This document shows positions 1-64,000 of a stretch of DNA of 64,000 nt, piece after piece. Source of the stretch: Comamonadaceae bacterium (lineage in GTDB: Bacteria; Pseudomonadota; Gammaproteobacteria; Burkholderiales; Burkholderiaceae_C); the NCBI GenBank assembly GCA_947454955.1, contig CANGLW010000007.1, forward strand, positions 28,915 through 92,914. The letters are read 5' to 3'. The notes below the pieces were generated by a model. It was not told the DNA's origin and did not search any database. It was given only the letters and a program-made list of their open reading frames with translations. The translations under genes and the position numbers were made by a program. Numbering within the stretch: position 1 is the first letter of the stretch; each line of letters begins with the position of its first letter.

Positions 1-1
1 C

Positions 2-763
2 GAGGCCATGAACACCATGAACATGACCTTCTGGCGTGAGCTGGATGCGACCTTGGACGACTTACACCGCCACAACACGGCGCGCGTGTTGGTCATCTCC
101 AGCACTGGCAAACATTTCAGTGCGGGCATGTCACTTGAGGTGTTTGGTGGCGAGGTGGCCCTCAAGGACAACACCCCTGAAGCCCGTGCAGCCGTGGCCG
201 ATCAACTCAGCAGCTTGCAAGCCACTTTCACTCGTTTGGATGCATTGCGTATCCCGGTGATTGCGGCGCTGCATGGCGGCTGCATTGGCGGTGCGGTGGA
301 CCTGGTGAGTGCGGCCTGCATGCGCTTTGCCAGCGCCGACACCTTCTTTTGCATTCAAGAAATCAACATTGGCATGGTGGCCGACCTGGGCACCTTGCAA
401 CGCTTGCCCAAACTCATGCCCATGGCCTTGGTGAAAGAACTGGCCTACACGGGCAGGCGTTTGAATGCCCAGCGTGCTTTGGCACATGGCTTGGTCAACG
501 AGGTTTTGCCCGATGCGCAAGCTGCACTGGCCGCAGCCATGCAGTGTGCTGCCGAGATTGCAGCCAAGCCGCCGGTGGCGATTTGGGGCACCAAACAGGC
601 CTTGCATTACGCCCGCGACCACAGCGTGGACGACTCGCTCAAGCAAATGGGCTGGTTGCAAGGCGCGATTTGGAGCAACGACCATGTGCGCGAAGCCATC
701 ACCGCCTTCAAGACCAAGCGTGAGGCCCAATTCCCGCCACTGGACAACTTGAATGCTTTGTAA
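2..763 (+). CDS. enoyl-CoA hydratase/isomerase (crotonase) family protein, 5' partial
   Basis: The frame is open to the window edge, with no stop before the ATG at 8. Crotonase-like segments: VLVISSTGKHFSAGMSL and AALHGGCIGGAVDL. In typical family members these lie about 25 aa into the protein, so the true start is probably upstream of the window. Confidence 0.85.
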   Translation, partial: EAMNTMNMTFWRELDATLDDLHRHNTARVLVISSTGKHFSAGMSLEVFGGEVALKDNTPEARAAVADQLSSLQATFTRLDALRIPVIAALHGGCIGGAVDLVSAACMRFASADTFFCIQEINIGMVADLGTLQRLPKLMPMALVKELAYTGRRLNAQRALAHGLVNEVLPDAQAALAAAMQCAAEIAAKPPVAIWGTKQALHYARDHSVDDSLKQMGWLQGAIWSNDHVREAITAFKTKREAQFPPLDNLNAL

Positions 764-784
764 TTTGAACCCGAAGGAAGCGCC

Positions 785-1471
785 ATGATCTCCACCCGCT
801 TAGATGGCAAACGTGTGTTGCTCACGCAGTCGTGTGAGTTCATGGGGCCGGCTTTGCAGGAAACATTTGAAGCCTTGGGTGCCCATGTGATCGCCGATGA
901 GCGGGCTTTAGACCAAGACCCACACTTGCCACAAGCCTTGGTGGACGCAGCGGGCCAGGTGGATGTGCTCTTGTTGCACTTGGCCATTCCCGCGCCCAGC
1001 ACACCAGCGGCTGAGATCAGGGATGACGAATGGCGCCAGGTGTTTGCACATTTGGTCGACCCCATGCCTCGATTGGTGGCTGCGGTCTTGCCGCAAATGA
1101 TGGCACGCGGTTCAGGGCGCATTTTGTTGATGGGCAGTGCGGCCGCTTTGCGTGGGCAAAAGCGCACCGGCAGCTACAGCGCAGCGCGCGGGGCGCAATT
1201 GGCTTATGTGCAATCGGTCGGCCTGGAGCTGGCTGCCTACGGCATTCAACTCAATGCCATTGCGCAAAACTTTGTAGAGAATCCCACCTACTACGGGCCC
1301 GAGGTGCAAGCCAACCCGAGGTTTCAAGAGCGCCTCAAGCGCGATGTGCCCTTAGGCCGTTTGGTCAGCGCGCAAGAAGACGCGGCTTATGCCGCTTACC
1401 TGTGCAGTGATGCAGCAGCGTGCTTTGTGGGCCAGGTGTTTCCCATCAGTGGCGGTTGGGCCAGCCGCTGA
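785..1471 (+). CDS. SDR-like oxidoreductase, atypical
   Basis: 228-aa ORF with Rossmann/SDR-like layout. The glycine motif is degenerate (LLTQSCEFMGPAL) and YSAAR replaces YxxxK. GGAAG lies just upstream of the ATG. Confidence 0.65.
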   Translation: MISTRLDGKRVLLTQSCEFMGPALQETFEALGAHVIADERALDQDPHLPQALVDAAGQVDVLLLHLAIPAPSTPAAEIRDDEWRQVFAHLVDPMPRLVAAVLPQMMARGSGRILLMGSAAALRGQKRTGSYSAARGAQLAYVQSVGLELAAYGIQLNAIAQNFVENPTYYGPEVQANPRFQERLKRDVPLGRLVSAQEDAAYAAYLCSDAAACFVGQVFPISGGWASR

Positions 1472-1487
1472 ACCACCTCCAGTGTCC

Positions 1488-2246
1488 TTAGCCTCTGCCC
1501 ACAAAGGGCATGGCATTGGCCATGATGGTCATGTTGAGCATGTTCACATCCAGCGGCAGCTCGGCCATGTGGCGTACGGCTTGGGCCACGTGTTGCACAT
1601 CCATCATGGGTTCGGCCGCCACCGTGCCATTGGCCTGCAACACGCCCTTGGACATGCGCTGCGAGAGTTCAGTCAGCGCGTTGCCAATGTCAATTTGGCT
1701 CACTGAAATTTGGAAGGCACGGCCATCGAGCGACAGCGCCTTGGTCAGGCCGCTGACCGCGTGTTTGCTGGCGGTGTAGGGCGCAGAAAAAGGGCGGGGC
1801 GCGTGGGCCGAGATGGAGCCGTTGTTGATGATGCGCCCACCCTGTGGTGACTGACGCCGCATCAAAGCAAAAGCAGCACGTGCGCACAAAAACACACCGG
1901 TGAGATTGATGTTGATGACGCTCAGCCACTTCTCAACCGGCAACTCGTCGATGGGCACCGCAGGTGCGTTCACACCCGCATTGTTGAACAGCATGTCCAG
2001 ACGGCCATAGGTGGCTTCAATGCGGGCAAACAACGCTTCCACACTGGCCGGGTCAGCCACATCGGTGGGCACGGCCAAAGCGTGTTGACCTTTGGCCTTG
2101 GCTTCATCGGCCAGGGCTTGCAAGGGTTCTGCGCGGCGGCCCGCTAACACCACTGTCCAGCCATGCTGAAGAAGTTCCAAGGCCGTGGCTCGGCCGATAC
2201 CGCTGCCCGCGCCGGTGATCAAGGCAATTTTGGTGTGTTCAGACAT
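1488..2246 (-). CDS. SDR family NAD(P)-dependent oxidoreductase
   Basis: Classical [10 protein letters not shown] cofactor motif, NNAG, and the catalytic YTASK (YxxxK). Confidence 0.9.
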
Positions 2247-2314
2247 TCAATCTCCTTTTTTATTTCTGGTACATCATAGGCATGTTGATCAAACATTTGA
2301 TGAGGGGACAACAG

Positions 2315-3316
2315 ATGAACAAAACAATTCAAGCCATGCTGGCTTATGCCATGGCCATGCTGTGCTGGTTGCCTGCGGCGTCAGGCGCACAAACCATTGT
2401 GGACGCCGCCTACGTGCAAGCGGCCTTGCAGCGTGGTGTGCAGGTGTGGGACGTGCGCGATGCCAGTGATTACGCCAAGGGCCACCTGCCGGGGGCGTTG
2501 AGCTTGGGGGATGCAGCCAAGCTGCTGCGTGACCCTAACACCGAGGACTTCATGCCTATTCCCCGTTTGGAAGCCATGCTGGGTGCCGCAGGCATCGACC
2601 CCGCACGCGAGACGGTGGTGTACGGATCACGCGGCACCTGGAACGCTTACTTTGGCCGCTACACCCTGCGCTATTTCGGTGGCGATAAGGTCACTGTGTT
2701 TCACGATGGCATCGAGGCTTGGCAAGCAGCGGGCTTGCCGGTGTCCAACAGTGCAGCCCACAATAGCACGGTGCAGCTCAAGCTCGTGCCTCACCCGTCT
2801 GTGGCTGTCACCACCGCTGAGGTGATTCGTCAGCTCAACAACCCATCGGTGCAACTCATCGATGCGCGCACGCCCAAAGAGTTCGCGGGCGAAGACATCC
2901 GTGCCTTGCGGGGTGGCCACATTCCTGGTGCCATCAACATTCCTTACGAGCAAAACTGGATCGACCCGGACACCCAGCTCAAGCTGGCCCAAAAGAAAGT
3001 GAACGACACCAGCGGCATGGCACTGAAAACCAACGCTGAACTCAAAGCCATCTACGCCAAGCTTGACCCCGAGAAAGAAACAGTGGTGTATTGCCAGTCA
3101 GGCGTGCGTGCATCTGAAACAGCAGGGGTGCTTGAACAGCTGGGTTTCAAGAAGGTGCGTGTGTATGACTCGTCATGGTTGGGCTATGGCAACCAACTCG
3201 ATGCCCCTGCCAACAATGCCACTGTGTTCAATGTGGGTGCCCTCAACGGCCGCATGGCCGCCTTGCAGTCGCGCATCGACATGCTAGAGAAGGAATTGGC
3301 ATCTGCCAAGAAGTAA
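2315..3316 (+). CDS. secreted tandem-rhodanese sulfurtransferase
   Basis: Signal peptide (LCWLPAASGAQT), two rhodanese-like halves, and the active-site loop YCQSGVRAS. GAGGGGA lies 6 nt before the ATG at 2315; the ORF-track start at 2282 is probably too early. The C-terminal tail is coiled-coil-like. Confidence 0.8.
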   Translation: MNKTIQAMLAYAMAMLCWLPAASGAQTIVDAAYVQAALQRGVQVWDVRDASDYAKGHLPGALSLGDAAKLLRDPNTEDFMPIPRLEAMLGAAGIDPARETVVYGSRGTWNAYFGRYTLRYFGGDKVTVFHDGIEAWQAAGLPVSNSAAHNSTVQLKLVPHPSVAVTTAEVIRQLNNPSVQLIDARTPKEFAGEDIRALRGGHIPGAINIPYEQNWIDPDTQLKLAQKKVNDTSGMALKTNAELKAIYAKLDPEKETVVYCQSGVRASETAGVLEQLGFKKVRVYDSSWLGYGNQLDAPANNATVFNVGALNGRMAALQSRIDMLEKELASAKK

Positions 3317-3373
3317 GCAGCTTCAACCTGGTGCTGGCGATTTGACGAACGCGCCAGTACAGGCATGAAAAAA

Positions 3374-3398
3374 GCACCGAGATCATCGGTGCTTTTTT
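3374..3398 (+). terminator. rho-independent terminator (potentially bidirectional, A-run upstream)
   Basis: GCACCGA-gatca-TCGGTGC stem-loop followed by TTTTTT, downstream of the rhodanese gene. Confidence 0.6.
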
Positions 3399-3401
3399 GT
3401 T

Positions 3402-3477
3402 TGGCTCCTCAACCTGGGCTCGAACCAGGGACCTACGGATTAACAGTCCGGCGCTCTACCGACTGAGCTATTGAGGA
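3402..3477 (-). tRNA. tRNA-Asn (GTT)
   Basis: The reverse complement reads TCCTCAATAGCTCAGTCGGTAGAGCGCCGGACTGTTAATCCGTAGGTCCCTGGTTCGAGCCCAGGTTGAGGAGCCA. It is 76 nt, folds as a cloverleaf, has anticodon loop CT-GTT-AA, and encodes the CCA end. Confidence 0.95.
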
Positions 3478-3655
3478 AGATATTCGGTCAACAAAACATA
3501 GCTAGGCGCTGTTTTGCAAGACTCACATTGTAGCAAAAAAAACAGCGGTTTTAGCCGGCTCTGAATTTTCTGTCATGGGCCTGGCCACGCCCGTGTTTCC
3601 CTCTCGAGAGGCGCTCTCGTGGGTGGCTACCTTAGGTCGCAATCTAGTACCGATT

Positions 3656-4648
3656 TCAGTCAGCCTTGAAACCGGTGGCTGCCACGGCCTTGCCCCAGGT
3701 TACCGTGTCAGCCGCGATGATGCGCGCAAACTCTTCACGGCTCGTGCCGGTGACCTTGAAACCAGCTTCTTCGAGCTTGGCCTTGGTCTCGGGCGCGTTC
3801 ACGGCTTTTTGCACATCCGCACTGAGCTTGGCCAAGATGTCAGCGGGCACTTTGCTGGGCGTCACAATGCCAAACCACGATGAGAACTCCAGGTTGTTGT
3901 AACCCTGTTCTTTGATGGTTGGCACATCAGGCAGGGCCAGGGTGCGGGTGGCGCCGGTGCTACCTAGCGCGAACAGCTTACCCGCTTTCACATTGGGTGC
4001 GGCCAGTCCCACGCTGGCAAACACGCCTTGCACATCGCCGCTGAACAAGCCACCCAAAGCATCAGCGGTGGACTTGTAATGCACCGCCTCAGGTTTGATT
4101 TTGATGGTGTCACCAAACATGAAGGCGCCGTAGTGCCCCGGTGTGCCCGCGCCAAAGGTGGCCATGAACAGACCATTTTGTTTTTGCGACCATGCCACAA
4201 AGTCTTTCACATTGCGTGCGGGCACTTTGTTGGGGTTGACGAGCAACACAAAGTCGGCGCTGACCACTTGGCTCACCGCCGCGAAGTCTTTGGCTGGGTC
4301 GTAGGGCAGTTTGTTGTAGCTGCTTGGGGCAATGCTGAGTTGCCCGGTCTCGCCCAGCATCAAGGTGTAGCCATCTGCGGGTGCGCGGGCGGCTTCGGTC
4401 GCGGCAATCAGGCCACCAGCGCCAGGTTTGTTGTCCACAATCATGCCGGTGTTGTTCCAACCCTCAGAGAGTTTTTGTGCCAGCAAGCGCGCCACAATGT
4501 CTGGCCCGGTGCCCGCAGGAAAGCCCACGATGATGCGCACAGGGCGGTTGGGGTAAGCGCCTTGTGCGAAAGCCGATACGCTCATGACGGTAGCCAGGCA
4601 GGCTGCGCCCAACAGGGCAAGGCGGCGGGTGAGGGTGGTTGCTTTCAA
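3656..4648 (-). CDS. Bug-family tripartite tricarboxylate transporter substrate-binding protein (TctC-like)
   Basis: Signal peptide followed by the family-typical YPNRPVRIIVGFPAGTGPDIVARLLAQKL. Length of 330 aa fits the family. Confidence 0.9.
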   Translation of the reverse strand: MKATTLTRRLALLGAACLATVMSVSAFAQGAYPNRPVRIIVGFPAGTGPDIVARLLAQKLSEGWNNTGMIVDNKPGAGGLIAATEAARAPADGYTLMLGETGQLSIAPSSYNKLPYDPAKDFAAVSQVVSADFVLLVNPNKVPARNVKDFVAWSQKQNGLFMATFGAGTPGHYGAFMFGDTIKIKPEAVHYKSTADALGGLFSGDVQGVFASVGLAAPNVKAGKLFALGSTGATRTLALPDVPTIKEQGYNNLEFSSWFGIVTPSKVPADILAKLSADVQKAVNAPETKAKLEEAGFKVTGTSREEFARIIAADTVTWGKAVAATGFKAD

Positions 4649-4663
4649 AAGAGTCTCCTTGTT

Positions 4664-5131
4664 TTACAAAACTTCAAACATGCGCATGATGACGCGATCG
4701 GGCTGGCGCGCACCGGTGCCGATGAAGAGCCGCTCGCTGATCCACGACAGGGCTTTGGACGCGGTTTCGAACTGCGGCGTGCAGCGAAAGTAAACTTGCG
4801 CGGGGTCCACGGTTTCGCCGCGGATCAAACGCGCCATCACCTCGGGGGACGCGGTACGCACCGCGCGGTTTTGCACAAAAATCAAATCACCGCCGTCTGT
4901 CTCCAGCACATAGCGGGCATCCAATTCGGCCAGGCCCGCGTTGACGATGAGCTGAAAATCAGCGCCACCAGGCAGCACCTTGGCCGTCCAGCCCTGGCCC
5001 TGAACTTCACCGCCCAAAATAGGAATCACACGCCGCTGACCGTGAATCGCCAAGCCCACTTCCTGGGGCTTGTCCACGCGCACGGTCAGGTCGGCAAACA
5101 GCTTGAGTTCGGGGGTAGGAAGCGTGTTCAT
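4664..5131 (-). CDS. DUF3237 (UPF0311) family protein
   Basis: 155 aa. Segments such as RRVIPILGGEVQG...GGADFQ and the size match my memory of DUF3237. It sits 15 nt upstream of the Bug gene on the same strand. Confidence 0.7.
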   Translation of the reverse strand: MNTLPTPELKLFADLTVRVDKPQEVGLAIHGQRRVIPILGGEVQGQGWTAKVLPGGADFQLIVNAGLAELDARYVLETDGGDLIFVQNRAVRTASPEVMARLIRGETVDPAQVYFRCTPQFETASKALSWISERLFIGTGARQPDRVIMRMFEVL

Positions 5132-5168
5132 GACGCTGAATTATGCTGAATTCGAAAAGCCGTCAATT

Positions 5169-5678
5169 TCACTTTTTCTTGGCCATACCTTCAGCTGAAC
5201 AAGGGTTCTCGGTGGAGCACTTATCGCCAATCACCCCAACGGCTTGAATTTCAATTTCAATGCCTGGACGTGCAAAGTTGGTGACCGTGATCAGCGCGCT
5301 GCCAGGGTAATTACCGTTTTGGAAAAAGTCTTTACGCATTTCCACAAAGCGGTCGCCGTAGCGAGATTCTTTGATGAAGACGGTCATGGTCACGATATTG
5401 GCTAAGCTGCCACCTGCACGGCGCATGACCTGGTCAATTTGGGAAACAACTTGCTTGGTCTGCGCTTCGAAGTTATTGGAAATGTCTTTGCCTTCGTTGT
5501 CGCGCGTGGCGGTTTGGCCTGCCACCCAAACGGTTTTACCGCCCTCGGTGATCACGCCGGGAGAAAATGCACGTGAGAGCTGAAAAGGTGTTTTTTCCAT
5601 GTATTCCGCAGCTTGTGCTGAAGACATCACCAGGCCCAGTGACATAGCCACAAGAATCGCCGAGACAAATTTGTTCAT
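5169..5678 (-). CDS. RidA/YjgF-family protein with N-terminal signal peptide
   Basis: The start is refined to MNKFVSAILVAMSLGLVMSSAQA (ATG at 5676-5678, GGAGAG RBS upstream). The YjgF-like core includes VWVAGQTA...FIKE...PGSALITV. The 321-aa track ORF is an upstream over-extension. Confidence 0.8.
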   Translation of the reverse strand: MNKFVSAILVAMSLGLVMSSAQAAEYMEKTPFQLSRAFSPGVITEGGKTVWVAGQTATRDNEGKDISNNFEAQTKQVVSQIDQVMRRAGGSLANIVTMTVFIKESRYGDRFVEMRKDFFQNGNYPGSALITVTNFARPGIEIEIQAVGVIGDKCSTENPCSAEGMAKKK

Positions 5679-5837
5679 AAAGCTCTCCGATGCAACCATG
5701 GTCAAAATCAACCACAAAACCATTGTGCCCCGTTGTGAGACGCTGCTCTCTAGGTCGAAAGGGCTGGTTCCTGCGGATTGACGGTTGCAGGACTCACGAT
5801 TAAGCTGAATTTCAAAATTTCTAACTGGAGACAAGCC

Positions 5838-6224
5838 ATGAAAACCCAACACATCCTCATCACCCTGGCAGCTTTGGTCTCTGTGCCTTTGTTGGCGCAG
5901 CAGGCTGGCTTCACGCGTGTGGGCTTGCAAACGCAAGACCTGAGCACGCCCGGCAAAGTGGCGGTGCAGGCGCGCGCAGAGTTTGACCCTGGTGTGGCCG
6001 CGGGCCGACACACCCACCCGGGTGAAGAGCTGGGCTATGTGCTTGAAGGCCAGCTGGAACTGCGCATTGACGGTCAGCCACCCAAGATCATCAAAGCGGG
6101 TGAAACCTTCTTTGTGCCTGAGGGCATCGTGCACGACGGCATCAACACCGGCACAGGCAAAGCCAAAGTGCTGGCGACTTATGTGGTGGAAAAAGGCAAG
6201 CCTGTGGCCACACCGGTGAAGTGA
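5838..6224 (+). CDS. secreted cupin-domain protein
   Basis: ATG at 5838 is preceded by GGAG. Signal peptide MKTQHILITLAALVSVPLLAQQ. Cupin motif: GRHTHPGEELGYVLEG ... G..HDG.N. Confidence 0.75.
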   Translation: MKTQHILITLAALVSVPLLAQQAGFTRVGLQTQDLSTPGKVAVQARAEFDPGVAAGRHTHPGEELGYVLEGQLELRIDGQPPKIIKAGETFFVPEGIVHDGINTGTGKAKVLATYVVEKGKPVATPVK

Positions 6225-6225
6225 T

Positions 6226-7149
6226 TCACCGGGCCATGCGTGCTATCAAATGCCTAGCGGTGGCCTCAGGGTTGTTGCTGGTGATGAGCTGACGCACCAT
6301 GGCCACCGAGCCTACACCGCTGGCCAGCACCTCGGGCAGTCGGGCCTCATCCACACCACCAATGCCCACCAAGGGGTAGTAGCGCATCAGCGCTGCATAA
6401 CGCTTCAAGCGGCCCGGGCCTTGCGGCGCGGTGGCCATGCGTTTGAGGGTGGTGGGGTAAATGGCGCCCAGGGCCAAGTAGCTCGGGCTGTGGGCATCGG
6501 CCTTGAGCATCTCGGCATAACCGTGGGTGCTCAAACCCAAACGCAGGCCTGATTCGCGGATGGTTTGAAGGGGTGCATCGGCCATGTCTTCTTGCCCCAG
6601 GTGCACACCATAAGCGCCGGCGCGAATGGCGGCTTGCCAATGGTCGTTGATGAACAAGAGGGCGCCTGTGCCTTGCACGGCTTGCACTGCGGCTTGAACC
6701 TCGTTCTCAATGGCTTGTGGGTCGTCTGACTTGAAACGCAATTGCACCGTGGGCACACCAGAGCGCGCCATGCGACCGCACCAAGCCGCGTCGGGCAAGA
6801 CCGCGTACAAACCCAATTCGGGGCAAGACGCAAATGCATTGGCGCGTGGTTGTGGGCTGATGCCAAAGTCTTGTGGGTTCGTCGGCCAATCGGTGGTGAA
6901 CTCACCTGAGCGCAGTGTTTGTGCCTGCCAGGCCAGGGCCACCACTTGGGCATCTGGCTCAATGAAACCCAAAGCCAATGCAGCCACTTTGGCGGCACGG
7001 TAAGCCAAGCTGTCGTGCGTGAACACCCAAGCAGGCTGGGCAGGCAGGGGCAGCGCCACATCGGGGTGCTGTTCAACGATGGCCAGCGCGGCTGCTTGGA
7101 CGTCTGCGGCTTGCGTGGAGGCACGCACCCAATCTTGTGGCGTGGTCAT
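6226..7149 (-). CDS. thiE: thiamine-phosphate synthase with ~100-aa N-terminal extension
   Basis: The C-terminal ~200 aa is ThiE-like (LYAVLPD...VQLRFK...LFINDHW...GVHLGQED...GLSTH...YLALG.IYPT). It is the last gene of thiO-S-G-E. Confidence 0.85.
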   Translation of the reverse strand: MTTPQDWVRASTQAADVQAAALAIVEQHPDVALPLPAQPAWVFTHDSLAYRAAKVAALALGFIEPDAQVVALAWQAQTLRSGEFTTDWPTNPQDFGISPQPRANAFASCPELGLYAVLPDAAWCGRMARSGVPTVQLRFKSDDPQAIENEVQAAVQAVQGTGALLFINDHWQAAIRAGAYGVHLGQEDMADAPLQTIRESGLRLGLSTHGYAEMLKADAHSPSYLALGAIYPTTLKRMATAPQGPGRLKRYAALMRYYPLVGIGGVDEARLPEVLASGVGSVAMVRQLITSNNPEATARHLIARMAR

Positions 7150-7155
7150 GAATGT

Positions 7156-7962
7156 TCAGGCGTGGTGCCAAAAGGGCGTGCCCAACACGGGCGTGCTGGG
7201 TTGCGCGGCGTCTTGTTCCACCATGGCACCGCTCAAAAATGCATCGCGCCCGGCTTGTGTGGCTGCTGCAAAAGCGCCAGCCATGGCCACCGGGTTTTGC
7301 GACAAGGCCACCGCGGTGTTGAGCAGCACACCATCAAAGCCCCATTCCATCACCTGGCAAGCGTGGCTGGGCAAGCCCAGGCCTGCGTCCACAATCATGG
7401 GCACGCTCAGGCGTTCACGCAGCACGCGCAGCGCGTAGGGGTTGATGGGGCCTTTGCCCGTGCCAATTGGCGCTGCCCAAGGCATCACGGCTTGGCAACC
7501 CACATCCACCAAGCGCTGGCACAGCACCAGGTCTTCGGTGCAGTAGGGCAGCACTTTGAAACCATTTTTGATGAGCCAATCTGCGGCCTCTACCAGGTTC
7601 AAGGTGTCGGGTTGCAGGGTGTAGTCGTCGCCAATCAACTCCAGTTTTACCCAGGGCGTGTCAAACACCTCACGCGCCATTTGCGCGGTGGTCAGCGCCT
7701 CTTGAATGCTGTGACACCCTGCGGTGTTGGGCAGCACCGGCACTTGCAACTCGCGCAGCATCTCCCAAAAGGTGTTGGTGCTCTCATCCGGGTTGGCGGT
7801 TTGGCGGCGCAGCGATGCGGTGAGCATGCCGGGCTTGGCCAGTTGCACCGCGTCTTTGAGGGTTTTGGGCGAGGGGTAACGCGCGGTGCCCAGCAGCAAA
7901 CGGCTCTGAAAAGTTTCGCCGTAAAGCACCAGCGCGTCTTGGGGCGTGGTTGATGTTGTCAT
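7156..7962 (-). CDS. thiG: thiazole synthase
   Basis: ThiG-like LLLGTARYPSP, NTAGC, KLELIGD and VMPWAAPIGTG segments. 268 aa. Confidence 0.95.
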   Translation of the reverse strand: MTTSTTPQDALVLYGETFQSRLLLGTARYPSPKTLKDAVQLAKPGMLTASLRRQTANPDESTNTFWEMLRELQVPVLPNTAGCHSIQEALTTAQMAREVFDTPWVKLELIGDDYTLQPDTLNLVEAADWLIKNGFKVLPYCTEDLVLCQRLVDVGCQAVMPWAAPIGTGKGPINPYALRVLRERLSVPMIVDAGLGLPSHACQVMEWGFDGVLLNTAVALSQNPVAMAGAFAAATQAGRDAFLSGAMVEQDAAQPSTPVLGTPFWHHA

Positions 7963-7965
7963 AGG

Positions 7966-8172
7966 TCAGCCGCCAGTCACAGGAAAGATCACTTCCACCT
8001 CGTCGTCGGGCGACAGGGTGTGGGTGGCATAAGCGGTTTTGGGCACGAATTGCGTGTTCACAGCGGCGGCAAAAGGGGGCTTGGCGTTGATAGCTTGAAC
8101 CGCATCGGCCAAGGTAGCGCCGTGGGGCAACTCAATTTTCTTCTTGTTCACAAACACTTGCATAAGCCGCAA
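7966..8172 (-). CDS. thiS: sulfur-carrier protein ThiS
   Basis: 68 aa, ubiquitin-like, ends in VTGG. Located immediately upstream of thiG. Confidence 0.85.
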   Translation of the reverse strand: MRLMQVFVNKKKIELPHGATLADAVQAINAKPPFAAAVNTQFVPKTAYATHTLSPDDEVEVIFPVTGG

Positions 8173-8184
8173 CCTTACACCAAC

Positions 8185-9261
8185 TCAGCTTGTGCTCAGG
8201 CTGAAACGCTGGGCCAGGGGGGATGTGCCTTGGTTCAGTACGTCCAGCGCCACATCCAGCAAGGCCGGCGAGATCATGAAGCCATGCCGGTACAGGCCGT
8301 TGATTTGCAAGACCCGGGGCGAGAGCAAACGAACCACTGGCAGGTTGTCGGGCAGGGTGGGGCGGGCCTGCGTGGCGATCTCGATGATGCGCCCCTCACC
8401 AAAACCGGGGTGCACCGAATACGCCGCGCTCAGTAGCTCCAAGGTGGAGCGCACGCTGGGCGGCGAGGTGTCGTTACTCTCAATCTCGGTCGCACCAATC
8501 ACAAACAGGTGATCGGGCTTGGGCGCGATGTAGATGGGGTAACGTGGGTGAATCAGGCGTGTGGGGCGGCTCAAATGCACATCGGGCGCGTGGATGCGCG
8601 CCACCTCGCCACGGATGCCACGCAGGGGCAAGCTGCCTTTGGCACCCAGACCTCGGCAGTCCACCACCCAGTCAGGCTCACCCGCTTTTCCGGGGTTGAA
8701 GTCTTCAGGCGCTTTGGCAGTTTGCCAATGCAGTGGCACATTCAGACGTTGCAGTTCATGCAAGAGCGCCGCCATGAGTTCGCGGTTGTCCAATTGCCCT
8801 TCACCAGGCAGGTACAGGCCCTGGGCAAACCGCGTTTCTAAACTGGGCTCCAGCGCTTGCACACCGGCCATGTCCAGGTTTTGCGGCTGCGGCAAGGCCG
8901 GGTTGCTGGCATGGGTGGCGTGCATGATGCGGCCAAAGCGCTGAGCCTCGGCCGCGTCTTGGCGGTGCCACAAAATCAAGGTGCCCATCTGTTGGAAGAA
9001 CACCGGTTGCTCTAATTGTTGTAGCAACTCAGGCCAGCGTGTCAAGGCGTAGCGGCCCATTTCCACCACAGGCGGCTCGGTGATGGCGGACTCGGCCAAA
9101 GGGGCCAACATGGCGGCAGCCACCCGCGCAGGTGAGCTTTGCGCATCAGCACCACCGGCTTCGTACACCGAGACCTGCCAGCCCGCACGCGCCAACTGCC
9201 AGGCCATCAAACGGCCCATGATGCCGGCGCCCAACACAGCAACCGAAGGTTTCAAAGACAT
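8185..9261 (-). CDS. thiO: FAD-dependent glycine oxidase
   Basis: The start is refined to MSLKPSVAVLGAGIMGRLMAW (GxGxxG dinucleotide fold; ATG at 9259-9261). It lies directly upstream of thiS. The 631-aa track ORF runs on antisense through thiD. Confidence 0.85.
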   Translation of the reverse strand: MSLKPSVAVLGAGIMGRLMAWQLARAGWQVSVYEAGGADAQSSPARVAAAMLAPLAESAITEPPVVEMGRYALTRWPELLQQLEQPVFFQQMGTLILWHRQDAAEAQRFGRIMHATHASNPALPQPQNLDMAGVQALEPSLETRFAQGLYLPGEGQLDNRELMAALLHELQRLNVPLHWQTAKAPEDFNPGKAGEPDWVVDCRGLGAKGSLPLRGIRGEVARIHAPDVHLSRPTRLIHPRYPIYIAPKPDHLFVIGATEIESNDTSPPSVRSTLELLSAAYSVHPGFGEGRIIEIATQARPTLPDNLPVVRLLSPRVLQINGLYRHGFMISPALLDVALDVLNQGTSPLAQRFSLSTS

Positions 9262-9306
9262 AGGGGCAACACAGGCTTGTCGCCCAGGTACGAGATAATT
9301 TTGATC

Positions 9307-10194
9307 ATGATGAATACCCCTGATTTTCACCCAGCCAAGGGTGATGGCGCGCCAGCCACCGCGCAAACCCGCCGTTATGCCCGTGTATTGTCCATTGCCG
9401 GTTCTGATTCGGGTGGTGGCGCTGGCATTCAGGCGGACCTGAAAACCTTTGCCGCCCTGGGCTGCTACGGCATGACGGCCATCACCGCCATCACCGCGCA
9501 AAACACCTTGGGCGTGACGGCCATCCACGCTTTGCCACCGGAGTTGCTCAAGGCTCAGATCGACGCGGTGGTGAGCGACATCGGCGTGGATGCGGTCAAG
9601 ATTGGCATGCTGCATGCGCCCGAGATTGTGCGGGTGGTGGCCCAAGCCATCCGCAACCATAGTTTGAAGCAGATCGTGTTTGACCCGGTGATGGTGGCCA
9701 CCAGTGGCGACCGCTTGATTGCCGAAGAAACGGTGCAGGTGCTCAAAGACGAGCTGTTCCCCTATGTGAGCCTGATCACCCCGAACCTGGACGAAGCTGA
9801 GTTGTTGCTGGGCCGCAAGATCAGTGGGGTGGCTGACCTGGACGCTGCCGCTGCAGAGCTCTTGGACCTGGGTGCACCTGCCGTGCTGCTCAAAGGCGGC
9901 CATTTGGCCGAGCGTGGTGGCGGCAACGAGGTGGTGGATGTGCTGTTCACCGCGGATACGCGTTTGCGCTTGGCCAGCGAGCGCATCCAGAGCCACAACG
10001 TGCATGGCACCGGTTGCACCTTGTCCTCGGCGATTGCGGCGCATTTGGCGCTGGGCCATGCCTTGCCGCAAGCGGTGCAACTGGCGCGTGCTTACATTTT
10101 GCAGGCCATCGCCTCAGGTGCCGATGTGAGCACCGGTCAGGGGCACGGGCCTTTGAACCACGGCTTTGCGCCGGTGGCCATGGTCAAGTTTTAA
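9307..10194 (+). CDS. thiD: hydroxymethylpyrimidine/phosphomethylpyrimidine kinase
   Basis: VLSIAGSDSGGGAGIQADLKTF, KIGML and VHGTGCTLSSAIAA motifs. The start is set to the ATG at 9307 (MMNTPDF). Confidence 0.9.
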   Translation: MMNTPDFHPAKGDGAPATAQTRRYARVLSIAGSDSGGGAGIQADLKTFAALGCYGMTAITAITAQNTLGVTAIHALPPELLKAQIDAVVSDIGVDAVKIGMLHAPEIVRVVAQAIRNHSLKQIVFDPVMVATSGDRLIAEETVQVLKDELFPYVSLITPNLDEAELLLGRKISGVADLDAAAAELLDLGAPAVLLKGGHLAERGGGNEVVDVLFTADTRLRLASERIQSHNVHGTGCTLSSAIAAHLALGHALPQAVQLARAYILQAIASGADVSTGQGHGPLNHGFAPVAMVKF

Positions 10195-10204
10195 ATTTAA
10201 AAAT

Positions 10205-11278
10205 TCAGGTCTTGTCTGGGTGCGCCACACCCAGAATTTGGTGAAGCTTGCTGCTGGTGGTGGTGTACTGCAGCAGGGTGGGTGCGTCGGGTCGCAGGTA
10301 AGCCGCAGCGCCAAATGCGGCTAGCGCGCATTCATGAAAGCCCGAGACCAGCAGCTTCTTTTTGCCGGGGTAGGTGTTGATGTCACCCACCGCAAAAATG
10401 CCCGGCACGCTGGTGGTAAAGGTTTCGGTGTTCACCTCCACTTGCTTGCGCGACATGGCCAGGTTCCACTCCGCCACGGGGCCGAGCTTGGGTGAGAGAC
10501 CCAAAAACACCAACAGCATATCCACATCCAGCGTCACAGTTTGACTTTCGGGCGTGAGCACGTCTAACTGCGTTAATCGACCAGATGCCTCATCAACCGA
10601 ATAATGCAGGGCTTGGCCAGCTACCACTTTGATAGCGCCAGTCTGCCGCAAAGCATGGAACTTTTCCAGCACCTCAGGCTCGGCTTTGAACACATCACGG
10701 CGGTGCAGAACAGTCACGCGCTTAGCACTTGATGTGGCAGCGATCGCGGCTTTGAGCGCGTCGTCTTCGCCACCCACCACCAGCACATGGCCTTCAGGCT
10801 TGGGTGATTGATGCAGGTGGTAAAAAAGCTGCGAGCCTTCAAACCGGGCGATGTCCACACCCGCAGCATCGGCCACTTTGAGGTGGCGCGCTTGAAACGC
10901 GCCCACACCTGCGGCCACAAAGATGCTGCGTGTATGCAAGGTTCTGCCTTGGCGGGTGCTGACCTTGAACGAACGACCTGACGAATCGTCCAACACCTCA
11001 ATACCGCTGACCTCATCACCCAGGTGCATGGGCACCTGCATGGGGGTGATTTGCTGCATCAAGGACGCGGTGAGTTCACGCCCCGAAATGCACGGCAAGC
11101 CGGGCAGGTCGTAAATGGGTTTGTCGGGGTAGAGGGTTTCGGGCTGGCCGCCAGGGTAGGGCAGCGCGTCGATGATGTGGGCTTTGATTTCCAGCAGACC
11201 GAGCTGGAACGCCATGTACAGGCCCACCGGACCGGCGCCCACAATCAGGGCGTCGGTGCGCACATCGGGGTGGGCCAT
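10205..11278 (-). CDS. thioredoxin-reductase-like ferredoxin-NADP(+) reductase
   Basis: DALIVGAGPVGLY FAD fold, a second dinucleotide fold VLVVGGEDDA, and C-terminal GDINTYPGK. Adjacent to fdxA. Confidence 0.85.
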   Translation of the reverse strand: MAHPDVRTDALIVGAGPVGLYMAFQLGLLEIKAHIIDALPYPGGQPETLYPDKPIYDLPGLPCISGRELTASLMQQITPMQVPMHLGDEVSGIEVLDDSSGRSFKVSTRQGRTLHTRSIFVAAGVGAFQARHLKVADAAGVDIARFEGSQLFYHLHQSPKPEGHVLVVGGEDDALKAAIAATSSAKRVTVLHRRDVFKAEPEVLEKFHALRQTGAIKVVAGQALHYSVDEASGRLTQLDVLTPESQTVTLDVDMLLVFLGLSPKLGPVAEWNLAMSRKQVEVNTETFTTSVPGIFAVGDINTYPGKKKLLVSGFHECALAAFGAAAYLRPDAPTLLQYTTTSSKLHQILGVAHPDKT

Positions 11279-11284
11279 GTCGGT

Positions 11285-11614
11285 TTAACGCTGGAGTTCG
11301 CCCAGCTTGCCGGTCTTGTCTTTCCAGTTGTCGGCGTCGGGCAGCGGCGCTTTGCGCTTGGTGATGCTCTTCCACTCGGGCAGGCGGGCCAAGTCGGCGT
11401 TGAGTTGGGTCATGTGCTGCTGGTCAGCGGGCACGTCTTCTTCGGCGTAGATGGCATTGACCGGGCACTCGGGAATGCACACCGCGCAGTCGATGCACTC
11501 ATCGGGGTCGATGGTCAAGAAATTCGGGCCTTCGCGGAAGCAATCAACGGGGCAAACGTCGACGCAGTCGGTGTATTTGCACTGGATGCAGGATTCGGTG
11601 ACAACGTGGGTCAT
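11285..11614 (-). CDS. fdxA: 7Fe ferredoxin (FdxA type)
   Basis: [18 protein letters not shown] and [12 protein letters not shown] cluster motifs. 109 aa. Confidence 0.9.
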
Positions 11615-11703
11615 GGTCGTTCAGAATTAGCGAAAGCTTGATTTTAGAGGCGTTTCGCTGGGTTGACAGGGTGGGTGTTAATCAGGGTTGACGTTTAGGG
11701 TTT

Positions 11704-13029
11704 TCAAGCGTTCAGCAGCAAAGCACCCGAAGTCTTGTGGCTGGCGGTGTCCACCAGAATCATCGAGCCCAGCACGCGTGAGCGTTCAAAGGGCAGCAGC
11801 GGAATGGCTTCTTGCAGCGCCAGCTCCACATGGCCAATGGCGTTGGGCGGCAGCTCGGTGGCGTCTTCCTCAGCCAGGGTGTTGATGTTCAGACGGTGGT
11901 GGATGCGCTTGACGCGCGCCTTGACCCAGCGGTGGCCATGCAGCGCCAGGTACACACGCCCGGCCACCAGCGGCTCGTCGTCCATCCAGGCCACGGTGGT
12001 GTGGAGTTCTCGGGTGACCGTGAACGGGCCTTGGGGCGTGTCGTCAAAATCATCGGCAGGCGCTTTTGTGGGGGCGCTGTCGTTCGACAACAACCAGTCG
12101 CCACGCGACACATCGACCTCGCGGTCCAGCACAATGCCCGCGCTGTGCCCGGCTTGCACACTTTGCGGCACGCGCACGGTGTTGAGCACCTGGGCGATGT
12201 TGGCGGTCTGGCCACTGGGCAAAATCTTGATGGTCTGGCCCACGCTGGCCGAGCCGGTGGCCAAGCGGCCCCAGAACACACGACGGCCTTGCGAGGTGTC
12301 GGAGCTGCTGGAATTTTTTTCCACCCACTGCACTGGAAACGCAAACGGCTCTTGCTGATCAGCCGGGGTAACAGGCAGTTGCTCCAGAATTTGTAGCAAG
12401 GTTGGACCGCTGTAGCCGCACCAGTTCGCATCTTGCGCGGCTTCCACCACGTTCCAGCCTTTGAGGGCCGAGACGGGCACGGTGGCGGCTGTATGTACTT
12501 TAGCCTCTGCTGCAAAAGCGTTCAAAGCGCCGCAAATGTTTTTGTAAGCCAGGGCCGGGTCGGCCACGGCGTCGAGTTTGTTGACGGCAAACACGATGGA
12601 AGTGACACGCAACAGGTTCACCAACAAGGTGTGACGGCGGGTTTGCGGCAGCAAGGTAAGAGCTGGGTTGGCCCAATCGAGTTTGGTGGCGTCCACCATC
12701 ACCACCGCGGCGTCTGCACTGGAGGCTGCCGTGACCATGTTGCGGGTGTACTGCTCGTGGCCAGGCGCGTCGCCAATGATGAACTTGCGGTCTTCGGTGC
12801 TGAAGTAACGGTAAGCCACATCGATGGTGATGCCTTGCTCCCGCTCGGCGCTCAAGCCGTCGGTGAGCAAAGCCAAATCGGTTTCGCCCTGGCGCTGCAC
12901 GCCGGCCAAGTGGTCTTGCAGCACAGCCTTGCTGTCAACCAGCAAGCGCCCAATGAGCGTGCTCTTGCCATCGTCCACACTGCCGCAGGTGATGAAGCGC
13001 AGTGCCGAAGTGTTGTTCACGGTGGTCAT
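11704..13029 (-). CDS. cysN: sulfate adenylyltransferase subunit 1 (GTPase), no APS-kinase domain
   Basis: LRFITCGSVDDGKSTLIGRL G1 motif and DAPGHEQY. The start ATG at 13027-13029 lies 1 nt after the cysD stop. At 441 aa there is no fused CysC domain. Confidence 0.9.
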   Translation of the reverse strand: MTTVNNTSALRFITCGSVDDGKSTLIGRLLVDSKAVLQDHLAGVQRQGETDLALLTDGLSAEREQGITIDVAYRYFSTEDRKFIIGDAPGHEQYTRNMVTAASSADAAVVMVDATKLDWANPALTLLPQTRRHTLLVNLLRVTSIVFAVNKLDAVADPALAYKNICGALNAFAAEAKVHTAATVPVSALKGWNVVEAAQDANWCGYSGPTLLQILEQLPVTPADQQEPFAFPVQWVEKNSSSSDTSQGRRVFWGRLATGSASVGQTIKILPSGQTANIAQVLNTVRVPQSVQAGHSAGIVLDREVDVSRGDWLLSNDSAPTKAPADDFDDTPQGPFTVTRELHTTVAWMDDEPLVAGRVYLALHGHRWVKARVKRIHHRLNINTLAEEDATELPPNAIGHVELALQEAIPLLPFERSRVLGSMILVDTASHKTSGALLLNA

Positions 13030-13030
13030 C

Positions 13031-13963
13031 TCAAAAGTACCCATCTTTTTTACGCTTCTCCATCGAAGCCTCGGAAGTTTTGTCGTCCATGCGCGTGGCA
13101 CCGCGTTCGCTCACATCGGCAGCCAAGGTCTCGATCACAATCTCTGCGGCCGTTGCCGCCAGGCTTTCCACCGGGCAGGTGCAGGTGATGTCACCCACTG
13201 TGCGAAAACGCACATCACGTATCTGCACGGTCTCGCCTTCAGCCGGCGGGGTCAGGTGGGTCACCGGCACCAAGAGGCCGCGGCGGTCGACCACCTCGCG
13301 TTGGTGGGTGTAGTAAATCGAGGGCAGGGCGATGTTTTCGCGCTCGATGTATTGCCACACATCGAGTTCTGTCCAGTTGGAAATGGGAAACACACGGAAG
13401 TGTTCGCCCGGTTGCAAACGCGTGTTGAACAGCGTCCACAACTCAGGCCGCTGGGCCTTGGGTTGCCACTGACCAAAGCTGTCGCGGTGGCTGAAGATGC
13501 GCTCTTTGGCACGCGCTTTTTCTTCATCGCGCCGCGCACCGCCAATGAGGGCGTCAAAGCGAAATTCTTCAATAGCCTCGAGCAGCGTGACCGACTGATG
13601 CACATTGCGGCTCTCGCCCGGGTGCGCCAATCGCACCGTGCCACGAGCCATGGAGTCTTCAACGCTGCGCACGATCAATTCAGCGCCCAACTCTTGCGCG
13701 CGGAAGTCTCGAAAATCCGTCACCTCAGGGAAGTTGTGGCCGGTGTCGATCATCAACAGCGGATACGGCAAGCCACCGCCGCTGGCTTTGGTGCCAAACG
13801 CTTTCTCTGCACACTTGAGCATGACCAGCGAATCTTTGCCGCCCGAAAACAAAAGCGCCGGCCGCTCAAACGAGGCCGCCACTTCGCGCAGCACGAAGAT
13901 GGTTTCTTCTTCCAGCGCATCGAGGTGAGCATTGCTCAGGTGATGCAGTTCATGTTGTGTCAT
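13031..13963 (-). CDS. cysD: sulfate adenylyltransferase subunit 2
   Basis: LLFSGGKDS PP-loop and CysD-like ...NWTELDVWQYI... segments. The start is taken at MTQHELHHL (ATG at 13961-13963), with an alternative ATG at 13972. No clear SD is present. Confidence 0.9.
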   Translation of the reverse strand: MTQHELHHLSNAHLDALEEETIFVLREVAASFERPALLFSGGKDSLVMLKCAEKAFGTKASGGGLPYPLLMIDTGHNFPEVTDFRDFRAQELGAELIVRSVEDSMARGTVRLAHPGESRNVHQSVTLLEAIEEFRFDALIGGARRDEEKARAKERIFSHRDSFGQWQPKAQRPELWTLFNTRLQPGEHFRVFPISNWTELDVWQYIERENIALPSIYYTHQREVVDRRGLLVPVTHLTPPAEGETVQIRDVRFRTVGDITCTCPVESLAATAAEIVIETLAADVSERGATRMDDKTSEASMEKRKKDGYF

Positions 13964-14038
13964 AGCGTTCATGAATTGACGTTGGTATTCAATGTTCAAA
14001 ATTTGTAGCAATCAGCAGAGCAATGCTGACAGCGGACC

Positions 14039-14189
14039 CCGATTTCTGCGCGAAGCGCTGTATGAGGGGACCGTTGTTGGCGTTGTTCTGCGTTCTATAC
14101 ATGCTTAGGCTTTGTTTGTGTTCGTGTCTGGTGGCGGCAGCACCAGGCAACTACCGTTCGCCTCATACAGCGCTGCGCGCAGAAATCGG
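14039..14189. repeat. long imperfect inverted repeat in cysH-cysD spacer
   Basis: 29-nt arms at 14039-14067 and 14161-14189 match 28/29 when one is reverse-complemented. Weaker complementarity continues inward to a CTGGTG/CACCAG apex at about 14128-14146. Confidence 0.8.
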
Positions 14190-14270
14190 CGCCCAGTACT
14201 TGCCTGGCGCTACTGGGAGCGCTTATGTTTTTCGTGCCGCTTAATGTCTTCATGTTTTGTTCGGTCGCGT

Positions 14271-14372
14271 CTTGTTCACTCAACTCAGCAGCGTGATGGC
14301 GTCATGCAGCGTGAACAAACAGCGACGTAGCGTGAGCAAACAGCCAAGCACCGTGAACAAAGAGCAACAAGC
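14271..14372. repeat. array of GTGAACAA-type motifs: 3 x 21-bp tandem repeats plus one inverted copy
   Basis: Three 21-bp units at 14310-14330, 14331-14351 and 14352-14372 read CGTGA[A/G]CAAA.... TTGTTCAC at 14272-14279 is the inverted partner. Confidence 0.8.
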
Positions 14373-14391
14373 AAAAGAAGAGGCATCAACA

Positions 14392-15162
14392 TCAGCCTTT
14401 GACGTGCAGCCCACATTCTTTGGCCGCCTCGTTTTCCCACCACCAGCGGCCTGCACGGAAGTCTTCACCCAGGCTGATGGCCCGCGTGCAAGGCGCGCAG
14501 CCGATGCTGGGGAAAAATTCGTCATGCAATTGGTTGTAGGCCACCTTGTTCGTGCCGATGTAATGCCAGACATCTCCCCAGGTCCAATCGGCCAGTGGGT
14601 TGAACTTCACACGCGACTCAGATGTGTCAACAAGTGGAACTTCGGCACGCGCGCCTGATTGCTCACGGCGCAGGCCGGTGATCCACGCGGTTTTGCCATG
14701 CAAGGCGCGACCCAAAGGTTCCATCTTGCGCACTTGGCAGCAGGCTTTGCGCAGCTCGATGCTCTTGTACATCGGCTCTTCGCCTTCGCGCTTCACAAAC
14801 TCAACCACGGCTTCGTTGTTGGGGATATAAACCGTCACCGGGGCTTGTGAGCTGGCCTTGAGCTGCTCCAAAAGTTGTAGCGTTTGAGTATGCAGCTTGC
14901 CGGTTTCCAGCACAAACATGCCGATGTTCAAGCCCAGGCTGTTGATGAGGTGGGCCACCACCATGTCCTCAGCGCCCAAGCTGCAGGCAAAGGTGACCTT
15001 GTCGCCATGCTCGGCAGACGCTTGCCTCAAGGTGGCTTGGGCTTGTGCCAGCTTTTGAGCAAAACCATCAGAGGCTTTGGCGTTAAGGTCAATCGCGCTC
15101 AACTTGACCGCGTTGTTCATGATGGACGTGATGTCCATGCTGATGTTGAGTTCTTCGTTCAT
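14392..15162 (-). CDS. cysH: assimilatory APS/PAPS reductase, Fe-S (APS reductase) type
   Basis: C-terminal ECGLH motif plus the cysteine pairs KACCQVRK and GCAPCT that typify the 4Fe-4S APS-reductase subclass. ATGA overlap with the upstream DUF934 gene. Confidence 0.9.
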   Translation of the reverse strand: MNEELNISMDITSIMNNAVKLSAIDLNAKASDGFAQKLAQAQATLRQASAEHGDKVTFACSLGAEDMVVAHLINSLGLNIGMFVLETGKLHTQTLQLLEQLKASSQAPVTVYIPNNEAVVEFVKREGEEPMYKSIELRKACCQVRKMEPLGRALHGKTAWITGLRREQSGARAEVPLVDTSESRVKFNPLADWTWGDVWHYIGTNKVAYNQLHDEFFPSIGCAPCTRAISLGEDFRAGRWWWENEAAKECGLHVKG

Positions 15163-15524
15163 GCGGCCGCCTTGGCAAAGTGGGGTTGCGGGTCGGCTGC
15201 GCTGCCTTGGTAAAAGCCAGCAAAGCGGTCGAGCTGGCGTTGTGCCACGGCCAAGTCTTGGCCGGCTTTGAGCACCGCTGAATCAAAGCCGGTGCGCGAC
15301 ATTTGCAGCACCTGGTCCACCAGCACATCACCGGTGGCGCGAATCTCGCCGGTGAAGCCCAAGCGGCGCAGCATGAAGGCTTGGCTGTAGGCGCGGCCGT
15401 CGGTGAATTTGGGAAAATGCAGGTCAATGCGGCTGATGCCTTGCAGGCTCACGCTGCGCACGTCCACATCGTTAGCCAGGGCCAACACGCTTTGGCTTTC
15501 GGTGTTTTCAGTCAAGAGTTTCAT
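15159..15524 (-). CDS. DUF934-domain protein
   Basis: 121 aa with FPKFTDGRAYSQA...LR.LGF.GE.RA.GDVL, as I recall for DUF934. It occupies the conserved position between cysI and cysH. Confidence 0.8.
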   Translation of the reverse strand: MKLLTENTESQSVLALANDVDVRSVSLQGISRIDLHFPKFTDGRAYSQAFMLRRLGFTGEIRATGDVLVDQVLQMSRTGFDSAVLKAGQDLAVAQRQLDRFAGFYQGSAADPQPHFAKAAA

Positions 15525-15533
15525 GATGTGTCC

Positions 15534-17348
15534 TCAAGCTTCTTGAGCGTCTTTGGCAAAGCCAGGGGTTTTGGGCAGCACATGCAATTCGTCATGCGCT
15601 TGGGGCCAGCGTGCGGCGTTGGCGGCTACCTTGAACGCATCGAAGCCCACGCGACGCAGGGTGTCGATGAAGGTCTCGCGGCCTTGGCGCTCTTGGCGGA
15701 ACACCTCCAACACCGCTTCAACCACACCAGGCACTTCGCCTGCGCTGAACGACGGGCCCACCACTTTGCCCGCTACTGCCGCGCCACTCAGTTTGGAGCC
15801 ATCAGAGCCACCCAGCGAGACCTGGTACCACTCCTTGCCATCTTTGTCCACGCCCAGAATGCCGATGTGGCCGCTGTGGTGGTGGCCGCAAGAGTTGATG
15901 CAGCCGCTGATGTGCAGGTCAATCTCACCCAGGTCGTGCAGCTCGTCCATGTCCTGGTAGCGCTCGGTGATGGCCGCGGCAATCGGGATGGAACGCGCGT
16001 TGGCCAAAGCGCAAAAATCGCCGCCGGGGCAGGCAATCATGTCGGAGAGCAAACGGATGTTGCTGCGCGCCAAACCCGCGTGGCTGGCAGCCACCCACAG
16101 CGCCGGCAGGTCTTGCTCGCGCACCCAGGGCAGCAACAAGTTTTGGTCGTGCGTCACGCGCACTTCACCGGCTGAGAATTCATCGGCCAGGTCTGCTGCG
16201 GTGTCGAGCTGATCGGCATCGGCGTCACCCGGCGCTTGGCCCAGGCGTTTGAATGACAACGTGACCGCGCGCAATGCCGGGTTCTTGTGCGCAGCCACGT
16301 TTTGCTTGAGCCAACGCTCGTAGTCTTTCTGACGTTCAGTGGGCACTGCTACGGTTTTGGAAGCGCTTGTTGCAGATTGCGTGAGGGCTGGGGCCACAAA
16401 GCAGGCCGACACACGGTCCAGCTCAGACTGCGGGATGGTGTGAGTCGCGCCATTGCTCAGAATGGTTTGGTACTCGGCCTCCACCTCGTCCATGTAACGC
16501 TGGCCTTCGGCCTTCACCAAAATTTTGATGCGCGCTTTGTACAGGTTGTCACGACGGCCCCAGCGGTTGTAAACGCGCACCACCGCCTCGAGGTAATTCA
16601 TGATTTGGTGCCAGGGCAGGAACTCACGAATCACCGTGCCGGTGATGGGTGTGCGGCCCATGCCGCCACCCACCAGCACCTTGAAGCCCAACTCGCCCTG
16701 CGCGTTCTTGATGAGGTGCAGGCCCACGTCATGCCAAGCCACTGCCGCGCGGTCTTCACGCGCGCCGGTGATGGCGATCTTGAACTTGCGTGGCAAAAAC
16801 GCGAACTCGGGGTGCAGCGTGCTCCACTGGCGCAGAATTTCTGCAAAGGGGCGCGGGTCGGCAATTTCATCGGGGGCCACGCCCGCCAATTCGTCGCTGG
16901 TGATGTTGCGGATACAGTTGCCGCTGGTCTGAATGCCGTGCATGTTGACCGTGGCCAAGAGGTCCATCACATCGGCACTTTTGGCCAGCGGAATCCAGTT
17001 GAACTGCACGTTTTGGCGGGTTGTGAAGTGGCCGTAGCCCACCGGCAGGTGTGTGGTGCCCCAAGTGGCTTGGGTGCCGATGGCTTTGTCGAACACCTCT
17101 TTGCTGGGGTGGTCGTACTCGCGGGCGATGCGCGCCAGCACCCGCAGTTGTGCGCTGGACAACTCGCCATAAGGCACCGCCACGCGCAGCATGGGCGCGT
17201 ATCGCTGCACATACCAGCCGTTTTGCAGGCGCAGGGGGCGGAAGTCCTCGTCACTCAAGGTGCCGGCCAGGTTGCGTTCAAGCTGGTCGCGGTGCTGCGC
17301 GGCACGGGCGCGCACAAAGGCTTTGTCAAATTCGGTGTACTGGTACAT
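15534..17348 (-). CDS. cysI: sulfite reductase hemoprotein (nitrite/sulfite reductase family)
   Basis: Two NiR/SiR repeats and siroheme/4Fe-4S cysteines (ACPGGDFC...SGCINSCGHHH). The start is refined to MYQYTEFDK (ATG at 17346-17348). Confidence 0.9.
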   Translation of the reverse strand: MYQYTEFDKAFVRARAAQHRDQLERNLAGTLSDEDFRPLRLQNGWYVQRYAPMLRVAVPYGELSSAQLRVLARIAREYDHPSKEVFDKAIGTQATWGTTHLPVGYGHFTTRQNVQFNWIPLAKSADVMDLLATVNMHGIQTSGNCIRNITSDELAGVAPDEIADPRPFAEILRQWSTLHPEFAFLPRKFKIAITGAREDRAAVAWHDVGLHLIKNAQGELGFKVLVGGGMGRTPITGTVIREFLPWHQIMNYLEAVVRVYNRWGRRDNLYKARIKILVKAEGQRYMDEVEAEYQTILSNGATHTIPQSELDRVSACFVAPALTQSATSASKTVAVPTERQKDYERWLKQNVAAHKNPALRAVTLSFKRLGQAPGDADADQLDTAADLADEFSAGEVRVTHDQNLLLPWVREQDLPALWVAASHAGLARSNIRLLSDMIACPGGDFCALANARSIPIAAAITERYQDMDELHDLGEIDLHISGCINSCGHHHSGHIGILGVDKDGKEWYQVSLGGSDGSKLSGAAVAGKVVGPSFSAGEVPGVVEAVLEVFRQERQGRETFIDTLRRVGFDAFKVAANAARWPQAHDELHVLPKTPGFAKDAQEA

Positions 17349-17480
17349 AGGGTTACGCGGTTTTCTGGGCGTCAATGGCGGGCTCAATTGAGCTTGATGC
17401 AGGAAACGTTGTTGCAAACGTCCCTTTTTCTGCCATGGGCCATGACTCTAAGCTCTGAGACATATATTCCAAACTACAAA

Positions 17481-19139
17481 TTAATCATGCATATATGTCT
17501 GTTTGGTTTTAAAGAACCGGTCTGCGCGCACAAACTTGGCCAAGTCTGTGCTGATGGGGGCAGGTTCTTGGTGCCACAGGGCCGCCATTTGCTCGCCGCA
17601 CAAGGCTGCAAAACTCAAACCCCTTGAGCCCAAGCCGGTGCACAGCCACAGGGTTTGCGCCTCGTCCAGCGGGCCAAGGATGGGAAAGCGGTCGGTGGTC
17701 ACACAACGTTCGCCTTGCCAGTGTTGCAAAGCGTCTATGTTTTGGCTGTCGGGAATCAGGTGGGCCAGTTCGGGCAGCAGCGCGGCTAATTTGGCTTGGT
17801 TGGCCTGGATGTGTTGGTCCACGTTCAAGGGCTCTGCGTTGGTGGACTCATAAGTCGCGCCAAAGGCCCAGGCTGTGCCGGTGGGTGTGGGCAAGTTCGG
17901 GATGAAGCCGCCGTTGCCGTTGATGGGGTGTGTGGGCCAATCTTTTGCAACTGTGGGTTGCTCGCCCATGACCACCAAGCCGCGCATGCCATGCGCCACG
18001 CCTTCGGGCAGAGCTAGGATATTGGAAGCTGGTGCGCTGCCCGTTGCTTTCGACAACGTCGACTTGATCAAGCTCAGACTATTCAGCGCATGGGCCAGCA
18101 CCACGCGCGGTGCTTGCGCCAATGTTTGGCCTTGCGCATTCAAGGCAAACCACTGACCGTCTTGCTGCCTCAAGCTAACCACGTCACTTTTGCCCTGAAA
18201 TCTCACACCCGGCGTGGCCAGCCAATGCTGCACCAAGGCTGCAGGGCTGACCCAGGCGGCATGGGGGTGCCACACATCCTTGCCTTGCTTGAGAGACCAA
18301 TCTTCCAAGCCCTCAAGCTCAGGCATGGAGCTGGCTGCTTTTTTCTCAAGCAAACCGCTCATGGCATAGCCGTCTTTCAGGTGGGTGATGGCTTGCAAGC
18401 TCAAACGCAAACCCGCGCGAATCAGCCGTGAGCGCGGGTTGTCGTCTTTGGAGATCAAAGGCGCCATCAAGCCCGCAGGTAAGCCGGATGCACCAGCGGC
18501 GGGGTGTTCAGCGCCATCCAAGACGGTGACGGTGTGCCCCCGCCGTGCAAGTGCTGCTGCCACGCTAGAACCTGCTAAGCCAGCGCCGATCACCAGCACA
18601 GGTTCTGGCTCAAGGCCAACGCGCACAGGGGCAGGGCGGCGCTGCTTGGCTTGCCAGCTGGGTTGGTAGGTCCAGGTGTGGGGGGTGTTTTGCTCAGGGT
18701 GATGCACAAAACCAGCTTGGCGGAGCAGCTCAACGGGCACGTCATCTTCAAGGTGCAAGACCGTGCCCAGGCGGCTCTTTTGTGCCAAGGCTTTGAACCA
18801 CCATTTGTCGGCTGCACCTGTCTGCCAGACCTCGTCAAACACCGCGTTCAAGGCCTTGAGTTGGTCAAGCTTCTCGCCCACACACAGGGTGAGTTGAACC
18901 GACCCCAAGTCAAAGCGGTGAAAGCCCTCGCTCAAGCCCCACCAGTGATTTTTCAGAACAGATAAATGACGGCGAAGCTCTGCGTTGAGTTGCGACCAAG
19001 TCGGCGCACGTTCGCACAAAGCCACCACATGGGTGGTGATGCGGTGCGACGGGTCTGCATGGCTGGCAATAGCTTGTTGCCAGACATGAAAAAAGCGCGC
19101 GCCATCACCCCAATCGGTGATGAGCACACGCTTAGACAA
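17481..19139 (-). CDS. mnmC: MnmC-like tRNA mnm5s2U biosynthesis protein (FAD oxidoreductase with N-terminal MnmC-type domain)
   Basis: C-terminal DAO-type FAD domain (VLVIGAGLAGSSVAAALARRG). The N-terminal ~200 aa resembles the methyltransferase-like MnmC domain but is shorter than in the E. coli enzyme. Confidence 0.7.
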   Translation of the reverse strand: MSKRVLITDWGDGARFFHVWQQAIASHADPSHRITTHVVALCERAPTWSQLNAELRRHLSVLKNHWWGLSEGFHRFDLGSVQLTLCVGEKLDQLKALNAVFDEVWQTGAADKWWFKALAQKSRLGTVLHLEDDVPVELLRQAGFVHHPEQNTPHTWTYQPSWQAKQRRPAPVRVGLEPEPVLVIGAGLAGSSVAAALARRGHTVTVLDGAEHPAAGASGLPAGLMAPLISKDDNPRSRLIRAGLRLSLQAITHLKDGYAMSGLLEKKAASSMPELEGLEDWSLKQGKDVWHPHAAWVSPAALVQHWLATPGVRFQGKSDVVSLRQQDGQWFALNAQGQTLAQAPRVVLAHALNSLSLIKSTLSKATGSAPASNILALPEGVAHGMRGLVVMGEQPTVAKDWPTHPINGNGGFIPNLPTPTGTAWAFGATYESTNAEPLNVDQHIQANQAKLAALLPELAHLIPDSQNIDALQHWQGERCVTTDRFPILGPLDEAQTLWLCTGLGSRGLSFAALCGEQMAALWHQEPAPISTDLAKFVRADRFFKTKQTYMHD

Positions 19140-19151
19140 GGTGGGTGAGGC

Positions 19152-19424
19152 TTAGGCGCTGGGGGGCACGTAGCCTTGGGCGGCATCTGCGCCATCGCCA
19201 AAGAAATGGTTTTCCATTTGGCGGGCCAGGTACTGGCGGGCGCGCTGGTCGGCCAGGTTCAGGCGGTTTTCATTGACCAACATGGTCTGGTGCTTGAGCC
19301 AGGCGGCCCACGCTTCTTTGCTCACAGACTCCCAGATGCGTTTGCCCAGGTCGCCGGGGTAGGGCGGGAAGTCCAGGCCCTCGGCCTCTTTGCCCAATTT
19401 GATGCAGTTCACAGTGCGTGCCAT
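19152..19424 (-). CDS. yggX: Fe(2+)-trafficking / oxidative-damage protection protein
   Basis: 90 aa. [30 protein letters not shown]...W..W...QTMLINE matches YggX. Confidence 0.9.
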
Positions 19425-19462
19425 GGTGTTCTCTTGTAGTGTTGGGGTCAGACTTTAGCGCA

Positions 19463-20239
19463 TCACTGCTCAGCAAATGCGCGCTCAATCACAAAGTCGC
19501 CGGGCTTGGTGGTGTTGCCTTCCATGAAGCCGCGCTTTTCCAGCATGTGCTTCAAGTCGCGCAGCATCTCGGGGCTGCCGCAAATCATCACGCGGTCGTT
19601 GGCCGCATCGAGCTTGGGCAGGCCCAAATCAGCTTCGATTTTGCCGGCCTCCAGCAAGTCGGTGATGCGGCCCTGGTTGCGAAACGTCTCACGCGTGACG
19701 GTGGGGTAGTACAGCATTTGTTCGCTGACCATCTCGCCCAAAAACTCGTGTTGCGGCAACTCCTGGGTGAGGTAGTCGTGGTAGGCCAGCTCAGCCACTT
19801 CACGCACGCCGTGCACGATGATGACTTTCTCAAACTTCTCGTAAGTGGCGGGGTCGCGAATCACGCTCAAAAACGGCGCCACACCGGTGCCCGTGCCCAG
19901 CAAATACAAGTTTTTGGCCGGCAGCAGGTAGTCAATCAACAGCGTGCCAGTGGGTTTGCGGCCCACCACAATTTTGTCGCCCACTTGGATGTGTTGCAGC
20001 TTGGAGGTCAATGGGCCATCGGGCACCTTGATGCTCAAAAACTCCAGGTGTTCTTCGTAATTGGCGCTCACGATGCTGTAGGCGCGCAGCAGGGGCTTGC
20101 CGTTGTCTTGACGCAGGCCAATCATGGTGAAGTGGCCGTTGGAGAAGCGCAGCGCCTGGTCCCGGGTGGTGGTGAAACTAAAGAGTCGGTCCGTCCAGTG
20201 GTGGACACTTAAAACGGTTTCGTCGAGAAATGCGCTCAT
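19463..20239 (-). CDS. fpr: ferredoxin-NADP(+) reductase (plant-type Fpr)
   Basis: The start is refined to MSAFLDETVLSV (ATG at 20237-20239). RAYSIVS FAD motif and GTGTGVAPF NADP motif. 258 aa. Confidence 0.9.
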   Translation of the reverse strand: MSAFLDETVLSVHHWTDRLFSFTTTRDQALRFSNGHFTMIGLRQDNGKPLLRAYSIVSANYEEHLEFLSIKVPDGPLTSKLQHIQVGDKIVVGRKPTGTLLIDYLLPAKNLYLLGTGTGVAPFLSVIRDPATYEKFEKVIIVHGVREVAELAYHDYLTQELPQHEFLGEMVSEQMLYYPTVTRETFRNQGRITDLLEAGKIEADLGLPKLDAANDRVMICGSPEMLRDLKHMLEKRGFMEGNTTKPGDFVIERAFAEQ

Positions 20240-20368
20240 GAGGGGCCTTGAGAGGGTCGTCTGCTGCCAAGTCTTGCAGCGGCAAAGCCTTCGATTGTAA
20301 AAGCTTCGCTTTGACCTTGCCCAAAGCGCTGTGTGGCCGCTCTCAAGTGCGCGCATTTTTGCGCCACA

Positions 20369-20893
20369 ATGCGATTGATGTCTTTGAACCTCAACGCCCT
20401 TCGAACCCTGCCGCCGCGTGCGCTCTTTGCTGTGCTGGCCTTGGTCTGCGTGGCCCTGCTGGCCTTTGGTTTGTACCTGCAACACGTGGTGGGTTTAGAG
20501 CCGTGCCCGATGTGCATTGTGCAGCGCTACGCTATGATTTTCATAGCTGTTATGTCAGCTTTGGCATGGTTCATCAGCCGAAAAGGTTTGCAAGCGGTGC
20601 TGAGCGTTGTCTTGGTCGTGGCCGCTGGTTTTGGCGCTTTTGTCGCAGCCAGACAAAGCTGGTTGCAGTGGTACCCACCTGAGGTGGCAAGCTGCGGGCG
20701 CGATTTTTACGGGATGATTGAGAGCTTCCCCTTGCAACGCGCCATCCCCATGATTTTTCGCGGCAGCGGTGACTGCACCAAGGTCGACTGGACTTTCCTG
20801 GGCGGCTCAATTGCCAACTGGTCCTTCGTCTGCTTCACCCTCATGGGGGTGGTGCTGCTGATCCATCTGGCGCAGTTGCGTCAACGCCGTTAA
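20369..20893 (+). CDS. dsbB: disulfide bond formation protein B
   Basis: Four predicted TM segments, the CPMCIVQRY active-site pair, and a second periplasmic cysteine pair (C...C). The start ATG is at 20369 or 20378. Confidence 0.85.
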   Translation: MRLMSLNLNALRTLPPRALFAVLALVCVALLAFGLYLQHVVGLEPCPMCIVQRYAMIFIAVMSALAWFISRKGLQAVLSVVLVVAAGFGAFVAARQSWLQWYPPEVASCGRDFYGMIESFPLQRAIPMIFRGSGDCTKVDWTFLGGSIANWSFVCFTLMGVVLLIHLAQLRQRR

Positions 20894-20906
20894 TTTTTGA
20901 GGTTTT

Positions 20907-21851
20907 ATGAGCCAAAGCAATGCCACCCTGAACCGTGATGCCCAAGGGGTTTACCTCATCACCGTCACGCCCTTCACCGACACTGGCGCGCTGGACCTGG
21001 CCAGCACCGACCGCATGGTGGACTTTTATCTGGAAAAAGGCGTCACCGGCCTGACCATTTTGGGCATCATGGGCGAGGCGCCCAAGCTGACCATGGAAGA
21101 GTCGCGCATCTTCGTCAAGCAGGTGCTCGCCCGCGTCAAAGGCGCGGTGCCCGTCGTTGTTGGCGCGTCCAGCCCAGGCTTTGCGCCCATGAAGGAACTC
21201 ACCCACAGCGTGATGGACCTGGGTGCGGGTGGCGTGATGGTGGCGCCACCCGGCACGGTGCGCACCGATGACCAGATCTTGGCGTATTTCGACATGGTCA
21301 ACGAGACCTTGGGCAACACGCCCTGGGTGCTGCAAGACCACCCGGTGGCCACCGGCGTGCAAATGTCCACCGCGGTGGAAATCAAAATTCTGAAAAACTC
21401 ACCCCACTGCGTGATGCTCAAGCACGAGGACTGCCCGGGCCTGGCCAAGCTCAGCGCCATCCGCGCTGCCACCGAGCGTGGCGAGCTGCCGCGCATGTCC
21501 ATCTTGACCGGTAACGGTGGCGGTTTGTTCTTGCCCGAAGAGCTGGTGCGCGGCGCCGATGGCGCGATGACCGGCTTTGCTTACCCCGAGATGATGGTGG
21601 ACGTGGTGGCCGCGCACCAAGCGGGCAATACCGAGCGCGCGTTTGATCTGTTTGACGCTTACCTGCCCTTGGCCCGTTACGAGCAGCAGCCCAACATTGG
21701 CTTGGCGGTGCGCAAACACATCATGAAAGAGCGCGGTGTGATTGCCTCAGCCGCGGTGCGAAAGCCCGGGCCGAAGCTCTCGGCACAAGATGTGGCCGAC
21801 ATCGAACGATTGACCCGCAGACAGGTCAAGCGCTTGGCTGAGCTCGGCTAA
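20907..21851 (+). CDS. dihydrodipicolinate synthase (DapA/NAL) family aldolase
   Basis: GLTILGIMGE, VVVGASS and KHEDC segments are typical of the DHDPS family. 314 aa. Confidence 0.8.
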   Translation: MSQSNATLNRDAQGVYLITVTPFTDTGALDLASTDRMVDFYLEKGVTGLTILGIMGEAPKLTMEESRIFVKQVLARVKGAVPVVVGASSPGFAPMKELTHSVMDLGAGGVMVAPPGTVRTDDQILAYFDMVNETLGNTPWVLQDHPVATGVQMSTAVEIKILKNSPHCVMLKHEDCPGLAKLSAIRAATERGELPRMSILTGNGGGLFLPEELVRGADGAMTGFAYPEMMVDVVAAHQAGNTERAFDLFDAYLPLARYEQQPNIGLAVRKHIMKERGVIASAAVRKPGPKLSAQDVADIERLTRRQVKRLAELG

Positions 21852-21876
21852 GCCGAACGACAGCGCTCTCAAAAAC

Positions 21877-23226
21877 TCAGTTCAGCTTTTTCACCAGCAC
21901 CTGCGACTTGCGGTCCCAGTTGTACTTGCGTTTGCGCGCCTCGGGCAAATGCTCGGGGTCGGTTTGCACAAAGCCGCGGCGCAAGAACCAGTGCATGGTG
22001 CGGGTGGTCAGCACAAAAATGCTGTCCAGGCCCATGGCCTTGGCGCGCTGTTCCACACGTTTGAGCACCCGCTCACCATCACCTTGACCCTGTGAGTCGG
22101 GCGAGACGGTGAGCGCAGCCATCTCGGCGGTGCGGTTCTCTGGGTAGGGGTAGAGCGCGGCGCAGGCAAAGATCACCCCGTCGTGCTCAAGGATGGTGTA
22201 GTTGCCAATGTCGCGTTCAATCTCGGTGCGGCTGCGGGTGACCAGGGTGCCGTCTTTCTCAAACGGCTCGATGAGCTGCAAGATGCCGCCCACATCATCG
22301 GCCGTGGCTTCGCGCAGGGCTTCGAGTTTTTCGTCCACCACCATGGTGCCAATGCCGTCGTGCACATAAATCTCCAGCAGCAGCGCGCCATCCACCGCAA
22401 ACGGCAAGATGTGGCTGCGCTCCACACCGGCTTTGCAGGCCTTCACGCAGTGCTGCAGGTAAAACGCGATGTCGGTGGGCTGCTTGGCATCGGGCAGGGC
22501 GGCCAGCAGCTTCTCAGCAGCTTTGAGCGGCAGCTCGGTGTCGATCGGGTTGTCTTCGCTCTCAGGCGCAAACGGGTCGATGCGGATGCCGGGAATCTCA
22601 GTGACGAAAATCAACTTGTCGGCCTGCAACGCACTGGCCACCGAGGTGGCCACCTCTTCCATGGTGAGGTTGAAGGCCTCGCCGGTGGGTGAAAAACCAA
22701 AGGGCGAGAGCAGCACCATGGCCCCAAAGTCCAGGGTTTGCTTGATGCCGGCGGTGTCCACCTTGCGCACCAGACCCGAGTGCTGAAAGTCCACGCCGTC
22801 CACAATGCCCACAGGGCGCGCGGTGATGAAGTTGCCCGAAATCACCCGCACGGTCGAGCCCGCCATGGGCGTGTTGGGCAGGCCCTGGCTGAAAGCCGCT
22901 TCAATCTCGTAGCGCAGTTGGCCAGCGGCTTCTTGCGCGCAGTCCAGCGCCACCTCGTCGGTGATGCGCATGCCGTGTGAGTATTTGGGGCTGTGGCCTT
23001 TGGCCGCCAGTTGTTCATTCACCTGAGGGCGAAAACCATGCACCAGCACAATTTTCACGCCCATGCTTTGGATGAGCGCCAGGTCTTGCGCCAGGTGGTG
23101 CAGCTTGCCCGCAGCAATGGCCTCGCCCGCGATGCCCACCACAAACGTCTTGCCACGGTGCATGTGGATATAAGGCGCCACCGAACGGAACCAGGGCACA
23201 AAAGTGAAATTGAAGACAGCGGTCAT
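21877..23226 (-). CDS. argA: amino-acid N-acetyltransferase (N-acetylglutamate synthase)
   Basis: N-terminal amino-acid-kinase fold (FVPWFRSVAPYIHMHRGKTFVV) plus a C-terminal GNAT domain (QGQGDGERVLKRVEQRAKAMG). Confidence 0.9.
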   Translation of the reverse strand: MTAVFNFTFVPWFRSVAPYIHMHRGKTFVVGIAGEAIAAGKLHHLAQDLALIQSMGVKIVLVHGFRPQVNEQLAAKGHSPKYSHGMRITDEVALDCAQEAAGQLRYEIEAAFSQGLPNTPMAGSTVRVISGNFITARPVGIVDGVDFQHSGLVRKVDTAGIKQTLDFGAMVLLSPFGFSPTGEAFNLTMEEVATSVASALQADKLIFVTEIPGIRIDPFAPESEDNPIDTELPLKAAEKLLAALPDAKQPTDIAFYLQHCVKACKAGVERSHILPFAVDGALLLEIYVHDGIGTMVVDEKLEALREATADDVGGILQLIEPFEKDGTLVTRSRTEIERDIGNYTILEHDGVIFACAALYPYPENRTAEMAALTVSPDSQGQGDGERVLKRVEQRAKAMGLDSIFVLTTRTMHWFLRRGFVQTDPEHLPEARKRKYNWDRKSQVLVKKLN

Positions 23227-23246
23227 GGTGTGATTGTGATGTTGTT

Positions 23247-23549
23247 TTAGACGGCTTCTCTGAACACCCGCACACGCTGGGCGATCTGGTCGATGGTAGC
23301 GCGTGACGCCACCCGCATGTCGTACTCACTTTGCAGGTTCATCCAGAACCTTGGCTCCATGTTGAAAAACAAGCCCAAGCGCAAGGCGGTATCAGCGGTG
23401 ATGGGGCGTTTAGCGTTGACCACATCGCTGATGCGGCTGGGTGGCACATCAATATCGGCCGCGAGTTGGCGCGCGGTGATGCCCATGGGCTTCATGAATT
23501 CTTCAAGAAGAATTTCCCCAGGGTGAATCTCGTCCAAAATTTTCGGCAT
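23247..23549 (-). CDS. higA: HigA-family antitoxin (XRE HTH)
   Basis: IHPGEILLEEFMKPMGITARQLAADIDVPPSRISDVVNAKRPITADTALRL is the HigA/VapI signature. It is 9 nt downstream of higB. Confidence 0.85.
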   Translation of the reverse strand: MPKILDEIHPGEILLEEFMKPMGITARQLAADIDVPPSRISDVVNAKRPITADTALRLGLFFNMEPRFWMNLQSEYDMRVASRATIDQIAQRVRVFREAV

Positions 23550-23558
23550 GGTCTGGTC

Positions 23559-23837
23559 CTAATGGTAATCAACGATTTCAACTTGGCTCGCACCGGCGTC
23601 TTGCCACACAAAACACAAGCGCCATTGCGCGTTGATCCGTAAGCTGTGTTGCCCTTTGCGCGAACCCTTCAAAGCTTCCAGCTGGTTGCCCGGTGGCACC
23701 TTCAAGCTGGCCAGCTCGGTCGCGGCATGCAGCTGAAGCAGTTTTCTGCGGGCAACCCGCTCCATGTTTTTGAAGCGCGGCACCAGCTGACTGTGAAACA
23801 AAGCCTCGGTGTCTGCGCATGAAAACGACTGAATCAT
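23559..23837 (-). CDS. higB: HigB-type toxin (RelE/ParE superfamily, plasmid maintenance system killer)
   Basis: 92 aa with ...LEALKGSRKGQHSLRINAQWRLCFVW....VEIVDYH, as I recall for the HigB family. The toxin-first gene order is typical of higBA. Confidence 0.85.
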   Translation of the reverse strand: MIQSFSCADTEALFHSQLVPRFKNMERVARRKLLQLHAATELASLKVPPGNQLEALKGSRKGQHSLRINAQWRLCFVWQDAGASQVEIVDYH

Positions 23838-23966
23838 GGGCCATGATATTCCGTGATACAGAACCTGTCAATCGGATTTCCCGTTGATTTTCCAATCGAA
23901 AAACCATGTCGTATGAGAGAAACGGCCTCGATGGCCTGAGATAATCGAGGGTTAGCACCACTCCCC

Positions 23967-26900
23967 ATGATCACGCCTGCCCAGCCCTTGTTGATTGAGT
24001 TCCCAGAATCCCTGCCAGTGTCGGGCAAACGCGACGAGATCATGGCGGCGATTGCGCAGCATCAGGTCGTCATCGTCTGCGGGGAGACCGGTTCGGGCAA
24101 GACCACGCAGCTGCCCAAAATCGCCCTGGCCATGGGGCGAGGGCGCATCAACGCTGCGCCCGGGCAGCGCGGCCAACTCATTGGCCATACCCAGCCGCGG
24201 CGCATTGCGGCCAGTTCGGTCGCCAAGCGCATTGCCGAAGAACTCAACACCCCGCTGGGCGAGGTGGTGGGTTACAAGGTGCGTTTTGCCGACCGCCTGA
24301 GCAAAGACGCCAGCGTCAAGCTCATGACCGACGGCATCTTGCTGGCCGAAACCCAGACCGACCCGCTCCTCAAGGCCTACGACACCATCATCATCGACGA
24401 GGCGCATGAGCGCAGCCTCAACATCGACTTTTTGCTGGGTTATCTGCGACAGATCTTGCCGCGCCGGCCTGACCTGAAAATCATCGTGACCTCGGCCACG
24501 ATCGATGCGGACAGGTTTGCCAAGCACTTTGCGTCTACAAAAGGTCCGGCGCCAATCATTCTTGTGTCGGGCCGTACCTTTCCGGTTGAACAACGCTACA
24601 AACCCTTTGAAGAATCGCGCGACTTCGATTTGAACGACGCCATTGCCGATGCGGTCGACGAGCTGTGGTCTGCTCCGCAAAACATGGGCGACATCTTGGT
24701 GTTTTTGCCGGGTGAGCGCGAAATTCGCGAAGCCGCTGATCATCTGCGCGCGCACCTGAGCCACAAGGCTTTGACGCGCCATGCCGAGGTGCTGCCTTTG
24801 TTTGCGCGCTTGAGCCAAGCCGAGCAAGACCGGATTTTCGATAGCCATACGGGCCGGCGCATCGTGTTGGCCACCAACGTGGCAGAAACGTCACTGACCG
24901 TGCCAGGCATCCGATACGTGATTGACTCAGGCACTGCCAGGGTCAAGCGCTACAGTTTCAGGAGTAAGGTGGAACAACTGTTGGTTGAGCCTGTTAGCCA
25001 AGCTGCAGCCAACCAACGCGCCGGGCGTTGCGGGCGCGTTGCCAATGGCATTTGCATCCGCCTTTACGACGAGAAAGATTTCGCCTCACGCCCGCGCTTC
25101 ACCGACCCTGAAATTCTGCGTTCATCGTTGGCTGGCGTGATTCTGCGCATGAAGGCCCTGCACCTGGGCGTGGTGGAAGACTTCCCGTTTTTAGAAGCGC
25201 CCAGCGGCCGCGCGATTGCCGATGGTTACCAACTCTTGGCGGAACTCGGTGCGGTGGACGAGGCCAACGAGCTCACCCCGATTGGCCGCGAACTCTCACG
25301 CGTGCCGCTGGACCCGCGGGTGGGGCGCATGATTTTGGAGGCGCGCAGCCGCCAGGCTCTGAGCGAGGTGTTGGTGATTGCCTCGGCGCTTAGCGTGCAA
25401 GACGTGCGCGACCGCCCCATGGACGCGCAAACCCAAGCTGACCAGGCGCACGCCAAGTTTGACGATGAAAAGAGCGAGTTTTCGGGCTACCTGCGTCTGT
25501 GGCAATGGCTGGAAGACAGCCGCGGCGGCAAAAATAATGGGGGTCAGACCCCAATTAATTCCCCAATTAATTCGACGCACAAGCTCTCGAACCGTCAGTA
25601 CGAGCAGCTGCTGCGGCAAAACTTCATCAGCATGCGCCGGGTGCGCGAATGGCGTGACATCTACACCCAACTGTTGACGGTGGTGGCCGAGCACAAGTGG
25701 CCCATCAACACCGCACCTGCGAGTTACGAGCAGATTCACCAGACCATGTTGGCTGGCCTGCTGGGTAACATCGGCTGCAAGGTGGAAGATGAATCCACCG
25801 AGTACCTGGGCGCGCGCGGCATCAAGTTTCACCGCCACCCGGGTGCGCATTTACGGAAAAAACCTGGGCGTTGGATCGTCTGCGCTGAGTTGGTGGAAAC
25901 CACGCGCTTGTTTGGCCGGGGTATCGCCAACATTGAGCCGCAGTGGGTCGAGAGTTTGGCTGGGCACTTGCTGAAAAAACAGCTGCTCGACCCGCATTGG
26001 GAGAAAAAGGCTGCTGAGGTGGTAGCCTTTGAACGCGCCACTTTGTATGGCTTGGTGATTTACAGCGGCCGGCGCACCAGCTTCGGACGGGTGGACCCGG
26101 TGGGTGCGCGTGAGATTTTCATCCGCGAAGCGCTGGTGGCTGGCGACTGGGACACAAAGCTGCCGTTTTTGGCCGCGAACCAAAAGCTCATCCGCCAGGT
26201 GCAAGACCTGGAACACAAATCACGCCGTCAAGACGTGCTGGTGGACGACGAGTTGATTTACGCGTTTTACGACCAGCAGATTCCGCAAGATGTGGTCAGT
26301 GGTGCCGGCTTGGAGCGTTGGTACAAGCTGAAAAACCAGCCCGACTTGCTGATGCTCACCCGCGAAGAATTGATGCGCCACGAGGCTGCGGGCATCACCA
26401 CCCAGTCCTTCCCCAAAACGCTCAGGCTCGGGGGCGTGGATTGTGCAGCCACTTACCTGCACGAGCCGGGCGATCCCAAAGACGGCCTGACTGTCACCGT
26501 GCCGCTGTTTGTGCTCAACCAAGTGAGTGAGGAGCGTTGCGAGTGGTTGGTGCCGGGCATGCTCAAAGACAAGATTCAGGCCCTGCTCAAAAGCCTGCCG
26601 CAACGCCCGCGCAGCCGTTTTGTGCCGCTGCCTGAATCTGCCGCGCGTTTGGCAGAAGTTCTGGGTGTGCCTGAGAAGTTTGGTGCGGGTGGTTTGACGG
26701 ATGCCTTGCTCAAACAAGTGCGCGACATCACCAGCCTGGACGTGAAGCGCGCCGACTTCAAGCTCGACATGCTCAGCCCCCATTTTTTCATGAACTTTCG
26801 GGTGGTGGACGAGCACGGCCGCCAGCTCGGCCATGGTCGCAACTTAGGTGCTTTGAAAGCTGAGTTGGGTGCGAAGGCGCGTGGCGCGTTTCAAGCGCTG

Positions 26901-27929
26901 GCTCAGCTTAAAAATCAATTGGGGTCTGACCCCAATTCTTCTGCTTCTGCTCCTTTGGTTGGCGAGGCACAGGACACACGCCGGGCTCCTCATGGCTCTC
27001 ACAAATCGTCACCCGGTGTGCATCCTGCGCCTACGGCGGACGGTTTAAAGACAAGCAAAAACACAACTTCTTCTGACGCCCGCTACACCACCTGGACCTT
27101 CGGCGAATTGCCAGAGCTGATGGAAATCCGCAAGGGTGGGCAGACGCTGATTGGCTTTCCAGCCCTTATCGACCAAGGTGATGCGGTGACCATCGAGGTG
27201 TTTGATGAGCCTGAGGTGGCTGCTAACAAGCACCGCGCGGGCTTGAAGCGTTTGTTTGCTTTGCAGATCAAGGACGCGCTCAAGTACCTCGAGAAGAACC
27301 TTCCCGAGCTGCAAAAAATGGCGGTGGCTTTTATGGCGCTGGGAACGCAAGATGAGCTCAAAGCGCAGATCATCGATGTGGCTTTGGACCGTGCGTTTTT
27401 ACCGCCAGGTGAGGCCATGCCTGCCAACGCACAAGAATTTCAAGCGCGATTGGATGGCGGGCGAGGGCGCTTGACCTTGATTGCCAATGAAGTGGCGCGT
27501 CTGTGCGCTGTCATCTTGACGGAATACGCGGTCGCGCTTCGCAAAATCAAAGACAGCCGGCATGCGCCTGAGGCGTGTGCAGACTGCACGCAGCAGTTGC
27601 AACGCCTCATGCCCAAGCGATTTGTGGCGCAAACGCCGTGGACGCAGTTGCAGCATTTTGCGCGCTACCTCAAGGCCATCACCTTGCGCTTGGACAAGTA
27701 CCGTGCCGACCCCGCGCGCGATACCACCCGCATGAAAGAACTGCTGCCGCAAGAGCAGCGTTACTGGCGCCTGGTGGCTGAACGCAAGGGCGTGATGGAC
27801 GACCGGCTGCAAGAGTTCCGGTGGTTGCTTGAAGAACTGCGGGTGAGCTTTTTTGCCCAAGAGTTACGCACGCCCCAACCGGTGAGCCTCAAACGCCTGG
27901 ACAAAGCGTGGGCGCAGATCAACACGTGA
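23967..27929 (+). CDS. hrpA: ATP-dependent RNA helicase HrpA (DEAH box)
   Basis: GETGSGKTTQLP, DEAHERS, SATID and QRAGRCGR motifs, plus a long C-terminal HrpA-specific region. 1320 aa. Confidence 0.95.
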   Translation: MITPAQPLLIEFPESLPVSGKRDEIMAAIAQHQVVIVCGETGSGKTTQLPKIALAMGRGRINAAPGQRGQLIGHTQPRRIAASSVAKRIAEELNTPLGEVVGYKVRFADRLSKDASVKLMTDGILLAETQTDPLLKAYDTIIIDEAHERSLNIDFLLGYLRQILPRRPDLKIIVTSATIDADRFAKHFASTKGPAPIILVSGRTFPVEQRYKPFEESRDFDLNDAIADAVDELWSAPQNMGDILVFLPGEREIREAADHLRAHLSHKALTRHAEVLPLFARLSQAEQDRIFDSHTGRRIVLATNVAETSLTVPGIRYVIDSGTARVKRYSFRSKVEQLLVEPVSQAAANQRAGRCGRVANGICIRLYDEKDFASRPRFTDPEILRSSLAGVILRMKALHLGVVEDFPFLEAPSGRAIADGYQLLAELGAVDEANELTPIGRELSRVPLDPRVGRMILEARSRQALSEVLVIASALSVQDVRDRPMDAQTQADQAHAKFDDEKSEFSGYLRLWQWLEDSRGGKNNGGQTPINSPINSTHKLSNRQYEQLLRQNFISMRRVREWRDIYTQLLTVVAEHKWPINTAPASYEQIHQTMLAGLLGNIGCKVEDESTEYLGARGIKFHRHPGAHLRKKPGRWIVCAELVETTRLFGRGIANIEPQWVESLAGHLLKKQLLDPHWEKKAAEVVAFERATLYGLVIYSGRRTSFGRVDPVGAREIFIREALVAGDWDTKLPFLAANQKLIRQVQDLEHKSRRQDVLVDDELIYAFYDQQIPQDVVSGAGLERWYKLKNQPDLLMLTREELMRHEAAGITTQSFPKTLRLGGVDCAATYLHEPGDPKDGLTVTVPLFVLNQVSEERCEWLVPGMLKDKIQALLKSLPQRPRSRFVPLPESAARLAEVLGVPEKFGAGGLTDALLKQVRDITSLDVKRADFKLDMLSPHFFMNFRVVDEHGRQLGHGRNLGALKAELGAKARGAFQALAQLKNQLGSDPNSSASAPLVGEAQDTRRAPHGSHKSSPGVHPAPTADGLKTSKNTTSSDARYTTWTFGELPELMEIRKGGQTLIGFPALIDQGDAVTIEVFDEPEVAANKHRAGLKRLFALQIKDALKYLEKNLPELQKMAVAFMALGTQDELKAQIIDVALDRAFLPPGEAMPANAQEFQARLDGGRGRLTLIANEVARLCAVILTEYAVALRKIKDSRHAPEACADCTQQLQRLMPKRFVAQTPWTQLQHFARYLKAITLRLDKYRADPARDTTRMKELLPQEQRYWRLVAERKGVMDDRLQEFRWLLEELRVSFFAQELRTPQPVSLKRLDKAWAQINT
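25533..25572. repeat. palindromic REP-like element copy (degenerate) plus 12-bp tandem duplication, in frame in hrpA
   Basis: GGGGTCAGACCCC core at 25540-25552 with partly complementary AT-rich flanks. CCCCAATTAATT is duplicated (25549-25560 and 25561-25572), giving PINSPINS. Confidence 0.8.
26917..26937. repeat. perfect 21-nt palindromic REP-like element, in frame in hrpA
   Basis: AATTGGGGTCTGACCCCAATT has 10-nt arms and a 1-nt centre. It is translated as NQLGSDPN. Confidence 0.9.
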
Positions 27930-28002
27930 ACACGGTCACTGACCTGATGGGGACAGGCTGCAACGCCAGCTGACTTTAAGATCAAGACCCAAGCCAGACC
28001 CC

Positions 28003-28962
28003 ATGAACCGACGTCGCTCACACCGCCACCGCATCACGCCACATTTGGCGCGTGCGCCTTGGCAGCGGCGCTTTGACTTGACGCGCCATCGCACCACCCG
28101 CCTGCACCCCACGGTACGCGGCTTGCTGTGGACGCTGGTGGCCAGTGTGTTGTTTGTGTTGCTCAACACCACCGCGCGTTACCTCACCCAGCAGTTCGAC
28201 CCCTTTCAGTCTCAGTTTTTGCGTTACTTCTGCGGCCTCCTGGTCATCTTGCCGTTTGTGTTTCGCAGTGGCGTCGCCAACTTCATGCCGCAAAGCATCA
28301 AGGGCCAGTTTGTGCGCGGCATTGTTCACACCATCGGCCTGGCGATGTGGTTCACCGCGCTGCCCAACATCCCCTTGGCTGACATGACGGCCTTGGGTTT
28401 CACCACGCCCATCTTCATCATGCTGGGTGCCGCTTTGTTTTTGCGCGAGTCCATGCACTGGGAACGCTGGGTGGCCGCAGCCGTTGGGTTTGCGGGGGTG
28501 CTGCTGGTGCTGGGCCCCAAGCTCTCAGGCAATGGGGGATGGTTTCACCTGGTCATGCTGGCTTCGTCGCCTGCGTTTGCGGCCTCGTTTTTGATTTCCA
28601 AAGCGCAAACCCGATATGAGTCAGCCGGTGTGATTTTGCTTTGGCAAGCCATCACCGTGGCACTGTTCAGCTTGCCCATGGCTTTGCCCAATTGGCGCAC
28701 GCCGGGCCTGTGGGAATGGGGTGGCTATGTGTTGGCCGGTGCACTGGGCGGCCTGGCGCATTACTGCTTGCTGCGCTCGTACCGATTGGCCGACATATCC
28801 GCTACCCAGTCCTTCAAGTTTTTGGACCTGGTGTGGGCATCTTTCATGGGCTGGCTGGTGTTTGGCGACCACCCCAGTTCGTCCACTTTGGCCGGCGGCG
28901 TGGTGATTGCCGCCTCGACCTTGTGGATCGCGCAGCGCGAGTCCAAACGCCGTTCTGCTTAA
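28003..28962 (+). CDS. DMT-superfamily (EamA-like) transporter
   Basis: About 10 hydrophobic segments in two EamA-like halves. The first ~40 aa are very basic and non-membrane, so the true start may be an internal non-ATG codon. Confidence 0.75.
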   Translation: MNRRRSHRHRITPHLARAPWQRRFDLTRHRTTRLHPTVRGLLWTLVASVLFVLLNTTARYLTQQFDPFQSQFLRYFCGLLVILPFVFRSGVANFMPQSIKGQFVRGIVHTIGLAMWFTALPNIPLADMTALGFTTPIFIMLGAALFLRESMHWERWVAAAVGFAGVLLVLGPKLSGNGGWFHLVMLASSPAFAASFLISKAQTRYESAGVILLWQAITVALFSLPMALPNWRTPGLWEWGGYVLAGALGGLAHYCLLRSYRLADISATQSFKFLDLVWASFMGWLVFGDHPSSSTLAGGVVIAASTLWIAQRESKRRSA

Positions 28963-29019
28963 ACCTGGATAGCGGCCCAATTTCGGGCAGGTCACCCCGA
29001 TCAAGTCATGGTTTCCCGC

Positions 29020-29047
29020 TTGACAGCGGTGTGTCACTTTGCAAAAT
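29020..29047 (+). promoter_or_regulatory. possible sigma70 promoter for the Rieske-like gene
   Basis: TTGACA (29020-29025), a 16-nt spacer, then CAAAAT (29042-29047). The AGAGGTGA RBS precedes the ATG at 29066. Confidence 0.3.
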
Positions 29048-29065
29048 AAACGGCAGAGGTGACCC

Positions 29066-29764
29066 ATGGACCGACGCGCTTTTTGCTCTTCTGCCACCAC
29101 TTGCATGACCTTGACCAGCTTGCCCTTGGCGGCATGGTCGGCCAACGCCAAACCCCAGGCCTACCAGCGCGTGTTGCTGACCGACGACCTGGGTAAACCC
29201 GTCAAAGCCTCAGAGCTGCAGACCCACACCAACTATGTCTTCCATTACCCCTTTGAAGGCACACCGGTGTTCTTGCTCAAGCTCGACAAGCCTGCTGCGC
29301 CACAGCAACTCAGCACCCGCTACAAAACCGCGTATGACTGGCCGGGTGGGGTGGGACCGCAGCGCAACATTGTGGCGTTTTCAGCCATTTGCGCGCATCA
29401 GTTGGTCTACCCCACGCCGCAGCTGAGCTTCATCAGCTTTCGCAAAACCAAGTCGGCCAAAGGGGTGCAAGACAATTTGATTCACTGCTGCGCTGAACAC
29501 AGCCAGTACGACCCGGCGCGCGGTGCCCGGGTGATGAACGGGCCAGCTGAACAACCGCTGTGCGCCATCTTGCTGGAACACGACCCCAAGGCTGACACCT
29601 TGACGGCTTACGCCACCTTGGGCGGTGAATTGTTCGATGAATTTTTCAAGAAATACGAGTTCAAGCTCAGCATGGACGTGGGGCCCAAAGCCCGTCAGCA
29701 AGTGGCCGTGCAATCGGTGGTCAAAGGCTTAGACAAGTTTTGTAAAAACCCGGTTCAGTGTTGA
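29066..29764 (+). CDS. Tat-signal Rieske-like [2Fe-2S] domain protein, no partner subunit nearby
   Basis: MDRRAFCSSA...AWSANA looks like a twin-arginine signal. CAH (CxH) and CAEH (CxxH), about 40 aa apart, resemble Rieske ligands, as in AioB-type small subunits. Confidence 0.55.
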   Translation: MDRRAFCSSATTCMTLTSLPLAAWSANAKPQAYQRVLLTDDLGKPVKASELQTHTNYVFHYPFEGTPVFLLKLDKPAAPQQLSTRYKTAYDWPGGVGPQRNIVAFSAICAHQLVYPTPQLSFISFRKTKSAKGVQDNLIHCCAEHSQYDPARGARVMNGPAEQPLCAILLEHDPKADTLTAYATLGGELFDEFFKKYEFKLSMDVGPKARQQVAVQSVVKGLDKFCKNPVQC

Positions 29765-29818
29765 AACCTCGGTGTAGACCTCTTCAAGCCTTGCGTTTTT
29801 GCTCTCAAAAACAGAGCG

Positions 29819-30994
29819 TCAAAGTTTGGCCAAACGCTCCAAGGCAGTGTTGAGTGTGGCGTCTTGCTTGGCAAAGCAAAAACGCACCACGCGTTGGTCG
29901 AACCCGTTGCCGTAAAACGCGGAGAGCGGAATGGCGGCCACGCCGATCTCGGTGGTGAGCCACATGCAGAAGTCCGCCTCGTTCAAGTCGCTCACCTCAG
30001 AAATGTCCACGCACTGAAAGTAGGTGCCTTGGCCAGGTAACAACTTGAAGCGTGTGTTGGCCAAGCCGGCACGGAACAGGTCGCGCTTGCGGGCGTAAAA
30101 CGCGGGCAGCTCTTTATAAGGTGCGGGGTCGGCCATGTACTTGGCCAGGCCGTGTTGCACCGGGGTGTTGACGGTGAACACATTGAACTGGTGCACCTTG
30201 CGGAACTCTGCACTCAGGCTCGCTGGCGCGGCGACCATGCCCACTTTCCAGCCGGTCACATGGTAGGTTTTGCCAAAGCTCGACACAATGAACGCGCGGG
30301 CAGCCAAGCCCTCAAAACACGCGGCACTCCAATGCGGCTGGCCGTCAAACACCATGTGTTCATAGACCTCGTCGCTGATCAGCAGCACGTTGGTGGGCGC
30401 CAGCATCTCTTGCAACTGCAGCATCTCTTCGCGGCTCCACACCATGCCGCTGGGGTTGTGCGGTGAATTGATGATGATGGCGCGCGTCTTGGGCGTGAGG
30501 GCCGCGGTAATTTTGTCGAAGTCGGGTCGGAAAGTGCCTGGGGTGAGCGGCACACGCACCACGGTGCCACCGGCCAGCTCAATGTTGGGCACATAACTGT
30601 CGTAACAAGGCTCGAGCACGATGACCTCATCACCCGGGTGCACGATGGCCAGGATGATGGTCAGGATGGCCTGCGTGGCCCCCGCGGTGATGGTGATTTC
30701 GCTCACCGGGTCATACCGACGACCATAGAGTGCTTCAATTTTTGTAGCAAGCGCTTCACGTATCGGCGCAATGCCGGTCATGGGCGGGTATTGGTTCAAG
30801 CCACTGCGCATGGCGTCGTTGACTGCATCCAGGAGCTTGGGGTCGCAACCAAAATCAGGAAAGCCTTGACCAAGATTCACCGCACCTTTTTCAGTGGCCA
30901 GGGCCGACATGACGGTGAAGATGGTGGTGCCCACGTTGGGCAAGCGGCTTTGCAGGGCAGGGGTCACAGGGGTGGAGTTCAGAACAGCTGACAT
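29819..30994 (-). CDS. class I/II PLP-dependent aminotransferase (YbdL/methionine aminotransferase-like)
   Basis: NLGQGFPDF, NSPHNPSG and SFGKTYHVTGWKVG (PLP lysine) motifs. 391 aa. Confidence 0.85.
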   Translation of the reverse strand: MSAVLNSTPVTPALQSRLPNVGTTIFTVMSALATEKGAVNLGQGFPDFGCDPKLLDAVNDAMRSGLNQYPPMTGIAPIREALATKIEALYGRRYDPVSEITITAGATQAILTIILAIVHPGDEVIVLEPCYDSYVPNIELAGGTVVRVPLTPGTFRPDFDKITAALTPKTRAIIINSPHNPSGMVWSREEMLQLQEMLAPTNVLLISDEVYEHMVFDGQPHWSAACFEGLAARAFIVSSFGKTYHVTGWKVGMVAAPASLSAEFRKVHQFNVFTVNTPVQHGLAKYMADPAPYKELPAFYARKRDLFRAGLANTRFKLLPGQGTYFQCVDISEVSDLNEADFCMWLTTEIGVAAIPLSAFYGNGFDQRVVRFCFAKQDATLNTALERLAKL

Positions 30995-30996
30995 GG

Positions 30997-31953
30997 TTAA
31001 TTTTTGCCGTGAGCAGACAGCGCGCGGTTGATGGCCGCACGGTCGAGTTGAGGGTTGAGGAGTTCTGCGAACTCATACACAAAATTGCGCAGGTAAACGC
31101 CGCGTTTGAAGGCCACACGCGAGACGTTCACGCCAAACAGATGGCCCAAGGGACGCACCACCAGCTCGCCTGGCGGTGAGCCTGCTGGGGCTTCATGCGA
31201 GAGGTCACGGACCGACATCTCGGCCGCAATGCCCAAGCCCATACCCAAACGCACATAGGTTTTGATCACATCTGAATCGATGGCTTCTAGCGCAATGCGC
31301 GGGGTAAGTTTGCGTTTGTCAAAGGCTTGGTCGATGCGGGTACGGCCGGTGAAGGTGGGGTGGTAAGTGATGAGCGGCTCTGACGCGATGTCTTCCAGCG
31401 TGAGCTTGGCGCGCTTGGCCAGCGGGTGCTCCGCAGGCAGCACCAGCATGTGTTGCCATTCGTAGCAGGGCAGGGTCACGAGCTCGTCGTAGTTCGACAA
31501 ACTCTCGGTGGCCATGCCGATCTCGGCCACCTCTTCAATCAGCATGCGCGCGACTTGGTCGGGCGTGCCCTGGTGCATGCTCAGGTTCACCTTGGGGTAG
31601 GTGTGGCGCAGCTTGGCCACCGGCTCGGGCAACACATAACGCGCCTGGGTGTGGGTGGTGGCAATCGACAACGTGCCGCTGTCTTGCGCGCTGAATTGCT
31701 CGCCAATGCGCTTGAGGTTGCTGATCTCGCGCATGATGATGTCGATGCTTTTGAGCACGTGCTGACCAGGCTCGGTCACGCGTTTGAGGCGCTTGCCATG
31801 GCGGGCAAAAATGTCGATGCCCAGCTCTTCTTCCAGCTCAATGATGGCCTTGGACACCCCCGGCTGCGAGGTGTGCAAGGCCTTGGCCGCCTCGGTCAGG
31901 TTGAGGTTGTGCCGCGCAGCTTCTTGGGCGTAACGGAATTGGTGCAGGTTCAT
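30997..31953 (-). CDS. cysB: LysR-family regulator, CysB/Cbl type
   Basis: The N-terminal HTH (LNLTEAAKALHTSQPGVSKAI.ELE.ELG) and the ATTHTQARY.LP segment closely parallel E. coli CysB as I remember it. Confidence 0.8.
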   Translation of the reverse strand: MNLHQFRYAQEAARHNLNLTEAAKALHTSQPGVSKAIIELEEELGIDIFARHGKRLKRVTEPGQHVLKSIDIIMREISNLKRIGEQFSAQDSGTLSIATTHTQARYVLPEPVAKLRHTYPKVNLSMHQGTPDQVARMLIEEVAEIGMATESLSNYDELVTLPCYEWQHMLVLPAEHPLAKRAKLTLEDIASEPLITYHPTFTGRTRIDQAFDKRKLTPRIALEAIDSDVIKTYVRLGMGLGIAAEMSVRDLSHEAPAGSPPGELVVRPLGHLFGVNVSRVAFKRGVYLRNFVYEFAELLNPQLDRAAINRALSAHGKN

Positions 31954-32014
31954 ATCAAATTACCGCTAAAGAACCAGTTCATTATGCCTGATGACCAGTC
32001 TTTACAAGGTGGCT

Positions 32015-32626
32015 TCAAACTGGATGCCAGGGCTGTTCGCGGTAAAAGGCCTCCTGGGCCATGCGCAGCATGGGCAAGTCGCCCCGGGTGTCGCCGTAAG
32101 CCGTCAGGTGGGCGTTGCTCAAACCTTGGTCTTGCCGCCAAGCTTGTAAGCGCCGCACTTTCTCTGGTCCGTGGCAGTTGGCGCTGGCCATCTGACCGGT
32201 GTAGAGGTCACCACGACGTTCAAGCTCGGTGCACAACAAATGAACGCCCAGGTGTTGCGCCACGGCTTGTAAATAAATGTCGGGCGAGGCACTGACCATC
32301 ACACACACATCGCCTTGTGCTTGGTGTTCGCGCAGTCGGGCCATGCCCCAAGGTGCGAGTAGCTTAGGCAAGCTGGTGGCTACAAAATCATTCGACCACG
32401 TGTGCGCTGTGGTGACTGGCAACCCAGCAAAACTCAAACGCAGCAAACGTGCTTTGGCCACGTGGTTGGGCATTAGACGCAGCACATACAAGGCAAGCCA
32501 CGGTGAGCACATGAAGATCACCCACATGAGCTTGACCGCGCCCAGGTAGTGCCACAAAAACGGCAGCAAGGTGTCGCCGCGGGTCAGGGTGCCGTCAAAG
32601 TCAAACGCGGCCACACGCTGAATCAT
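32015..32626 (-). CDS. HAD-IB family hydrolase/phosphatase
   Basis: AAFDFDGTLT (DxDGT) motif, and YGDTRGDLPML near the C-terminus. The start ATG at 32624-32626 overlaps the GT-C stop (ATGA). Confidence 0.7.
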   Translation of the reverse strand: MIQRVAAFDFDGTLTRGDTLLPFLWHYLGAVKLMWVIFMCSPWLALYVLRLMPNHVAKARLLRLSFAGLPVTTAHTWSNDFVATSLPKLLAPWGMARLREHQAQGDVCVMVSASPDIYLQAVAQHLGVHLLCTELERRGDLYTGQMASANCHGPEKVRRLQAWRQDQGLSNAHLTAYGDTRGDLPMLRMAQEAFYREQPWHPV

Positions 32627-34152
32627 GGGCAACGCACCTGGCCGCAGTAGCGCACGCAAAACGGGCAACCGGTCATGGGCAGCCAGTTGGGTATTTTGTA
32701 ATAGCGCTTGAAAATCTCGCCCAGCACGCCGCTGCGGTAAGCCTCAAAGTTGAAGCCTTCGCCTTCAACCACATGGAAGACCACGCCGCTTTGCTCAATG
32801 GGCAAGGCACGCACGCGTTCGAAGTAGGGCGCAAAGTCCGCCATGTTGGGCGTGTCCGACAAAATCACCCGCACGGTTTTGCCCTGGTAGATGCTGAAGT
32901 CCACCAGCATGTCGTCCTGGCGCGCATGGAACTTACCCGGGCCAAACACCGGCATGTACGCGTGCCTTGAATAGCCGTAAATGGAAGCTGGGGTGTAAGC
33001 ATCGGACATCAACACCACGTCTTGCAGCGCTGTGCCGTTGAGCGTGGGCAATTTCTGGACCTTGTCCAACAGCTCGGTGGTTTTGTAACTGCGAATGATG
33101 TTGGTGTGCAGTTTGGTGCCAGCCCATTGGTCGGGCGTGGTGAACGACACCCCCACCACCGCCAAGGCGTGCAGTGCGGCGAACAGCCCCAAACCAACGG
33201 CGGCTGTTTTCAAACGCTGTGGCGGCAAGCCCCAGGCCAGCAAGGCAAAACCGAAGGGGTAAAACGACAGCACCCAATGCAGGCCCACCACTTTTTTGAG
33301 CGAGAGCAACGCAAAAAACGCCAGCGGCACCAGCACCAAACACGCCAAGATTCGCTGTTGACGTGCCGCGTCTTTCAGGGCTGCGCGCTCTTTGAACCAC
33401 AACCACAAGACCACCGGCGACATGAGGTAGGCCATCATGCCCAGGTACAAGAACGGTTTGTTCCATGCAAAGCCGGCATCGGCGTTGCGGTTGTACACAT
33501 TGAACATGATGTTGGGCCAGCCGTGCGACATGTTCCAGCCAAAATTGATCAGCGGCCCGGGCAGCGCGCACAGCACCATGAAAGCCAAAGCGGTCCAGCG
33601 TTCGCGCCGGTACAGGCAGAAGTAAACCAGGTAACACAGGCCCAGCACCACGCTGAAGTACTTGCTTAAAAACGCGCAACCCAAGGCCAAGCCACTGATG
33701 GCGTAAAGGCCCCAGGCACTTGGCTTTTGCTCGGCGCGCACCAAACAAGCTACCGAGACCATGCTCCAGAAAATCAGCGGCGTGTCGGTGGTGATCAGCG
33801 CGTTGAGCCAGTTGATGGGCGCAAGCCAAAACAACAAGACCGCCCAAGCGGCGCGCTCTTTGTTCAGGGGCGACCAGGCCCAGTACATCAAGCCGCCCAA
33901 AAGCAGGGGCAGGGCGATGATGGGCAAGCGAATACTCAGGGTGGTGTCAGACATCGCGCGCATGAGCGCGATGACCCAGCCCACCATGGGCGGGTGGTCG
34001 TAATAGCCCCAGTCAGGGACAACGCCCCACCAATAAAAAAACGCTTCGTCCCCGGTGATGGGAAACGCCCAGCCGATCCACAAGCGCAGCGCCAGGCTCA
34101 AGAGCGCGGTGAGCCACAAGGCGCGTTGCAGATAAGTGGGTAAAGCGGGCAT
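32623..34152 (-). CDS. GT-C fold glycosyltransferase (ArnT / PMT family 39-like)
   Basis: FPITGDEAFFYWWG...YYDHPPMVGW is the DE/periplasmic-loop signature of ArnT/PMT_2 enzymes. It has 10 or more TM segments, a ~130-aa soluble C-terminal domain and a Cys-rich tail (CPFCVRYCGQVRC). Confidence 0.8.
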   Translation of the reverse strand: MPALPTYLQRALWLTALLSLALRLWIGWAFPITGDEAFFYWWGVVPDWGYYDHPPMVGWVIALMRAMSDTTLSIRLPIIALPLLLGGLMYWAWSPLNKERAAWAVLLFWLAPINWLNALITTDTPLIFWSMVSVACLVRAEQKPSAWGLYAISGLALGCAFLSKYFSVVLGLCYLVYFCLYRRERWTALAFMVLCALPGPLINFGWNMSHGWPNIMFNVYNRNADAGFAWNKPFLYLGMMAYLMSPVVLWLWFKERAALKDAARQQRILACLVLVPLAFFALLSLKKVVGLHWVLSFYPFGFALLAWGLPPQRLKTAAVGLGLFAALHALAVVGVSFTTPDQWAGTKLHTNIIRSYKTTELLDKVQKLPTLNGTALQDVVLMSDAYTPASIYGYSRHAYMPVFGPGKFHARQDDMLVDFSIYQGKTVRVILSDTPNMADFAPYFERVRALPIEQSGVVFHVVEGEGFNFEAYRSGVLGEIFKRYYKIPNWLPMTGCPFCVRYCGQVRCP

Positions 34153-34176
34153 GGATGACGTGAAAGGGCGACAGGC

Positions 34177-35211
34177 CTACCAAGGCCGGCGCCACGCACT
34201 ATAAAGCAAGGTCAAGAGCCCCAAGGCCACGGCCAGCCACAAGGTGAGCAAGCGCACCACCAGGGTGATGACCACCGCTTGGGCCAAGCTCAATGTTTGC
34301 GCGCTGATCTGCGCCACCCACATCAGCAAACCCGTCATGATGGCCTCGGTGCCACCCAAACCCGCGGGCAACATGGACAGCGCACCACCCACCATGCTCA
34401 GCGCATACACACCGCTGGCCAAAAGCCAATGCAGCTCCAAGCCTTGTCGGGTGCAGATGAGCCAGACTGCCACGCCTTGAGCTAACCAGGCCAGCACCGT
34501 CAAGGCCAACCATTGCAGCGGCTGATGGCACAGGCAGCCCCAGGCTTGCAGCAAGGCTTGCTGCGCTTTTTGTAGCAAGGTGGGTTTGAGGGTGGGCTCT
34601 TCCAAGGCCCGGGGCGCCAGCACCACAGGCGGTTGAGTGTCTGTCGAATGGCGAGACTTCGAGTCACGGTCGGCCTCAGACGCTGATGAGCCGGGCAATG
34701 AGCGCCACGACTGGCTCACGCGCCAAGCCAAGACCGCGAGCATGCCCAAGCCCATCACCGACACCCACCAGTCATAACCCAGCGTGCCCAGCATCCACAG
34801 CACCGCAGGCACGCACAGCAGCAACAAGCCCAGCAAATCAGCCACGCGTTCAGCCCCAAAAATAGACACGCTGTGCGCCGCGCTTAAACGCGGTTTGAGC
34901 AACATGCCGCGCGCTGCCTCGCCCACATTGCCCGGGGTGGCGGTGAAGGCGTAGCCGCACAGGTAAATGCGCAGCGCAGTCAAGGCGGGCAGGGGGTGCC
35001 CCAGGTGCTGCATCCAACTGCGCCAACGCCAGCCGCGCAGGGCGTAGTTGCTCAGGCAGAGCAGTAAGACCACCGCACCGGTGTGGGAGGCCAGGGCGTT
35101 GGACAACTCGGCCAGCGGCACATCGCCACTGAGGGTGAGCGCCAGGGCATACAGGCTCAAGGCCACGCCCAGCACCAGCAAGAGGGTGATCACTGGGGGC
35201 TTGGTTTTCAC
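34177..35211 (-). CDS. flippase-like / lysyl-PG-synthase-TM (UPF0104) family membrane protein
   Basis: About 8 TM segments interrupted by a ~45-aa hydrophilic loop. Its general look matches the UPF0104 family that accompanies GT-C/GT2 lipid-sugar systems. This call is weaker than the neighbouring ones. Confidence 0.6.
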   Translation of the reverse strand: MKTKPPVITLLLVLGVALSLYALALTLSGDVPLAELSNALASHTGAVVLLLCLSNYALRGWRWRSWMQHLGHPLPALTALRIYLCGYAFTATPGNVGEAARGMLLKPRLSAAHSVSIFGAERVADLLGLLLLCVPAVLWMLGTLGYDWWVSVMGLGMLAVLAWRVSQSWRSLPGSSASEADRDSKSRHSTDTQPPVVLAPRALEEPTLKPTLLQKAQQALLQAWGCLCHQPLQWLALTVLAWLAQGVAVWLICTRQGLELHWLLASGVYALSMVGGALSMLPAGLGGTEAIMTGLLMWVAQISAQTLSLAQAVVITLVVRLLTLWLAVALGLLTLLYSAWRRPW

Positions 35212-35212
35212 G

Positions 35213-36058
35213 TCAGCTGCGCAGCCCGAAAAACAAGCCCAGGTACATCAGGGCCGACATGGCAATCCAGGGGTCACGCAGCAGGTCGCGCGACACATCT
35301 TCGCCGCGGCCGCGGTGCACCTGCAGCATGTAACGCATCATGGCAAAAATGACCACCGGCACGGTGTAGACCAGCCGCTCGCCGTGCTGCGCCAAGGTCT
35401 CGGTGCTGGTGGCGTACAAGCTGTAGGTGGTGATGGTGGCGGTCATGGTCACCGCCATCAAGGTGTCGAGCAAGGCGCTGGGGTAATGCTCCAGGACCGC
35501 GCGCTGCTGGGCCGAGTCGTGAAAGCTCTCGGCCTTGCGTTTGGAGAAACCTAAAAACAGAGCCACAAACAAACCGGTGAGCAGCATCCACCGCGACGGC
35601 GCAATGCCCACCGCGATGGTGCCGGCCAGCAAGCGCAACATGAAGCCGCTGGCGATGATGCTCACATCGACCACCGGCACATGTTTCAAGCCTAGCGAGT
35701 AAGCCAGGTTCATGGCCACATAAACAGCCAACAGCACCAGCAGCACGACATTGCCCCAAGCTAAGCCAAGACCTAACGCTCCTAAAACCAGAGCTAACAC
35801 ACCAGCTGTGGCGGGGCTCACAGCCCCACTGGCTAAGGGGCGGCGGCGCTTGGTGGGGTGGCGCGCATCGGCTTGGCGGTCGCGCCAATCGTTCAAGATG
35901 TACACCAGGCTGGAGATGCAGCAAAACGCGGCAAACACCGCCAGCACGCGTTGCAACAAAGGCCCGTTGGTCAGGTTCTGGCTGAACATCAGGCCCGCAA
36001 ACACAAAGCTGTTTTTCAGCCACTGGTGCGGCCGCATCAATTCGATTGCTTTAAGCAT
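35213..36058 (-). CDS. UbiA-family polyprenyl-phosphate phosphoribosyltransferase (DPPR-synthase-like)
   Basis: RPHQWLKN start, the Asp-rich NDWRDRQAD motif (NDxxDxxxD) and RRRPLASG. 281 aa with about 8 TM segments, like mycobacterial Rv3806c. Confidence 0.75.
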   Translation of the reverse strand: MLKAIELMRPHQWLKNSFVFAGLMFSQNLTNGPLLQRVLAVFAAFCCISSLVYILNDWRDRQADARHPTKRRRPLASGAVSPATAGVLALVLGALGLGLAWGNVVLLVLLAVYVAMNLAYSLGLKHVPVVDVSIIASGFMLRLLAGTIAVGIAPSRWMLLTGLFVALFLGFSKRKAESFHDSAQQRAVLEHYPSALLDTLMAVTMTATITTYSLYATSTETLAQHGERLVYTVPVVIFAMMRYMLQVHRGRGEDVSRDLLRDPWIAMSALMYLGLFFGLRS

Positions 36059-36725
36059 GGCGGTGCTTCGCCTCTTTGTAAAACAAGCTCAAACCTTGCC
36101 ACACCAACCAGGCACTGAGCAGGGTCAGCGGGTAAGCCCACAGCACATCGCTGAGCCAATGCGCCCCCACACCAATGCGCGCAAAACCTATGCCCAAACC
36201 CGCCACCAAACCTGCGCCCAACCACCAATAACGGCGGCGTGGGTAGAGCAGCATGAGGCCGGCCAAAGCCATGCCGCAAGCCGCGTGGCCGCTCACAAAA
36301 GCGCAGTTGTCTTCGCACTGGTTCACACGCGCCAGGGCCGGTGAGAATTCTCGTGTGCCACCGAACTGCTGCACATCAAACGGACGGGCGCGCAAGTGGT
36401 GGTCTTTGACCAAGTAAGTGGCATATCCTGGCCCCAAGCCGATGGACAAACCCACAAAGGCAAAGGCCAAAGCCGCATGGCGCCAGCGTGGCACCAGGCT
36501 GCTGACGATCCAGGCCAAGGCGCACAAAATCACCAAGCTTCGAAACACATCGGGCGTGTATTCATTGACCTGCACCACCCACCACCACTCGGTGGGTTTG
36601 ATGGGCGGGTTGGGCTGCAAAAAATAGCCCGATACCGCCAGGTCCATGGCCGGGAAGAGGGCGGTGGCGACAGCCAACACCAGGCTCACCAGCATCAGCG
36701 CAAAGAACAAAGTTTTGGTGCGCAA
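36051..36725 (-). CDS. PAP2-family lipid phosphatase
   Basis: All three PAP2 motifs are present: KDHHLRARP, VSGH and ARIGVGAHWLSD. It overlaps the UbiA-family gene by 8 nt. Confidence 0.8.
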   Translation of the reverse strand: MRTKTLFFALMLVSLVLAVATALFPAMDLAVSGYFLQPNPPIKPTEWWWVVQVNEYTPDVFRSLVILCALAWIVSSLVPRWRHAALAFAFVGLSIGLGPGYATYLVKDHHLRARPFDVQQFGGTREFSPALARVNQCEDNCAFVSGHAACGMALAGLMLLYPRRRYWWLGAGLVAGLGIGFARIGVGAHWLSDVLWAYPLTLLSAWLVWQGLSLFYKEAKHRHA

Positions 36726-36736
36726 GCCGGTGTCCT

Positions 36737-37102
36737 TTAAGAAGCCACCGCGATGCGCGCGAGCAAATCCACCACCGCGGGGTGTTCACCCACCGCGGCT
36801 TGCAGGCTGAATTGCACGTGCGGGTGCGCAGCCTTGAGCTCGTTCATCAGCACCGGCAAATCTTCGCGCGCGTGTTTGCCCACGCCCAGAAACATGGGCA
36901 CCACGGTGATGGCATTCACACCGCTTTGCACCATCTGCGCACACACGGTGGGCAAGTCGGGCTCGGTCAGCTCCAGGTACGCGCAGGCCACGGTGGCTGA
37001 GTCGTCTAGGCTGGCTGCGTGCTTGGCCACCGCTTCCATGGGCGCGCGCCACAGCGGGTCGCGTGAACCGTGGGCAAACAGCACCACACCGCGTTGCGTC
37101 AT
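36737..37102 (-). CDS. CbiX/SirB-type (sirohydrochlorin) chelatase, short form
   Basis: The start is refined to MTQRGVVLFAHGSRDP (ATG at 37100-37102), followed by ...VVPMFLGVGKH. 121 aa. Confidence 0.7.
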   Translation of the reverse strand: MTQRGVVLFAHGSRDPLWRAPMEAVAKHAASLDDSATVACAYLELTEPDLPTVCAQMVQSGVNAITVVPMFLGVGKHAREDLPVLMNELKAAHPHVQFSLQAAVGEHPAVVDLLARIAVAS

Positions 37103-37116
37103 CTTGTGTCCTTCAT

Positions 37117-38226
37117 CTAGCGCCTCAACACCAACCAGCCAAAAGCTGTGAGGGAGATCAGCGAATAAATCATGCCCGGCAGCGCGGCGGTGAGCCAAGG
37201 CTGCCAGTGTTGCAGCTCACCAATGTAGCCCATGACGTTGTTGAGAAAAAAGAAACTGATGCCCGCCATCACCCCGCCAAACACATAGCCCGAGATGCCG
37301 CTGCTGCGAAAGTGCAGGTAGGCAAAGGGCAGGGCCAGCACCACCATCACCAGGCAGCTCAAGGGGTAAAACACTTTTTTCCAAAACTCAATTTCGTAGC
37401 GCTCGGCCGATTGGTTATTGGCGTCCAAGTGGCGGATGTACTGGAACAAATCCAGTGTGGCCATGCGGTCGGGGCGCAGCACCGCCGCACTCACCATCTC
37501 CGCACTGATCTCGGTGGGCCAGCGCAGGCTAGGCACAGTTTGGCGCTCCAGTTTCTCTTGTGAGGGCTCAGCCCGGGCTTTGAATTCGGTGCGCTGGGCT
37601 TGCTCGAGCTGCCAGCCGGCATCCACAAACTTGGCCGTATCAGCCTTGGTCAGGCTCACCAAAAAGCCCTGGTTGTCGAACTCAAAAATACGCACACCTT
37701 GCAGCGAACCTTCGCTGGTCAACGAATTCACATTCACCGCAAATTGCCCAAAGGTTTGTTTTTCTTTGAGCCACGCCCCAGTTTGCCCCACGCTGATGTT
37801 GCCCTGGTAGCGCGCTTTGAGCAGCTGCGCTGTGCGGTCGGCCCAAGGCGCCAGGTAGTCGCCCACCACAAAGGTGGCCACCACAAACACCACACCGGTC
37901 ACCAGCAGGGTGCGCAGCGCGCGCCACGGCCCCAAGCCACTGGTGCGCAGGATGGTGAACTCCGAGCTTTGTGCCAGGCGCGTCATCACAAAAATGGTGC
38001 CTATCAACACGGTGATGGGCAACAGTTCGTACAAATGGCTGGGGATGAGCAGGGCCACATAGGTCACCGCTTGCGGAATTTTGTAGCCCTCACCCATGCC
38101 CGGGCGGCCGATGGCGGGCAGTTGGTCCACCAGGTCAAAAAACGAGAACAGCGCCAAGAAAGCCAGTGTCACAAACAAGACGGCCGAGAACACCTCGCCA
38201 TAAATCAAGCGGCGTATGGTCTTCAT
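37117..38226 (-). CDS. lptG: LPS export ABC permease LptG
   Basis: The start is refined to MKTIRRLIYGEV (ATG at 38224-38226, ATGA overlap with the lptF stop). YjgP/YjgQ topology with a large periplasmic loop. Confidence 0.9.
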   Translation of the reverse strand: MKTIRRLIYGEVFSAVLFVTLAFLALFSFFDLVDQLPAIGRPGMGEGYKIPQAVTYVALLIPSHLYELLPITVLIGTIFVMTRLAQSSEFTILRTSGLGPWRALRTLLVTGVVFVVATFVVGDYLAPWADRTAQLLKARYQGNISVGQTGAWLKEKQTFGQFAVNVNSLTSEGSLQGVRIFEFDNQGFLVSLTKADTAKFVDAGWQLEQAQRTEFKARAEPSQEKLERQTVPSLRWPTEISAEMVSAAVLRPDRMATLDLFQYIRHLDANNQSAERYEIEFWKKVFYPLSCLVMVVLALPFAYLHFRSSGISGYVFGGVMAGISFFFLNNVMGYIGELQHWQPWLTAALPGMIYSLISLTAFGWLVLRR

Positions 38227-39326
38227 GCGGCCACCTTCTTTGTGGTGGCCCGCTTCAGCCAAGACACACCCAGGTTGTGGTGCCGCTTGTAAAGCCACGC
38301 CACGCCCAGTAACAACACGCCACCATGCAAGCCCACCATGAAGCCCACAAAGCTCACCTGCTGGGTGGCCACCCAGGTTTGGCCCAGGCTGAGCAAGTTC
38401 AAATACACCTGAAACGCCAGGAGCGAGAACACCAGATTCCACGAGCGGCCCACCCGTGGGTTCACCCGCGTGGCGGCCAGCGCGATGATGAGCAGGTTCA
38501 AGGCCGCAAGTGCAAAGCCCGAGCGAAACGCGATTTCGCCCAAGTTGGTGGGCGTGGGGTCTTGCAACAGCTTCAAAGTGGGCACGGTGTTGAGCGGCAC
38601 CTCGGGCGCAGCGCCCAGCACGCCCTGGTCGGCTAGCACGCGGTAGTTGTCAAAGGCCATCACCCGCAGGGCGGTCTTGCCAATTTGGCTCTCCAGCCGC
38701 TGGCCGTTTTCCAGCACCAAAAACCGGTCTTCGCCCTCGGTCACCACACGGCCGCTGCGTGCGGTGGTGATGGTTTCTTTGCCCGCCTCGTTGGTGGCGA
38801 TGAACACATTGCTGGCGGTTTGCTCGGCCATCAGGCTTTTCTCAATGAAAAACACCTTGCTGCCGCCCCCAGACTCCTGAAACTGGCCCGGCTGCACCCT
38901 CTCCAGGTCACCCCGGTTTTCGTAGTGCGACTTCATGTCCTCAATTTGCTGGTACGACCAAGGCAGCACAAACAGCGCCAAACCACCCACGGCCAGCAAC
39001 ACCGGCCAGGCAAAGCGCAGCACCGGGCGCAGCACAAGCCCCAGGCCCACGCCGCTGTTGAACCAAATCACCATTTCAGAGTCGCGGTACATGCGGGTCA
39101 GCGTCGAGACCGTGGCCACAAACAGGCCCATGGTCATGATGTTGGGCAGAAACGCCAGCACGTTGTAGCCCATCACCAGCATCACATCCGAGGGGTTGAA
39201 GCTGCCGCGCGAGGCTTGGCCCAGCGTGCGGATCAGCGTCATGGTCATCACCACCGTGACCAGCACGATCAGCGTAGCCCCAAAACTGCGGGCCAGCTCC
39301 TTGCGGATGGAGGAATGGAATAACAT
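38223..39326 (-). CDS. lptF: LPS export ABC permease LptF
   Basis: MLFHSSIRKELARSF start (ATG at 39324-39326; the track start at 39347 is TTG). YjgP/YjgQ family. Divergent from pepA, as in many proteobacteria. Confidence 0.9.
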   Translation of the reverse strand: MLFHSSIRKELARSFGATLIVLVTVVMTMTLIRTLGQASRGSFNPSDVMLVMGYNVLAFLPNIMTMGLFVATVSTLTRMYRDSEMVIWFNSGVGLGLVLRPVLRFAWPVLLAVGGLALFVLPWSYQQIEDMKSHYENRGDLERVQPGQFQESGGGSKVFFIEKSLMAEQTASNVFIATNEAGKETITTARSGRVVTEGEDRFLVLENGQRLESQIGKTALRVMAFDNYRVLADQGVLGAAPEVPLNTVPTLKLLQDPTPTNLGEIAFRSGFALAALNLLIIALAATRVNPRVGRSWNLVFSLLAFQVYLNLLSLGQTWVATQQVSFVGFMVGLHGGVLLLGVAWLYKRHHNLGVSWLKRATTKKVAA

Positions 39327-39349
39327 TGATGGCAACGAAAAGCCCAATT

Positions 39350-40816
39350 ATGAACTTTCAACTCAAGACCCTCAGCCTCAGCCAAGCCGCCACCCAAAAA
39401 ACCGACGCACTACTGGTGCTCGTTCCCGAAGGTTACAAGCCGGTGCAAGCCCTCAAGGCCCCGCCCGAGGACCTCAACCAAGTCATCGCCCAAGCCCTGA
39501 GCCGGGGCGACTTGCTCACCAAACCCGGCAAGTGGCTGGCCTTGCACCGCCCCGCAGGCGTGGCCGCCACCCGTGTGTTGTTGGCCGGTGTGGGCGAGGG
39601 CAAGCCTGCCCAAGTGCGCAGCGCCATGAACGCGGCCTGGGGCGCTTTGCGTGCCAGCGCGCCAGGCTTGGAAACCCTCACAGTGGTTTTCGCAGGTTCG
39701 GCTAACGCGGCTGCATTGCGTGCCAGTATTTTGGCCTTGAGCGACGCAGGCTATGTCTACAGTGCTACCAAAAAAATAGCAGAGCCCATCACCCTGGACA
39801 AAGTGACGCTGGGTGTGACGGATGCCAAACCCTTGCAAACCGCGTTCAAACACATCTTGGCCACGGCCGAGGGTGTGGCCATGGCCAAAGAATGGGCCAA
39901 CCGCCCGGCTAACCACGCCACGCCCACGTTGCTGGCCAACGCGGCCAAGGGTTTGGCCAGCACCGCCGCGAAATTGAGCTGCCAGGTGCTTGGCCCCAAA
40001 GAGGTGGACAAGCTGGGCATGGGTTCCTTCATGGCGGTGGCCCAGGGCTCGCGCGAGCCGCTGCGCTTCATCGTGCTGAACTACCAGGGCGCGGCCAAAA
40101 CCCTGGCGCCCACCGTGCTGGTGGGCAAGGGCATCACCTTTGACACGGGGGGTATTTCCATCAAGCCCGCGGCTGAGATGGACGAGATGAAGTTCGACAT
40201 GTCGGGTGCGGCGAGCGTGCTGGGCGTGTTCAAGGCCCTGCGCGAGTTGCAGCCCAAGATCAACGTGGTGGGTTTGATTCCCGCAGCTGAAAACATGCCC
40301 GGTGGCAACGCCATCAAACCCGGTGACGTGGTCAAGAGTATGAGCGGCCAAACGATTGAGATTTTGAACACCGACGCCGAAGGCCGCCTGGTGCTGTGCG
40401 ACGCGCTGACCTACGCCGAGCGCTTCAAACCCAAAGCGGTGATTGACATCGCGACCCTGACCGGTGCTTGCGTGATTTCCCTGGGCGCGGTTCGTAGCGG
40501 CTTGTTTGCCAGCAAAGACGATTTGGCTCACGCCTTGCTCAAAGCCGGCGAGGCCGCGCAAGACCTGGCTTGGCGCTTGCCGCTGGACGACGACTACGCC
40601 GAAGGCCTCAAATCCAACTTCGCCGATGTGGCGAATGTGGGCGGGCGTGCTGGCGGGGCCATCACCGCGGCCAAGTTTTTGCAGCGCTTTGCCACCAAAT
40701 TCGACTGGGCGCACCTGGACATTGCCGGCACCGCCTGGAAGGGCGGCGCGGCCAAAGGCGCCACCGGCCGCCCGGTGGGTTTGCTGCTGAGTTATTTGCT
40801 GGGCGAGACGGTTTAA
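39350..40816 (+). CDS. pepA: leucyl aminopeptidase
   Basis: M17 motifs VGKGITFDTGGISIKP and NTDAEGRLVLCDAL. The start ATG is at 39350 (alternative at 39329). Confidence 0.9.
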   Translation: MNFQLKTLSLSQAATQKTDALLVLVPEGYKPVQALKAPPEDLNQVIAQALSRGDLLTKPGKWLALHRPAGVAATRVLLAGVGEGKPAQVRSAMNAAWGALRASAPGLETLTVVFAGSANAAALRASILALSDAGYVYSATKKIAEPITLDKVTLGVTDAKPLQTAFKHILATAEGVAMAKEWANRPANHATPTLLANAAKGLASTAAKLSCQVLGPKEVDKLGMGSFMAVAQGSREPLRFIVLNYQGAAKTLAPTVLVGKGITFDTGGISIKPAAEMDEMKFDMSGAASVLGVFKALRELQPKINVVGLIPAAENMPGGNAIKPGDVVKSMSGQTIEILNTDAEGRLVLCDALTYAERFKPKAVIDIATLTGACVISLGAVRSGLFASKDDLAHALLKAGEAAQDLAWRLPLDDDYAEGLKSNFADVANVGGRAGGAITAAKFLQRFATKFDWAHLDIAGTAWKGGAAKGATGRPVGLLLSYLLGETV

Positions 40817-40830
40817 AAAGTGGTCCACGC

Positions 40831-41259
40831 ATGACCCAAGTCGCTTTTCACTTCAACGCCCCTGACAAGCTGCAGTACGCCGCGCGTTTGCTGCGCAAGG
40901 CCAGCGCGCAGGGGGCCAAAGTGGCGGTGGTGGGTTTGCCTCAGGACCTGCAGGCGCTGGACGTGCAGCTGTGGACGCTCTCGCCCCAAGACTTCATTGC
41001 CCACGCGGCTTGGCCGGCCGAGCCCCAAGTGTGGTCGGCCTCACCGGTGTTGTTGTGTGAAACCGCACAGCAAAGCCACCACCGCGAGGTGCTGGTGAAC
41101 CTGGGACACAGCGTGCCCCAGGGCTACGCAGAATTTGCCCGTGTGATTGAAGTGGTGACGGTGGACGATGCCGAGCGCCAAGCCGCTCGTGGCCGCTGGA
41201 AGCACTACAGCGAGCAGGGCTTGACCATCGTGCGGCATGATATTGCTGTGAACGCTTGA
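40831..41259 (+). CDS. holC: DNA polymerase III subunit chi
   Basis: 142 aa, starting MTQVAFHFNAPDKLQYAARLLRKA. It is downstream of pepA as in E. coli. The 229-aa track ORF overlaps the pepA 3' end. Confidence 0.8.
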   Translation: MTQVAFHFNAPDKLQYAARLLRKASAQGAKVAVVGLPQDLQALDVQLWTLSPQDFIAHAAWPAEPQVWSASPVLLCETAQQSHHREVLVNLGHSVPQGYAEFARVIEVVTVDDAERQAARGRWKHYSEQGLTIVRHDIAVNA

Positions 41260-41280
41260 TTTTTTCTTGAGGAGAAACCC

Positions 41281-42456
41281 ATGAATGCGAAAACCCTGAC
41301 CCTGTCTCTGAGCCTGATCGCTGCAGCCACCCTGGTGGCTTGTGGCAAAAAAGAAGAGGCGCCTAAAGCTGCCGCACCCGCTGCGGTGGTGGTGAAAATC
41401 GGCCACGTGGGCCCGATCAGCGGCGCCATTGCCCACCTGGGCAAAGACAACGAAAACGGCGCGCGCCTGGCGGTTGAAGAACTCAACGCCGCGGGCGTGA
41501 CCATCAACGGCCAAAAAGTCACCCTGGAACTGGTGGCTGAAGACGACGCCGCCGACCCCAAACAAGGCACCGCCGTGGCGCAAAAGCTGGTCGACGCCAA
41601 AGTGGCCGGTGTGGTGGGCCACCTCAACTCAGGCACCACCATTCCGGCTTCCAAAATTTACAGCGACGCAGGCATCCCGCAAATTTCGCCCTCGGCCACC
41701 AACCCCAAATACACCCGCCAGGGCTTCAAAACGGCTTTTCGCGTGGTGGCTGATGACGTGCACCTGGGCTCCACCCTGGGCCAGTACGCGGTGAAAACGC
41801 TGAGTGCGAAAACCATCGCCGTCATTGACGACCGCACCGCTTATGGCCAGGGCGTGGCTGAAGAGTTCACCAAAGCCGCCGAAGCCGCAGGTGCCAAGAT
41901 TGTGGACAAGCAGTTCACCAACGACAAAGCCACCGACTTCAACGCCATCCTGACCGCCATCAAGGCCAAAAAGCCTGATGTGATCTTCTTCGGCGGCATG
42001 GACGCGGTGGGCGGCCCCATGCTCAAGCAAATGAAATCGCTGGGCATCAAGGCCAAGTTCATGGGCGGTGACGGCATTTGCACCACCGACCTGATCAAGT
42101 TCGCGGGCGACGCCATCGGTGAAGAGCAGGTGTTCTGCGCTGAAGCCGGTGGTGTGGAAGGCGAGGGCAAGGCCGGCATGGACGACTTCCGCGCCAAGTT
42201 CAAAACCAAGTTCAACGCCGATGTGCAGCTTTACTCGCCCTATGTGTACGACGCGGTCAAGGTCATGGTGGCAGCCATGGTCAAAGCCAATTCGTCGGAC
42301 CCCGCCAAGTACCTGAGCGAGCTGGCCGCCACGGCCGACTACAAAGGCGTGACCGGCCCCATCACCTTTGACGAGAAGGGCGACATCAAAAACGGCGCGC
42401 TCACCTTGCTGACCTACAAAGGCGGCCAGCGCACCCAGTTGGCCGTCATCCGCTGA
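41281..42456 (+). CDS. branched-chain amino acid ABC transporter substrate-binding lipoprotein (LivJ/K-like)
   Basis: Lipobox LVAC followed by the type-I PBP pattern VKIGHVGPISG...GKD..NGA.LAVEE.N. 391 aa. Confidence 0.85.
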   Translation: MNAKTLTLSLSLIAAATLVACGKKEEAPKAAAPAAVVVKIGHVGPISGAIAHLGKDNENGARLAVEELNAAGVTINGQKVTLELVAEDDAADPKQGTAVAQKLVDAKVAGVVGHLNSGTTIPASKIYSDAGIPQISPSATNPKYTRQGFKTAFRVVADDVHLGSTLGQYAVKTLSAKTIAVIDDRTAYGQGVAEEFTKAAEAAGAKIVDKQFTNDKATDFNAILTAIKAKKPDVIFFGGMDAVGGPMLKQMKSLGIKAKFMGGDGICTTDLIKFAGDAIGEEQVFCAEAGGVEGEGKAGMDDFRAKFKTKFNADVQLYSPYVYDAVKVMVAAMVKANSSDPAKYLSELAATADYKGVTGPITFDEKGDIKNGALTLLTYKGGQRTQLAVIR

Positions 42457-42512
42457 AATTCATCCATCCCGCTCCAGCAAGCCCGTCTTCCTCGGTTAGA
42501 ATACGAGGCTCT

Positions 42513-42602
42513 GGAGAGGTGGATGAGCGGTTTAAGTCACACGCCTGGAAAGCGTGCGTGGGGTAAAACCCACCGCGGGTTCGAATCCCGCCTTCTCCGC
42601 CA
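42513..42602 (+). tRNA. tRNA-Ser (GGA)
   Basis: GGAGAGGTGGATGAGCGG...CACGC-CTGGAAA-GCGTG... with a long variable arm and a GGTTCGAATCC T-loop, ending in CCA. 90 nt. Confidence 0.95.
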
Positions 42603-42609
42603 GATTGGA

Positions 42610-42641
42610 AAGCCCTGCACCTCACGGTGTGGGGCTTTTTT
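42610..42641 (+). terminator. rho-independent terminator after tRNA-Ser
   Basis: AAGCCCTGCACC-tcac-GGTGTGGGGCTT imperfect stem followed by TTTTT. Confidence 0.5.
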
Positions 42642-42773
42642 CATAGGGTTTTGGTGGGTTTTCAAGCTTGCTTTTCATTTGTAAGATCGATCCAAACCGT
42701 CGCCCGGCTCGCTGCCAGGCACCTGAGTTGGGCCGCATCTTCGGCCTGACCGTTGATCGGTTCTAGGGGGCCT

Positions 42774-43601
42774 ATGTCGCCAGCCAGCCAACTGCAGCGT
42801 TCCTCCGGGCTTGAGTCCGGTTCGCTAGACGCGTGCAAACGGTCATTGCTCTCGGTCATTGAATCGCAGATCGTGCCGCAACTCGTGCGCGCGCACGCTG
42901 ACCAACTCGCCAGCGGCCCCACACCGGCCACCCAACACCTCAACCCTAGCGAAGCCACGGTGGCGGAATTTGCCACCCAATGCCACCAGGAAGACGAGCG
43001 CGCCTGCTGGGATTTTGTCGACAGCTTGGTGCAAGAGCACCACAGCGTGCCAGAAATTTTGCTCAACCTCATCACCCCGGCAGCACGTTATTTGGGTGAG
43101 CTGTGGGTGCAAGACCGGCTGGATTTTTCGCACGTGACCCTGGGCCTGCTGCGCATGCAAAACATGACGCACCACTACGGCTTTTTGAACCGCCGCCCCT
43201 ACCACCAAGCCGGCCCCAAATACCGCGCCATGGTGGCCGCAGCACCGGGCTCGCAGCACTTGCTGGGCTTGGCCATGGTGTCGGAGTTCTTTGTGAACGA
43301 CGGCTGGGACGTCTCGGTGGAGGTGACCACCAGCGAACAAGCCTTGTTGGAGGCCGTGCACAAAGACTGGTTTGAGGTGCTGGGCCTCTCAGTGGGCTTG
43401 CTCGAGCAGCTCGACGGCTTGCCCGCGCTCATCCAGGGCTTGCGCCAGCGCTCGCTCAACCCGAAATTGGTGGTGATGCTGGGTGGGGCCGCCTTCACCC
43501 ACCCCGGCACGGTGGATCGACCTTACGGGGCCGATGCGGTCTGCTTGGAGCCACTGGCCGCCATGGCCATGGCGCGTGAGCTGGCGGGCAAATCCACATG
43601 A
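42774..43601 (+). CDS. cobalamin (B12)-binding domain protein (AerR/PpaA / CarH-C-terminal-like), no DNA-binding domain seen
   Basis: A helical B12-binding_2-like segment (LITPAARYLGELWVQDRLDFSHV) is followed by a Rossmann B12 domain with SQHLLG (xxHxxG lower-ligand motif) and VVMLGGAAF. ATG at 42774 follows GGGGG. Confidence 0.6.
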   Translation: MSPASQLQRSSGLESGSLDACKRSLLSVIESQIVPQLVRAHADQLASGPTPATQHLNPSEATVAEFATQCHQEDERACWDFVDSLVQEHHSVPEILLNLITPAARYLGELWVQDRLDFSHVTLGLLRMQNMTHHYGFLNRRPYHQAGPKYRAMVAAAPGSQHLLGLAMVSEFFVNDGWDVSVEVTTSEQALLEAVHKDWFEVLGLSVGLLEQLDGLPALIQGLRQRSLNPKLVVMLGGAAFTHPGTVDRPYGADAVCLEPLAAMAMARELAGKST

Positions 43602-45283
43602 AACACGCTGCCTGAACCCACCGTGCTTTGGTAGCTGATGCTGCCGTGCATGCTTTCTGCCAGCTGTTTGCACACCGCCAAGCCGATGCCCGCGCCCTCG
43701 TAGCCAAAGTCGGGCAGGGTGCCGCGGTAAAACGGCTCAAACACCCGTTCACCCACCGACGCGTCGATGCCCGGGCCTTGGTCGCGCACCGACAAGCGCA
43801 GCTGGCTGTTGCCCAGCAAGCGGCTGGAGACATGCACCTGGCTGCCCTCAAAGCTGTACTTGATGGCGTTGCTCAGCAGGTTGATGACCACCTGCTGCAA
43901 GCGCAGCGGGTCGGCCAACACCCATTCCCCGTCTTGCAAATCTTGGTGCAGGGTGATGCGCCGCTCCTGGGCCTGAGGGGCGAGCATGTTGCGGCAGGTT
44001 TGCACCACTTGTGCAAGCGATGTCGGTTTGAGCAGCGGCGCAGCCACACCCTGACCGGGTTTGAACTTGGTGATGTGCAGCAAGTCATTGACCAGGTTGA
44101 GCAAATGCCGCCCGCCTGAGAGCACGCTGGTGATGTGCTCTTCCTGCCGCTCGGTGGTGCCGCCTTCCATGCGCAAGAGCTGGGTGTAGCCCAAGATGGC
44201 GTTGAGCGGTGTGCGCAGCTCATGGCTCATGCGTGACAAAAATTCGCTCTTGGCGCGGTTGGCGGTTTCAGCAGCCTCGCGGGCTTCTTGAATTTGGGTG
44301 ATGTCAATGCTGATGCCGCGCATCAAGGTGGGTTTGCCCTGCGCGTCGCGCGCCACAATTTCGCCTCTGCCAAACAACCAAATCCAACGGCCATCGGCAT
44401 GACGGGCACGAAACGGGTGTTGGTAGACATCCATCTGGCCATTGAGGTAATCCTCGCGCAGTTGTTTGAGCATGGGCCAATCGTCTGGGTGCACCAGGCT
44501 GTCGAATTCAAAAGTTTCAAAACCGTCACCATCGTTCACAGGCAGACCCAAGAGCGCGCGCATGTACTTGTTGCCCACCCGCTGCTTCGTGACCAAATCG
44601 AGCTCCCACACCCCAAGCTTGGAGAGGTCAACGATGTTCTGCACATAGCCCATCAGGATTTCTTTGGCCATTTCGGCTTGCTTGCGCTGCGTCACGTTTT
44701 GGATGCTGCCCTCCACCACCAAGGGCTCGCCTTTGGACAGATAGCTTTTGCCCACCAAGGCAATCCACACCTCGTTGCCCATGCGGGTCACAAAGGGCAA
44801 CTCCATCTCAAACGTGCCACCCACCGGGGTGATTTTTTCGAGCTTTTGCAAGAAGCGCTCGCGGTCTGAGGGCTTTTTGAAGCCGCTCAAAAACTGTTCC
44901 AAGGTGTATTGCTTGGCGTCGGTCACGCCTTGGCTCAGCCACACATCGGCGCTGGCCTCAAAGGTTTTGTCTTTCACGTCGTAACGCCAGTAACCCAGGC
45001 GAGCCACCCGGCGCAAGCGCGACTCACGCCGCTGCAGCACGACAAAGTCCAGCATCACCCGGTAGCCCAGCCACAGCCCACTCAGGGTCAGCAGCAGGCC
45101 GGGCAGCCACATCAACAGCACCAACTGGCCGGCCATCTCAAGTTCGGCGTTGACCAGTTGGCGAAACACCACCAGGCTGAGCAAGAGGCTCAACAGCGTG
45201 GCAAGCAGCGCAGCGACGATGAACCACCCGCGCAACTGTTGCGGCTCAATGCGGCGCACCTGCAGGGGTAAGTTCTTCAACAA
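43523..45283 (-). CDS. membrane PAS-domain sensor histidine kinase (no receiver domain)
   Basis: Two N-terminal TM segments, two PAS-like regions, the H-box SRMSHELRTPLNAILGY, and N/G1/G2 boxes (LLSNAIKYS, DQGPGI, GAGIGL). TTG start 4 nt after the upstream kinase stop. Confidence 0.85.
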   Translation of the reverse strand: MLKNLPLQVRRIEPQQLRGWFIVAALLATLLSLLLSLVVFRQLVNAELEMAGQLVLLMWLPGLLLTLSGLWLGYRVMLDFVVLQRRESRLRRVARLGYWRYDVKDKTFEASADVWLSQGVTDAKQYTLEQFLSGFKKPSDRERFLQKLEKITPVGGTFEMELPFVTRMGNEVWIALVGKSYLSKGEPLVVEGSIQNVTQRKQAEMAKEILMGYVQNIVDLSKLGVWELDLVTKQRVGNKYMRALLGLPVNDGDGFETFEFDSLVHPDDWPMLKQLREDYLNGQMDVYQHPFRARHADGRWIWLFGRGEIVARDAQGKPTLMRGISIDITQIQEAREAAETANRAKSEFLSRMSHELRTPLNAILGYTQLLRMEGGTTERQEEHITSVLSGGRHLLNLVNDLLHITKFKPGQGVAAPLLKPTSLAQVVQTCRNMLAPQAQERRITLHQDLQDGEWVLADPLRLQQVVINLLSNAIKYSFEGSQVHVSSRLLGNSQLRLSVRDQGPGIDASVGERVFEPFYRGTLPDFGYEGAGIGLAVCKQLAESMHGSISYQSTVGSGSVFHVDLPASSRAMAMAASGSKQTASAP

Positions 45284-45287
45284 GGGC

Positions 45288-47900
45288 TTACACCGTACTT
45301 TCAGAGTCTTGGTTCACGCCGACCCGAGAAGTCTTGGGGGACGACGCATCCGTCACAAGCGGGCGAACCTCCGAGCGCATCTCGTTGTCGCCCTGGGGGC
45401 TGTCCGCGCCCGCGCTGTCTGGCGTGGCCAGCGGCAAATCCAGGTGGAACACGGTGCCGATGCCCAGCACGCTGTCAAAACTGATGTTGCCGCCCATTTG
45501 CTGCGCCAAGCGCAAGCTCACGGTCAGGCCAATGCCTGTGCCTTCTGTGGTCTGTTGGGCGTCTTGGCTGCGGTAGAAAGGCTCGAACACCTGTTGACCC
45601 ACATCCGCAGCAATGCCCGGCCCCTGGTCGCGCACCGACAGACGCAGCACCTGGGGGGAGGGCAGGCTCACCTCCAGGCTGATGGTGGTGTGTGCCTCGG
45701 TGTACTTGATGGCATTGGCCAAAATATTGATGACGCACTGCTGCGCGCGCAGGGTGTCGGCCATCACCCAATGCTCGGCCGAGATGCGGTTGCGCAGGAC
45801 CAGCTGTTTCTCGGTCATCAGCGGCTGCATGAGGTTGATGCAGCGCAGGCACAACTCGCTCATGTTCACAGCTTGCGGCTTGAGGGGAACGGCCTGTGGG
45901 TCGTCGCGGGTGATTTGCAGCAGGTCGTTGATGAGGTTGAGCAAATGCCGCGAGCCGGCCAGCACCGCGTTCACATGGTCTTGCTCTTGCGCCTCGAGGT
46001 GGGGGCTCAAGCGCAGCAGCTGGGTGTAGCCCATGATGGCGTTGAGCGGCGTGCGCAGTTCGTGGCTCATGCGCGAGAGGAAACGGGTCTTGGCCTGGTT
46101 GGCTTCTTCAGCGTCGATGCGGGCTTGGTGCAGCTCGGTCGCGTCAATCGCGGTGCCGCGCATCACGGTGGGTTTGCCCGTGTCGTCGAAGGCCATGAAC
46201 TGCCCCTCAATGACCAGAAAAACCCAATGCCCATCGGTGTGCTGTATGCGGCACTGCGATTTGAAAACCGCAGACTTGCCAGCCAAATAATCTGCCCGTG
46301 CTTGGCGCATGGCTGGCAGGTCTTGAGGGTGAACCTTGGCCGTCCAGTCATGGGCCATAAACTCTTGGCCTGGCGCCATGGTCAAGCCCAACATGTCGTG
46401 CAGGTAGCGGTTGATGCGTCGCTCATCACTGGGAATATCAAACTCCCAAACACCGAGCTTGGACCAGTCCACAATGTTTTTCACCGCATGGCGCAAGCTC
46501 TCGGCGGCCAGCTCGGCTTCTTTGCGTTTGGTGATGTTTTGCACCGAGCCTTCAATCCAGCCCCGGCTGGCAGGTTCCTGGCTTAAGGTTCCGTTAACCA
46601 GGCCCCAGCCTTGGGCGCCGTTGTCACGGTTGTGCATCAGCAGCTCGAGCTCGAAACCTTGACCCGTTAACAAGGTGTTTTGGATGGCCACCTGAAACGC
46701 TTGGCGGTCTGCATCGGTGTCAAAACACGCCAGCCAGGCTTGCCAGAGTTGCTGCGGGTTGCCCTTGATGGACAGGGTTTTGTGAAACACCCCGCTCAAT
46801 TCCAGATGTTTGGTGCTGGGGTTGAAGCGCCAATAGCCCAAACCAGCAATGCGGCGTATGGATGCCTCTCGTTGGCGAAAGGTTTCAATGGCCAATGAGC
46901 GGCGGTAAAGCAAGCCAACGGCCGTGAGCAAGAGCACCAGGCCTGAGCCCCAAATGCCCGAGACCAGTTGCGCGTTGCTCTGCAAGACCTTTTTCAACTC
47001 CACAGGGCTCACCCAAGACACCATGGTGAACTTGGGGCTGCGAACCATGGCCTGCTCTTTGGGGTCTGCCCACACCATGCGCCGCCAGACCAGGCCGTGG
47101 TCCCCCTCACCAAACACTTGCGTTTGCATGTTGGCCCACAACTCAGGGTGTTCCTTCTGAACGACCCGCAAATCACTGATGGCCGCGCTGTTGTCACCTT
47201 GTGACTGCCCCGATGCGTTGACCAAGCTCATGCGGGGTAACTCTGCGCCCGCTGTATCGTTGGCATACCCGCGCATGAAGCGCAGCATATCGACACCGAT
47301 CAACACATGGCCGCGCGCTGCACCTTGTGCGTCAGGAACGGCAATGGCCCCGTAAATCAGCGGTTTTGTTGACTTGGCTTCTTCGTTTTTGATAGCAACG
47401 AGGTCTGAAAACCAAAGCTCATGGGGCTTGATGTTGAGGGCCTCAAGAAGCTGCTCGGGCAGGACAAGTTCGGTACTTGAGCTTTGGGGCGAGGGTTTGC
47501 CATCGGCACGCCATAGGTTTTGCAGAACCTGCCCTTGAGGGCTCACCCACAGCACATGGTTGATGATCGGGTTGATTCGAAACATCCGCGCAAGCACGGT
47601 GCCCAAGGCATCAGGGTCTTGAGTGTCTGCCGCAAACCTCTCATCTTGAGCATAGGCTTTGAGCAGCCCATGGAATCGCAGGCTCAGCAGTTCAAGTTGT
47701 CCCACAGAGGTGTTGACTTGCAACTGCCCGACCTGCTTGAGCCGCTTGAGGTCCCGTTCGTTGAGCTGTTGCACCACCAATGCAGCGGTGACCACCGTGA
47801 TGGCGGTGAGCAAAAGGGCCAAGAACGCAAAGCCTTTGCCCAAACGGCTGTGCGTGTTGAGCTTGAAAGCTTGTAACCACCCCGAAAAACGAGACAACAT
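45288..47900 (-). CDS. sensor histidine kinase with large periplasmic (Cache-like) domain and PAS domains
   Basis: TM, ~280-aa periplasmic region, TM, two PAS-like regions, then the H-box SRMSHELRTPLNAIMGY and an HATPase domain. It is a paralogue of the downstream kinase. The start is the ATG at 47900 or the TTG at 47927. Confidence 0.85.
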   Translation of the reverse strand: MLSRFSGWLQAFKLNTHSRLGKGFAFLALLLTAITVVTAALVVQQLNERDLKRLKQVGQLQVNTSVGQLELLSLRFHGLLKAYAQDERFAADTQDPDALGTVLARMFRINPIINHVLWVSPQGQVLQNLWRADGKPSPQSSSTELVLPEQLLEALNIKPHELWFSDLVAIKNEEAKSTKPLIYGAIAVPDAQGAARGHVLIGVDMLRFMRGYANDTAGAELPRMSLVNASGQSQGDNSAAISDLRVVQKEHPELWANMQTQVFGEGDHGLVWRRMVWADPKEQAMVRSPKFTMVSWVSPVELKKVLQSNAQLVSGIWGSGLVLLLTAVGLLYRRSLAIETFRQREASIRRIAGLGYWRFNPSTKHLELSGVFHKTLSIKGNPQQLWQAWLACFDTDADRQAFQVAIQNTLLTGQGFELELLMHNRDNGAQGWGLVNGTLSQEPASRGWIEGSVQNITKRKEAELAAESLRHAVKNIVDWSKLGVWEFDIPSDERRINRYLHDMLGLTMAPGQEFMAHDWTAKVHPQDLPAMRQARADYLAGKSAVFKSQCRIQHTDGHWVFLVIEGQFMAFDDTGKPTVMRGTAIDATELHQARIDAEEANQAKTRFLSRMSHELRTPLNAIMGYTQLLRLSPHLEAQEQDHVNAVLAGSRHLLNLINDLLQITRDDPQAVPLKPQAVNMSELCLRCINLMQPLMTEKQLVLRNRISAEHWVMADTLRAQQCVINILANAIKYTEAHTTISLEVSLPSPQVLRLSVRDQGPGIAADVGQQVFEPFYRSQDAQQTTEGTGIGLTVSLRLAQQMGGNISFDSVLGIGTVFHLDLPLATPDSAGADSPQGDNEMRSEVRPLVTDASSPKTSRVGVNQDSESTV

Positions 47901-48060
47901 CACCTGAAAAGCCACCGACCGGCGCAAATATTTGATAGCTGATTTTTATCATGTTTTTATCATTTTTCGCACTTAGGGGAATTGTTGATAGGCGCTTTCA
48001 TCCAAGCAAATGCAGGGTGTTTAGCCCGTATTTCCTGTCGTTTCCTGGCATTCGTAGGTT

Positions 48061-49455
48061 TTAAGGCAATAGCAGCGACAACTCGGGGTTGTCCACCGCG
48101 CTGGTGTCGCGGTCGTACAGGTCTTGGCGGGTCAGCGGCACCGGCCAGGCGCCGTGATCGGGTTTGGCAGCCAAAATTTGGTGCAGCCCGGTGCCGCCAG
48201 CTTCAAATTCCAGCGCGCAGGCGGCCATGTACAAGCGCCATACCCGGTAGGTACGCTCACCCACCAGGGCCATGGCCTGTTCGCGCTGGGCTTCCAGGCG
48301 CGTGACCCAATGCCGCAAGGTCAGAGCGTAGTGGGGGCGCAGGGCTTCGATGTCCACAATCTCAAAACCTGCGCGCTCCATGCCCAGCGAGATGTTGCTC
48401 ACGCAGTCCAGCTCGCCGTCGGGGAACACATAACGGTTGATGAACTCGGTGGCCACGCTGCGGTGCCAACCTTCCTCGTCGTGGGTGATGCCGTGATTCA
48501 AAAACAGCCCGCCAGGCTTGAGCAAGCGGTGCACTTGCGCGTTGTACTGCGGCAAGTTGGCCAGGCCTACGTGCTCAAACATGCCCACGCTGCTGATGCG
48601 GTCAAACTGCGCCTCTTGCACGTCGCGGTAGTCGCACAGCGCCACGGTCACGCGGCCTTGCAGGCCCTCGCGCTGGATGCGTTCCTGCGCGTAGGCCAGT
48701 TGTTCTTGGCTTAAGGTGATGCCGTGCGCGCGCACACCGTGGTGCTTGGTCGCCCAACACACCAAAGCGCCCCAGCCGCAGCCGATGTCGAGCAGCGTGT
48801 GGCCGGGTTGCAGGCGCAGCTTGCGGCAAATGTGTTCGAGCTTGTTGCGCTGGGCCTGGTCCAGGCTGTCTTGCGGTGTGCTGAAGTAGGCGCATGAATA
48901 CACCCGCGCCTCGTCCAGCCACAGGCCGTAAAAGTCGTTGGACACATCGTAGTGAAAAGCGATGGCGGCCTGGTCGCTGGCTTTGGTGTGTTGATGCTCA
49001 AAGTGATGTTTGCTTTGCTGCTTGGCGTGCTGTTTTGCTCCGTTGGGCTTGCTTGTCTTGCTATGGTTTTTGATGTTCTGCCCAGCGTCGGCTTCAAGTG
49101 AAACTGCGTGTTTGGGCAGGTTCAGCGCGTCGAGCCACAGGCTCCAGCGATCACGCCAGCTCAACTGCAGGTGCGAGAAATGGTCTTTGAGCGAAAGCAC
49201 CTCGTAAATATCGCCTTCCACATCCAGCAGGTCGTCAAAGTAGGCCTGGGCCAGCAGCAGCGGGTCGGGCTTTAAAACAAGCTGACGCAGCAGAGACGGG
49301 TCGCGCAAGACCAGGGTGAAGGCCGGTGCGGCTTGCCCCAGGGCGTGGCGGGTGTTGTCCCACAGGCGTATGGCCGCGTTACCGCGGTAGCCCTGCATGA
49401 GGCGCTCAAAAATACGCAGGGCAGGTTGCTCAGTTCGCAGGGCGGTGGTGGTCAT
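48061..49455 (-). CDS. cfa: cyclopropane-fatty-acyl-phospholipid synthase family SAM methyltransferase
   Basis: HYDVSNDFY, YSCAYF and LLDIGCGWG (SAM motif I) are typical of CFA synthases. It has a K/Q/H-rich insertion at residues ~121-160. Confidence 0.85.
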   Translation of the reverse strand: MTTTALRTEQPALRIFERLMQGYRGNAAIRLWDNTRHALGQAAPAFTLVLRDPSLLRQLVLKPDPLLLAQAYFDDLLDVEGDIYEVLSLKDHFSHLQLSWRDRWSLWLDALNLPKHAVSLEADAGQNIKNHSKTSKPNGAKQHAKQQSKHHFEHQHTKASDQAAIAFHYDVSNDFYGLWLDEARVYSCAYFSTPQDSLDQAQRNKLEHICRKLRLQPGHTLLDIGCGWGALVCWATKHHGVRAHGITLSQEQLAYAQERIQREGLQGRVTVALCDYRDVQEAQFDRISSVGMFEHVGLANLPQYNAQVHRLLKPGGLFLNHGITHDEEGWHRSVATEFINRYVFPDGELDCVSNISLGMERAGFEIVDIEALRPHYALTLRHWVTRLEAQREQAMALVGERTYRVWRLYMAACALEFEAGGTGLHQILAAKPDHGAWPVPLTRQDLYDRDTSAVDNPELSLLLP

Positions 49456-49807
49456 GAGGTGACTTTCGTGAGGGAGGAAAAGTCAGTCTAAAAACGCTGT
49501 GCTGCGAAAGTTTGATGTTGCTCAAGCTTCTGTTTTGATAGCAATACTGCAATACGCAGCAAGGCTTGGTGCACACAAACGCTTGAGATTTGTCAAAGCA
49601 ATTTGTGTGGGTGTGGCTACAGTCAACTTGCCACTGCACGATGTGTCACGCAACCACCCTTGAAGATTTGGGGGGTGAGGGGCCAGGGCCGAACGTCGAA
49701 GCTGCCAACGCTTCTGGGTGTGACGTGATCTGTCACAGACGCGAACGCTCCCCCCGGTTGCCGCGCTTCGCGCAATGACTGCGTGCGGTGGCAACCTTGA
49801 AAGGCTT

Positions 49808-49841
49808 GAACCATGATCTCTCGAACCATGATCTCTCGAAC
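49808..49841. repeat. 15-bp tandem duplication spanning the start codon of the Spy/CpxP-like gene
   Basis: GAACCATGATCTCTC occurs twice (49808-49822 and 49823-37) and is followed by GAAC. This gives two in-frame ATGs and the N-terminus MISRTMISRT. Confidence 0.9.
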
Positions 49842-50328
49842 TGTAGGCACCTTGAGCTTGTTGGCATGTTGCCTCACCCTCGCACATGCCCAAACCACCC
49901 CACGCACCGACCCGGCGCCCGCTGGCGATGTCGCGAGCCCTTCGCCAGGCATGGGTGGCCATGGACCGGGGGCGATGGGCCGCTGGATGAACGAGCGCAT
50001 GAGCAAGGTGCACCAGCGCCAGTTGGATGTGCTGAAAAAAGAGTTGCACCTCAAGCCTGACCAGGAGGTTGCCTGGACCACCTACGACAAAGCCATGAAC
50101 GCGCCGCTGGAGGGCTGGGGCGCTGCGCCCAAGAAAGACCTCTACAAGCTCACCACGCCCGAGCGCCTGGACGCCATGAACCAGCACATGCAGCAAATGC
50201 AAACCTTCCACCAGCAACGCGCCAACGCCACCAAGGCGCTGTACGGCGCGCTCACCCCCGAGCAGCAAAAGATCTTCGACACCCAAACCCGCCGCGGCCC
50301 AGGCCTCATGCACTGCGACCGCGACTGA
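49813..50328 (+). CDS. Spy/CpxP-family periplasmic protein (LTxxQ motif)
   Basis: Signal peptide (LLACCLTLAHAQ), a helical Q/K-rich body, and LTPEQQKIFD (LTxxQ). The start is at 49813 or 49828. Confidence 0.7.
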   Translation: MISRTMISRTVGTLSLLACCLTLAHAQTTPRTDPAPAGDVASPSPGMGGHGPGAMGRWMNERMSKVHQRQLDVLKKELHLKPDQEVAWTTYDKAMNAPLEGWGAAPKKDLYKLTTPERLDAMNQHMQQMQTFHQQRANATKALYGALTPEQQKIFDTQTRRGPGLMHCDRD

Positions 50329-50331
50329 TTT

Positions 50332-50352
50332 AATTGGGGTCAGACCCCAATT
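50332..50352. repeat. perfect 21-nt palindromic REP-like element, intergenic
   Basis: AATTGGGGTCAGACCCCAATT lies 3 nt after the Spy-like stop and upstream of the decarboxylase gene. Confidence 0.9.
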
Positions 50353-50464
50353 ATTGAGAAATTAGCGGAAATCTGGGCTCCAGTCACAGTGAGGGCGCAA
50401 TAAGTCCTTACACTTCGCGCTTCGACTTTTATCTTAGGCGCGCCCCTGGCCGGTTGGAGCTTGC

Positions 50465-52729
50465 ATGAAATTTCGCTTTCCCATCGTCATCATTGACGAA
50501 GACTTCCGCTCGGAAAACACCTCCGGTTTGGGCATCCGTGCGCTGGCGCAGGCCATCGAGTCTGAGGGCTACGAGGTCATGGGCGCTACCAGTTACGGCG
50601 ACCTGAGCCAGTTCGCGCAGCAGCAAAGCCGCGCCAGCGCCTTCATTTTGTCGATTGACGACGAGGAATTCACCCCCGGCCCCGACCTGGACCCCGCGGT
50701 TTTGAATTTGCGTCACTTCATTGAAGAGGTGCGCTTTAAAAACGCCGATGTGCCGATCTATATCTACGGCGAAACCAAAACCTCGCGCCATTTGCCCAAC
50801 GACATCTTGCGCGAGTTGCATGGCTTCATTCACATGTTTGAGGACACGCCCGAGTTCGTGGCGCGTCACATCATCCGCGAAGCCAAGTCTTATTTAGAAG
50901 GCCTCCAGCCCCCGTTTTTCAAGGCGCTGTTGGATTACGCCGAAGACGGCTCCTACTCCTGGCATTGCCCCGGACACTCCGGTGGCGTGGCGTTTTTGAA
51001 GAGCCCGGTGGGCCAGATGTTCCACCAGTTTTTCGGTGAGAACATGCTGCGCGCTGACGTGTGCAACGCGGTGGAAGAACTCGGCCAGCTGCTCGACCAC
51101 GACGGTGCGATTGGCGAGAGCGAGCGCAACGCCGCGCGGATCTTCAACGCCGACCACTGCTTTTTTGTGACCAACGGCACCAGCACCTCCAACAAAATGG
51201 TGTGGCACCACGCGGTGGCCCCGGGCGACGTGGTGGTGGTGGATCGCAACTGCCACAAGTCGGTGCTGCACGCCATCATCATGACCGGCGCGGTGCCCGT
51301 GTTTTTGAAGCCCACGCGCAACCATTTCGGCATCATCGGCCCGATCCCTAAAAGCGAGTTCGAGCCCGTAGCCATCCAGGCCAAGATCAAGGCCAACCCT
51401 TTGCTCAAAGGAGTGGATGCGAAAAAGGTCAAGCCGCGCATGCTCACGCTCACGCAAAGCACCTACGACGGCGTACTCTACAACACCGAGACCATCAAGC
51501 ACCAACTTGACGGCTATGTGGACAACCTGCACTTTGACGAGGCTTGGTTGCCGCACGCGGCCTTCCACCCGTTTTACGGCACCTTCCACGCCATGGGCAA
51601 AAAGCGCCCACGCCCGAAAAACTCGGTGGTGTACGCTACCCAGTCCATCCACAAGTTGCTGGCGGGCATCAGCCAGGCCAGCCATGTGCTGGTGCAAGAC
51701 TCGCAAAACACCAAGCTGGACCGCCACCTCTTCAACGAGGCGTATTTGATGCACACCAGCACCAGCCCGCAGTACAGCATCATTGCCAGCTGCGACGTGG
51801 CTGCGGCCATGATGGAGCCACCCGGCGGCACCGCGCTGGTGGAGGAAAGCATTGCCGAGGCCATCGATTTCCGCCGCGCCATGCGCAAGGTGGACGAGGA
51901 ATATGGCAAAGACTGGTGGTTCAAGGTGTGGGGCCCCGAGAAGATGACCGAAGACGGCATCGGCCGCGCGGAAGACTGGGTCATCAAGGCCGACACCAAG
52001 TCGAGCAAATGGCACGGCTTTGGCAAGTTGGCCGACGGCTTCAACATGCTCGACCCGATCAAGGCCACCATCGTCACCCCGGGCATGGACCTCAACGGCA
52101 AGTTCGACAAGACCGGCATTCCCGCGAGCATCGTGACCAAGTTTTTGGCCGAGCACGGCGTGATTGTGGAAAAGACGGGCCTGTACAGCTTCTTTGTGAT
52201 GTTCACCATCGGCATCACCAAGGGCCGCTGGAACTCGCTCTTGACCGCGTTGCAGCAGTTCAAAGACGACTATGACAAGAACCAGCCGATGTGGCGCATC
52301 TTGCCGGAGTTCTGCCAGAAGCACCGCCGCTACGAGCGCATGGGCCTGCGCGATTTGTGCCAGCACATCCACGCCATGTACGCCAAGTACGACATCGCGC
52401 GTTTGACGACCGAGATGTACCTGAGCGACTTGACACCCGCCATGAAGCCCAGCGACGCCTACGCCCACATTGCCCAGCGCAAAACCGAGCGTGTGCCGAT
52501 TGACGACCTGGAAGGCCGCATCACCGTGGGCTTGGTCACACCTTACCCACCCGGCATTCCTTTGCTGGTGCCTGGTGAGGTGTTCAACCGCAAAATCGTC
52601 GACTACCTCAAGTTCTCACGCGAATTCAACCAGCAGTGCCCGGGCTTTGAGACCGACATCCACGGCCTGGTGGAGGTGGAAGACGACGACGGGAAACGCA
52701 GTTACTTTGCGGACTGCGTCAAACTTTAA
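50465..52729 (+). CDS. Orn/Lys/Arg decarboxylase, large (wing + PLP + C-terminal) type
   Basis: 754 aa with an N-terminal receiver-like wing domain. CPGHSGG and SIHKLL (PLP lysine) motifs are as in LdcC/AdiA/SpeF-type enzymes. Substrate cannot be assigned by eye. Confidence 0.9.
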   Translation: MKFRFPIVIIDEDFRSENTSGLGIRALAQAIESEGYEVMGATSYGDLSQFAQQQSRASAFILSIDDEEFTPGPDLDPAVLNLRHFIEEVRFKNADVPIYIYGETKTSRHLPNDILRELHGFIHMFEDTPEFVARHIIREAKSYLEGLQPPFFKALLDYAEDGSYSWHCPGHSGGVAFLKSPVGQMFHQFFGENMLRADVCNAVEELGQLLDHDGAIGESERNAARIFNADHCFFVTNGTSTSNKMVWHHAVAPGDVVVVDRNCHKSVLHAIIMTGAVPVFLKPTRNHFGIIGPIPKSEFEPVAIQAKIKANPLLKGVDAKKVKPRMLTLTQSTYDGVLYNTETIKHQLDGYVDNLHFDEAWLPHAAFHPFYGTFHAMGKKRPRPKNSVVYATQSIHKLLAGISQASHVLVQDSQNTKLDRHLFNEAYLMHTSTSPQYSIIASCDVAAAMMEPPGGTALVEESIAEAIDFRRAMRKVDEEYGKDWWFKVWGPEKMTEDGIGRAEDWVIKADTKSSKWHGFGKLADGFNMLDPIKATIVTPGMDLNGKFDKTGIPASIVTKFLAEHGVIVEKTGLYSFFVMFTIGITKGRWNSLLTALQQFKDDYDKNQPMWRILPEFCQKHRRYERMGLRDLCQHIHAMYAKYDIARLTTEMYLSDLTPAMKPSDAYAHIAQRKTERVPIDDLEGRITVGLVTPYPPGIPLLVPGEVFNRKIVDYLKFSREFNQQCPGFETDIHGLVEVEDDDGKRSYFADCVKL

Positions 52730-52744
52730 AGCGATGCACCAAAG

Positions 52745-52775
52745 AAAAAGGGCAGCTTAGAGCTGCCCTTTTTTT
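52745..52775. terminator. bidirectional rho-independent terminator
   Basis: AAAAA-GGGCAGCT-tag-AGCTGCCC-TTTTTTT. It sits between the convergent decarboxylase gene and the puc operon. Confidence 0.75.
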
Positions 52776-52800
52776 CGCCAGCCGAAACTGGCCTGATGGA

Positions 52801-52893
52801 TCACTTCTTGTTCTTGGGGCGGTTGAGCCAGTTGGCCAGCACGAACACGCAGAACACGCCGAACATCAGGATGATGACATTTTGAACGCTCAT
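52801..52893 (-). CDS. unannotated 30-aa single-TM peptide ORF downstream of pucC
   Basis: MSVQNVIILMFGVFCVFVLANWLNRPKNKK. AAGGAG lies 5 nt upstream of the ATG (52891-52893). The ORF starts 28 nt after the pucC stop and is followed by the terminator at 52745-52775. It is below the ORF-track size cutoff. Confidence 0.45.
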   Translation of the reverse strand: MSVQNVIILMFGVFCVFVLANWLNRPKNKK

Positions 52894-52921
52894 GGGAACT
52901 CCTTGTGGATGGGTAAGTGCA

Positions 52922-54277
52922 TTATCGCGATATTAATGGCCGAATCAGCCAAAGGGTCAACATCAGCAGCAGTATTTCCAGACCATAGACCACGCTGTAG
53001 CCCGAAGCGCTGCCCACCGCCAGGGTGAGCACGTCGCGGAAAATACCACCCAAAGCCATGCCCAAACCGCCGGCGGTGGCTTGCGCAGCACCCCACGCGC
53101 CCAGGGCCAGGCCCACTTGTTCTTTGGGGGCCATTTGCATGGTGTTGGTCAGTGTGCCGTGGCCAAACAGGCCGCCGCCCAGACCAATCAAAAACACACC
53201 CACGCCAAAAACCCATACAGATAACCAGGGTGCGGCCAAAATCACCGCGGCAAACGCTGGGATGCCCACACGCGCACCCAGGCGGGCCATGCGCATCGGG
53301 TCCACGCCCCGCGCCAGCACTTTGGAGGCCCAGGCAAAGCCCATCAAGCCGCCTCCTGCCAGTGTGGCGGTGAGCAGGGTGGTGGCTGACACGCTCATGC
53401 CCAACACCTCGCCGCCATAAGGCTCCAGCAGCACGTCTTCCATGGTGAAGGCCATGGTGCCCACCGCCACCACTGCCATGCGGCGTATCGCGTGTTGGCC
53501 TTGGCTAAAGCTGGCCCAGACTTCTGAAAAACTGCCCTCGGTGGGTGTGCCGGGTTTGCGCATGCGGCTACGGGCTTCTTGCTTCCACACCGCCACCACA
53601 TTGAGCACCATGGTGGTCAGCGCTGTGCCTTGCACCACCTGAATGAGTTGGCCCGGGCTGTATTCAGCCAGCAATTGCCCAAACACCAAGGCGCTGAAAA
53701 TCATGCCCACCAGGAGCATCACGTACATCAGGCCCACCACTTTGGGGTGGTCTTGTTGTGGGGCCAAATCGGTGGCCAGGGCCAGGCCCACGGTTTGGGT
53801 GGTGTGGATGCCTGCACCCACCAGCAAAAATGCCACCGCAGCGCCCATTTGCCCAACCCAAGCTGGCGCGCTGTGCGACTGGCCCGCACCGGCCAACACC
53901 AACAAGGCAAAAGGCATGATGGCAAAGCCACCGAATTGCAAAAGCGTGCCCATCCAGATGTAAGGCACACGGCGCCAACCCAACTCAGAGCGGTGGTTGT
54001 CTGACTTGAAGCCAATCAGGGCGCGTGCGGGGGCGAAGAGCAGGGGCAGCGAGACCATGATGGCCACCAGGGCTGCGGGCACTTTGAGCTCCACAATCAT
54101 CACCCGGTTGAGCGTGCCCACCAGCATGACCATGGCCATGCCGACTGAAATTTGAAACAAGGAAAGCCGGAGCAAACGGCTCAACGGCAAGTTGTCCGAC
54201 GCGGCGTCGGCAAAGGGCAAAAAACGCGTGCCCAGGGTCACCCAGCTGTGTGCGAGTTTTCGGGGTTGGGTGGACAT
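52922..54277 (-). CDS. pucC: BCD-family MFS protein PucC/LhaA (light-harvesting complex assembly)
   Basis: 12-TM MFS. The N-terminus ...FLPFADAASDNLPLSRLLRLSLFQISVGMA.V.L.GTLNRVMIVEL matches my memory of the PucC/LhaA/Bch2 family. It is directly downstream of the antenna genes. Confidence 0.85.
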   Translation of the reverse strand: MSTQPRKLAHSWVTLGTRFLPFADAASDNLPLSRLLRLSLFQISVGMAMVMLVGTLNRVMIVELKVPAALVAIMVSLPLLFAPARALIGFKSDNHRSELGWRRVPYIWMGTLLQFGGFAIMPFALLVLAGAGQSHSAPAWVGQMGAAVAFLLVGAGIHTTQTVGLALATDLAPQQDHPKVVGLMYVMLLVGMIFSALVFGQLLAEYSPGQLIQVVQGTALTTMVLNVVAVWKQEARSRMRKPGTPTEGSFSEVWASFSQGQHAIRRMAVVAVGTMAFTMEDVLLEPYGGEVLGMSVSATTLLTATLAGGGLMGFAWASKVLARGVDPMRMARLGARVGIPAFAAVILAAPWLSVWVFGVGVFLIGLGGGLFGHGTLTNTMQMAPKEQVGLALGAWGAAQATAGGLGMALGGIFRDVLTLAVGSASGYSVVYGLEILLLMLTLWLIRPLISR

Positions 54278-54283
54278 AGAAAT

Positions 54284-54309
54284 GGGTCGGGGCCTTGCAA
54301 CCCCGACCC
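54284..54309 (-). promoter_or_regulatory. intercistronic stable hairpin between pucA and pucC
   Basis: Perfect 9-bp GC-rich stem GGGTCGGGG / CCCCGACCC with an 8-nt loop. On the coding strand it is followed by AUUUCU. Confidence 0.55.
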
Positions 54310-54323
54310 GAGTGCGGGAAGCG

Positions 54324-54512
54324 TTACTTCTTCGCCGCGTCTGCAGGCGCCGTCACAGCAGCTTTAACGCCACCGTTCAAGAAGCCTTTGACCCAGGTCG
54401 TGTTGGACACGATGGCCAGGTGCACGCTGAAGGAACCGATCGCCACGGCAGCCAGGAACACTGGGATGCCGACGGATGGTTTCACAACACACCACATTTT
54501 GGAATAAATCAT
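54324..54512 (-). CDS. pucA: light-harvesting (LH2-type) alpha polypeptide
   Basis: MIYSKMWCVVKPSVGIPVFLAAVAIGSFSVHLAIVSNTTW... has one TM helix with the BChl-ligand His and an Ala/Pro-rich C-terminal tail. It closely resembles Rubrivivax gelatinosus PucA as I remember it. GGGAG RBS. Confidence 0.8.
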   Translation of the reverse strand: MIYSKMWCVVKPSVGIPVFLAAVAIGSFSVHLAIVSNTTWVKGFLNGGVKAAVTAPADAAKK

Positions 54513-54524
54513 GATGCGCTCCCT

Positions 54525-54677
54525 TTACTTCAGCCAGGGTGAGTAGATATAGGCCAGCAAATGCGCGAATGCAGCAATCATTCCGAATATTTGCGTGCCC
54601 TGGATGAGGTTGCGGTGCACCTCTTCCGATTCGGCCTCGGTCAATCCCGTGGGCCAGACTTTGTCTTTATCAGACAT
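54525..54677 (-). CDS. pucB: light-harvesting (LH2-type) beta polypeptide, 50 aa, absent from ORF track
   Basis: Hand translation: MSDKDKVWPTGLTEAESEEVHRNLIQGTQIFGMIAAFAHLLAYIYSPWLK. It shows the conserved E-E-x-H and AHLL....PWL antenna-beta signatures. AAGGAG RBS lies upstream of the ATG (54675-54677). Confidence 0.8.
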   Translation of the reverse strand: MSDKDKVWPTGLTEAESEEVHRNLIQGTQIFGMIAAFAHLLAYIYSPWLK

Positions 54678-54783
54678 AGTTTGTTCTCCTTAGTTAAGAA
54701 GCTCACAAACGTGCTTAAACCCGCACGAGGGCACTTCACAACCACCTTTGATTGCAAAGCAGCCGGGCTGGAACCCCGCTACC

Positions 54784-54827
54784 TGTAATCTAGACCTTAC
54801 TGCTATTAATGTCAATTAGATAAGACA
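54784..54827 (-). promoter_or_regulatory. puc promoter with paired PpsR/CrtJ-type palindromes
   Basis: In gene orientation the sequence reads TGTCTTATCTAATTGACA (perfect TGT-N12-ACA, 54810-54827), an 8-bp spacer, then AGTAAGGTCTAGATTACA (half-degenerate, 54784-54801). TTGACA (54810-54815), 17 nt, then TAGATT (54787-54792) forms a sigma70-like -35/-10 embedded in the two sites. Confidence 0.5.
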
Positions 54828-54876
54828 CATCGGTCTGTCAAGCGGGTAAATCAAGGGGTTGGTGGTAAAAAACTGA

Positions 54877-54912
54877 CAAAAAAGGCCTGCAAAACAGGTT
54901 TGCAGGCCTTTT
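54877..54912 (-). terminator. rho-independent terminator of fabI
   Basis: AGGCCTGCAAA-acag-GTTTGCAGGCCT stem. On the minus strand it is followed by TTTTTT. Confidence 0.65.
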
Positions 54913-54980
54913 CAAGGGGTTCGGAGATCAGCTTGGTCGACAAGCCACACCAAATTTGACAGGTAACTGAGTTAGATCAC

Positions 54981-55784
54981 TTACCCGCCAGCAGGAACAT
55001 CAGGCTCGGCAATGCCGCCCACCACTTGGCTGAAACCGCCGTCCACATAGGTGATTTCGGCGCTCACGCCGCCTGCCAAATCGCTAAGCAAAAAGGCAGC
55101 CACATTGCCCACGTCTTCAATGGTGACGTTGCGGCGAATCGGGGAGGCTTCGGCCACCACATTCAAAATTTTGCCGAAGCCCTTGATGCCGCTGGCTGCC
55201 AAAGTTTTGATGGGGCCCGCGCTGATGCCGTTGACGCGCATGCCCTTGGGGCCGAGCGACTCAGCCAGGTAGCGCACCGAGGCTTCCAAACTGGCTTTGG
55301 CCAAACCCATGGTGTTGTAGTTGGGCACGGTGCGAATGGCACCCAAATAGGTGAGCGTGAGCAGCGCCGACTTGGGGTTGAGGTAGGGCAGGGCTGCTTT
55401 GGCCATCGCGGGAAAACTGTAAGCGCTGATGTCGTGCGCAATTTTGAAGCCCTCGCGGCTCAGGCCATCCAAAAAGTCACCGGCAATCGCGTCGCGCGGG
55501 GCGTAGCCGATGCTGTGCACAAAGCCGTCAAAGGTGGGCCAATGGGTGCTGAGGTCTTTGAAAAGCTTGTCGATCTGCGCGTCGTCGCCCACATCGCAAT
55601 CAAAAATCAGCTTGGAGCCAAAGTCAGCCGCAAATTCGGTGATGCGGTCTTTGAATCGTTCGCCCACGTAGCTGAAAGCCAGCTCGGCGCCTTGCTCGTG
55701 GCAGGCTTTGGCGATGCCGTAGGCGATCGAGCGGTTGCTCAAGACGCCGGTGATCAGAAGTTTTTTACCTTGCAGGAAGCCCAT
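54981..55784 (-). CDS. fabI: enoyl-ACP reductase (NADH)
   Basis: [26 protein letters not shown] starts the protein, and the Y...Y..MG.AKA.LE catalytic region is present. 267 aa. Confidence 0.95.
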
Positions 55785-55822
55785 AGTGTTCTCAGGTGAT
55801 CAAAGTTAGGCAGAATTGTCGC

Positions 55823-57754
55823 ATGCGTTCATGGCGAGTCAGTCTGTTGGGGAGAGGCGTACAAGCAAAACCGGGCGGGGCAATCCGTCTGAATGCGCTC
55901 GATCTGCGAGCTGTGTGCATGGGTCTGCTGGGCGCCTGGCTGTGTCTGAGCCTCATGCACCCAGCTTGGGCCGCCCACGCCTACGCACAGTACGGTGACA
56001 TCAAATACCCCGCGGGGTTTTCGCACTTGGCGTATGTGAACCCGCAAGCGCCCAAGGGCGGCGAAATTTCCCTGGTGCCGCCCACGCGCCTGAGCAACTT
56101 TGACAAATACAACCCCTTCACTTTGAAGGGTAGCGCCCCGCCTGCCCTGGGCAGCTTGGTGTTTGAAACCCTGCTGACCGGCACGCTGGACGAGCCCACC
56201 ACGGCTTATGGCTTGCTGGCCAATGACGTGACAGTGGCGGCAGACAAAAAATCAGTCACCTTCACCCTCAACCCCCTGGCCAAGTTCCACAATGGCGAAG
56301 CGGTGTTGGCCACCGATGTGAAGCATTCGTTTGACCGCCTCACCAGCAAAGAAGCCGCGCCGCAGTACCGCACGATTTTTGGCGACATCGCCTCAGCCAC
56401 CGTGGTGGCCGAGCGGGTGGTGCGCTTTGACTTCAAACGCGTCAACCCGGAGTTGCCGCTGATTGCGGGCAGCCTGCCGGTGTTCAGCCAAAAGTGGGGG
56501 GTAGAAGGCGGCAAGGCCAAACCGCTGGACAAAATCATCACCGACACGCCCATCGGGTCTGGCCCCTACAAAATTGGACCGGTCACCTTTGGCAAAGACA
56601 TCACCTATATCCGCGACCCCGCTTACTGGGGGCAAGACTTGAACGTGCGCCGCGGCATGTTCAACTTTGACCGCATCACCTACAAGCTCTACAAAGACAG
56701 CACCGCGCAGCTCGAAGCCTTCAAGGCGGGCGAGTTCGATTACATCCAGGCCTTTGTGGCTCGCGAATGGGCCAGGGCCTATGCCGGCAAACAGTTTGAC
56801 AACGGCACGCTATCGAAAAAAGAGCTGCAACACGGCAACGCCGGGGACTTCCAGGGCTTTTTGTTCAACACCCGCAAGGCCAAGTTTCAAGACGAGCGGG
56901 TGCGCGAAGCCATCACCCTGGCCATGGACTTTGAGTGGATGAACCGCCAGCTGTTCTACAAGGCCTACACCCGGGTGCGCGGTTATTTTGTCGGCAGCGA
57001 CTTCGAAGCCAAGGGCGCGCCGGGTGCGGATGAGCAACGCATCATCGAAGCCCTGCAAGCGCGCTTTGGCACCCATGTGCCTGCGCAAATCATGCAAGAC
57101 GTGCCCTTGCCACCCGCCACGCTGCTTGACCCCGCCAGCGGCAAAACCCTGCGCGACAACCTGCGCCGCGCCCGCGACCTGCTGGCCCAAGCGGGTTGGA
57201 CTTACACCGACGGCGCACTGCGTAACAACCGTGGCGAGCCTTTCACCATCGAGTTTCTGGACAGCTCGGGCTCCATGGGCCGTGTGGTCACGCCTTACGC
57301 CAAAAACCTGGAGAAACTGGGCTTCAAGGTGAATTACAAGGTGATTGACTTTGCCATCCTGCAAAAGCGCATGGACGTGTTTGATTTCGAGATCATCAGC
57401 AACCGCAACGTGGGCAGCGAGTCGCCCGGCACCGAGCTGCTTGAGCGCTTTGGCTCCAAAGCAGCCGACACCGAAGGCTCGGGCAATGTGATCGGCTTGA
57501 AAAACCCTGCGGTCGATGCGCTCCTAGACCAGATCGTGACCGCGCAAACCCGTGATGAACTGATTCCCCGACTGAGGGTTTTAGATCGCGTGCTGCGCTG
57601 GGGACATTACGCGGTGCCGCATTGGTACAGCGGCATTCACCGCGTGGCTTACCGCAACGGCAAGTTTGAACAACCCGCCACCATGCCGCGCTATTACCAA
57701 CCCGAGTTCTGGGTCACCAGCACCTGGTGGGCGGTGCGACCGTCGGAGAAGTGA
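55823..57754 (+). CDS. yejA: ABC transporter substrate-binding protein, family 5 (YejA-like)
   Basis: About 600-aa SBP_bac_5-type protein with a signal peptide (LCLSLMHPAWAAHA). It is the first gene of a yejABEF-like operon. The start is uncertain: 55796 GTG, 55823 ATG or 55919 ATG. Confidence 0.8.
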   Translation: MRSWRVSLLGRGVQAKPGGAIRLNALDLRAVCMGLLGAWLCLSLMHPAWAAHAYAQYGDIKYPAGFSHLAYVNPQAPKGGEISLVPPTRLSNFDKYNPFTLKGSAPPALGSLVFETLLTGTLDEPTTAYGLLANDVTVAADKKSVTFTLNPLAKFHNGEAVLATDVKHSFDRLTSKEAAPQYRTIFGDIASATVVAERVVRFDFKRVNPELPLIAGSLPVFSQKWGVEGGKAKPLDKIITDTPIGSGPYKIGPVTFGKDITYIRDPAYWGQDLNVRRGMFNFDRITYKLYKDSTAQLEAFKAGEFDYIQAFVAREWARAYAGKQFDNGTLSKKELQHGNAGDFQGFLFNTRKAKFQDERVREAITLAMDFEWMNRQLFYKAYTRVRGYFVGSDFEAKGAPGADEQRIIEALQARFGTHVPAQIMQDVPLPPATLLDPASGKTLRDNLRRARDLLAQAGWTYTDGALRNNRGEPFTIEFLDSSGSMGRVVTPYAKNLEKLGFKVNYKVIDFAILQKRMDVFDFEIISNRNVGSESPGTELLERFGSKAADTEGSGNVIGLKNPAVDALLDQIVTAQTRDELIPRLRVLDRVLRWGHYAVPHWYSGIHRVAYRNGKFEQPATMPRYYQPEFWVTSTWWAVRPSEK

Positions 57755-57756
57755 GC

Positions 57757-58791
57757 ATGTGGGCCTACATCTTCAAGCGTTTGTTGCTGATGATCCCCAC
57801 CTTGCTGGGCGTGCTTTTGCTCACCTTCGTGGTGATTCAGTTTGTGCCTGGCGGGCCGGTGGAGCAAATGGTTTCGCAACTGCAGGGCCGCGACACGGGA
57901 GGTGAGGGCGCAGCCGCCAGCGGCGCGGGCTACCGGGGCCGTCAAGGTGTGGACGCGGCGCGCATTGAGGAAATCAAAGCCTTGTACGGCTTTGACAAAC
58001 CTGCCACCGAACGCTTTGTGCAGATGGTCGGGCAGTTTGCGCGGTTTGACTTGGGCAAGAGCTTTTTCTACCCCAAAGATGTGTGGCAGCTGGTCAAAGA
58101 AAAGCTGCCCGTCTCCATCAGCCTGGGGTTGTGGACGTTCTTTTTGAGCTACCTGATTTCTGTGCCACTGGGCATTGCCAAAGCGGTGCGCGCTGGCACC
58201 CGGTTTGACACGCTCACCAGTCTCTTGGTGCTGGTGGGTTACGCCATTCCCGGCTTTGTGCTGGGCGTGGCCTTGCTGGTGGTGTTTGGTGGGCAGCTGC
58301 AGTGGTTTCCGCTGCGCGGGCTGACCTCCAGCAACTGGGAGGCCTTGAGCTGGGGCGCGAAAATCACCGACTACCTGTGGCACATCGCCATGCCCATCAC
58401 CGCCAGTGTGCTGGGGGCGTTTGCGGTGACCACCATGCTCACCAAAAACGCGTTTTTGGAAGAGATACGCAAGCAATACGTGCTAACCGCCCGCGCCAAG
58501 GGCCTGAGCGAAAACAAGGTGCTTTACAAGCATGTGTTTCGCAATGCGCTGATTCCCATCGTCACCGGTTTTCCGGCGGCTTTCATTGGGGCGTTTTTTG
58601 CCGGTTCGCTGTTGATTGAAACCTTGTTTTCTTTGGACGGATTGGGGCTTTTGTCTTACGAGTCCGTCATGCGGCGCGACTATCCCGTTGTGCTCGGTAC
58701 GCTGTATTTGTTCACCTTGATAGGCCTGGTGACCAAGTTGATTTCTGACCTTTGCTACATCTTGGTCGACCCAAGAATCAAGTATGAATGA
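57757..58791 (+). CDS. yejB: ABC transporter permease (YejB-like)
   Basis: MWAYIFKRLLLMIPTLLGV...FVVIQFVPGGP is the typical DppB/YejB N-terminus. ATG at 57757 follows the SBP stop by 2 nt. Confidence 0.9.
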   Translation: MWAYIFKRLLLMIPTLLGVLLLTFVVIQFVPGGPVEQMVSQLQGRDTGGEGAAASGAGYRGRQGVDAARIEEIKALYGFDKPATERFVQMVGQFARFDLGKSFFYPKDVWQLVKEKLPVSISLGLWTFFLSYLISVPLGIAKAVRAGTRFDTLTSLLVLVGYAIPGFVLGVALLVVFGGQLQWFPLRGLTSSNWEALSWGAKITDYLWHIAMPITASVLGAFAVTTMLTKNAFLEEIRKQYVLTARAKGLSENKVLYKHVFRNALIPIVTGFPAAFIGAFFAGSLLIETLFSLDGLGLLSYESVMRRDYPVVLGTLYLFTLIGLVTKLISDLCYILVDPRIKYE

Positions 58792-59848
58792 GGCCTCCAC
58801 GATGAATGTGGCGTCCCCGTCGCCTTCGCCTTCTCCGTCATTGAGGGCCTGGCGGCGCTTCAAGCGAAACCGGCTGGGCTTTTGGAGTTTGGTGCTGTTT
58901 GTCGCGCTGTTTGTGCTGAGCCTGGGCGCTGAGCTCATCAGCCACGACAAGCCCATCGTGGCGCGCTACAACGGCCAGTGGTTTACCCCCATGTTGCAAG
59001 ACGTGCCCGAGACCACATTTGGCGGCGACTTCGCCACGCCCACCGACTTTCTCGACCCATTCATTCAGACGCAGTTTGCCAAGCCTGGCAACTGGGCGCT
59101 GTACCCCATCAACCGCTACCACCACAGCACCATCAACTACTTCGCCAAAGAGCCCAACCCGGCCGCGCCGGGTGCGGACAACTGGCTGGGCACAGACGAC
59201 CGTGGGCGCGATGTGTTCGCACGCCTGCTGTACGGCTTTCGCATCTCGGTGTTGTTCGCGCTGGCCTTGACGGTGTTGGGCGTGTTGCTGGGTGTGGTCA
59301 CTGGGGCGATTCAAGGCTTTGCCGGCGGCAAGACTGATTTGTTGTTTCAGCGTTTCATTGAAATTTGGGGCGCCATGCCCGAGCTGTATTTGCTCATCAT
59401 TTTTGCAGCCATGTTCGACCCCAGCGTGCTGCTGCTGCTGGTCTTACTCAGTCTTTTTGGTTGGATGGGTTTGTCGGACTATGTGCGCGCCGAGTTTTTG
59501 CGCAACCGCCAACTCGACTACGTGCGCGCAGCCAAGGCGCTGGGCTTGTCGAACACCGCCATCATCTGGCGCCATGTGCTGCCCAACAGCTTGACGCCGG
59601 TTGTGACCTTTCTGCCCTTTCGCATGAGCGGGGCGATTTTGGCGCTCACCTCGTTGGACTTTTTGGGCTTGGGTGTGCCACCGGGCACGCCGTCGCTGGG
59701 CGAGTTGCTGGCTCAGGGCAAAAACAACATTGATGCGTGGTGGATTTCGCTCTCCACCTTCGCGGTGCTGGTGCTGACACTCTTGCTGCTGACCTTCATG
59801 GGCGACGCATTGCGCGATGCGCTCGACCCCCGAAAGGCCGACGCATGA
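58784..59848 (+). CDS. yejE: ABC transporter permease (YejE-like)
   Basis: DppC/YejE-like, with FKRNRLGFWS and NWLGTDDRGRDVFARL segments. It overlaps the yejB stop. Confidence 0.9.
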   Translation: MNEASTMNVASPSPSPSPSLRAWRRFKRNRLGFWSLVLFVALFVLSLGAELISHDKPIVARYNGQWFTPMLQDVPETTFGGDFATPTDFLDPFIQTQFAKPGNWALYPINRYHHSTINYFAKEPNPAAPGADNWLGTDDRGRDVFARLLYGFRISVLFALALTVLGVLLGVVTGAIQGFAGGKTDLLFQRFIEIWGAMPELYLLIIFAAMFDPSVLLLLVLLSLFGWMGLSDYVRAEFLRNRQLDYVRAAKALGLSNTAIIWRHVLPNSLTPVVTFLPFRMSGAILALTSLDFLGLGVPPGTPSLGELLAQGKNNIDAWWISLSTFAVLVLTLLLLTFMGDALRDALDPRKADA

Positions 59849-61470
59849 AGCTCTTAGAGGTGCGAGACCTGCAGGTGGCCTTTGGCGGCAAGACCGTGGT
59901 GCATGGCGTGAGCTTTGACATCCAGCAGGGCGAAAAGCTGGCCTTGGTGGGCGAATCGGGCTCGGGCAAAACCGTCACCGCTTTGAGTTTGCTGCGTTTG
60001 TCGGGCGCCAAGCTCATGGGCTCTGCAAAGCTTTTCGGTGCTCAAGCCTCACCAGATGGCCTTGAGTTGCTATCTAGTTCAGAGCAAACGCTGCGCGGCA
60101 TCCGCGGGCGCGACATCGCCATGATCTTCCAAGAGCCGATGACCGCGCTCAACCCGGTGCTGACCATCGGCGACCAAATTGTGGAAGTTCTGACCAACCA
60201 GGGCGTGCCCAAAGCGCAAGCCTGGCAAGAGGCGCTTGGGTGGCTCAAAGACACGGGCATACCCGAGCCTGAGCGGCGCATGAAGGCCTACCCGCACCAG
60301 CTGAGTGGTGGGCAGCGCCAGCGCGCCATGATTGCCATGGCCCTGGCCGGCAAACCCAAACTGCTGCTGGCCGATGAGCCCACCACCGCGCTGGACGTGA
60401 GCCTGCGGGCGCAAATTTTGGAGCTGCTGAACGACCTGCAATGCAAGCACGGCATGGCGGTGCTCATCATCACCCACGACCTGAACCTGGTGCGCCGCTT
60501 CGCCCAACGCGTGGTGGTGATGGAGCAGGGCCGCGTGGTGGAGCAGGGCGCGGTGACCGAGGTCTTCGCCCAACCTCAGCACCCTTACACCCGCCAGTTG
60601 CTGGACAGCGAACCGGTGCGTGATGTGTTGGACGAACCATCCCAAGCAATACCACTTCTGCAAACCAAAAACCTGCGGGTGACTTACCCCATTCCCTTGC
60701 CTGGGTTTCGTGGCTGGTTCAAGCCGGGTGAGTTTGCGGCGGTCAAAAGTGCCAGCTTGAGCTTGCCCCGCGGCCGCACGCTGGGCGTGGTGGGCGAATC
60801 CGGTTCAGGCAAATCCACCCTCGCTTTGGCGGTGTTGGGCTTACAGGCCTTCAGTGGCCAGCTGCAGTTCAGCGCCAGCGACTCGACAACCAACACCAAC
60901 ACCAATACCAACACCTGGGGGCAAAGCCAAGCCGCTGATTTGGCCCTGCGCCGCCGGGTTCAAGTGGTCTTCCAAGACCCGTTTTCATCACTCTCACCTC
61001 GCATGACGGTCGAAGCCCTGGTGGGTGAGGGCCTGTTGGTGCATGACCGAGAGCTGAATGTTGCCCAGCGCCAGGCCAGAGTGATTGAGGCCCTGGCCGA
61101 GGTGGGCATGGATGAGGCGCAGTTTCCTGGCCTTTTGCAACGTTACCCGCATGAATTCTCAGGCGGGCAGCGCCAACGGCTGGCCATTGCCCGCGCTTTG
61201 ATCGTGCGGCCTGAATTGCTGGTGCTTGACGAACCCACCAGCGCGCTGGACGTGACCATTCAAAAACAGGTGCTACAGCTTTTGCAGCGTTTGCAGCGCG
61301 AGCGGGGCTTGAGCTACCTGCTCATCACCCACGATGTGGCGGTGATTCGGGCCATGGCGCACGAGGTCATGGTGATGAAAGACGGCCAAGTGGTGGAGTC
61401 AGGCAGCTGGCAAGTGGTGCTGGACGCGCCCCAGCACCCCTACACCCGCAGCCTGCTGGCCTCGGCTTGA
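59845..61470 (+). CDS. yejF: ABC transporter ATP-binding protein with duplicated ATPase domains (YejF-like)
   Basis: Two Walker A motifs (GESGSGKT and GESGSGKS), two LSGGQRQR signatures and two Walker B motifs. ATGA overlap with yejE. Confidence 0.9.
60886..60915. repeat. imperfect hexanucleotide repeat (AACACC)n inside yejF
   Basis: ACAACC AACACC AACACC AATACC AACACC encodes TTNTNTNTNT, between Walker A and the Q-loop of the second ATPase domain. Confidence 0.85.
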
Positions 61471-61532
61471 AAAAAACCTTATAAATCAAGGGACTTGAAG
61501 CCGTTTTGTTGTACAATGCGAGGATTGCGACC

Positions 61533-61565
61533 AAACGGGCGGAAACCAACCGCCCGTTTTTTTTG
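61533..61565 (+). terminator. rho-independent terminator after the yej operon
   Basis: AAACGGGCGG-aaaccaa-CCGCCCGTTT followed by TTTTTT. Confidence 0.7.
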
Positions 61566-61596
61566 GCCGATCCTTTTTTGAAGTACCCAATTACAC

Positions 61597-62184
61597 GTGG
61601 CATTGCAGGACATCGTTGAGCAAATTGTGACCGGACTCGGTTACGACCTGGTGGAGATCGAACGCTCCGCCGGGGGCTTGTTGCGCATCACGATCGACCT
61701 GCCTTGGGTGCCCGAGGCTTCCAGCAGCCTGCCTGAGCAATTTGTGACGGTGGAAGACTGCGAAAAAGTCACCCGTCAGCTGCAGTTCACCCTGGAGGTG
61801 GACGGCATTGAGTACAAGCGCTTGGAGGTGTCTTCACCCGGTATTGACCGCCCCTTGCGCCACGAACAAGATTTTGAGCGTTTTTTAGGCTCGGTCATCG
61901 ACGTGACCTTGAAGGCCCCGCTGGGTGCGGCTGCCACAGGGCAGGTCAATGCCAACCGTAAAAAATTTCGCGGCACGCTGGAGCGGTCTGAAAACGCAGA
62001 GAACGCTGGAAAAGCGGGTCACTGGCAAATTGTTTGGCGTGATGAGCCCGATGTGAAACCCGGTGCGCGTGTGAGCAAGAAACGTGAAGCGGCGCCCCTG
62101 CAGGCGTTGGGCTTCACCCTCGATGAGTTGCGTGAGGCGCGTTTGGCGCCGATTGTGAATTTCAAAGGCCGCGGTGCGGCCTGA
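61597..62184 (+). CDS. rimP: ribosome maturation factor RimP
   Basis: GTG start, then [20 protein letters not shown]...[12 protein letters not shown], the RimP signature. It is directly upstream of nusA. Confidence 0.9.
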
Positions 62185-62210
62185 CCTATGAATTTGATTT
62201 GGAGGTGGTC

Positions 62211-63707
62211 ATGAATCGCGAATTACTGATGTTGGTTGAAGCCATTTCGCGCGAAAAGAACGTCGAGCGCGACGTGGTGTTCGGCGCGGTGGAAGCCGCC
62301 CTGGCGCAAGCCACGAAAAAGCTTTACGAAGGCGATGTGGACATCCGCGTGGCCATTGACCGCGACAGCGGCAATTACGAGACCTTCCGTCGCTGGCACG
62401 TGGTGCCCGATGAAGCCGGTCTGCAACTGCCCGACCAGGAAATTCTGTTATTTGAAGCCCTCGAGCAAATCCCCGACATCGAGGTGGACGAGTACATCGA
62501 AGAAGCGGTGGAGTCTTTGCCGATTGGCCGCATTGGCGCCATGGCGGCCAAGCAAGTCATTCTGCAAAAAATCCGCGACGCTGAGCGCGAGATGCTGCTC
62601 AACGACTTCATGTCGCGCGGCGAAAAGATTTTTGTGGGCACCGTCAAACGCATGGACAAGGGCGACATCATCGTCGAGAGCGGCCGTGTGGAAGGCCGCC
62701 TGCGTCGCAGCGAGATGATCCCCAAGGAAAACCTGCGTACCGGTGACCGTGCCCGCGCCATGATCATGGAAGTGGACCTGACCCTGCGCGGCGCACCCAT
62801 CATCCTCTCGCGCTCAGCGCCTGAGTTCATGATCGAGCTGTTCCGCCAGGAAGTGCCCGAGATCGAGCAGGGCCTGCTGGAGATCAAATCTTGCGCCCGT
62901 GACCCCGGTTCGCGCGCCAAGATCGCGGTACTGAGCCACGACAAACGTGTGGACCCGATCGGCACCTGCGTGGGTGTGCGCGGCACACGTGTGAACGCGG
63001 TGACCAACGAGCTCGCCGGCGAGCGCGTGGACATTGTGCTGTGGAGCGAAGACCCTGCCCAGTTCGTGATTGGCGCCTTGGCCCCGGCCAACGTGCAGTC
63101 CATCGTGGTGGACGAAGAAAAACACGCCATGGACGTGGTGGTGGACGAGGAAAACCTCGCGATTGCCATCGGACGCGGCGGCCAAAACGTGCGTTTGGCC
63201 TCTGACTTGACTGGTTGGAAGATCAACATCATGGACGCGGCCGAGTCGGCCCAGAAACAAGCCAACGAAACCGACGGTATTCGCAAGCTGTTCATGGCCA
63301 AGTTGGACGTGGACGAAGAGATTGCCGACATCCTGATTTCTGAAGGCTTCACCAGCCTGGAAGAAGTGGCTTATGTGCCGATCCAGGAAATGTTGGAGAT
63401 CGAGAGCTTCGACGAAGACACCATCAACGAGCTGCGCTCACGCGCCAAAGACGCTTTGTTGACGATGGAAATTGCCCGCGAAGAGAGCGTGGAAGAAGTG
63501 TCGCAAGACCTGCGTGACCTCGAGGGCCTCACCCCTGACCTGATTGCCAAATTGGCAGACGGCGGCGTGCATTCCCGCGACGATTTGGCCGATTTGGCCG
63601 TGGATGAGCTTACCGAGTTGACAGGTCAGTCAGCGGACGAAGCCAAGGCCCTGATCATGAAAGCGCGCGAACACTGGTTCACCAGTGATGCCGCTTCTCA
63701 AGAGTAA
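62211..63707 (+). CDS. nusA: transcription termination/antitermination factor NusA
   Basis: [18 protein letters not shown] start preceded by GGAGG. S1 and two KH regions ([25 protein letters not shown]), plus C-terminal acidic repeats. Confidence 0.95.
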
Positions 63708-63731
63708 CGGTCATGAAAGGTTACACAACAA

Positions 63732-64000
63732 ATGTCCAGTACGACTGTTTCCGAGTTTGCCAGCGAACTCAAAAAATCAACCGACACGCTGCTTGAGCAG
63801 CTCAAAGCCGCCGGCGTGGCCAAGGCGTCTGCCTCAGACGCCCTGACCGATGCTGACAAACAAAAACTGCTGAGCTACTTGCAAGCCAGCCACGGCACCG
63901 TCAGTGGTGAGCGCAAAAAAATCACCTTGGTGAAAAAGTCCACCACGGAAATCAAACAAGCCGACGCCACCGGCCGCGCCCGCACCATCCAGGTGGAAGT
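63732..64000 (+). CDS. infB: translation initiation factor IF-2, 3' partial (runs off window)
   Basis: Hand translation: [36 protein letters not shown]... This is the IF-2 N-terminal domain in the conserved nusA-infB position. No stop occurs before the window end. Confidence 0.9.

What the first reader, a model, noticed from the sequence alone, without database searches (positions are those of the whole stretch)
52801..52893. Unannotated 30-aa transmembrane peptide ORF as last gene of the puc operon
The ORF MSVQNVIILMFGVFCVFVLANWLNRPKNKK begins 28 nt after the pucC stop. It has a near-consensus AAGGAG 5 nt from its ATG. It ends 25 nt before the only strong terminator of the region (52745-52775).

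It encodes one hydrophobic helix followed by a basic tail. Its size and position resemble small accessory antenna or reaction-centre peptides (PufX, LH gamma-type, protein W) and other micro-subunits of membrane complexes. The sequence does not resemble any of these that I can recall.

It is too short for the ORF track and would probably be missed by standard annotation.
Basis: partly seen in the sequence, partly recalled or inferred. Interest (0 to 1): 0.62.

Follow-up and report, generated by a model that had tools for sequence, protein, structure and literature searches.

The report
Conserved micro-protein gene after pucC
The 30-codon reading frame after pucC is a real, conserved gene for a one-helix membrane micro-protein that closes the light-harvesting (pucBAC) operon of freshwater Burkholderiales phototrophs; it has no described family or function, so these abundant bacteria probably have an overlooked part of their peripheral antenna or of the machinery that assembles it.

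Summary
The ORF lies at 52801-52893 (-) and has AAGGAG 5 nt upstream. It starts 28 nt after pucC and ends 25 nt before a strong terminator hairpin.

A 30-aa ORF alone means nothing, but this one is conserved. 73 of 79 Burkholderiales pucB-pucA-pucC loci (Limnohabitans, Polynucleobacter, Comamonadaceae MAGs) carry an ATG-started ORF of 27-43 aa directly after pucC. Its 26-codon core never has a gap, the motif is h-h-L-A-N-W-F-N-R-P-K, and it has its own Shine-Dalgarno site. Codon variation follows the coding pattern, with dN/dS about 0.4-0.55.

In the window's genus, all 5 of 44 species that have pucB also have the ORF. It is absent from Rubrivivax-like genomes where pucC is inverted, from five alphaproteobacteria-like pucBAC loci, and from beside the PucC paralogues.

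AlphaFold2 gives one helix (residues 3-23). The basic tail predicts N-out/C-in topology. Pfam, NCBIfam and PDB have no match, and databases call it "hypothetical protein". Metatranscriptome contigs cover it.

Its ribosome-binding site is as strong as those of pucB and pucA, whereas pucC has none. I therefore favour a low-stoichiometry LH2-bound subunit (about 0.45) over a PucC partner (about 0.3). The function is inferred, not shown.

The parts
52801..52893 (-). Micro-protein gene (30 codons plus TGA): MSVQNVIILMFGVFCVFVLANWLNRPKNKK, fourth and last cistron of the puc operon
   Evidence: The ORF is listed. Homologous ORFs occur after pucC in 73 of 79 loci. Codon-position entropy is 1.25/0.64/1.46 and dN/dS is about 0.41-0.56. 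AlphaFold2 gives a helix over residues 3-23 with mean pLDDT 88.7. C-tail net charge is +2.9 against +0.2 at the N-terminus.
52899..52904 (-). Shine-Dalgarno AAGGAG, 5 nt before the ATG
   Evidence: Sequence. Duplex energy with the anti-SD is -8.0 kcal/mol here. The family median is -7.4, against -2.2 for pucC.
52745..52773 (-). Intrinsic terminator hairpin with an A-run and a U-run, between the convergent puc operon and the decarboxylase gene (ends 52729 on the + strand)
   Evidence: RNA fold of 52735-52805: -31.6 kcal/mol, z -3.9. ORF map.
52922..54277 (-). pucC (451 aa), the LH2 assembly factor of the BCD/MFS type
   Evidence: PF03209, E 2.3e-150. It has no Shine-Dalgarno site (-3.0 kcal/mol).
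54284..54309 (-). 11-bp G+C-rich hairpin between pucA and pucC, a likely partial terminator or mRNA-stabilising element that lowers expression of the distal genes
   Evidence: Pattern scan. Fold -26.1 kcal/mol, z -4.3. Its function is inferred by analogy with puc and puf operons (own knowledge).
54324..54512 (-). pucA, LH2 alpha polypeptide (62 aa), with His31 and Phe44-Leu45
   Evidence: PF00556, E 2e-7. Sequence.
54525..54677 (-). pucB, LH2 beta polypeptide (50 aa)
   Evidence: PF00556, E 5.6e-8.
54784..54827 (-). puc promoter region: TTGACA-17-TAGATT (54815-54787) overlapped by TGT-N12-ACA (54827-54810) and AGT-N12-ACA (54801-54784), which are PpsR/CrtJ-type sites
   Evidence: Promoter scan. 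Palindromes read from the sequence. PpsR binding itself was not tested.

Best explanation
SHOWN. The ORF is a genuine protein-coding gene. It is the fourth cistron of a pucB-pucA-pucC-sORF operon that runs from a PpsR-type promoter to a terminator. It belongs to a conserved family of 27-43-aa peptides confined, as far as sampled, to Burkholderiales that carry a co-directional pucBAC operon. The peptide is predicted to be one transmembrane helix (residues 3-23). A conserved A-N-W-F-N-R-P motif sits at the helix end and a basic tail follows.

INFERRED (positive-inside rule). The short N-terminus faces the periplasm, and the motif and tail lie at the cytoplasmic membrane surface. This is antiparallel to the LH alpha and beta polypeptides and at the level of the B800 pigments.

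INFERRED, and my committed reading. The peptide is a low-stoichiometry third polypeptide of the peripheral antenna, which here is of the B800-820 type. It docks helix-to-helix on the alpha/beta ring, or on a late assembly intermediate. It stabilises or shapes the ring through the two near-invariant interfacial Asn residues and the Trp/His/Gln at position 22.

Its dosage follows the same logic as PufX in puf operons. It lies distal to the mRNA hairpin that follows the abundant alpha/beta genes, so its mRNA is scarcer. It is nevertheless translated efficiently from its own strong Shine-Dalgarno site.
For: Real gene:
- 73 of 79 pucC loci have the ORF with ATG at the same aligned position and a Shine-Dalgarno site. 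The spacer to pucC ranges from -4 (ATGA overlap) to +150 nt, while the first 26 codons are never gapped.
- The second codon position is the most conserved and the third the least (entropies 0.64 and 1.46). dN/dS is 0.41-0.56 with dS about 1.1.
- All loci with enough upstream sequence have pucB-pucA.

Link to LH2:
- In 401 genomes of the order, the 15 best of 17 profile hits outside the window's own genome lie 1.8-2.0 kb downstream of pucB on the same strand. pucB-positive genomes without a hit carry divergent versions.
- All 5 pucB-bearing species among 44 in the genus have it.
- It is not found beside LhaA or the third PucC paralogue in the window's own genome.

Structure and topology: AlphaFold2 helix 3-23, pLDDT 88.7. 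Tail charge is +2.9 against +0.2, and N21 and N24 are each present in 62 of 69 sequences.

Subunit rather than PucC partner (weak evidence):
- Median SD:anti-SD energy is -8.5 for pucB, -8.25 for pucA and -7.4 for the sORF, but -2.2 for pucC. The peptide is therefore built to be translated like the structural polypeptides and well above PucC.
- Its divergence tracks PucB and PucA (partial r 0.38 and 0.34) more than PucC (0.22).

Transcription: contigs from three metatranscriptome runs (X22, X23, X30) cover the sORF of a Limnohabitans relative. Two further RNA-labelled runs have contigs joining the pucC 3' end to the sORF at this locus.
Against: There is no protein-level evidence of any kind: no mass spectrometry, no ribosome profiling and no structure of a betaproteobacterial LH2.

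The gene always follows pucC, and in 6 loci it overlaps the pucC stop codon (ATGA). That is the classical signature of subunits of one complex and favours the PucC-partner rival.

LH2 complexes solved from alphaproteobacteria need no such helix (Rba. sphaeroides LH2 lacks any third subunit, PMC9618040). Rubrivivax-like Burkholderiales have pucBA without it. It is therefore dispensable for LH2 as such.

The Shine-Dalgarno argument is indirect, because any short ORF that is not translationally coupled needs its own site. The distance correlations are confounded by shared phylogeny.

The peptide evolves fast (mean p-distance 0.57 against 0.12 for beta), which is unusual for a pigment-binding core subunit.
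Confidence: 0.45

Rival explanations
1. The peptide is a small subunit or partner of PucC. It binds the 12-helix MFS-type assembly factor in the membrane, as KdpF, AcrZ or CydX bind their large partners. It stabilises PucC or tunes PucC-dependent delivery of bacteriochlorophyll and polypeptides during LH2 assembly, and it is not part of mature LH2.
For: It is always the gene immediately after pucC. ATGA start/stop overlap occurs in 6 of 73 loci. It lies distal to the pucA hairpin together with pucC, so it shares pucC's lower mRNA level. It is lost exactly where pucC has been inverted away from pucBA (G173, G269, G420). PucC forms oligomeric membrane complexes at assembly sites in Rba. sphaeroides (PMC4949548).
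Against: Translation signals are mismatched. The sORF has a strong Shine-Dalgarno site and pucC has virtually none (-7.4 against -2.2 kcal/mol), which predicts a large excess of peptide over PucC. The homologous assembly factors LhaA and the bchG-linked paralogue in the same genome have no such partner. PucC works without it in alphaproteobacteria and Rubrivivax-like bacteria. sORF divergence tracks PucC least.
Confidence: 0.3
2. The peptide is a real membrane protein whose job is not specific to LH2. It could be a general membrane or stress micro-protein, a membrane-curvature or lipid-interacting peptide, or a toxin-like hydrophobic peptide that merely rides on the puc transcript.
For: Its size and composition (hydrophobic helix plus basic tail) are shared with many bacterial small membrane proteins and type I toxins. 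Only noise-level matches were found, to OAD_gamma, TatA, FixQ and the end of MscL TM2. It evolves fast.
Against: Occurrence is strictly tied to pucBAC. Apart from one hit at a contig end and two weak matches inside long frames, profile hits in 401 genomes of the order lie downstream of pucB. There is none in the pucB-negative species of the genus that one search covered. It has kept its position and sense orientation inside the operon across families. No separate promoter or antisense RNA signature is evident.
Confidence: 0.1
3. The ORF is not translated. The conserved stretch is an RNA element of the puc 3' end, such as a stabiliser or a 3'-UTR-derived small RNA, and the open frame is incidental.
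For: RNA contigs that cover just the sORF region reach higher depth than the pucC body in one metatranscriptome. Two other frames of the 26-codon core are also often open (only 12 of 71 and 14 of 71 sequences have stops).
Against: The start codon is conserved at a fixed register and a Shine-Dalgarno site lies 5-9 nt upstream in essentially all members. Third-position variation exceeds first and second. The amino-acid motif is conserved at saturated synonymous divergence (dS about 1.1). There are no indels in 26 codons, while the flanking spacers vary from -4 to 150 nt. No conserved RNA structure is needed to explain any of this.
Confidence: 0.03

Closest known systems
PufX of Rhodobacter (last gene of pufQBALMX, a single-helix component of RC-LH1)
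   Same: It is a single transmembrane helix encoded as the last cistron of an antenna operon, distal to the hairpin-stabilised alpha/beta segment. It is therefore made at lower stoichiometry than alpha/beta. It is lineage-restricted, fast-evolving and long overlooked.
   Different: PufX is about 70-80 aa, belongs to the LH1 core complex and is confined to Rhodobacter-type alphaproteobacteria. No sequence similarity was found (no Pfam hit). The present peptide is 27-43 aa, sits in the LH2 (puc) operon after pucC and is betaproteobacterial.
LH2 gamma polypeptides: Rps. palustris gamma (RPA1495, PMC9618040) and Rba. capsulatus PucE (own knowledge)
   Same: They are a third, non-alpha/beta polypeptide attached to the peripheral antenna. 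The palustris gamma lies near the cytoplasmic side, where the conserved motif of this peptide is predicted to sit. It is present at one copy per ring.
   Different: The palustris gamma is an extended, non-helical ribbon in the membrane plane. It binds six BChls through Ser residues and is encoded away from the puc genes (PMC9618040). PucE is about 14 kDa. This peptide is a 21-residue helix with no PDB sequence match. Pigment binding is pure speculation.
Micro-subunits of membrane machines: KdpF (29 aa), CydX, AcrZ, CcoQ/FixQ
   Same: They are single-helix peptides of 30-50 aa encoded inside the operon of the complex they bind. They are often translationally coupled to the preceding large membrane protein, usually stabilise the complex, and are non-essential.
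   Different: There is no homology (only noise-level Pfam matches). The partner here, PucC or LH2, is unproven. The mismatch in Shine-Dalgarno strength with pucC is not typical of 1:1 subunits.
Database entries for the same family, e.g. hypothetical protein DelRiverFos06H03.12 (AAX48193.1 / UniRef100_Q58PN9)
   Same: It is in the same 90%-identity cluster as the JirII-31-type (L095) member (cluster 8, 37 aa).
   Different: It is annotated only as hypothetical, and as 'HAMP domain-containing protein' in another source's name, which I take to be a mis-annotation. I found no publication that discusses it.

Membership tests
Light-harvesting alpha/beta polypeptides (Pfam PF00556, LHC) | Sequence match to the LHC profile | tested here: not met
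   There is no PF00556 hit for the window peptide at E<=1, nor for any of 68 members. pucA and pucB of the same operon do hit.
Light-harvesting alpha/beta polypeptides (Pfam PF00556, LHC) | Conserved intramembrane His that ligates bacteriochlorophyll | tested here: not met
   The window peptide has no His. Across the family His occurs only at variable positions 4, 5 and 22.
PufX | About 70-80 aa, encoded at the 3' end of the puf operon, with sequence similarity to Rhodobacter PufX | tested here: not met
   The peptide is 30 aa and lies in the puc operon, not the puf operon. It has no Pfam match.
PufX | Physical presence in the RC-LH1 core complex | not testable with these tools
   This needs biochemistry or cryo-EM.
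Rps. palustris LH2 gamma (RPA1495) | Extended non-helical ribbon with evenly spaced Ser ligands for six B800 BChls (PMC9618040) | tested here: not met
   AlphaFold2 predicts a single helix over residues 3-23. The window peptide has a single Ser, at position 2. A profile search of PDB chains gave no antenna protein.
Operon-encoded micro-subunit of a membrane complex (KdpF/CydX/AcrZ type; a functional class, not a homology family) | Single-helix peptide under 50 aa, encoded inside the operon of its partner, conserved with it | tested here: met
Operon-encoded micro-subunit of a membrane complex (KdpF/CydX/AcrZ type; a functional class, not a homology family) | Demonstrated binding to the partner complex | not testable with these tools
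   No complex prediction or proteomics was available here.
Type I toxin-like hydrophobic peptide | Stand-alone locus with an antisense or overlapping RNA antitoxin, with patchy and multicopy distribution | tested here: not met
   The gene is single-copy in the genome. It is always the sense-strand last cistron of pucBAC. Toxicity itself was not tested.

The most novel reading that the evidence does not exclude
The peripheral antenna of freshwater Burkholderiales phototrophs (Limnohabitans, Polynucleobacter and relatives) is a three-polypeptide complex. This 28-30-aa helix is a previously unseen third subunit. Its cytoplasmic-side N-[W/H/Q]-F-N-R motif contacts, or even ligates, bacteriochlorophyll at the B800 level, or it sets ring size or closure. 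In that way it would contribute to the unusual 799/813-nm antenna reported for Limnohabitans.
Probability: 0.15. Interest if true: 0.8.

Novelty: new variant of a known kind. Interest (0 to 1): 0.6.

Why it matters
Limnohabitans, Polynucleobacter and related Comamonadaceae are among the most abundant bacteria in lakes and rivers. Their bacteriochlorophyll antenna is spectrally atypical (799/813 nm in L. planktonicus, PMC12654162) and structurally unsolved.

A conserved fourth gene in the antenna operon means that the parts list used to interpret these antennae, alpha, beta and PucC, is incomplete. If the peptide is part of LH2, it is a new type of antenna subunit. If it binds PucC, it gives a first handle on how this poorly understood assembly factor works.

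Either way the hypothesis is directly testable in cultured strains that carry the gene. The case also shows that genes of 30 codons or fewer inside well-studied operons are still missed or left as 'hypothetical'.

Tried and rejected
- The search for related loci and the search for homologous proteins refuse 30-aa queries.
- The HMMER scan of 1.84 billion representatives found only 9 called proteins, as expected for ORFs at the gene-caller length limit, so it said little.
- A degenerate DNA pattern for LANWLNRPKNKK found only the one closest relative.
- The plasmid tblastn with PucC returned only LhaA-type paralogues in bchM-lhaA-puhA clusters, not puc operons.
- The search for homologous proteins with PucC listed only close relatives, so it did not reach alpha or gamma PucC.
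- The PDB profile search gave only the end of MscL TM2 at E 0.01. That is a generic helix-plus-basic-cluster resemblance and I rejected it as homology.
- Pfam and NCBIfam gave scattered noise hits (TatA, OAD_gamma, FixQ, DUF2784), none consistent.
- I considered a read-through PucC-linker-peptide fusion for AlphaFold2. I dropped it because the tool returns no contacts and the linker would force a topology.
- I rejected the idea that the peptide is a split-off 13th helix of PucC. An alphaproteobacterial PucC (L125) ends in the same way: a last hydrophobic helix, then a basic stretch.
- I rejected a leader or attenuator peptide, because it is the last cistron before the terminator.
- Earlier-scan look-ups by sequence and by words found nothing on this peptide.

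Full report
**1. What is in the window**

The minus strand between 54827 and 52745 holds a compact operon.
- A sigma-70-like promoter (TTGACA-17-TAGATT, 54815-54787) is overlapped by a perfect TGT-N12-ACA and an AGT-N12-ACA palindrome (read). These are the PpsR/CrtJ type of site.
- pucB (54525-54677) and pucA (54324-54512) follow. Both match PF00556.
- An 11-bp G+C-rich hairpin lies at 54284-54309 (-26.1 kcal/mol, z -4.3).
- pucC occupies 52922-54277 (PF03209, E 2e-150).
- After a 28-nt spacer comes AAGGAG-5 nt-ATG and the 30-codon ORF 52801-52893.
- 25 nt later there is an A-run/U-run hairpin at 52745-52773 (-31.6 kcal/mol for the local fold, z -3.9). It separates the operon from a convergent Orn/Lys/Arg decarboxylase gene.

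The genome is a 2.78-Mb freshwater MAG in 101 contigs. It also carries pufL and pufM and a bch/puh cluster on other contigs, so it is a phototroph and the puc operon lies outside the photosynthesis gene cluster.

**2. Is the ORF more than chance?**

On its own it is not: 99 ORFs of at least 25 aa overlap an 8-kb stretch here. The decisive evidence is comparative.

I fetched 80 loci that encode PucC proteins 63-85% identical to this one. They come from Limnohabitans, Polynucleobacter, and Comamonadaceae and Burkholderiaceae MAGs. All loci with enough upstream sequence have pucB-pucA in front of pucC.

In 73 of the 79 loci where the pucC stop could be located, an ATG-started ORF of 27-43 aa follows pucC. 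The consensus is M-[EK]-x-x-x-I-L-I-I-M-[FWY]-V-V-F-x-x-F-x-L-A-N-W-F-N-R-P-x-K.
- The distance from the pucC stop ranges from -4 nt (ATGA overlap, 6 loci) to +150 nt.
- The first 26 codons align without a single gap.
- The start codon is always at the same register.
- A GGAG-type Shine-Dalgarno site precedes it.

Across 71 distinct nucleotide sequences, entropy per codon position is 1.25/0.64/1.46. Pairwise dN/dS is about 0.41 (median) to 0.56 (summed) at dS about 1.1. This is the pattern of a translated hydrophobic peptide under purifying selection.

The closest relative is G021, labelled Hylemonella sp. UBA6679. Its peptide is 80% identical behind a different, 80-nt spacer.

**3. Distribution**

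*Order sample.* In an even sample of 401 genomes of the order, the profile hit 17 genomes besides the window's own.
- In 14 of them the hit lies 1.8-2.0 kb downstream of pucB on the same strand.
- One more hit lies at a contig start with pucB cut off.
- Two weak hits fall inside long frames and I take them as false.
- pucB-positive genomes without a profile hit still carry a divergent ORF of 27-30 aa with the same architecture and a Shine-Dalgarno site after pucC. An example is MTLTTWTLIAWVYIVARVLTNHYGKTKG.

*Exceptions.* Three Rubrivivax-like genomes have pucC convergent to pucBA and the alpha polypeptide has a long Ala/Pro tail. One other genome also lacks the ORF.

*Genus.* 5 of 44 species have pucB, and all five have the ORF. 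None of the pucB-negative species covered showed a match better than E 0.6.

*Phylum sample.* In a 401-genome sample the profile found only the window, one divergent member in the same family, and one chance-level hit. Five alphaproteobacteria-like pucBAC loci have no such ORF. In four of them a larger gene follows pucC directly.

*Paralogues.* In the window's own genome the PucC paralogues LhaA (bchM-lhaA-puhA) and the bchG-linked one have no small ORF behind them.

The peptide is therefore a lineage-specific accessory of co-directional pucBAC operons in Burkholderiales.

**4. What the peptide looks like**

AlphaFold2 run on a 68-sequence alignment gives a single helix over residues 3-23 (mean pLDDT 88.7). 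The N-R-P-K-N-K-K end is non-helical.

The best-conserved positions are M1, N21, N24 (62 of 69 each), A20, F17, I9 and F23. Position 22 is W, H, Q or D.

The tail after residue 21 carries +2.9 net charge on average, against +0.2 for residues 1-5. By the positive-inside rule the N-terminus is periplasmic and the motif sits at the cytoplasmic interface. This topology is an inference.

No family in Pfam, NCBIfam or the PDB matches. Public databases name members 'hypothetical protein', for example AAX48193.1 from a Delaware River fosmid. Five full-text searches found no paper describing it.

**5. Expression**

Contigs from three metatranscriptome runs (X22, X23, X30) match the sORF of a Limnohabitans relative with only 1-2 mismatches. 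Two further RNA-labelled runs give contigs that join the pucC 3' end to the sORF of this locus.

These are assembled contigs, and DNA carry-over cannot be excluded. This supports transcription only.

**6. Mechanism**

Two readings compete.

The position right after pucC, the occasional ATGA overlap, and the loss of the ORF where pucC is inverted all suggest a PucC partner.

Two further observations point toward the antenna itself.
- *Translation signals.* Across the loci the median SD:anti-SD duplex energy is -8.5 (pucB), -8.25 (pucA) and -7.4 (sORF), but -2.2 kcal/mol for pucC, and 83% of pucC starts are weaker than -3. In the window, pucC starts 6 nt after the hairpin with no Shine-Dalgarno site. 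The peptide is thus set up to be made in clear excess over PucC, like a structural polypeptide. Its place behind the pucA hairpin still keeps it below alpha/beta, which is the arrangement known for PufX in puf operons (own knowledge).
- *Divergence pattern.* Pairwise divergence of the peptide follows that of PucB and PucA (partial r 0.38 and 0.34) better than that of PucC (0.22). This is a weak, phylogeny-confounded hint.

I therefore commit to a sub-stoichiometric LH2-bound helix, at about 0.45. The PucC-partner model stands at about 0.3. A real but LH2-unrelated peptide is about 0.1, and an untranslated RNA element about 0.03. That the ORF is a real, translated, puc-dedicated gene I rate above 0.9.

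**7. Context and novelty**

The alpha polypeptide has Phe44-Leu45 after the ligand His31. That is the LH3 (B800-820) signature of Rbl. acidophilus (own knowledge). It fits the 799/813-nm antenna reported for L. planktonicus (PMC12654162).

Known third components of purple-bacterial antennae are all unrelated in sequence and different in size or fold. They include PufX, the Rps. palustris gamma ribbon (PMC9618040), Rba. capsulatus PucE, and proteins W, Y and Z. This is a new peptide family of a familiar general kind, so I rate it a new variant of a known kind. It is of moderate-to-good interest because it is directly testable in cultured strains.

Noticed in passing
window 54324-54512 (-): The LH2 alpha polypeptide has Phe44-Leu45 thirteen and fourteen residues after the ligand His31. 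This is the signature that makes Rbl. acidophilus LH3 absorb at 820 instead of 850 nm (own knowledge). It suggests a B800-820-type antenna and matches the 799/813-nm peaks reported for Limnohabitans planktonicus (PMC12654162).
   Followed up: partly
window 54278-54309 (-): pucC has no Shine-Dalgarno sequence (-3.0 kcal/mol), and its ATG lies 6 nt after an 11-bp hairpin. The lack of an SD site is general across 59 loci (median -2.2), so PucC translation is probably kept very low by design.
   Followed up: partly
window 54784-54827 (-): A perfect TGT-N12-ACA and an adjacent AGT-N12-ACA palindrome overlap the -35 and -10 elements of the puc promoter. These are PpsR/CrtJ-type repressor sites. They imply oxygen/light control of the whole operon, including the micro-protein gene.
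   Followed up: partly
L042, L044, L050, L074 (Polynucleobacter), directly after pucC: A subgroup of Polynucleobacter has a 78-aa multi-helix ORF in place of the 28-30-aa ORF: MTTFPKLAEKILIIFGFF...GYGIGDYFNNEVKE. Its C-terminal G-D-Y-F-N-N resembles the A-N-W-F-N-R motif, so it may be an extended relative. Profile scores were not significant, and it has no Pfam family.
   Followed up: partly
L118, L119, L120 (G173, G269, G420): In these Rubrivivax-like genomes pucC is convergent to pucBA. The alpha polypeptide has a long Ala/Pro-rich C-terminal extension, and no micro-protein ORF is present.
   Followed up: partly
L125, L127, L128, L129 (alphaproteobacteria-like pucBAC loci): The gene right after pucC encodes a 210-370-aa protein that starts MT[TK][VI][VI]TR[LC][FY]. 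The first 60 residues of one (L125) have no Pfam match. It occupies the place of the micro-protein gene.
   Followed up: no
window 52819-53132, run X19: One RNA-run contig is identical to the window inside the micro-protein ORF but differs at 21 positions in the adjacent 200 nt of pucC. The cause could be unusually strong nucleotide conservation of the sORF, recombination, or a chimeric contig. It remains unexplained.
   Followed up: no
L027, L029, L038, L056, L076, L089 (record titles): Several freshwater Burkholderiales MAG contigs that carry pucBAC bear implausible NCBI organism labels: Rhizobium sp. Q54, Bordetella parapertussis, Akkermansia muciniphila and Bifidobacterium sp.. I take these to be mislabelled bins.
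   Followed up: no
own genome C16:39318-49144: The photosynthesis gene cluster (bchG, bchP, bchL, bchM, lhaA, puhA ...) lies on another contig. pufL and pufM lie on contig C95, with a short third PF00124 match on C16. The puc operon sits alone between fabI and a decarboxylase gene. The decarboxylase gene also lies downstream of the operon in the closest relative, G021.
   Followed up: partly
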